Shown here: positions 1 to 32,821 of the stretch, one piece after another
Layout of the letters: the number at the start of each line of letters is the position of its first letter
Position numbering within the stretch: the first letter of the stretch is position 1
Assembly (NCBI GenBank): GCA_023645945.1
Contig: JALAIB010000094.1
Coordinates: 1 to 32,821, forward strand
Direction: 5' to 3'
Source of the DNA: Diploschistes diacapsis
Lineage: Eukaryota
Length of the DNA: 32,821 nucleotides
Notes under the pieces: generated by a model
Databases searched by the model: none
Told to the model about the DNA's origin: nothing
Seen by the model: the letters and a program-made list of their open reading frames with translations, nothing else
Made by a program: the position numbers and the translations under genes

Positions 1-405
1 ATGCGAGGGGGACCATGGGGGAGGGCGGAAGGCTTCGTTCGCCAGAAGAATAATGGTACGGGTCACTGCAAGCACCGCAGCTCTAGCCTGGTATGAGCAG
101 CGGTAGCTAGCTTGCGATGATGTGGTCTATCTGCATAAGAAGGATCAAGTGTGCTGATAGAGTCCCGAAGAAGTATGGCATGCATTCGAATTTTAATACC
201 ATCCTTCATCCAGGGCGCCTGAGCACTGAACAGACCAAACACCCGTTATCCCGATTTTTGCATATCTTCCCCTATGGTCCCCAGATTCTCGTCAAGGCGA
301 ACCGGCCTGCAACCCTCCCATATAGTACCAGACATTAAAGAACCATATATGCACGAGAACCGCCCAGTCCCTCAACGCCATAATTTACCCTCCTCATCCC
401 TTTCC

Positions 406-2335
406 CTATCCCTCTCTGCTTAGCCCCTTCCCACCTGCACACCCCCCCAGGGCAACGATCCCAGCAGCAAGGCACCCCACAAACACCCCAATGACCCACA
501 CCACCACCCCAAAAGCCCAATATATCACCCTTAGTGCAAACTTCGTCCCGCCGCCCAGATCCGGATCGTCGAGGTCGAAAGATTGGAACCTGCTCAGATC
601 GACACCGGTATTTGAGCCCCGCAGTTCTGGAGCAACGCCTGATGGAGGGATCGGTTTGGAAATAGGCGCGGGCCAGGCGGCTTCGAGGTCTTTGTCCTCC
701 ACCGCCATGGTGAAAACGGTGGGAACATGCGAGGGGTTGGGTGAGGGAGGTATGGCGGTTCGGTGAGATAGTGCGCTTTGGCTCCGTAGCGTTCCGGGCG
801 CGAAGAGGGGGTTGCACATAGATAGCCAGCGAGAGGGGGGTTTTGCTTGCTTTTGCTTTTGCACTTTCGTAGGGGTGAATTTGCGGGAAGAGATCGAGCG
901 AGGACTGGTGCGGGTTGGTGGGGGATCGAAGTGGGGAATTGGTAGTGCGGGCGGAGCGAGGAGAGCTGTATGGCGCTGGAGGTGTAGGATTAAGGTGAGG
1001 AGGCTGGAAAGGAGCACATCGAGAGTATGGATCGAGGATGCGAGGGAGGTGATGTTACAGGTTTGAAGGTCCAGAGTTTTGCTGGCGAGATCCAGGGTGA
1101 GAATCGGTTGCGCAGTTGATGTAACGAAACGGATGAATGAGTCGGGGACGATCTCGATGGAAAGTGCGGTCGGCGGTGATTCCACGCCCGAAGGATTGTG
1201 AAGGGATGGCAAGCTAAAATAGTAGTTTGCAGAGTCGGAATCCCAAAGGAGAGTAGCTGCTTCTGCCCTCCTTGCCCGGTCAAGAGCTTCGGTTTGTAAG
1301 CGAATCCCTTCTTGCCGCGGCAGGTGCTGCGTAGCTGCGACATTTGATGCGGTGTCGATGGCAAGCAACTCTGCAAGGGTTGGGAAGAAAGTAGCGAGCT
1401 CAGGATGGATGACGCTTGGAGCGGATAGTGTGGGTTTGCAGATTGTGATCTCTTTGGAAGGATCGAGCGGGTGCGCGCGGGTCATTACCACCGTGGAGCC
1501 CGAGGCATGGAGCGTATAGAGTGCGGAAGAGGAGGAGGTTAGAGTGAAAGCTTCATGGTCAAGAATCAGAGAGTCGCTAAGGATTGTTAGAAGATACGAA
1601 AACCCAATCGAGAAACCTGTTAACATACCACTTCAGCCCCAAGGTATACGATTCTGCGGCCTCTACACTATTCTGCCCATTGGCTATGCTCCACAAGTCA
1701 AGGAGTGAGTCTGGCGAGGATAGTTCTGGCACAGACTCCTCAATGATTCTCAAAGGCGATGCGTTGAGTATGGTTGAAGGAATTCGAGAAGCTGCCCATG
1801 GATCGCTAGCCAGGAATCCTGTGGGAGGGCTTCGCGGTTGCGAGTAAAGACTTGGGGAGTACTGTGCATTGTCGCCGGAAGTGACTATGAGCGGCGGGCC
1901 CCTCTCAAGAGTCGGGTAGTAGTGCTGATGCGATAATGGGATCGATGAATTCATCTGAGGGAACATAGATCTCATCACTGGTGATCTCTCGTCGGGGCCG
2001 TTGTTCGTCTCCTTTCCCCAAGTCGCAGCGCTTGGTTGTGAACCACCCTGAGAGCATTTTCGTGAAGGCTCATCTCCTTCACTCTTGGATTGTGTCCATG
2101 GACCGGCTCTCGATGGCGTCGATGGCCGTGTGTCGTGAACGCGTGCTGGTGGAGGAGGCTTAATTTCTTCAACCGACGAAGCCGCAGTCACTGCTATGAC
2201 TATCTGTCTAGTATCGAGCTTGAGACTAGGCGCCTCGAGAGCCACAACCTTCGCTGTCTGCGAAGGCGTACCACATCGCGACGGAAACAAATTCCCAGGA
2301 GGCGCAACGTTTGGAAGTTGGAATTCAGTGGCCAT
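406..2335 (-). CDS. Conserved fungal hypothetical protein, Pro/Ser-rich, with a C-terminal hydrophobic (probable transmembrane) helix; 2 exons (2335-1629, 1576-406), ~625 aa
   Basis: ORFs 1577..2335 and 406..1626 join in frame through a 52-nt intron (1628-1577; GTATGT...CTAAC...TAG), giving ...LGLK-C-DSLILD.... The C-terminus FALRVIYWAFGVVVWVIGVFVGCLAAGIVALGG is hydrophobic. Function not recognised. Confidence 0.8.
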
Positions 2336-2795
2336 TGCGACTGCGGGTCCAAGGTATCTATGTTAGAATAGCTTCATTATTGTCTACTATTTTGAGCGAA
2401 ACTGTCGCAGTGAACACTTCGCCATATCCATTGAATGGAGTATGGAAGATCAAGACGATAGCAGGAAAGTAGAGATGAAACGATAGGCATGGAAAACGTG
2501 TACTACCTTTCGTAGGTATATCTCCTTTGCAGGACATTGACTGTCCGCTAAGATAGAATAAGCGCCAGGCATCCCTGCGCAATCAATCGTGGCATTATTA
2601 CTCTTCTGGCTCCCCTGATCCTAATCAGTGAGATGGCCAGGTCACTCAGTCCCAAGAATAGATGCATAGTACACCCGGATCTCCCAACCCAACCAGGCCA
2701 CGAAAAGCCGGGGGCGCGTAGGAGCGCAGACTGATTTGGAGAATTTGAAGTTTTTGTTTTGCCAAGACAGAGTGGCTGCTCTGTGACACAATCTC

Positions 2796-2869
2796 TGATT
2801 GGTGGAAGAAACATCACCTCCTTTGATTGGACGTCCGAGAATAAAGATGCGCGGTAACTTCGTGATTGG
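2796..2869 (-). promoter_or_regulatory. Cluster of three CCAATCA boxes (putative CCAAT-binding complex sites) upstream of the 406-2335 gene
   Basis: TGATTGG occurs on the + strand at 2796-2802, 2824-2830 and 2863-2869, all in the same orientation, ~460-530 nt upstream of the ATG at 2335. Confidence 0.4.
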
Positions 2870-3043
2870 TCAGGTCTCTAGGGCAAATAGCCTTCGTCTC
2901 TTCTATGTGTTGTCACTTTATTTCACTACTTTGTATTCTGTACAGATGGTCGTACGATCGATACATCTATCATGCGAAAGAATCCTATATGAACTCTAAG
3001 TCTACAAGGTACTCTTCCCGTCAGTGACGGATGTCTACCCCCT

Positions 3044-6000
3044 TCATCGTTTTCTCTCATCACCACACTCTGGACAGCCCTTGGGGAACACTGAAGGGGA
3101 GAATGGATGGCCATGGCCGCAGTAGCTTGGACCTCCGCACTCACTGTTGCCAAGTTTCTCCCAAAAATCCCTGGATTCCACCTTGTGCATATCGTCAAGG
3201 GCGAGAGAGCTCACACCGGACATGATGAAGCTGTTGGCTTCTCGCACATTGCTTAGAAGACATCCCGCTGAGTTTGGATACGCTGCACACAGAGTTGATG
3301 CTCTCTTCAAGTCATCTCCTATAGCAGCAATTTCTAGGCCGGTATTCCTAGCAACAACGACCAAAGACGTCTTCAGAATGATAAGTTCCACTTCCAGACG
3401 CTTGAGATTCTTTTGCTGGCATGGAAGCATGATCTGGTCGAGTGCTGCAATATCCCCCGAAAGGTGCCTGTATCCACTAGAGAGGACCTCTATGAGCAGA
3501 CCAATGTATTCATCCTTATTTGCAGTCTTTCTGAGCTGTACCGTAACCATCGAAAGGAAACGTGCGATCAGAAACCGACAGCGATAGTAAACACGATCAA
3601 ACCGAAGCTTGAAGCTCAGCACTGGTACCGGGAATAGTTCACCGTTATTCAACATTCGCGCGAATTTGATGATGCTTTCTTCAAGTGGTCGCACAAAGTT
3701 GTCCCGCGTCCTCATAGCTTCCCTCTGGACCTCAATCATTTCCGTCATACGCTTGTTCATGATCTCTTGATTGTGCCTAACGGCAAGCGGTCCGGGCTTG
3801 ATCTTGGTACAGAGTTCGGTTAAGTTGAGGAACAGGCGGTCCTCTGCTGCCATCGTGCTTTTTGCAACTTGGCGCAACTGTCGGCCCATCTTCGCGCAGA
3901 GACGTCCAATAATATCCTGACCGTCTAGGAGCTGGCGAGCGAGGGCATAACGGGGGCAGCCTGAGATGGAAGAGCCACAGGTGGGACACTGAAGCTGCAT
4001 TGCCTTGGGTAAAGATTGTACCTTAATTTCCCAGATCTTACCGTCTGAGTCAAAAGAATACAGATCTTCCAGGCCTAAAGACTTGTCAAGCTCTTTGACG
4101 GTAAAAGTATGTTGGCATGGAAGTGTATAGGTCGGTTCTTTGCTCCTTTGTCCTCGGCATTCTAAGCAGGTTTCCGGACATGGTTCTCCACAAATGCTGG
4201 GGCAAATGTGAAGTCCACAAGAAAGCATATGGGAACATGGTTGAGAGCATGGGATGAACGTGCCGGGTAAGGAGCAAAGGATGGCCTTCTCCTGATGCGG
4301 GCAAGAGATCCGTTGGCCTTCCTTCACACAAGGATCGCATCTAATAGCACATGGTAATTTGCAATTCCCATGACTGCATGCCTTCAGACAGGGCTGCAAG
4401 CAGGTCGGACAAACCTCACTACCATGGCAGGGAGTTATGCATTTGTGTCCACAAGGCAAGTCCCTCCCGCATATTTGTTCGCATGTAAGGCAACATCCGT
4501 CATGGTTGCATTCACTGCATCTGTGTACGCACTTGTGGCCACATTCTAAGAGACGACCACAGTCTTCATCGCAGTTTACTTCCTTTCCTTCGTCGGCACA
4601 CTTTATTGTCTTAATATGTCCACAGTCCAGAAGAACTTGGCCCTTCTCGCGGGTGCACCAGAACCTAACCATGTCCGTGGAGCAGAGGGGCTTTAACAAG
4701 TGGCCACAAGGCATGATGATATTTTCTCCAAACGCAGTACAAGGTGTGCACTTTTCGCCACAAAGCTTCTGGCATTGATGGCCACAAGGTAAGGTCTTGC
4801 CGCATAGCTCAGTACAAGGCATGCGCCCATCTTTATGCATCTCTTCTAGATGACATAGTTCAGAACACAAATGACCGCACGGAAGCTCTTGTAGACATGG
4901 CTCTTGACACGCTGGAATATATTGAAACTTGTCTGGATGGGCAACACCGATTATTGCAGTATCATCGTCATCATAATGCTTTGAACATGGCTTAAGTGGT
5001 AACTCTCTGCCACAGGCACTTTTGTGTTTGAACTTGCTGACGATGGGAGTCCACTGTGGTATAGTTTCGAGAAGCGTAGAATTGCCGACGACGTAAAAAC
5101 CATTGCGTGCACGACTGATCGCAACGTTGACTCGGTTCTGGTTTTTCAAGAAGCCAGCCTTGCCTTGTACGTTGCTCCGTACCGGACTGAAAAAGACAAC
5201 GTCGTTCTCTTCACCTTGGTAGTTGTCAACTGTGGTGACGCGGATCATTGCGCCTACTTCGAAAGAAGTTGCGGATTTACTATCAAGTTCGTCCATCTCG
5301 AGCATTCCTGCATCAACAAGCGCTTCTTTATCTCCTTTGGTGAGGACAACGTTGCAGAAACTCTTGAGACACCTCACAAAGAGAGCTACCTGGCCGTTGT
5401 AGGGAGTAAGGATGGTAATGGTATTGTACCTAAAGCCTTGACGTTCGATTAAGTATTTCACTGTATTAGAGATAAAGTCGGCCTCCCATCGGTTTGAACA
5501 AGACTTGGCCATGGCTGATAAAGGGTCCGGAATATCCTCTGGAACATCATGGTGCACCCAATATAGACGAGAAAAAAGGCCAGGTACATCTGGACGGTTA
5601 TGTGTGCTCGGATGATCGATGAGGTACGGATAATCGCCCTCGCGAAGTAGATCCGCCAAATCCGGATGAGCCCTTCTTTGTGTATTAAGCCTTGAGAAAG
5701 GAATAGAATCAATTAGTCTTTCAAACAGGGACTCATCCAGTCTATATCTCACGTCATTCTCAGTACACAAAGCCTGTGAAGTGATATGAGGGCGTAGTTG
5801 AAAGGGATCACCAATCTTGATCAGATGCTGGGCGGATGGAACCAGCGCCGCTATCGTAGAAGCTTCTGTAAGCTCACTGGCTTCCTCCATAAGATAAGTG
5901 TGTGGTTGAAGCATGTTTAGAAATTCCCAATTTCGGGCGCAGCCACTTGCGGTCAGAGCGATAATGTCAATCTTCTGCTCTAGCAGGGACCGAACATCGA

Positions 6001-8122
6001 GCTCCTGCATGAGACGTCGACTTCGTGCTCGTGCAGACTGATGACGACGATGAATCTCTGCAAAGGCTTCACAAAGACTCCATTCGTTGATATCCCTGAG
6101 CCATTTTTTGAGTAGCTCTTGTCTCTCAACCATGTCACGATTCCAGATCATCTGGCATGAGCTGGGAGAATCTGCAATCTTCTCCTTAAACATGTTTAAG
6201 ACCTTTAGTACCGACGTATGGGCATTAACGTCGATTTTCCCAGAGGATATACCGAGAGCTTCCGAGGACGTAGTAACCAAGGCTTCGATGCTGTTTAAAT
6301 CACCACCAGTGATCCAGTATTTGAATGCATAGCCGGCAGAGCTCCTCGTCAATAAGCGATATTCAGCTTCCCTTACGCCAACTTTATCGAGGTACTCGAA
6401 TTGATTGGCGATCTCCGTGTGGTTCTTGGCTAGATATCCTTGCAGAGTACGGATTCCTACCTCACTTGAGAATTCTTCGGCCCACTCAATGCCTAACATG
6501 ACGAGGTTTTCGGCCTGACTTCTTGCCTCGAAACGTCCTCGTCTTTCGTCGATGTTTGCTTTGACTCGCCGTGAGACATTGATCAGTAGGTACTTTTCCA
6601 TCCAATCGCATGTACTCCGGTTGCCCACGCGGACGATCTTGGTGATGTTGCGCTTGATCAAGCTGGCAATGAAATCGTCAAGGGCATGGTTCGTCATACA
6701 AACGACGATGATAGGCTTGTAATTGTCTTGCGGCTGTGACTTTAGTATGACTTCGGACTCAGCTACGCCTAGAAAGGTTTTTCCGGTACCCGGAGGGCCT
6801 TGTGTGAACGCAACACGTCGGTTCAAGTTCTCGAACAACGCAGTAGCCTGGCCATCATCTAGTGTTGTAAGCTGTTTGATTGACTGCAGTCCCTCTTGTG
6901 AGCCAGGGCTTAGGAGTAAATCTTCGCGAGGCGAATCTTTTGATGGATCTCGAAGGCAGTTAAGGTCATATCGAAATCCAGCGTCCAAAGCGTACGCCGG
7001 AGGCTGAACAGACGGGCCCACCGCGTCGGTTTTAGGGGCAACGGTGCTTGAGAACGGGAAATCACCGGTGACGGAATATTGCTGCAGCCTGCGAAGGGGA
7101 TCCACAAAACCAGCTGCAAGGACGTTTGGTAGATCAATTAGGAAATATCGAGCTTTGATCAGACCTTTTGCATAGTATGCCGCTTGACGTACTTTCGATA
7201 TGTCATCTCTATTGGCGAGGCATAACTGGACCGCTGCGCGAGTTGTACTTCCTGTGGATTGCATTGCCCCCTGATTTTGTTAGCGAATTCAGCTGAACTA
7301 GAATTAGGGTGACAGTACCGTGCTTTCGCGAATGAAAGCTTCGAAAAGAATGACGTTAACCTCGTTCGTCTCCTCATGAACTGCAAGAAGAGCACACATC
7401 TTTCCCTTTTCGAACAAATCCGATGAGAACATAGAGACACCGCGGAGTTTGCGCGGACAGTCGAAACTCATCCGGAAAACAGCTCCCACGAATTCATGAA
7501 AGATAAATGATTCGAATTTGGCTTCTTGAATAAAAGTGTAGCGGGTCCCCCGAGGCGTTTCTTGGCGGTGATCGTAGATTGGCATGGGTGGCCAGATGGC
7601 TTTCTGAAATCCATCATAGCAAGCATCGATGATGACTTCAATATTGTCCTGCCTGAGCTGACGGAAGTGGCAATCCAATAGACGGGAAGGGGCGTCAGGA
7701 CGAATAGTGACGTTCTTTGCCGGTATAAATGGGGCGCGAAGGCAAATAATCTAGGGAACTAGGTTATAACTAGGCATAGAGAAAGCCAAGAAGAACCCTA
7801 CCTCATCGACGGTCGGTAGAATTTCAATGCCAGTGATCTCCACCATGTCATTATCGTGACGAAGTCCTTTGGCGGATAACGTTCCCGGCCCATCTTCATC
7901 AAATGGATGCTCTGTTGAGACTGGCAAGCGAGCAGTGCAAGTGAGAGAATTGATTGGATCGCGCGGGACCATATCATACTCTTCATCGACTAGAGTGATG
8001 ATGTGGTGCCTCAAGCAGTCTTTGTTCCTGCACGATCCAAGAACGTCATCTTTGCAAAGATGTTCAAGAGGCAATGAGCGTAGCGAAGCCTTCGGCGCCA
8101 CATATGGGCGGTAAGCTGCCAT
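3044..8122 (-). CDS. NFX1-type zinc finger SF1 (Upf1-like) RNA helicase, ZNFX1/SAD-3/Hrr1 family; 3 exons (8122-7802, 7750-7319, 7270-3044), ~1659 aa
   Basis: Introns 7801-7751 (GTAGGG..TAG) and 7318-7271 (GTACTG..GCTAAC..CAG) join three ORFs in frame. Motifs: RHDND..I..I.ILPT.DEI, Walker A GPPGTGKT, Walker B MEEASE, IGDPFQLRP, SLFERL, LNTQRR, ILTPYNGQ, TVDNYQGEEND and NRVNVAISRAR. These are followed by repeated LPCGH.C...CH NF-X1 fingers, a RING-like LPCQH...CPTC and a terminal CGHGH...CPEC. Confidence 0.93.
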
Positions 8123-8905
8123 GGTGAAGATGAAGGCGAGCCAATAGAAGTGAAACCTCACCAGTTAATGCTATAATAAGGTTGACGGTATGTAATATGT
8201 TCAACTGATAGCAAGATGCAGACGCGCAGACGCACAGCCGTTTGAACGTCCGTAGATGATCCTAAGAATTGTGATTGAAGAGGAAAATTTCAAATTTGTT
8301 GTCAAGTCTCGTGGTGTAAGGTGTGCATAAGGGTGATACATATTTCACAGTGGAAAGAACGTCTATTGTTGACTCAAAACATACAGAGTGTGCGGGACAC
8401 CACATGTGCTTGAAATTCAGTGAAAATACCAGACAGTAGGGGGAAAGGCCGCATTATGGAAGTGTCTAGTAAACGAAAACATACTGCTGGTGTTCAAATA
8501 AGTCTGGTTCAACTTGGGCATGTAATCCATGGCCGCAAAGTAGCGCTGCACTTTACCATACCAAATTGTGTGAATCTAATTTACCGTCAGTCATCTATAC
8601 TGAATTCACATCACACCTCTCATGCCGAATCATTCTTGTTATCACGAAGGCACTTCGTATTAGTAATGACCAAATATCAAGGTCACAATAGCACAAATCA
8701 GCACTCGCGATCAGTTGTAGTACCACAGTACTCAGATTCGCGTAGCAATACGTAAACAAGTAGTTAGGGGTATCTCCCGGCCATTCGCCTCAAGTAACCG
8801 CATCATTACACCCATAAATAGCAAGCAAAGAAATACTACTCTACCAGGTAGGTACCCCAATCCGCACGATGAACCTTCAAACCCACGATGTGCCAGAGTC
8901 GAACC

Positions 8906-10025
8906 TCAGTTCTTGCGGGTACGGCCAGACTTGCGAGTACCAGCTGATGCAACATTCTTAGTGGCTGACTCCTTTGCGGTTTTGGTGACACGACCTTTCT
9001 TGGCTGCAGGAGCCTCCACTACCGCTTCTGATTCATCTTCCGCTGTTTCAGTAGGGTCCCCAAGTTGGGCAGTAGCAGGCGCAGCCTCAGTCTTGACAGT
9101 CTGCTTTGGCTTCGTGGCCCTGCTACGTTTGGCTGGTGGTGAAGCACCTTTAGCACCGCCGTCCTTTACACGACTGCGTTTCTTTGGCTCGTCATGCGCA
9201 ATTATATCGGCCTCTCTACCATCATCCCCATCTTCACCAGAGAGCTCCTCCTCCTGAAACGCATAAGTCAATAATCGCAAACGACCCCAAAGGTTATGAA
9301 TGGCACGATCGTTTAACTTACCTTTTTGATGCCATTCCTGATTTTTGCAGGTGCTTTCTTGGCTTTAGTATCCCCCTGAGCAGCTCCTTTCTCGGCTTTC
9401 GCCCTTTCCTTTTCTGCTTGTTTGGCAACCTTTTCTTGAGCCTTAAGTGCCTTTTTCTCTGCCTTCTTGGCTTGCTTCTCAGCTTCTTTTTTAGCCTCTG
9501 CAGCTCCGGGACGATTTATCTCAGGATCCTAAGAAAACAATGTTAGGTTATCATATTCCAGAGTAAAGGCGGAATGCATACCATCCCAATGCATTCTTCA
9601 TCTGCGATGTGGCCTTCCTCCACAGCCTTTCGTACCCGCTTTTGGTCTTCCTCTGACAGCTCCTCGAGTCCATCGATCACATCGAAATCGCCCTCAATGA
9701 ACTCTTTGAGATGCTCAAGTTGCTTAGGCGTCACGCATCCTGTGAATATGAGTAAAAGATCTGTTTAACGTATACAATACGAAGCCCACCCCAGTGTCTG
9801 TAGGACCAGAACGAATGGCCCTCAGGAATATCAACCCAGGACCCGAATTTGAGTGATCCCTTCTCCATTTTGACCTTGTCGCGCTTGCAGGTAGGGTATG
9901 TGCAACCTGCGCGATTGGTCTTCGCATACTCTAATAGCAGTGAGCTCATTATATGTAAGGTCTTTTCTCGCGTGTTCTTTTTCTTTGAGATCAAGAGACT
10001 TACCAACTCTGTACGAGGTAGGCAT
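8906..10025 (-). CDS. PARP-type zinc finger (zf-PARP) protein with a Lys/Ala/Glu-rich tail; 5 exons (10025-10004, 9930-9790, 9739-9582, 9528-9322, 9253-8906), ~291 aa
   Basis: Spliced product: MPTSYRVEYAKTNRAGCTYPTCKRDKVKMEKGSLKFGSWV...YRHWGCVTPKQ...DGLEELSEEDQKRVRKAVEEGHI...DPEINRPG, which is the canonical zf-PARP C..C...HxxC pattern. All four introns (73, 50, 53 and 68 nt) are GT-AG and keep the frame. No PARP catalytic domain is present. Confidence 0.9.
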
Positions 10026-10491
10026 CTTCTTAGAAGTAGTCCGGGCGAAGGGGAAATGATTTTTCTATCGTGCTCTCAACTGTTAGCTTTCCTACAGAGA
10101 GCATTGGTAAGTCCGGAAGAAGAGATTTATATACCTTCAGAAGTTCTAGGCGTTTGCATGCGCTCCCATATTATGTCTGCAGTGGCATTGTAAGCTTCAA
10201 TGTTGTGTAGTGATGCCAAGGAAGGAGCTGTCAAGGAGCTTTACAGAATGACGTCCAACCTTGAAAAGCTGTGACAAAGGGACATTGAGCTCCGCAGGGC
10301 TGAGGTAGTTGGATATGTCTTGGCAACTGCTTGGCAATATGGGCATTCTGGAAGTCACCTGATGCCAAGTAAAATCTGATCTCTCTGTTTTCAAACTTCT
10401 AAGCGTCACCTCCCTGGTGATCTTGTACTTGCTATATTTTACGCTTCATACGGAAAGTCTCTACTTGCCCCCCGAACATGGGAGGCGTGAG

Positions 10492-13400
10492 ATGAGTTCG
10501 AGGCTACCCACGTTACACTCACAGACTAATAGGCACTGCTTGCGCCGTCGGATCCATGTACTTTTGCCTCACAGTTTCTGCTTTGATGGACTAGCCTCGC
10601 AAAAGGAGTGGAATCATTTTGGGGCACGCTTTCTTAGCTACAAAACAGTCCAACGCTACACAGTTTCCAGTGGTGATGCCATCAGAATTGAATCCGATGA
10701 GGCCAGCGATGTATCGGCCTCCCAGTCGGCCGCCGATAGATGGAACCCCCGAATGGATCCATATCTCCCTCTGGAATTACGATCCAGGACCTGGTTAGAG
10801 AACCTTGCTGGCTTCGAAGGAGTCCGGTCTGTAGAGACTTTACCTTCCATCCTAGAAGAAACTATTCATGACTTTCCGCAAACTATCTTTGCTCATCTTG
10901 GGCTGAATCAAGGGCGGTGGGACGCACTCGCATGGCTCTCAAAGGCTGTGATAAGCTATAGATGTCCACAGGTTTTGGATCCAACTTCTTTCATCCAAGA
11001 CAAAAGCATCTGGCGGGAAGCGCAAGACTTCGATCTCGCACGTTCCCAGTCAATCAAGCTCAATCAACACAGAGGCCATCCATTTCCAGAACATGAAAGA
11101 CTCCAGAACTTGACTGAAACAGGTGCTACTCTAGCTCACAAGTCTGCTTCATCTTGGAAACTTGCTTTAGGGCAAGTCTGGCAATGCCTGGGCCATGTGG
11201 TCATTAAAGCTTCTAATCTGGAAATTCAAGAACGATCACGAATGATGGCTTTCATCCATCAACTCATTGCTCATATCCATTCGGAAGGGGCCATATCCCC
11301 TTCAATTTACCAGTTTGAGTCCTCAGATGTCTCTGCGCCATTACGGAAACCACCTTTTCTTCACTTGATGAGCTCTCGTATTATGACAGCCTTGTCAGAT
11401 GCCGTATGGAAAGTCACTGAGCCGAAGCTTATGGGTGATGCGGCACTGGTCGCTGCTACGTATGCATACAAGGGATATGAGATGCCTGGCTCTGAACTCA
11501 ATCCTCGTGTCCGGCTGCTCGGTCCGGAGGTCTGGTTAGAATTCATACTTTGGTCATGCGTTCACGGCTCCTATTTCATAGAAGCTGGCAAGCTCATTGA
11601 ACACGTACAACGCCAAAGAGGGAACCAGGAATGGAAAACCAAAAGCTGGGAGCACATACAGGAATCTCTAGACCAAAAGTGGGCAACTGTGAAGGATCCG
11701 GATCGGGTGCGATCTTGGTTTGACCGCATTGCAGGAACAGCTGAAGGCTACAGCGAAGACCCTCCGGCTGCATCCCTAGGAGAGAGAACTTTAAGCAGAG
11801 AAGTCGTTGCAGCAATTGCAAACGGACTCATAACAGATAATTCTTCAGGTGCTAGTCGACATGAACACTTGGCGAACATGTGGCCTTGCTTGAAGAGCTG
11901 TAGGGCCTTGGCCGGCCCACCTTCGAACCCGGTGGAGTCTTTATTCTGGAATGCAATATCAAATAGGCTCTTTGAAGCCTCCCATGTGGCAGGATCAACA
12001 TCGAACGAGGTGCTTTCGCGGATGTCTTCGCTCGCTGAAGGGTCTGAAGAAGCCCTTGATTTGATGAACAACCAGGAACATACGTCTCTAGCTTTGGAGG
12101 TGGTAGAGAGCCGCTCGCCCGCGTTGCACCCAATCTTACTTCATGCTTTGGAGCAATGCGTGAGGGATCGAGATGTTTCTAACGGCATGGTCTGTTTTGG
12201 AAAGCTGAAGACATGGGCTGACAGGAATCTGCACGTCTTGATTGATAACGAACCACCCGTCCCACAACAAGGAACCGTTGCATTTGCCTCTCTTACCGCA
12301 TACCTACCAACGCATGCTCTTGCTAGTCTGTTTGACTTCATGACCGAGGCCAAACTGTTCACGTTCGGGAGGATGTTGCTCCCTCTCCTTGACCCGCCTC
12401 GCGAATCCGGCATAGTTCATGGTCCTTATCTCTCAAATTCGTCTGTCCTCCAAAACTCAGTTCTTCGCTTCGCCAACGCTACGGACGATCGGGACCTGGA
12501 AATTGCTGTCTTGACAAGGGCCGACTGGAAAGCAGGTCAAGCGTCGGACGACGCAATCCGCGAATTACTTCACGTCCAACTAGCAGCGGGTCGCTGGGAC
12601 TACGTCGAGTCCCTCCTCATCCACATGCAAGCCGAGCGCAAGATTGTCCTGACATCTGTCGACATTGCGCGTATAGTATCTCTATACCTCCAACGCCCCG
12701 AAGAATCCCTGACCTCCATCGTCCGCTCCCTCTTCCTCCGCCATTACCTCCCGCCTCGCGACTACTCCAAATCACCAGACTACACCTCCTTCCGCACCCT
12801 CAACCAAATGGCTCTCATTCTGCTCACCATCCGCGAAATCCGCCCAAGCCTTCTAAAAGACTGCATCATCCGCCAAGGCCAAGCCAGTAACCCCATCATC
12901 ATCCCCACAGACGCCTTCAACATCCTCCTCTGGAAAGTCGTCTCCCTTTACGGCATCCAAGAAGCACGCAACTTCTTCAAGCGCTGGTGCATCCTCACGC
13001 CTGCCTCACAATCCTCAAACAACAAACCCACCCCCATCATACCCCGCAACAGCGAGCTCGACGCCTCCGGCGCTAAAGTCATTGTCCCCAACATCCAAAC
13101 CCTCCGCATCATGATCTCGCCCTCCCTCAAAGCCCTGCAAAGCACCATCCCGGGCCTCGATCCCGCCCTCGTCGAGCCGGGCGCGCCCAATCAAAGCGTG
13201 AGTCCCGCCAAGGCGTACCGTCTGACGTACGACGCCTTCCGCAAGCTGCCGCAGGGTTCGCGGCTCAAGGCGAACATCGATTGGGCGATACACACGGCGC
13301 TCCGGCTTGGATTGGTGGGGCATGAGAAGTATGAGGTGCTGCTAAGGCAAGTGGGAAGGGATGAGGTCGTGCGCGGGACAAGGCGGAGGGTGGCAGGGAT

Positions 13401-13512
13401 GGGGGAAGATGCCGCCATGGAAGAGGACGAGGACGGGCTGGAGGGAGAGGAAGGGCTGGAGAAGGGTGAAGAAGGAAGAGAAGGTGTAAGAAGGAAGGGA
13501 AGGTGGTGCTGA
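10492..13512 (+). CDS. Large (~1006 aa) conserved hypothetical alpha-helical protein, possibly PPR-like and mitochondrially targeted
   Basis: Single 3-kb ORF whose first in-frame ATG is at 10492. The N-terminus is Arg/Ser/Leu-rich and lacks acidic residues for ~30 aa (MSSRLPTLHSQTNRHCLRRRIHV). Segments such as IPTDAFNILL and VPNIQTLRIMI resemble degenerate PPR motifs (inference). Confidence 0.75.
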   Translation: MSSRLPTLHSQTNRHCLRRRIHVLLPHSFCFDGLASQKEWNHFGARFLSYKTVQRYTVSSGDAIRIESDEASDVSASQSAADRWNPRMDPYLPLELRSRTWLENLAGFEGVRSVETLPSILEETIHDFPQTIFAHLGLNQGRWDALAWLSKAVISYRCPQVLDPTSFIQDKSIWREAQDFDLARSQSIKLNQHRGHPFPEHERLQNLTETGATLAHKSASSWKLALGQVWQCLGHVVIKASNLEIQERSRMMAFIHQLIAHIHSEGAISPSIYQFESSDVSAPLRKPPFLHLMSSRIMTALSDAVWKVTEPKLMGDAALVAATYAYKGYEMPGSELNPRVRLLGPEVWLEFILWSCVHGSYFIEAGKLIEHVQRQRGNQEWKTKSWEHIQESLDQKWATVKDPDRVRSWFDRIAGTAEGYSEDPPAASLGERTLSREVVAAIANGLITDNSSGASRHEHLANMWPCLKSCRALAGPPSNPVESLFWNAISNRLFEASHVAGSTSNEVLSRMSSLAEGSEEALDLMNNQEHTSLALEVVESRSPALHPILLHALEQCVRDRDVSNGMVCFGKLKTWADRNLHVLIDNEPPVPQQGTVAFASLTAYLPTHALASLFDFMTEAKLFTFGRMLLPLLDPPRESGIVHGPYLSNSSVLQNSVLRFANATDDRDLEIAVLTRADWKAGQASDDAIRELLHVQLAAGRWDYVESLLIHMQAERKIVLTSVDIARIVSLYLQRPEESLTSIVRSLFLRHYLPPRDYSKSPDYTSFRTLNQMALILLTIREIRPSLLKDCIIRQGQASNPIIIPTDAFNILLWKVVSLYGIQEARNFFKRWCILTPASQSSNNKPTPIIPRNSELDASGAKVIVPNIQTLRIMISPSLKALQSTIPGLDPALVEPGAPNQSVSPAKAYRLTYDAFRKLPQGSRLKANIDWAIHTALRLGLVGHEKYEVLLRQVGRDEVVRGTRRRVAGMGEDAAMEEDEDGLEGEEGLEKGEEGREGVRRKGRWC

Positions 13513-14156
13513 AGGAGAAACCGGAGGGGGAGGATGAGGAGCAAGACCGTCTCGTCGTTGGGATAGATGCTTGGTGATTGCGTTGACGGACCTTTTGATT
13601 CTTGTTCTTACTTTGAACGTATAGATTTTTAGCTCGACATAATGTCATCGAGTAGTTATCTCTTCATTTCCACACGCCAGACAGAATACCGTATGGTTTT
13701 TGAGGAAAGCCTCGTTCAGAAACTTGCAGCTGAGCGTTGGGCGAATCGATGCTCAAAGTTTCACCACCCAGGCGCTATTACAATCTACGCAATCACCACT
13801 GGACCAGGATCTGCACCTCGCACGGGCTTGAGAAACGAGAAGGCAGTCTTTTCAATTAGCATAAGATACAGTGAATCGAAGTAAGCGCGCGACTAAGCGG
13901 CCGGCCGTTGCTTCATGATTCGTAAACACAAACGACCAGACAAAGACGCATCGTTTTTTTTTTGGCCTCTACCGTCTTGCTTCTGCGAAGCTTTTGTGTA
14001 TGCCTGTAGCCTCTCCCTTTCCACTAGTTACCACAGTATGTGGAATCCTTTTTCCTTCTTCGATGATTAGCTTAACAATGCCAGTATTTCTTTTTTGATT
14101 TTAACTTTCCACACGCAGCTGCAGTCAAGAACTTATTTCTCGCTTTTCCTCTAATT

Positions 14157-16272
14157 TCACCTATCTTTTACAGTTTCAATGCGCTTTTGAGTGATAGCTC
14201 CACCAAGGGAGGCAAAGCTATTGCTCCTGCTATAGCGCTGTTTCTGCTTGCGAACTGGCGATATGGGCTCATTCGCCTGTGCAAAGTGTCCGCCTTTGAT
14301 GGCAGAATGACGAGCTGGCCCATTCTGGTAACCGCTTGTGAGGCTATTGACGCGCAACTGGTTTCGTCGAAATGCCGTAGGATGGTGAGGACTTCGAGGC
14401 CTACACAATGTTACTTGAGAGCCTCAAAGTAGATGAAAAGTAAGTCTCACGCCTTGTCTGTGGGAGCGACTACTAAGCTGCTGCCTTTATCGGTCTCACT
14501 TCCCGAACCTTCTCCAAAATCAATGAAATCATGGATGTTAAGATTAGCCTCTAGAGCATCTTCTTCGTCATCATCAGGATCGTCGTCATTTCCCACGATA
14601 TCGCCGTTTGTATCGACAGCCCGCCAGGGATAAAAGGCCTCTGGAGGTCGAACAACCGGAGCATTGAAGACACGCGGAGGATCGAGGTTATTCCCAAACA
14701 ATCCAGACATCATAAGGTTCGCGGGAGATTGTACAAGCATACCTTGGGCCGAGACGTCACTCCGATCATTTTCGCTTTCGTATGTGGAAGTAGCCAAACT
14801 CGAGAACGGCCTCGTGGGACTCACATCGACACTGGTGGTGGTACTGGTTTGGTTGTTGGCTTGTCTTGGGCGCTGCGCCGGATAGAATATCATGTTTTTC
14901 CCGGTCTTGTCAACAATGGCCACTGCCTTTGTGGGATCTATGACCCACGAGCCGATTGAAGGGCCTCTTCGATGCAAATTGCTTGTTGATGTTGCAGAAC
15001 CCCGACGGGCAGGGATTGAAGACGCAGCTTTGGCACGCGATCGCGCAACTTCAGAATCAAGACGTAGTACAGCTTGCGGACGGTTGACGGTTGCAGGGGT
15101 CATGACTTCCTCGTCCGTAGTTTCACCTTCGTCCGCTTCGAGGATCACAACGTCAGCGAAGAGACAAGTTCTACAGCCGGATACATACTCTCATATCCAC
15201 TAGACGTACTGCGCGTATTTGGTTCGTGTTGGTCTATGCAGTTGATCCTCTCGAGCTCAAGTTGCACGTCTTCCTGATTTTCAAGGTCCCAGTACGATTC
15301 TCCACTATCAGATGAGCTATCCTGCTCAAGTAGTTTTCGAAAGGATGGATCAAGCTTGTCTTGCTGCATGAACAGATCAGGAAAGGTATTTTGATCCACC
15401 TCTGTCTCATTGGAGGTGCTAGGAGAAGATCCGCCAACATCATCGACAAATCTGACACGACGGGTTGGAGCAGGCGGCGGTGTAGGCGAAGAGAATCCAG
15501 GAAAAACCTTCGCGTCAGGTGAATAGAGCTCGTAAGTGCTGTATGAATCTGTTCTGGCAAAGTGCTCGGAGAAAAAAGTATCCTCCTCGATTGTAGGAAC
15601 GTCACAGTCGGGAAACCCGTCCCAGCTCTCGGATGTTTCGCTTCGGGGATGCTGCCCGACTTCTACATTATCGTTCTCTTCTTCAGACTGTATGATAAGT
15701 TTCTCTTCATCTTTTTCCATATTATCGTCGTCGTCTGATTCACTGATCAGATCTACTGCGTCATAGTTGTCTTCGTCATCCAAGGCCAACTTCTGGTTCC
15801 CAATTAGGGGCTTCGGTGTCTTTGCAGGCCTTGCCACTTCATCTTCGTCGTGAACTCTATTACTCCAGGCTCTCTTTCTGGTGGTAACCCCTCCATCTAT
15901 TTTCGTGTTAGATAGAGAAACAGATAGCCCCGTCTGATGCCCACGCTTTTGGTGGTGCGTCTCAGACGGGGCAAACTCATCCGACTTATCCGACTCGTCG
16001 GTTTCATTGTCATCGCCATCGTTGTCATTATGGTTTGCACAGTCATTATTCTCACTGTTCTGACCACTATCATCTGGTGTAATAGAACTCACCCCTCCCT
16101 TTCCCAAGCAGAGCTTGTCGGTGATGTGCCCACGGTTGGTCTTTGGGCTTTTTGCCTTCATCCCAACGCTCTTCACTCGATTTTCACCATCAAGAGGGTG
16201 GGTGACGTTTTTCCGATTCCGCTGGCCGACGCCTTGTTGCAGCGCAGCAGTTGTACCTCCACGCCTAGACAT
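14157..16272 (-). CDS. Ifh1/Crf1-like ribosomal-protein-gene transcription cofactor; 3 exons (16272-15189, 15135-14451, 14400-14157), ~670 aa
   Basis: Introns 15188-15136 (GTATGT..GCTGAC..AAG) and 14450-14401 (GTGAGA..TAG) join three ORFs in frame. The protein is acidic and low-complexity. SGYETDEGETTDEE followed by PSIGSWVIDPTKAVAIVD resembles the Ifh1/Crf1 forkhead-binding region (acidic S/T-T-D-E motif, then P.LG.W....KPF.IID). The C-terminus has TAFRRNQ and PISPVRK. Confidence 0.7.
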
Positions 16273-16315
16273 ATCCTTTTCTATGTAACTGCTCCCTAAA
16301 CCAGTCTCGAGATGG

Positions 16316-16376
16316 CTGTGTGGTGGAGGTAAAGTAGAATGTCAGGGCGGATGGGTTCGGGTAAGTGCGTACGCAC
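16316..16376 (-). other. Probable 61-nt 5'-UTR intron of the Ifh1/Crf1-like gene
   Basis: GTGCGT donor at 16376, CTGAC branch site, pyrimidine-rich tract and CAG acceptor ending at 16316, 43 nt before the ATG. Confidence 0.5.
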
Positions 16377-16436
16377 GTAGAGCCGACAAGGTACGAGACC
16401 TTGGGAGTATGCGAGAGCCACGGATACACCAGTCAG

Positions 16437-16636
16437 TCACAAGGACCGAGCAGTGTATAATGTGATTTCTTTAACAGAGTATTCCAGCTGCAACGCAGGC
16501 CGACTATCCCAGCAGCGGGAAAAAGCAATATCGTCAAGTCGATTGAAATCTCGTGGAGCCGGGACCGGACTGGAGGGCACGCGCTGAGGCATGCCCTCCA
16601 GCGGTGCAGTTAGAGCTCGACGATAGCCTGCGGCAT
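16437..16636 (-). promoter_or_regulatory. Two AUG-initiated uORFs in the probable 5' leader: MPQAIVEL* (16636-16610) and a 51-codon MPQRVPSS...TARSL* (16592-16437)
   Basis: Both lie downstream of a CT-rich tract (minus strand, ~16762-16733) typical of fungal transcription-start regions and upstream of the main ATG at 16272. The transcription start is inferred, not known. Confidence 0.4.
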
Positions 16637-17269
16637 GATTCCTCGACGATATTGAAAATAATTGTGTACTCTTTTTTATTCCTTTTTTGATATTGGATAC
16701 AGTAATTTGGGTGATGTTGCTTGTGGATGCTGGGGAAGGAAAGGAAAGGGAAGGAGGGGAGGCATTTTGAGGAGAATCGTGGGACACTTTTTTTTCCGAG
16801 CAGGGGTGTCATGCTAGCGTCTTGGCCAGTTACGGCTAGTGCCCACAATGCCCAGGCGGTGAAGGAAATCCATAAACGAGCCAATGGTACTGCATAAACT
16901 CAACCTAGCGGCGGGAGCAGTTATATGTCACTACACTTCACTCAATCCTCGCTTTGGCCAAAGGAAAACTTATTGGGCTGATTCTTGCCTTGGCCAGATC
17001 ACGAGACTGATGATCTGGTACTTGGAGCATGCTAAGTTACGTGTCCTGTCCATATGTACTGCAACCTGCACACGCATATGCGCCGAACATACCGCTAACG
17101 GAACAGAACTAAGGCATGCCGGTAGGCAACCTGCCCATTTATGGTAGATCCAAAGATATCAAAGCCCTTCAACCACCACAGGAATGCACAAGAGCACCCC
17201 AGACAGGCTCCCAGCATGGACAGTCTGTCTCCGCCTCTTTCTGGGATGTAATGGTCTACTTGGCCGTTG

Positions 17270-18010
17270 CGAAAGTGCTGAATCATGCATTCCATTATCT
17301 TGCTTCTCCGTACCCGGATTGGCAAACAAAATCTAAAGTCAACCCTTTGCCCGCAGGAGGGTGCAAAAACTCCATAACTCGACTTTAGCGATGAGATAGG
17401 TTTGGTCCGCCGTGGTCCGAAAGGTTATTCATCCACTGGCTTTGGCGTAGACGACATCCCTTTGAACTCTGGACGTATCCCAATCGAGGACAATATCCTA
17501 CCCCCCTCAAGGATTTCCAGCCACGCAGACTCCATCCAAGCACGTTATTTAAGACCTTCACATCTCGTGTCTTCGAAGGCAAACCCGAGAATTTGGACAA
17601 CGAACCCTTGGAAGGAGGTCGGTCCTGACCAAGCACGGCGAGGCACCTTAGTTCAAATTATTTGGGCCAAGGGATCACAGTTTGAAGATGTCGTGAAATT
17701 TCCGAGCCACCTAGCCGGTCTGCCAGTTTGCCTAGAGTCAGAAGTGCGACCTGCACTGCTATTAGTAGACTATCAAGAAGAGAACCTTAGTCTAGATAGT
17801 CAGCCAAAAATGGAAATTGGTAAGTCACTTAAGGTTTCGTAGCATAGCATATCGACAAGCTCAAGAAGAGGTTCGGAAGCGAGTAGAAGACGAAAACAAC
17901 ATCAAGGGCTCATAGTACGATGTCCGGTCCAAGCTCTACTTTCGAGTAATGACCCGTTTCTAGTTCATGATGAATCCAAAATGATTTCCCGAGAAATATG
18001 GGAGGTTCTG
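17270..18010 (+). pseudogene. Possible decayed APH/phosphotransferase (kinase-like) gene relic
   Basis: Across shifting frames, in the expected order: AGGCKNSI/LDFSDEIGLVRR (G-loop and following strands), QARYLR, SRVFE..NP..VG, IIWAKGSQFEDV (cf. IIME.A.G..L.DV) and LSSN..FLVHDESKMISREIWE (cf. DL...NI.VD....I..IIDWE). The similarity is weak and judged by eye. Confidence 0.3.
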
Positions 18011-18036
18011 TGGGTTCTGTGGGTTCTGTGGGTTCT
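18004..18036 (+). repeat. 9-bp tandem repeat (GGTTCTGTG)x3.7
   Basis: Read directly from the sequence. Confidence 0.9.
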
Positions 18037-19125
18037 TTTAATCTCCTGCACCTTTGATGGGTATTTTGGAGGCTCCTTTGACAACAAGAAACGGCAGGCA
18101 GACATTTCGGAAAAAGGTGGGCTAAATGGAGCACGTGCCCACACGACGATCCGACGCCAAGGAACTGAGCGTGTTTCTCTTTAATTCTTGTCCGACAACT
18201 CACTGTTAAGAATGTAATTCATTGCCGGAAACCATCCTTGTTAAGCTTAAACGTAGCGTGTATGTAACCTGGATTCCTTGCAGTGTAAATCGCAATAAGT
18301 TAATAACGCTTGCCCAATTCAGAACAGTAGCCATTTTCGTTGCGCTTGCTGCCAGCTTGTATGCTAGGTGAAATACTGATCATGTTGGTAGCTCCGTGGT
18401 CTCGCTTCTACAATCCAGTTTAGTTCAATACTGGCACAACGCAGTATTGTTGGTGTTTTGGCTAAACTGGCGCTTTGTATCACGCCTCCAACAGTTGACG
18501 ATAGGAACAGCGCACGGTGAACAACTACAAGATAAGTGCAGAAATAGCTCTGGGTCTTTAAATCCGCCTAAAATGTCCCATATCAACAACTGGTAACCCA
18601 GTTCGGCAGTTGAAGTCGTGCAGCAGTTGATACTTCTTTGCAACTCCGCAGGTCTATCCCGAAATCGGTCCCGATACAAGGATTTTGTTGAGAAGGGAGC
18701 CGAATCTTGAGCATTTCGCCGCCGCTTGCGGAAGGGAACGCTCAACGCCCGATTGAAGCTTCGTAGCACTTTATGGAATTTTCGTGTATGCCGAAAACCC
18801 ACCGTCACGAATGACTGGGCCATCACGACAACTGTGTCTTTCAAACCACCTCCGTAAATGGCAGCAATCACACTTTTTGCTGAGACTTCATTTCTGATGC
18901 TTGTCCCTTAACCTCTAGCTGTTACCATATCCAGAGCTACGTGAATGATAGCATCCTAGACGTCTGAACGCTACACCAGGCCCACGGATACCGCCACCAA
19001 TCCCAAGCGTCTCCCCTTCCTCCTGTAGCATCCTGTCCCTCGAAACAACGGGCCCCATGCCCGTCGCCATCTTCCCTCGCTACTGCCTCTTGCTCATCAG
19101 GGCCACCTTTTTCTTAATATCAAAA

Positions 19126-19974
19126 GCACTGTAGCTCGACCGTGCCAAGCGGCTTTGCTTGTCGCATTGTATGTAACCAAGCTGATGCCGTCGACTTCGT
19201 TAACGGCCCTGCGGGACACCTCGCTCAGGAACTCCATACTAAAAGGGTAGGCCTCGGGCGATGAGAAAATCAGTAGCCATCACACCGCAGAGGATAATCA
19301 TGTATCCTTTGTAGCGCTTGTCGCTAACAGCGCCGACTGCTTTGTCTGTGTCAAATGCAGCCCGGCCGATTTCATGGTAGAGGCTAGTTTGCCTGATCTT
19401 GCCTGATCATACTGGCATAGATATGATCAGCCTGCCTCGCGACCTCGACTCGTTCAGGGTTGGCTTCTCCAATGATCTGGATCCATACCCAGGCCTGGGC
19501 AAGGACGTCGGGTAACAAGACCTTCATGTACCCCAAGCTCTCGGCCAAGCTTCCTAACCTTGTCCCTGAGCGCAGCTCAAAACATACCAGCTCTCGAATC
19601 TCGATGGCGGGGACTCGCGCGAAGCATGCTCTTGGTAGGTTGAGTATTGACCTGAAACTTTGTGTCAGCAAGACTGCTTAGTCAGGATTGAGATGTTCTG
19701 GGACAGCGTCCGCGATTCAAACGAGGTTCGAAGCTTAGAACTGCGGCACTTCCCGCCAGAAAGGATGATGCTCTGCGGCTTGATGGTGAGGTCCTCTCTT
19801 AGGTGTCTCTATTGAGAGGAAATACTGAGAGTCAAATTCAAGAGCGAATATTGTCCAAAGCCTAGATTTAGCAATGTATTGCTCGAGGATTGACGCGAAT
19901 TCGCTTCCTAATAAGGAACCGGCAACTTGAATCCGAAGATGAGGGTTAGCGAGGCGCTTGATGTTAGCGGCCAT
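19126..19974 (-). pseudogene. GUA1: GMP synthase (glutamine-hydrolysing) pseudogene with a large internal deletion and multiple frameshifts
   Basis: Colinear fragments match recalled fungal Gua1 motifs: IFALEFDSQY (ILTLDFGSQY), RHLRE (RRLRE), IKPQSIILSGG|QYSTYQEHA (KPKGIILSGGPYSVY..DAP), LRDKVRKLGRELGVHEGLVTRRPCPGLGM (FKDEVR.LGRELGI..ELV.RHPFPGPGI), IQIIGEANPERVEVARQADHIYASMIR, LYHEIGRA..KAVGAVSDKRYKGYMIIL..V.ATDF, EAYPFSMEFLSEVSRRAVNEVDGISLVTYNATSK and KPLGTVELQ (KPPGTIELE). Confidence 0.9.
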
Positions 19975-20207
19975 CTTGTCTTGCGATACTCGATCAGGTA
20001 CCGCAGTTCAGCTAAAACGGTAATCTCAAGCAGTGCAATGACGGGTACCAGATACTCAAGTACTGGATGTTCTCTAGGTTATTACTAACTTGCAATTTCA
20101 TGGGAATTTTTTTGGGAAAGATTCTCGAGATGTGGTGAAAATATGATTTTCCGGTCGTGTCAGTACCCGAGTGCTTTCCGGGAGAATTCATTCAAGCACA
20201 TTACTTA

Positions 20208-20606
20208 ATCGTTTCACCACACAACGGAACACACCACCAAGCGGAACACTACATTATAATGTAATTGCGCTAGATCGAGCGCTTCCGTATTTAGTTTAGT
20301 TTCTAAGTTTTAAGCGAGCTTTTGAGCTAAGCCTGTTCCGTACGAAGCCCCACAACCACACATTAAATTATTTGCACGGAGCTGAATCTTGTTCTCAACT
20401 ACAACTACCCCAACTGTCACCCCTGCACGGCCGTTCTTTTCTTTAGATTGTAAAGCATGTAATGCGAAAGCGATTCGGCCTTCTTGAGTATCCATAATAA
20501 GAGAATGTTATCGTACGAAAGGTGAAAATGTTAAAAAATACACTTTACGAAGGTGCAGGGATTGTGTTCCGCTTGGTGGTGTGTTCCGTTGCGTGGTGAA
20601 ACACGT
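20208..20606 (-). mobile_element. Non-autonomous Fot1/pogo-family (Tc1/mariner superfamily) deletion derivative, MITE-like, ~399 bp
   Basis: Inverted repeats at 20211-20249 and 20564-20602 match at 38/39 nt, and each contains the internal direct repeat CGGAACAC twice. The right end is ACGT followed by TA (20607-20608); TA is also at 20206-20207 on the left, where the terminus is degenerate. The internal ORF start MDTQEGRIAFALHALQ resembles the Fot1-type transposase N-terminal HTH start (QEGRI.LA..A). Confidence 0.88.
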
Positions 20607-21923
20607 TATAGGCACTATATTGATTATACAATAGGACGCTCGTCGTTCGACTGCTTTTAGCCCAAAAAAAACATGAGGGACGTTAAGGTTCGTTGAGAGG
20701 GTAATACTTCTGATCCCAATCTCCCGATAAAGGTATGCAGCTCGACATCAAGGATATATAGTAGACGGCATGGGGCAGATACGGGCTTGAATGTAGAAAC
20801 CATTGCTGAACAGCCACTCGCGCATCTGCCCATCTATCTTGCGAAAAATGCAGCGAAAAAGTAGGTGCTGTTTGTAAAATGCTCTGCGATGCCGCGCGAG
20901 AGGTCAAAGGATGTACTCTAAGCTCGTAATCCGTAATAATTGGTGTTGCATTCACAACACCGTGAGAGCACGAGAATTTCTGGCCCCCATTGCTTGTTCA
21001 GTCATCCTTCATCGTTGTCGATGGCCTGTTCTGGTGCTGGTGCGTGAAGGCAAGGGACTTGAGCTAAGCACTGCCCCAACTACCCCCGGTTGGGGATATC
21101 AAAATGAAAACAAAATTTGGTTAGTGAGATACTTGTACATTATAGTTCGTGTTCGGTGCTTCAAGGTAAGCTGGAAGGAAAGGAATTAGTAGAATACTAA
21201 AGTATCTACAAAGTACGTGGTCAAAGTGGTGAAGGAGTTCTCCACTGCCGCATTGCAGCCAAAAGGAACCAACCAGGGGCGAAAAGGGCCAGCGATGAGG
21301 CCCAAGGCTCGCAAACACTTACTCCATACCCACCACTTATAATGGGTGATATGAAGTGAAACCCTGCACGAAATGCTGCTCCCAGGAAGATCCACAAACT
21401 TCTCTACTCTATATCCATGGGCCCAGTACGGGTATGCATGCCGTGTGCGTTGGGGACGAGATGCTGATGTAATTCGAATACGAACATGGATTAAAATCTT
21501 ACGCAACATCCTCATCAGCCAGTCGAAGTGCGACTGTGTGAATAGTAATAGTAATAGTAATTGATGCGGATCGCAATTGTCGATATTTTCACCAGTACTA
21601 GTACTAGCTCATGCGCTGACACAACGCTCGTACAGAGTACTGCATCTGTGGGCTGCTAATCACGCTGGACTTGAGTGTGAAAGACTGCTGTAGGTCATGC
21701 CGTGTCTAAGAACAAAGGGAGAAAGTAGGGGAGAGTACCTGCAGAAGAAGCGCCCGAAAAGCCGCTGAACTAGAATCTCACGCTTTCCTTTCCGAAGCTT
21801 AACTCCACCTTTAGCTCCGTGCCCCATGTTACTGTTGACCGACTCCCATAGTAAAAGTTTTCCCCATCTGCGCCGCCGCCACCTCTAGCAACTAGGACTG
21901 CTGTGGGGCAAACTGTCCAGTGC

Positions 21924-21940
21924 ATTATTATTATTATTAT
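21924..21940 (+). repeat. (ATT)n microsatellite upstream of the adhesin gene
   Basis: ATT x5 plus AT. A separate (AATAGT)x3 lies at 21541-21561. Confidence 0.8.
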
Positions 21941-22420
21941 AGACTATACTTTTGCCGCCTCTACTCTCCTTTTGTTGGCCCTGCAGCTGGCCCCTGTGTG
22001 AGTGAGAGAGAGCCAGTGGACTAAGCAAGACTGGCTTCGGCGCTTGACCCCATTCGGCCGTTTCCTGAGCGCGCGCCTTCTACCATTTCTCCAAAGGAAA
22101 GAAGCTCTAAAAATATGCTCGTTTTGGCAGTCCCGCCTGGCCCCCCTCATCGTGCGCGTACCTGTGCGTACCTGTGAGAGTCTATATTGTAGACCCTCAT
22201 CCCCTCCCATCATCACTCACTCTCTTTTCCTCTCCTCTCCATCCTACGTCCTATTCTTTACCGTAATTTCGCCTTTGCCTTTTCCTTTTGCTTTACAGCA
22301 CGCCCCTAGGCCTTACAGTCACTCGCTTGTACTGTTCTCATTCGCAGAACATAGTAAAATCACCATCATTTTTATATCACCCACACTCGCTGCTATACTT
22401 GACGGATATACTTGGTCATA

Positions 22421-24496
22421 ATGTACACCAAGTCTCTTCTACTCGCGGCAGTCCTGGGGCTGCAGCAGGCTGCAGCCAGCCAGTGGGACATCAATGCCTC
22501 GTTGTACAAGTGCCCTGGATCGACTCCAACCACGTGCTCTCCTTACCAGCTGGGCGGTTGGAGCTTTGGTGGTATCCCCACCGGCTCCATCAGCGGCTTC
22601 GATGGCTTTTCCTTCAGCTGCGGCGTTAGCGGCGTCTCCGGATCTGGGTGGACCTGCAACAGCCAATTTCAGGGCCTGAGCGGCAAGAAGCAGCGCTCTC
22701 TCACACCTCGCACCAGCGGTGGAAGCCAGTGCGTCGAGGCCGATCTGAAGAACAAGCCCACAATCAGCTGCGCGGACCGTGACTTCACCGCAGCCCAATT
22801 CTCCCTGGTAGCCGACTTCGACGTTGACTTCATCATGACCTGCGACCAGGGGAACGGACAGACCTGCCAGCAGAGTGGGCATTGCGCCGCGGCCGGTTCC
22901 AGCTTCCAGAACACGCAGTGTGCTGGCTGTAAGAGCATCTCGTTTCAGGGTGGTGTTGGGTTTTCTGGCAGCTGCGGTTTCGGCATTCAGAGCATCGGAT
23001 GGGAGTGCAGCAGCAGTTCCACCGTTCCCTCCCTCCCGTCCTCGACCCCCAGCATCCCCGTGCACTCAACCTCTCCTGCCACAAGCTCTGCTCAAGCTAC
23101 TGCTTCCGCCACCGCCCAAAGCTGGAGCAGCACTCCATCATCCCACTCGAGTCCGTCCCAGTCAGGCCCTTCCCAGTCAAGCTCCGCTCAGGCCTCCCCA
23201 TTGACCACATCTGCTCCTATCCCGACCGTCATTACCACGATGGGCACCTCGATCATCACCGACACTGTCGAGGTCACCATTACGTCCTGCGCCTCGAGCG
23301 TCCTTAGCTGCCCAGCACGCTCCACGATCGTAACAACCTCAACCACCCAGTATACCACTGTGTGCCCAGTGACCCTCACTCACACCCCGACCCCGGCCAC
23401 CAGCGCACAGGCAATTCCCAGCTCGACGTCTGTCGCCCTCGTTCCTAGCTCGTCCACCGTCGTCGTGATCCCTGGCTCATCCTCGGCCGCCGGCAAGCCC
23501 AGCTCCACCCTCGTCACAATTGTCAGCAGCCCAACAACCTCTGCTCAGGCTATTGGCTCCACCACCTCGCCAGCTCCTATTCCAGGCACCACCCAAGAGG
23601 TTGTCACAACCATCATCGTGACCGAGTCGACCACCGTCTGCCCCGTCACCGCCACCATCACGCCAACGACCGGCAGCGTCACTACCCCGATCGTGACCAC
23701 TTCCCTGTCCACTTCCACCATGACCATCACCAGCGTCTCCACCATCTGCACCAAGTGCGTGGCACCTGCGCCAACCTCCTCGGCTCAAGCCCAGGCCACC
23801 TCCCCCATCCCCAGCCCCGTCTCCTCGAGCTCCCCACAGGCCTCTTCTCCCGCCCAAGCCGGCTCCCCCTGCCCATCTGTCGTGCCCAGCTGTCTCAACA
23901 CCTGGATGTTCACCACAACCTGCAAGGACAACACGGACGTCGGCTGCTTCTGCCAGCTCGCCAACTACACTACCTCCGTCATCGGCTGCATCTCCGCCTA
24001 CGGCGCCACCCCAGCGGAGATCTCCTCCGCCATCTCCTACCTGCAGGGCATCTGCGCCCCCTACGTCTCGGCCAACCCAGGCGTCGTCACGGGCGTGCCC
24101 TCGACCATCTCCATCGCTCCCGTCCCCAGCACGGTCCCGGCCACGACCATCACCATTGTCAGCGGCACGGTGTCCACCTGCGCAACCGTGCCCGCCGTGC
24201 AGTTCACCACTTACACGTCTGCCGCCGCCGGTGCTACGGTGCCGGCCGCGTCCCCTGGCCTCGTCCCCGGCACGGCTAGCCCCGTCGCGCCCCAGCAGTC
24301 AGCTGCTCCGGGCGTCACCGCACCGTTCCCGTCCGGCGGCTCGCCGGCGTCTGCCAGCCCGAGCGGCACGGGAGCCATCACCAGTGCGAACCCGGCGAGC
24401 TCCAGCCCGATCCCGTTCCAGGGCGCTGCCGCCAAGGGCGCTGCGTCCGGCTTCGCTGGTGTGGCAGCCATCTTCGTTGCCATGGTTGCTCTGTGA
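22421..24496 (+). CDS. Mad1-like GPI-anchored cell-wall adhesin with a CFEM domain, ~691 aa, intronless
   Basis: Signal peptide MYTKSLLLAAVLGLQQAAA; Cys/Gly-rich N-terminal domain; Ser/Thr/Pro-rich stalk with TTVCPVT repeats; CFEM-type region CPSVVPSCLNTW...CKDNTDVGCFC...VIGCISAYG...SYLQGIC; GPI-signal-like end FQGAAAKGAASGFAGVAAIFVAMVAL. The architecture matches Metarhizium MAD1-type adhesins. Confidence 0.88.
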   Translation: MYTKSLLLAAVLGLQQAAASQWDINASLYKCPGSTPTTCSPYQLGGWSFGGIPTGSISGFDGFSFSCGVSGVSGSGWTCNSQFQGLSGKKQRSLTPRTSGGSQCVEADLKNKPTISCADRDFTAAQFSLVADFDVDFIMTCDQGNGQTCQQSGHCAAAGSSFQNTQCAGCKSISFQGGVGFSGSCGFGIQSIGWECSSSSTVPSLPSSTPSIPVHSTSPATSSAQATASATAQSWSSTPSSHSSPSQSGPSQSSSAQASPLTTSAPIPTVITTMGTSIITDTVEVTITSCASSVLSCPARSTIVTTSTTQYTTVCPVTLTHTPTPATSAQAIPSSTSVALVPSSSTVVVIPGSSSAAGKPSSTLVTIVSSPTTSAQAIGSTTSPAPIPGTTQEVVTTIIVTESTTVCPVTATITPTTGSVTTPIVTTSLSTSTMTITSVSTICTKCVAPAPTSSAQAQATSPIPSPVSSSSPQASSPAQAGSPCPSVVPSCLNTWMFTTTCKDNTDVGCFCQLANYTTSVIGCISAYGATPAEISSAISYLQGICAPYVSANPGVVTGVPSTISIAPVPSTVPATTITIVSGTVSTCATVPAVQFTTYTSAAAGATVPAASPGLVPGTASPVAPQQSAAPGVTAPFPSGGSPASASPSGTGAITSANPASSSPIPFQGAAAKGAASGFAGVAAIFVAMVAL

Positions 24497-25255
24497 ATGA
24501 TGGAGCAAGGGTAGGAGAGGAAAGAGTATGTACAGAGGCGACGAGGGACAGAAGGGAGGGGGAAGCTATAATTCACGTCTTTCTTTTAATGAACGCATTA
24601 AACAGAACAGCGCCTGGTGGCGCGGTGTTCGGGAGTTGCAGAGCAGGCAGCTACAAGCCCCGGGTAATTTTTGAGTCGCCCTTTTTTCCGAAACGGCTTT
24701 GGGTAGTATTGGTGGGCGGTGGTGATGGATGAAAGTGGCCAAGGAGAGAGAGAGAGAGATGTAATCAACAGAGAAGGGAGAAAACAAACGAGTGCAATTT
24801 ACAGCAGCCTGTAATAGATAATACCAAGGCTTTTCTAACCTGCGAATCAAACCAGGCTGCCCTTGGATGTAGTTTTCTTGCTTCACGCCGATTGATGTTC
24901 GCGTGCTTGCGAAGTGAACCGAAGCGACTTTGTCCCTTGGAGTCTGCTTCCAGCCCACCAATAAAAATTGAGTCATGAGTGCGTGTATATATATACATAT
25001 AATATATATATAGCAGGTAGGTACACGCGAGAGAATTATCCATCCGAAGTTATACCTACCCACCTACCCTACCCAGTCAAAGGTACGTCTCCCCACCACT
25101 TTGTATACATAAATACCCCAAGCTCGGGGAAAAAGCCGCTTTAGATGGAATAGCCCAAAAGAGAGCAATCTAGAAGTTTTTTTTCAGGGGAGAAAGTACC
25201 TTTGGGATTTTTTGGATTTTTTTCCTCTCGTGATTGATCGGGAGCACTTATTCGA

Positions 25256-25259
<4 letters not shown>

Positions 25260-25286
<27 letters not shown>
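25260..25286 (+). repeat. Poly(T) tract, 27 nt
   Basis: Read directly from the sequence. A (TA)-rich tract lies near 24986-25012 and a (GA)n tract near 24744-24758. Confidence 0.9.
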
Positions 25287-25754
25287 GGGTTTTTGTGTGT
25301 GTTGGGGGGGGATGTATTGACGGTGCGAAAGAGGTATACCAGGGGATATACAGATTGTTGGTGATGGTCCGCCTGCGGCCTACTGGCCAAGGTTTGTACG
25401 TTGTTAATATTATATATGGGTGGGCGTTGTGTGTTTTTGATTTGGCGTCGGTCGGATGGAGTAAGGTTGATGCGGATTACTTTTGAGGGTGGTTTTTTGG
25501 GAAGTTCGATTTGAACAAAAGGGGGGTCTGTCTGTCTCTGTGTACAAGTTTGTGCCCACCATTCCAGGTAATCTAGTTAACAAATTCTTTTGTACAGAGA
25601 ATAACATCGATCGCTTCAACGTTTGCTTGCTCTGCCTTCTGTCGCCCACATTTACCGATGCCCTCGCTCATCCCTCTCCAGCTCCTTTCTCAGTACCATT
25701 TACGCCTCAAAAAATAAGGCGCATCTCCCCGCTTCGAGATATTTCGCCCCCCCT

Positions 25755-26088
25755 GGAGCCCCCAACTAGCGCTGCCGCTGCACCATCGGCCTTGCAAAGA
25801 TCAAAGTTGACGGTGGCTCCATACTGGTTCGCGGCACTCGTGCTTGCCCTGGGCGCAGAGCGGGTTACCGTTCGCAGGGCACAAGTCGTCGACCTTCACG
25901 ACGATGGTGCTGGCACCGCGCAGAGCCTTGCCGGAACTGTCCGTCGAAGGGGTCAGCCGACAGCAGGTGCCGCATGCCGGACCCGCGCCCTGGCCAGGAC
26001 CGACGCGGAAGAGGGCCTGAGAGGCGGCGGCCTTGAAGCCGGGTTGGTGTGGAAGTGAGCCGTTTCGATCGCCAGAGCCGTAAGCGAG
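25755..26088 (-). pseudogene. GH45-like / DPBB (expansin-like) endoglucanase pseudogene
   Basis: AYGSGDRNGS...PGFKAAASQALFRVGPGQGAGPACGTCCRLT..DSSG...IVVKVDDLCPANGNPLCAQ, then after a one-base frameshift (~25848) ASTSAANQYGATVNFDLCKADGAAAAL. The expected N-terminal Cys segment (C....ACG) is missing, and no intact signal peptide or ATG was found. Confidence 0.8.
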
Positions 26089-27032
26089 CAAGGGAAGTGA
26101 TGGATGGCGTTGCAAGGAGGCTTCGATCCTACGATCGTTGCGAACGAGTCCAGATCACATGTCGGACCGGCCTTGATACTTAGCCGCATGAACCTTGTAG
26201 ATAGCAGGGAGACGGCTGTTTGGATCGAAGGATCAACAAAGCGCAAAGGGAAAAGGAATCCAATGTCTGGGCTCCAATTCAACGCTTCACAGTAGATTGG
26301 AAAGTACAGCGTACAAAGTACTTTGAATGCGAACATCTGCTAGCACAGAATTGAGTACCATGATCTGGGGTGCAAGGGTTGGACAGAGCCCGAAAAATCG
26401 AGAAAGCCTGCTGCACGCCACACGTGGCTTACCAACAGCACTACCATTGAGTCTAAGTTGTCAGCCCAGGAATTGACAACCTACCTTTCTTTAATATCGA
26501 AGAACTTGAAGGGACCATAAGCTGATCTTTTTGCGGGCCCGTCTTCTCCGCCAGAAAGCGACCTTGAACCATTGCTGCTTACGAAGCAGCCCAGTTTAGC
26601 CATGTGTACACGTTGTGCGGTAAATGGATCCAATATGATATTTCGAATCCCAGGGCATCCTTAGAGCCCAATCTCATCAAGCGTTGATCTTCGGATACAT
26701 ACTGTTTGTGCAATTATGAATTTCCGAATACTCATTTCATTGCATTAAAAGATTATGTAGTATCATCTAGGTATGTGGTCAGTCGTACCGAAGCATGTCA
26801 TACACCGTGCTGAATCTGCTCGCTCAAAACGATCTGAAAACCCGACGCCTTCGTAGCCGCTGCTGTTGTTGCCATTCATTCCCACTTGCATGGCCTGCCA
26901 TCGGAGCGAACAGATTTTCCTGCTGGATTTCGTGGTCGGAGACATCTGCTACCTTATGAGCCCTGCGAACAGCCCGCTGCTAGCTTTTCAGCTCGCTTGC
27001 TCACCAACTCGGAGGCCCTTCCTCTCTCCCGT

Positions 27033-28375
27033 TTATAGTTCCTTCTTCGCCTCCTCTTCTTTCAGAGCCTTTGCCAGACTTCCACCTTCGGCATACTCCA
27101 TCGATTCTCGAGGGGGAGACGGCGAAGCTGGAGCAAGCCCTGCCCTCACCTCCTCAATCGATGCTCCTTGAGGGGCTGTCGTAGTCATCGATCCGTTCCA
27201 TTCAGCTGGTGGCTCAGCTTCCACTTGAGCTTTAATGGCCTCCATCTCAGCCTCCGTTACGGCCCGTTCATTTTCCAACCGAACTTCCTTCCCTCGCTTA
27301 TAACAGTACCAGCAGACCAGCATCAGGATGGCAATTGCCAGAGACCAGATGACATTGAGGCTGGCCAAAGCTGGGAAGCGAGTCCTGAGAGAAGCCATGA
27401 TTGTCCGGAACATGCCAAGAAGAGGACCTTGCTTGCCAACCAAATCCTTGAGGTTTGGAACCTTAAACTTGACGCCTGCCTTGGATGCTGCACTTGTGCC
27501 TTTTGTGAAGAGGTCGGACTTCAATCCTGGTTTCTCAGCCGCTGCTGCGAGAATTTCAGGTCCAATGAAGTGAGTATATTTGGCAGGAAGTTTCGTGACC
27601 CATTGCTGGACAAATGGGGGTAGTCCTTTAAACATCTTCTGCAATTGATCTTCTGAATTTGAGAGCAACGCTTCCAGATCGTGATATGCAGTGGGAACAC
27701 CGTTCACCAGATCCTTGAAGACAAGCGTGAATCTGGTTAATGTCAGCCTGCTGTGAGTTCTGTTATGATAAGGGGATCTAACTTTTGAAGGAGCTCCCGC
27801 GACTCGTCCGATATCGAAAACACACGGTTGTTTACGGCGGCAAGGTTCAGCTGCTCAAGCACCTGCTCTATCTCTTCATTTTCCCTCTTCGCCTCAGATG
27901 CAGTTGTTTTTGACGGCTCGGCGCTATTCCCATCCGTAGCCTTCATGTCTGCCATTGCGCTCTCCAAGCCCGTCGCAGTAGCCTTGCGATCACGAAGTTT
28001 GCTACCAAGCTGCAGAAAACTCCATTTCCTCTTCCTGCCTTCTTTGGTAGGACTGGTCGGACTTGCAGGACTCCGTGGCGAGCTGGGCCCCCCTTTGGGA
28101 CTCGTCACTTCATCATTAGGCGTATCGGGTACGTCTGGCAGAGGGACCTCTCGAGCTTCATCAGCGAGTACAAGCTGGGCATTGTTGCCTTCTATGTCGC
28201 CTGCGATGGGTATGTCAAGATGTCTTGCAGGTAGAGGAGGTGGGGTGCCTTCGACTTGTGAGGTGATCTTCTGTAAGAAGACTTCATCGGCATCGGTCAG
28301 CAGAGGTTCAGAGGGACGTCTCTTGGCCTGCTTTCCCTTGCCCTTAGATTTCTTGGAGGAAAAGTACTCGAGCAT
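27033..28375 (-). CDS. Conserved fungal hypothetical protein with one predicted transmembrane helix; 2 exons (28375-27783, 27732-27033), ~430 aa
   Basis: A 50-nt intron (27782-27733; GTTAGA..GCTGAC..CAG) joins ...ELLQK-FTLVFKDLVNGVPTAYHDLE.... The hydrophobic stretch VIWSLAIAILMLVCWYCY is followed by KRGKEVRLE. Confidence 0.85.
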
Positions 28376-29350
28376 GCTTGCAATGGTGAGCTAGGATACA
28401 GACCCTGGGATAGATGTGATAGCGTGAAGAAGTTGAAAGTGAAGATGTGGCGGTCACTCGCTCGACTTCTTCATGGCTTTCAAGCCACAAATGATGTCAC
28501 CGATCTGTTAGCAAAACTGGTAAATGCAGGGTTCAATTTTTGCACCTTACTAGATACTCCAAAAGTAATCTTCAATGTTACCTCTCTAAAGGAACATCCC
28601 ATAAGGTCTGTCTGTTTATGGAATAGCCGATCAAGGAAATAAGGCGCTACGCGTGGTCAAAGAATAGCCGGCAAGGTTTTCTTACTCGACGATGCGCTGT
28701 TTGTCCTACAACTTGTATAGATTAATACTACCTACGGACTTTGAGCCTCCTTGGAATCCTCCGTGGAACGCGTAATTGAACTACCAAAGGGGTCGTCGCT
28801 TTTAACCTTCACGTGGAACTGTGGAGGCCCCCAACCCTATATCTACAATGCCTCCTCGTTTCAGCTCGGGCACGGCCAGTGAAGGTTTAAGCCTGTGACT
28901 ACAGCCTAAACCTGTAGTAGGTCCTGCTACGTACTGATTAATACAGATGTTCCCAAAATTCTGATAGAGAAAGTTAACTATACCGAGTTTTGATGCTGGT
29001 TTCAAGTGAATAAGGAAAAGATAACGTATTACTATAAAGAATCATAAAGAATCATAAACCAGACACGTTACATCATGTAGCTTTGGCAAAGGGTTCAGCC
29101 TTCTGTGTTAACTCGGACTTCATCCATCTCATACAATGACAAGCTCAGAGAGTTGAGTCAGAGACCTCCTGGTTGTCCCTGCCATAATTCCCGGTGCAAA
29201 GCTGTTATTTTACTAGCCATCCTACAAACAGTGCAGAGAAGTACATTCCCCTGTTCCCACCCCCCCACAATTTATCCTCCTTCCCTTGATATTCTTTGCC
29301 GCCTATTGTTCTCCAAAGTTGCTTTCAGAGAATTTCCCACTCAGCTAGTT

Positions 29351-30983
29351 ATGGCCGGAGGTACCCAGAGCTTAGACAGCACTCCTAAGATACACGAAAG
29401 TTCTCCGATAGAGGAGGTGCCACAGCCAGTCTTAAACCCGACTCCTCGAAAGCGTGCCAGAATGGGTGGTGGCAGGGCGGATGGTGTTCCTTTCTCGGGC
29501 CTGTGCATGTATTTTGAGGACGAGGAGCTTGACGAAATCGACTATCCGAACAGTGAGTACCCTCGCATTATTATGTCATCAGGTACTGATACCCTTGACT
29601 ATCTAGGGGCTCATCGTCAAGTCAAGCAAGAAATTCAGGAGGATGATGACATGCTTGGAGCTCTAGATATAGCAGAGGATACTTCCGACGACGCAAACTT
29701 TGGTGCAGACCTGGCCGCAGAGGTAAGTGAATCGGCAATTCTTGGCTGTCGCAACTTACTTGTCTGGTTCGCTAGGACGGAGGCACGCCCACGGAACAGC
29801 CTGGCAGACGAGATCGCGGTAACCTTCGGATTCCCACTGGTCGCCATGTCTGTCGTCCGGTCTCGCTCGACATGAATTCGGATGATGAGATCATCGTCAG
29901 CATGAAGCGCAAGCACATCAGCGACACGAAAATTGCCAACTACCTGCGGGAGACTGGTCGCGTCAACTACAGTGCGAAAACGATTGGTGTGCAAACTTTG
30001 GAGTCTATTGGTCAACTGCTAACACAGCTAAAGGTACGCGGTTCATGAGAATCCGTGCAAAGATCGCTCGTGCTCGTGATGAAGACTTGGATGCAGGGGT
30101 TGCTGTTTGGAGACCAAGGGACGTTAGTATCCCAACCCTACTGTTCAATGTTCCTATCAGCTGAATGATTTAGGACGGAAACCTCATGAAAGCCGCACAC
30201 CTGGCCGACGTGAATGTTACTGCGATGAAGGAAGCAGCCGAGAGCAAGAAATGGGAACTAACTTCCAGGGAACTATCCAGGTTCGACAGCAATAGTTCGT
30301 ATTCTTCCAGGGCTTGTAAAGAGCGGTTCGAGAAACTGCAGGACGGGACGGTCCACTCGACTGCCACGCTCCCTACAATCAACACTCCTGTTCAACAGGA
30401 GCTCAAGCGAATCACAGGCATTCTGGAATACTACAGCAAGAAGCTCGTTGATGTCAAGGCGGAAGCCCAAAAAGAGTTGGGGGAAGCTTTAGCTCAGGAT
30501 GCGCCAGCAATCCGAGACCTAGCTCAAGACACTTCAGCTCCACTAGCCGCTTCCGATCGCGACTTCTCGCCCAGCCGTCGGGCAATGGATGTTGATTCAG
30601 ATCTTACTGGGCTAGATACGTGGATGTTAAGGACCATGCGCATGGCTAAGCAGGATTCCGAGGTCGAAAAGCGTCTGGACGGATTGGCATTGCCCGAGGT
30701 GGATGATATGACGGGCATCGAGCTTCACGCTGAGCTCTTGGCTCGCGGACTTGTGCGCGACGGAAGGAAGGAGAAGCTGGCATCGCTGGTCAAGGATGCC
30801 CGTAATGGCAGCAACAAAGTTCCTAGGTCGATTCTTCCTCCTGACGTGGCTCCACTCCGTGAGCTTCTTGCCAAGCGGGCTAAGCGTGCCAACAAGGGGC
30901 GAACGGCCAACGGAGGCAGTGCGCGTAGGCGTTCAAACAAAAGGCATCATGTCGACAGCGACGATTCCGATGACAATTACTAG
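29351..30983 (+). CDS. Putative nuclear protein with Myb/SANT-like helical motifs and a SAP-like motif; 5 exons (29351-29552, 29607-29722, 29776-29986, 30034-30122, 30174-30983), ~475 aa
   Basis: Four GT-AG introns (54, 53, 47 and 51 nt) give a continuous frame. DDEIIVSMKRK..SDTKIANYLRETGRVNYSAKTIGTRFMRIR and KWELTSREL...YSSRACKERFEKL are Myb-like. DDMTGIELHAELLARGLVRDGRKEKLASLV fits the SAP consensus. The tail is basic and NLS-like. Confidence 0.8.
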
Positions 30984-31515
30984 TTGGTCGACATATTGCC
31001 CCTCCTCTGCCAGACCATTTGGAGGACTTCCACAATGGGAAGGGGATCTGATCTTATGCACATATGCATGCAATACGGTCATAGCATAGCTTGCAACCTC
31101 TTGCGATGTAGCTCCGCATAGATACCCATGCATGAAATGAGTTGTAATGCTACAAAAATACTCAAATATTCACGTACTGTCTATACTGTCTTTGCTTGTG
31201 CTGTTGGTACCAGTGCAGGCCCACACAAGAGCTCGAGAGCTTCAGATCAATTACAAAACAACTCGGAATTTTCAGGAAAGAGCTTCAAGTAACTCTCAGG
31301 CCCTTTTTATATTTGACCTGAAGCATTCCTAAAAGCTCTTCTATGGGCTTAATTAGTGGTTGTAAGGTAGACTAAGGATCGGCTCGAGCCTCAAACCTCG
31401 CTTAACTCTTATCGGTCTGTAAATGGGGTTTGGTGGGGGGACCCCGCCATGTATGGTTTCCCCTGCCAAGGAAACTTTGATTTATTCGCTCAGAAGAGTA
31501 ATTATCCTACATCAT

Positions 31516-31547
31516 TCACCTCACCTCACCTCACCTCACCTCACCTC
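31516..31547 (+). repeat. (TCACC)x6 pentanucleotide microsatellite in the PSD promoter or 5' leader
   Basis: Six perfect copies at 31516-31545, ~95 nt upstream of the ATG at 31641. Confidence 0.9.
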
Positions 31548-31640
31548 TCTTCTCAGGTATATCTCAGTTTCAGTCTTACAATTACCTTTTCCTTCAATTC
31601 CCTGAACCAAATCAAAGTATCTAGCTACTATTACTCCACC

Positions 31641-32821
31641 ATGGCCGGCCACATGAGCACGGACGACGCCTTCGTCGTGGGGGAAGACCACGCCACGGGC
31701 TTCCAAGCCTCGGCCAACGCCCTCGACGCCCTGACCACCGCCACGGTGCAGTCCCACGCCGACAGCCCGCAGAAGCACCTGCACGCGCCCGCCGATTCGT
31801 CCCACGTTCACGGCTGGCTCGCCACGCACTTCCACTCCGAAGGCCTCCTGTCCAAGATGCAATCGCTCGAAAACAGGCACCACCTGGGCAACTACGTGGT
31901 CGACCGGCGGACGGGCCGGAAGACGTGGGAGAGCATGTCCCTCTACGTGCGGCTGGGCATGCACCTCCTCTACTACGGCACGGAGCAGGAGAAGCTGCTC
32001 CACGACCAGCGCGCGCTGGCCCTGCTGAGGGAGCAATCGGAGAAGATGGGCCGCGAGTACGACGCGCCGGAGAGCAGGGCGCACATCCAGCCCTTCATCG
32101 ACAGCTTCCAGCTGGGCGCGAGCATGCGCGAGATGGTCGAGCCCGACCCGGCCGCGTACCCGACCTTCAACGCCTTCTTCGCGCGGCAGATCAAGCCGTC
32201 GGCGCGCCCGCCCGACGAGCCGGGCAACGACGCCGTGGCCTCCAGCCCGGCCGACTGCCGGCTGACGGCCTTCCCGACCGTCGGCGCGGCGACCAGGTAC
32301 TGGATCAAGGGCTTCGGCTTCACCACCCGCCGGCTGCTGGGCGGCGACGACGAGGCGCTGGCGGCGCGCCTGGACGGCGGCAGCATCGTGATCGCGCGCC
32401 TCGCGCCGCAGGACTATCACCGCTGGCACGCGCCCGTCTCGGGCACGGTGGAGGCCGTGCGCGAGATCCCCGGCGCCTACTACACCGTCAACCCGCAGGC
32501 CATCAACGAGCCCGGGACCATGGACGTGTTCTGCGAGAACCGCCGGTCCGTCATGACGATCCGGCGGGACGGGAGCGGGAGCCCGGTCGTGGTGGTGGCG
32601 GTGGGCGCGATGCTGGTGGGCTGCATCCGGTACAACGAGGGCATGGACAGGGTCGGGGCCAGGGTGCGGAGGGGCGACTGTCTGGGCGCGTTTTACTACG
32701 GCGGGAGCACGGTGATCGTTCTGTATCCGCCGGGGGAGCTGGTGCTGGATGCTGACCTGGTGAAGAACTCGGTGGAGGAGAACTGCGAGACGTTGATGAG
32801 GGTTGGGTGGAGGGTGGGGGT
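31641..32821 (+). CDS. Phosphatidylserine decarboxylase proenzyme (Psd2/Psd3-type catalytic domain, no C2 domains); the 3' end runs off the window
   Basis: The frame is open from ATG 31641 (MAGHMSTDD...) to the window end; it is absent from the ORF track because there is no stop. Motifs: YPTFNAFFAR, SPADCR (Asp), RLAPQDYHRWH (His), YTVNPQAI, ENRR, VGAMLVGCI and FYYGGSTV (GGST autocleavage/pyruvoyl site). Confidence 0.93.
   Translation, partial: MAGHMSTDDAFVVGEDHATGFQASANALDALTTATVQSHADSPQKHLHAPADSSHVHGWLATHFHSEGLLSKMQSLENRHHLGNYVVDRRTGRKTWESMSLYVRLGMHLLYYGTEQEKLLHDQRALALLREQSEKMGREYDAPESRAHIQPFIDSFQLGASMREMVEPDPAAYPTFNAFFARQIKPSARPPDEPGNDAVASSPADCRLTAFPTVGAATRYWIKGFGFTTRRLLGGDDEALAARLDGGSIVIARLAPQDYHRWHAPVSGTVEAVREIPGAYYTVNPQAINEPGTMDVFCENRRSVMTIRRDGSGSPVVVVAVGAMLVGCIRYNEGMDRVGARVRRGDCLGAFYYGGSTVIVLYPPGELVLDADLVKNSVEENCETLMRVGWRVG

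Follow-up and report, generated by a model that had tools for sequence, protein, structure and literature searches.

A decayed GMP synthase gene of a Sordariomycete-type lineage on a contig of the lichen fungus Diploschistes diacapsis

The GUA1 relic and its surroundings

GMP synthase (Gua1) aminates XMP to GMP and has a glutaminase domain and an ATP-pyrophosphatase domain. In the window, that is, the whole 32,821-nt contig JALAIB010000094.1 of the Diploschistes diacapsis assembly GCA_023645945.1, a pseudogene of GUA1 (hereafter, the relic) lies on the minus strand at 19126–19974. Its presence had been proposed from the sequence alone (the original prediction) and was confirmed by tblastn, frameshift-aware alignment and colinear peptide blocks. 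When 121 fungal GMP synthases were compared with the window by tblastn, 117 matched 19000–20100 on the minus strand with E values of 1.5e-6 or lower (best 4.6e-14), and the four weak queries were proteins without the C-terminal domain. In a genome-wide search, a Stictis protein matched 19151–19570 at E=1e-18. The frameshift-aware alignment scored up to 426; none of 60 shuffles exceeded 48, and none of 102 other segments of the window exceeded 42. Six-frame translation and the alignment bore out the predicted colinear blocks, which number more than eight, use all three minus frames and run from the ATG at 19974 to a TVELQ ending at 19129. Thus, the relic belongs by descent to the GMP synthase family, with significant colinear similarity to the GATase and GMP_synt_C regions. 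The features are as follows.

19126..19974, minus strand: GUA1 pseudogene, Sordariomycete-type in lineage; runs from the ATG at 19974 to a final codon that ends at 19129, with TGC at the stop position
19855..19926 (boundaries approximate), minus strand: decayed intron 1, after residue 16; a 72-nt insertion in the alignment
19754..19854, minus strand: exon 2 remnant, residues 17–65 without 38–52, with a frameshift near 19806 (alignment)
19652..19753, minus strand: decayed 102-nt intron 2 at position 65.1; it retains the branch site and the AG acceptor, and its donor is degenerate
19603..19608, minus strand: junction of the large deletion, about residues 81–393 of 544 lost (alignment); bridged by a contig of run X3 from another study
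19571..19587, minus strand: 17-nt insertion opening with a donor-like GTATGT (alignment)
19129..19570, minus strand: C-terminal block (end of the ATP-pyrophosphatase domain and the dimerisation domain), without three introns present here in the resident gene
19389..19408, no strand: 10-bp tandem duplication, TTGCCTGATC x2
20211..20608, no strand: miniature inverted-repeat element, upstream of the relic ATG by 237 nt; the arms measure 39 nt and are 97% complementary

Compared with a fungal Gua1 (Aspergillus-type structure 7mo6; PF00117, PF02540 and PF00958), the relic has an almost entire C-terminal region and, in colinear order, remnants of the N-terminus, while the large deletion has removed about 310 codons (approximately 57% of the coding length), the frame is broken repeatedly and the stop codon is lost. 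The gap at residues 81–393 agrees with the predicted loss, which takes in the greater part of the glutaminase domain and almost the whole ATP-pyrophosphatase domain. However, the junction, which had been placed at about 19575–19600, lies at about 19603–19608 in the alignment. The alignment also revealed a second, in-frame loss of residues 38–52 that was absent from the prediction. In the C-terminal block, frameshifts lie near 19500–19483, 19404, 19253 and 19153. The tandem duplication of TTGCCTGATC is exactly where it had been reported, and TGC indeed stands in place of the stop codon after TVELQ. Since the catalytic cysteine/histidine region and the PP-loop fall in the deleted part, and several frameshifts follow, the relic does not encode a functional enzyme now.

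The intron after residue 16 is at a conserved position, which is shared with the resident gene described below and with the metagenome genes L013 and L014. Intron 2 of the relic was read by eye from the sequence, and the intron positions of the comparators were computed. The 17-nt insertion is probably a truncated third intron, for which no comparator has exactly the same position. The retention of two decayed introns at conserved positions marks the relic as a non-processed (duplicated) pseudogene, and the relic was therefore a DNA-level copy. Its RIP indices resemble those of a normal gene.

The inverted-repeat element upstream of the relic belongs to a genome-wide family with at least 98 matches among those listed, several of them near full length. 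It is absent at this site in one contig of run X2 from another study (depth 5.6), is polymorphic between samples and is a later insertion. A short internal frame presumably resembles the start of a pogo/Fot1-type transposase; the Pfam scan of the flank gave no match for this frame. Another dispersed repeat of about 70 bp lies at 18393–18465, with at least 40 other genome matches listed at 80–94% identity. Of the two neighbours named in the original prediction, the Ifh1-like gene stands as a weak Pfam CRF1 match (E=0.0023, under the cut-off), and no Mad1 family match was found among 23 ORFs, a set without small exons. Elsewhere in the window, at 3044–8164 on the minus strand, lies a long helicase frame (AAA_11/AAA_12 in Pfam) that has a cysteine-rich tail and that I take to be ZNFX1-like. 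Just upstream of the relic are a gene for a secreted Ser/Thr-rich CFEM protein (22403–24496, plus strand) and an expansin-like domain gene (25801–26154, minus strand).

The resident GUA1 and the same relic in other samples

GUA1 is described as conditionally essential in Candida (PMC10879430). Is the lichen fungus then a guanine auxotroph, as the original prediction had offered as one of its options? I searched its genome and found one GUA1 locus beyond the relic, on contig C4052. This resident gene encodes 540 residues without any stop when six GT-AG introns are spliced, and looks intact, as the other option, a functional copy elsewhere, had anticipated. Its product shares 480 of 540 residues with that of Thelotrema lepadinum, its nearest named relatives are Graphidaceae, and the cluster of its main exon includes a member labelled Diploschistes. 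The best solved-structure match is again 7mo6. An IMPDH locus is also present in the genome. A loss of de novo GMP synthesis, with guanine supplied by a partner, would fit the window, where the decayed copy stands alone, and the assignment of both contigs to one organism rests on protein kinship. Nevertheless, the intact gene with its Graphidaceae kin and the IMPDH locus refute the auxotrophy and make it extremely improbable. The attractive idea of a guanine-dependent lichen fungus is thus removed.

The tetranucleotide comparison of the window with C4052 gave no separation from another fungus (0.55 versus 0.51). Since the best named matches of the window's neighbour gene are Ostropomycetidae, namely Xylographa and Trapelia, with Gomphillus in a match cluster, both contigs appear to fit one Graphidaceae-like lichen fungus. 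The relic is physically linked to host genes, as seen from the kinship of this neighbour, the genome-wide repeat family and the other contigs. Because the neighbour is Ostropomycetidae-like and the contig carries the genome-wide repeat family, the contig belongs to the lichen fungus itself. As a separate observation, the resident GUA1 (C4052, about 18500–25000; L004 and L006) has as its neighbours a fragment of a glutathione S-transferase on one side and an NRPS-like gene with adenylation and carrier domains on the other.

It was also asked in the original prediction whether the broken gene is an assembly artefact. The assembly is fragmented (4361 contigs) and the best-matching reads are those of a lichen metagenome, which would favour an artefact or a contaminating contig. 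However, when the possible source run was assembled separately, no difference appeared over 17500–20252, and contigs of two runs from other studies (X2 and X3) carry the relic with about 3–4% divergence and with different private lesions. The low-depth X2 differs from the relic at 27 positions in about 1040 bases, and X3 at 17 in 387 bases. One X3 contig reads across the large deletion and lacks a further 243 bases, a loss of its own. The relic is therefore not an assembly artefact, and the kinship of the flanking gene speaks against contamination; I regard either as having almost no chance of being right. The 10-bp duplication is missing from one X3 contig (depth 99 of 195) and one X2 contig (depth 3), and appears to be a recent lesion. 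The death of the gene predates the split of these populations, and its erosion continues.

Position of the relic in the GUA1 tree

One intact and one dead copy per genome is the usual outcome of duplication, and the intron after residue 16 is common to the relic and the resident gene. It was assessed whether the relic is a recent duplicate of the resident GUA1, or the old copy left decaying after a relocation. Over the columns of the relic, identity is 62% to Stictis, 61% to Ophiocordyceps unilateralis, 46% to the resident gene and 44–49% to 11 other Lecanoromycetes. With one alignment setting for 15 proteins, the scores were 492 for Stictis, 479 for O. unilateralis, 297 for the resident gene and 270–316 for five other Lecanoromycetes. 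When those relatives of the resident gene with a C-terminal region were scored, the single Sordariomycete species came out far ahead (348 versus 229 for Thelotrema). This top Sordariomycete protein led to a subclade that has signature residues in common with the relic, and the top cluster from that search holds a named protein of Stictis urceolata, a fungus of the same order as Thelotrema. The intron at 65.1 has the position seen in the two Sordariomycete-type metagenome genes L013 and L014, while that of the resident gene is at 64.1, and the three C-terminal introns of the resident gene are absent from the relic. The approximately unbiased (AU) test rejected a grouping of the relic with the resident gene (p=0.034; p=5.5e-8 in the control reading described below). 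A comparison of the window with 30 kb of C4052 showed no DNA similarity at E<1e-3, and a DNA search of the genome for a second copy of the relic matched the relic alone. The relic is neither sister to the resident gene nor a carrier of the same intron set. The tree tests and intron positions thus reject the relocation, segmental or whole-genome duplication that had been suggested, and a duplicate of the resident gene is very unlikely.

The maximum-likelihood trees were unrooted and built from 54, 30, 25 and 25 chosen rows. Overall, tree rows were 25–95 of about 250 proteins from two top-120 lists, with named proteins favoured and with Eurotiales and Leotiomycetes barely sampled. Three analyses put the relic inside a subclade of 9–10 rows with support of 100/98–99. 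They include one under a site-mixture model and a control: since the first read-through had been guided by the Stictis protein, the relic was read again along the resident protein, and it kept its place. The relic's own 213 columns alone gave the same subclade at 94/84. The subclade consists of Sordariomycete genes, Stictis and one unnamed protein; its named members include O. unilateralis, Cylindrodendrum, Lomentospora, Thyridium and Cosmosporella, and the relic and Stictis are the only named non-Sordariomycetes. A grouping of the relic and Stictis with all Lecanoromycetes was rejected by the AU test (p=1e-150). This is the pattern of a xenolog, with supported nesting inside the clade of a distant taxon and rejection of the monophyly of the taxon. 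The sister link between the relic and Stictis is moderate (98/89, 94/74, 89/84 and 94/59), and joining the relic to Ophiocordyceps and Cylindrodendrum without Stictis was not rejected (p=0.13), the relic being a long branch with 39% of the columns filled. The nearest intact relatives of the relic are the S. urceolata protein (MCJ1441465.1; P0240), to which it is identical at 131 of 211 aligned residues and throughout the first four, and the Sordariomycete members of the subclade; they are intact while the relic is broken. The resident gene has a long stem in the trees; despite this, its placement as a normal Lecanoromycete orthologue was not rejected (AU p=0.235), and its grouping with Stictis was (AU p=0.018). 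The relic belongs to a separate lineage with a patchy distribution.

Throughout its Sordariomycete part, the GUA1 tree disagrees with taxonomy. The AU test rejected the monophyly of three Ophiocordyceps genes (1e-37), three Microascaceae genes (4e-9) and four Hypoxylaceae genes (7e-84), on a quick tree and with groups chosen after the tree had been seen. Recurrent transfer would explain such a conflict, and so would old paralogues followed by loss. As a core gene of metabolism, GUA1 is commonly assumed to be single-copy and to descend vertically; that Ostropales lichens have a second lineage of it, in a tree crossing orders and classes, is a warning against its use as a phylogenetic marker.

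Possible origin of the relic

The following scenario may be proposed. GMP is made via the resident, intact-looking gene on another contig, and the relic sits in a different GUA1 lineage, together with Sordariomycete genes and one intact gene of S. urceolata from the same order, Ostropales. A genomic, intron-bearing copy may have passed from a Sordariomycete-related donor to an Ostropales ancestor. Being redundant, the copy may then have lost constraint, suffered the large deletion and decayed neutrally, with the observed differences in new lesions between populations, while Stictis would have kept it. I lean towards this reading, a second GUA1 that was horizontally acquired, is intact in Stictis and is dead here. 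Neither donor-type neighbouring genes nor a compositional anomaly was found at the relic.

Alternatively, the common ancestor of the classes may have had several GUA1 copies; most lineages would have retained one, and Ostropales would long have had two, one of them now dead here. Stictis and Ophiocordyceps are separated by a path of about 0.28, much like the roughly 0.25 that separates Lecanoromycete from Dothideomycete genes in the other clade, and depth alone is therefore compatible with ancient paralogy. The conflict with taxonomy across Sordariomycetes also favours it, as does the precedent of IMPDH-B in the mycophenolic acid cluster, whose distribution is explained by repeated loss after vertical descent rather than by transfer (PMC11934065). 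However, under ancient paralogy no fewer than three or four nested duplications must have preceded the split of the classes, all 11 other named Lecanoromycetes compared must have lost the copy, and among named non-Sordariomycetes only the relic and Stictis fall in the subclade. It is the less likely explanation, albeit one with a real chance.

mpaF/IMPDH-B serves as the known model of how a guanine-pathway enzyme can exist in a second, distinct copy (PMC11934065; also PMC6517689, whose main text makes no mention of GMP). IMPDH-B/mpaF persists as pseudogenised remnants in some species, and the cluster was judged to be vertically inherited (PMC11934065). The relic resembles it as a cladistically distinct second copy beside the usual one, with a patchy distribution and pseudogenes. 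In contrast, mpaF lies in a known cluster and confers demonstrated resistance, while the relic is not flanked by cluster genes and its gene tree crosses classes. As to a former self-resistance paralogue, another option of the original prediction, the genome does have a second copy beside the housekeeping one, but the relic was not found among biosynthetic genes. A six-frame Pfam scan of 16401–19132 and 19975–22403 for cluster remnants gave one chance-level match (E=0.078) in 12 frames. The flanking ORFs at 17378–18181 had only two, self-like matches among 1.84 billion representatives, and the ORF at 18428–18907 had no usable match in the Atlas. A metagenome scan with the Stictis protein gave seven loci: one looks bacterial, five are too short to show their context, and L014 is the only long fungal locus. 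It belongs to another subclade, and its neighbours are of the housekeeping type (NuBaID, SDR, a fungal transcription factor, Ysc84, ArfGap and SelR), with no backbone enzyme among the 24 ORFs scanned. Eight clusters of unnamed proteins were checked for a second Stictis GUA1; no member was named Stictis, which is uninformative for copy number.

It is rather doubtful, though conceivable, that GUA1 was repeatedly transferred in filamentous ascomycetes, with the subclade acting, for resistance or as an amidotransferase, in a so far undescribed purine-antimetabolite cluster, which moved from Sordariomycetes to Ostropales lichens and whose loss the relic marks. If so, the intact Stictis locus would lead to such a cluster. 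That locus is a starting point for the question whether fungi have GMP-synthase-directed toxins together with a protective copy, as is the case for IMPDH. Among the papers listed in the literature searched, which covers few subscription journals, none dealt with the transfer of a GMP synthase in fungi, with a paralogue or with a resistance gene of this kind. As an extra copy that has decayed, the relic itself is an ordinary kind of object; what deserves following is its foreign lineage, together with the discordance of the GUA1 tree.

Two further observations concern GUA1 elsewhere. GMP synthases labelled Talaromyces stipitatus and Dactylellina cionopaga (P0163 and P0167) nest among Sordariomycete genes and are candidate cross-class transfers; thus, cross-class jumps of GUA1 would not be unique. 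Three Sordariomycete-type GMP synthase genes from metagenomes (L016, L017 and L018) look damaged by small indels or stops, which may be alignment errors in intron-rich genes, hinting that extra GUA1 copies decay elsewhere too.
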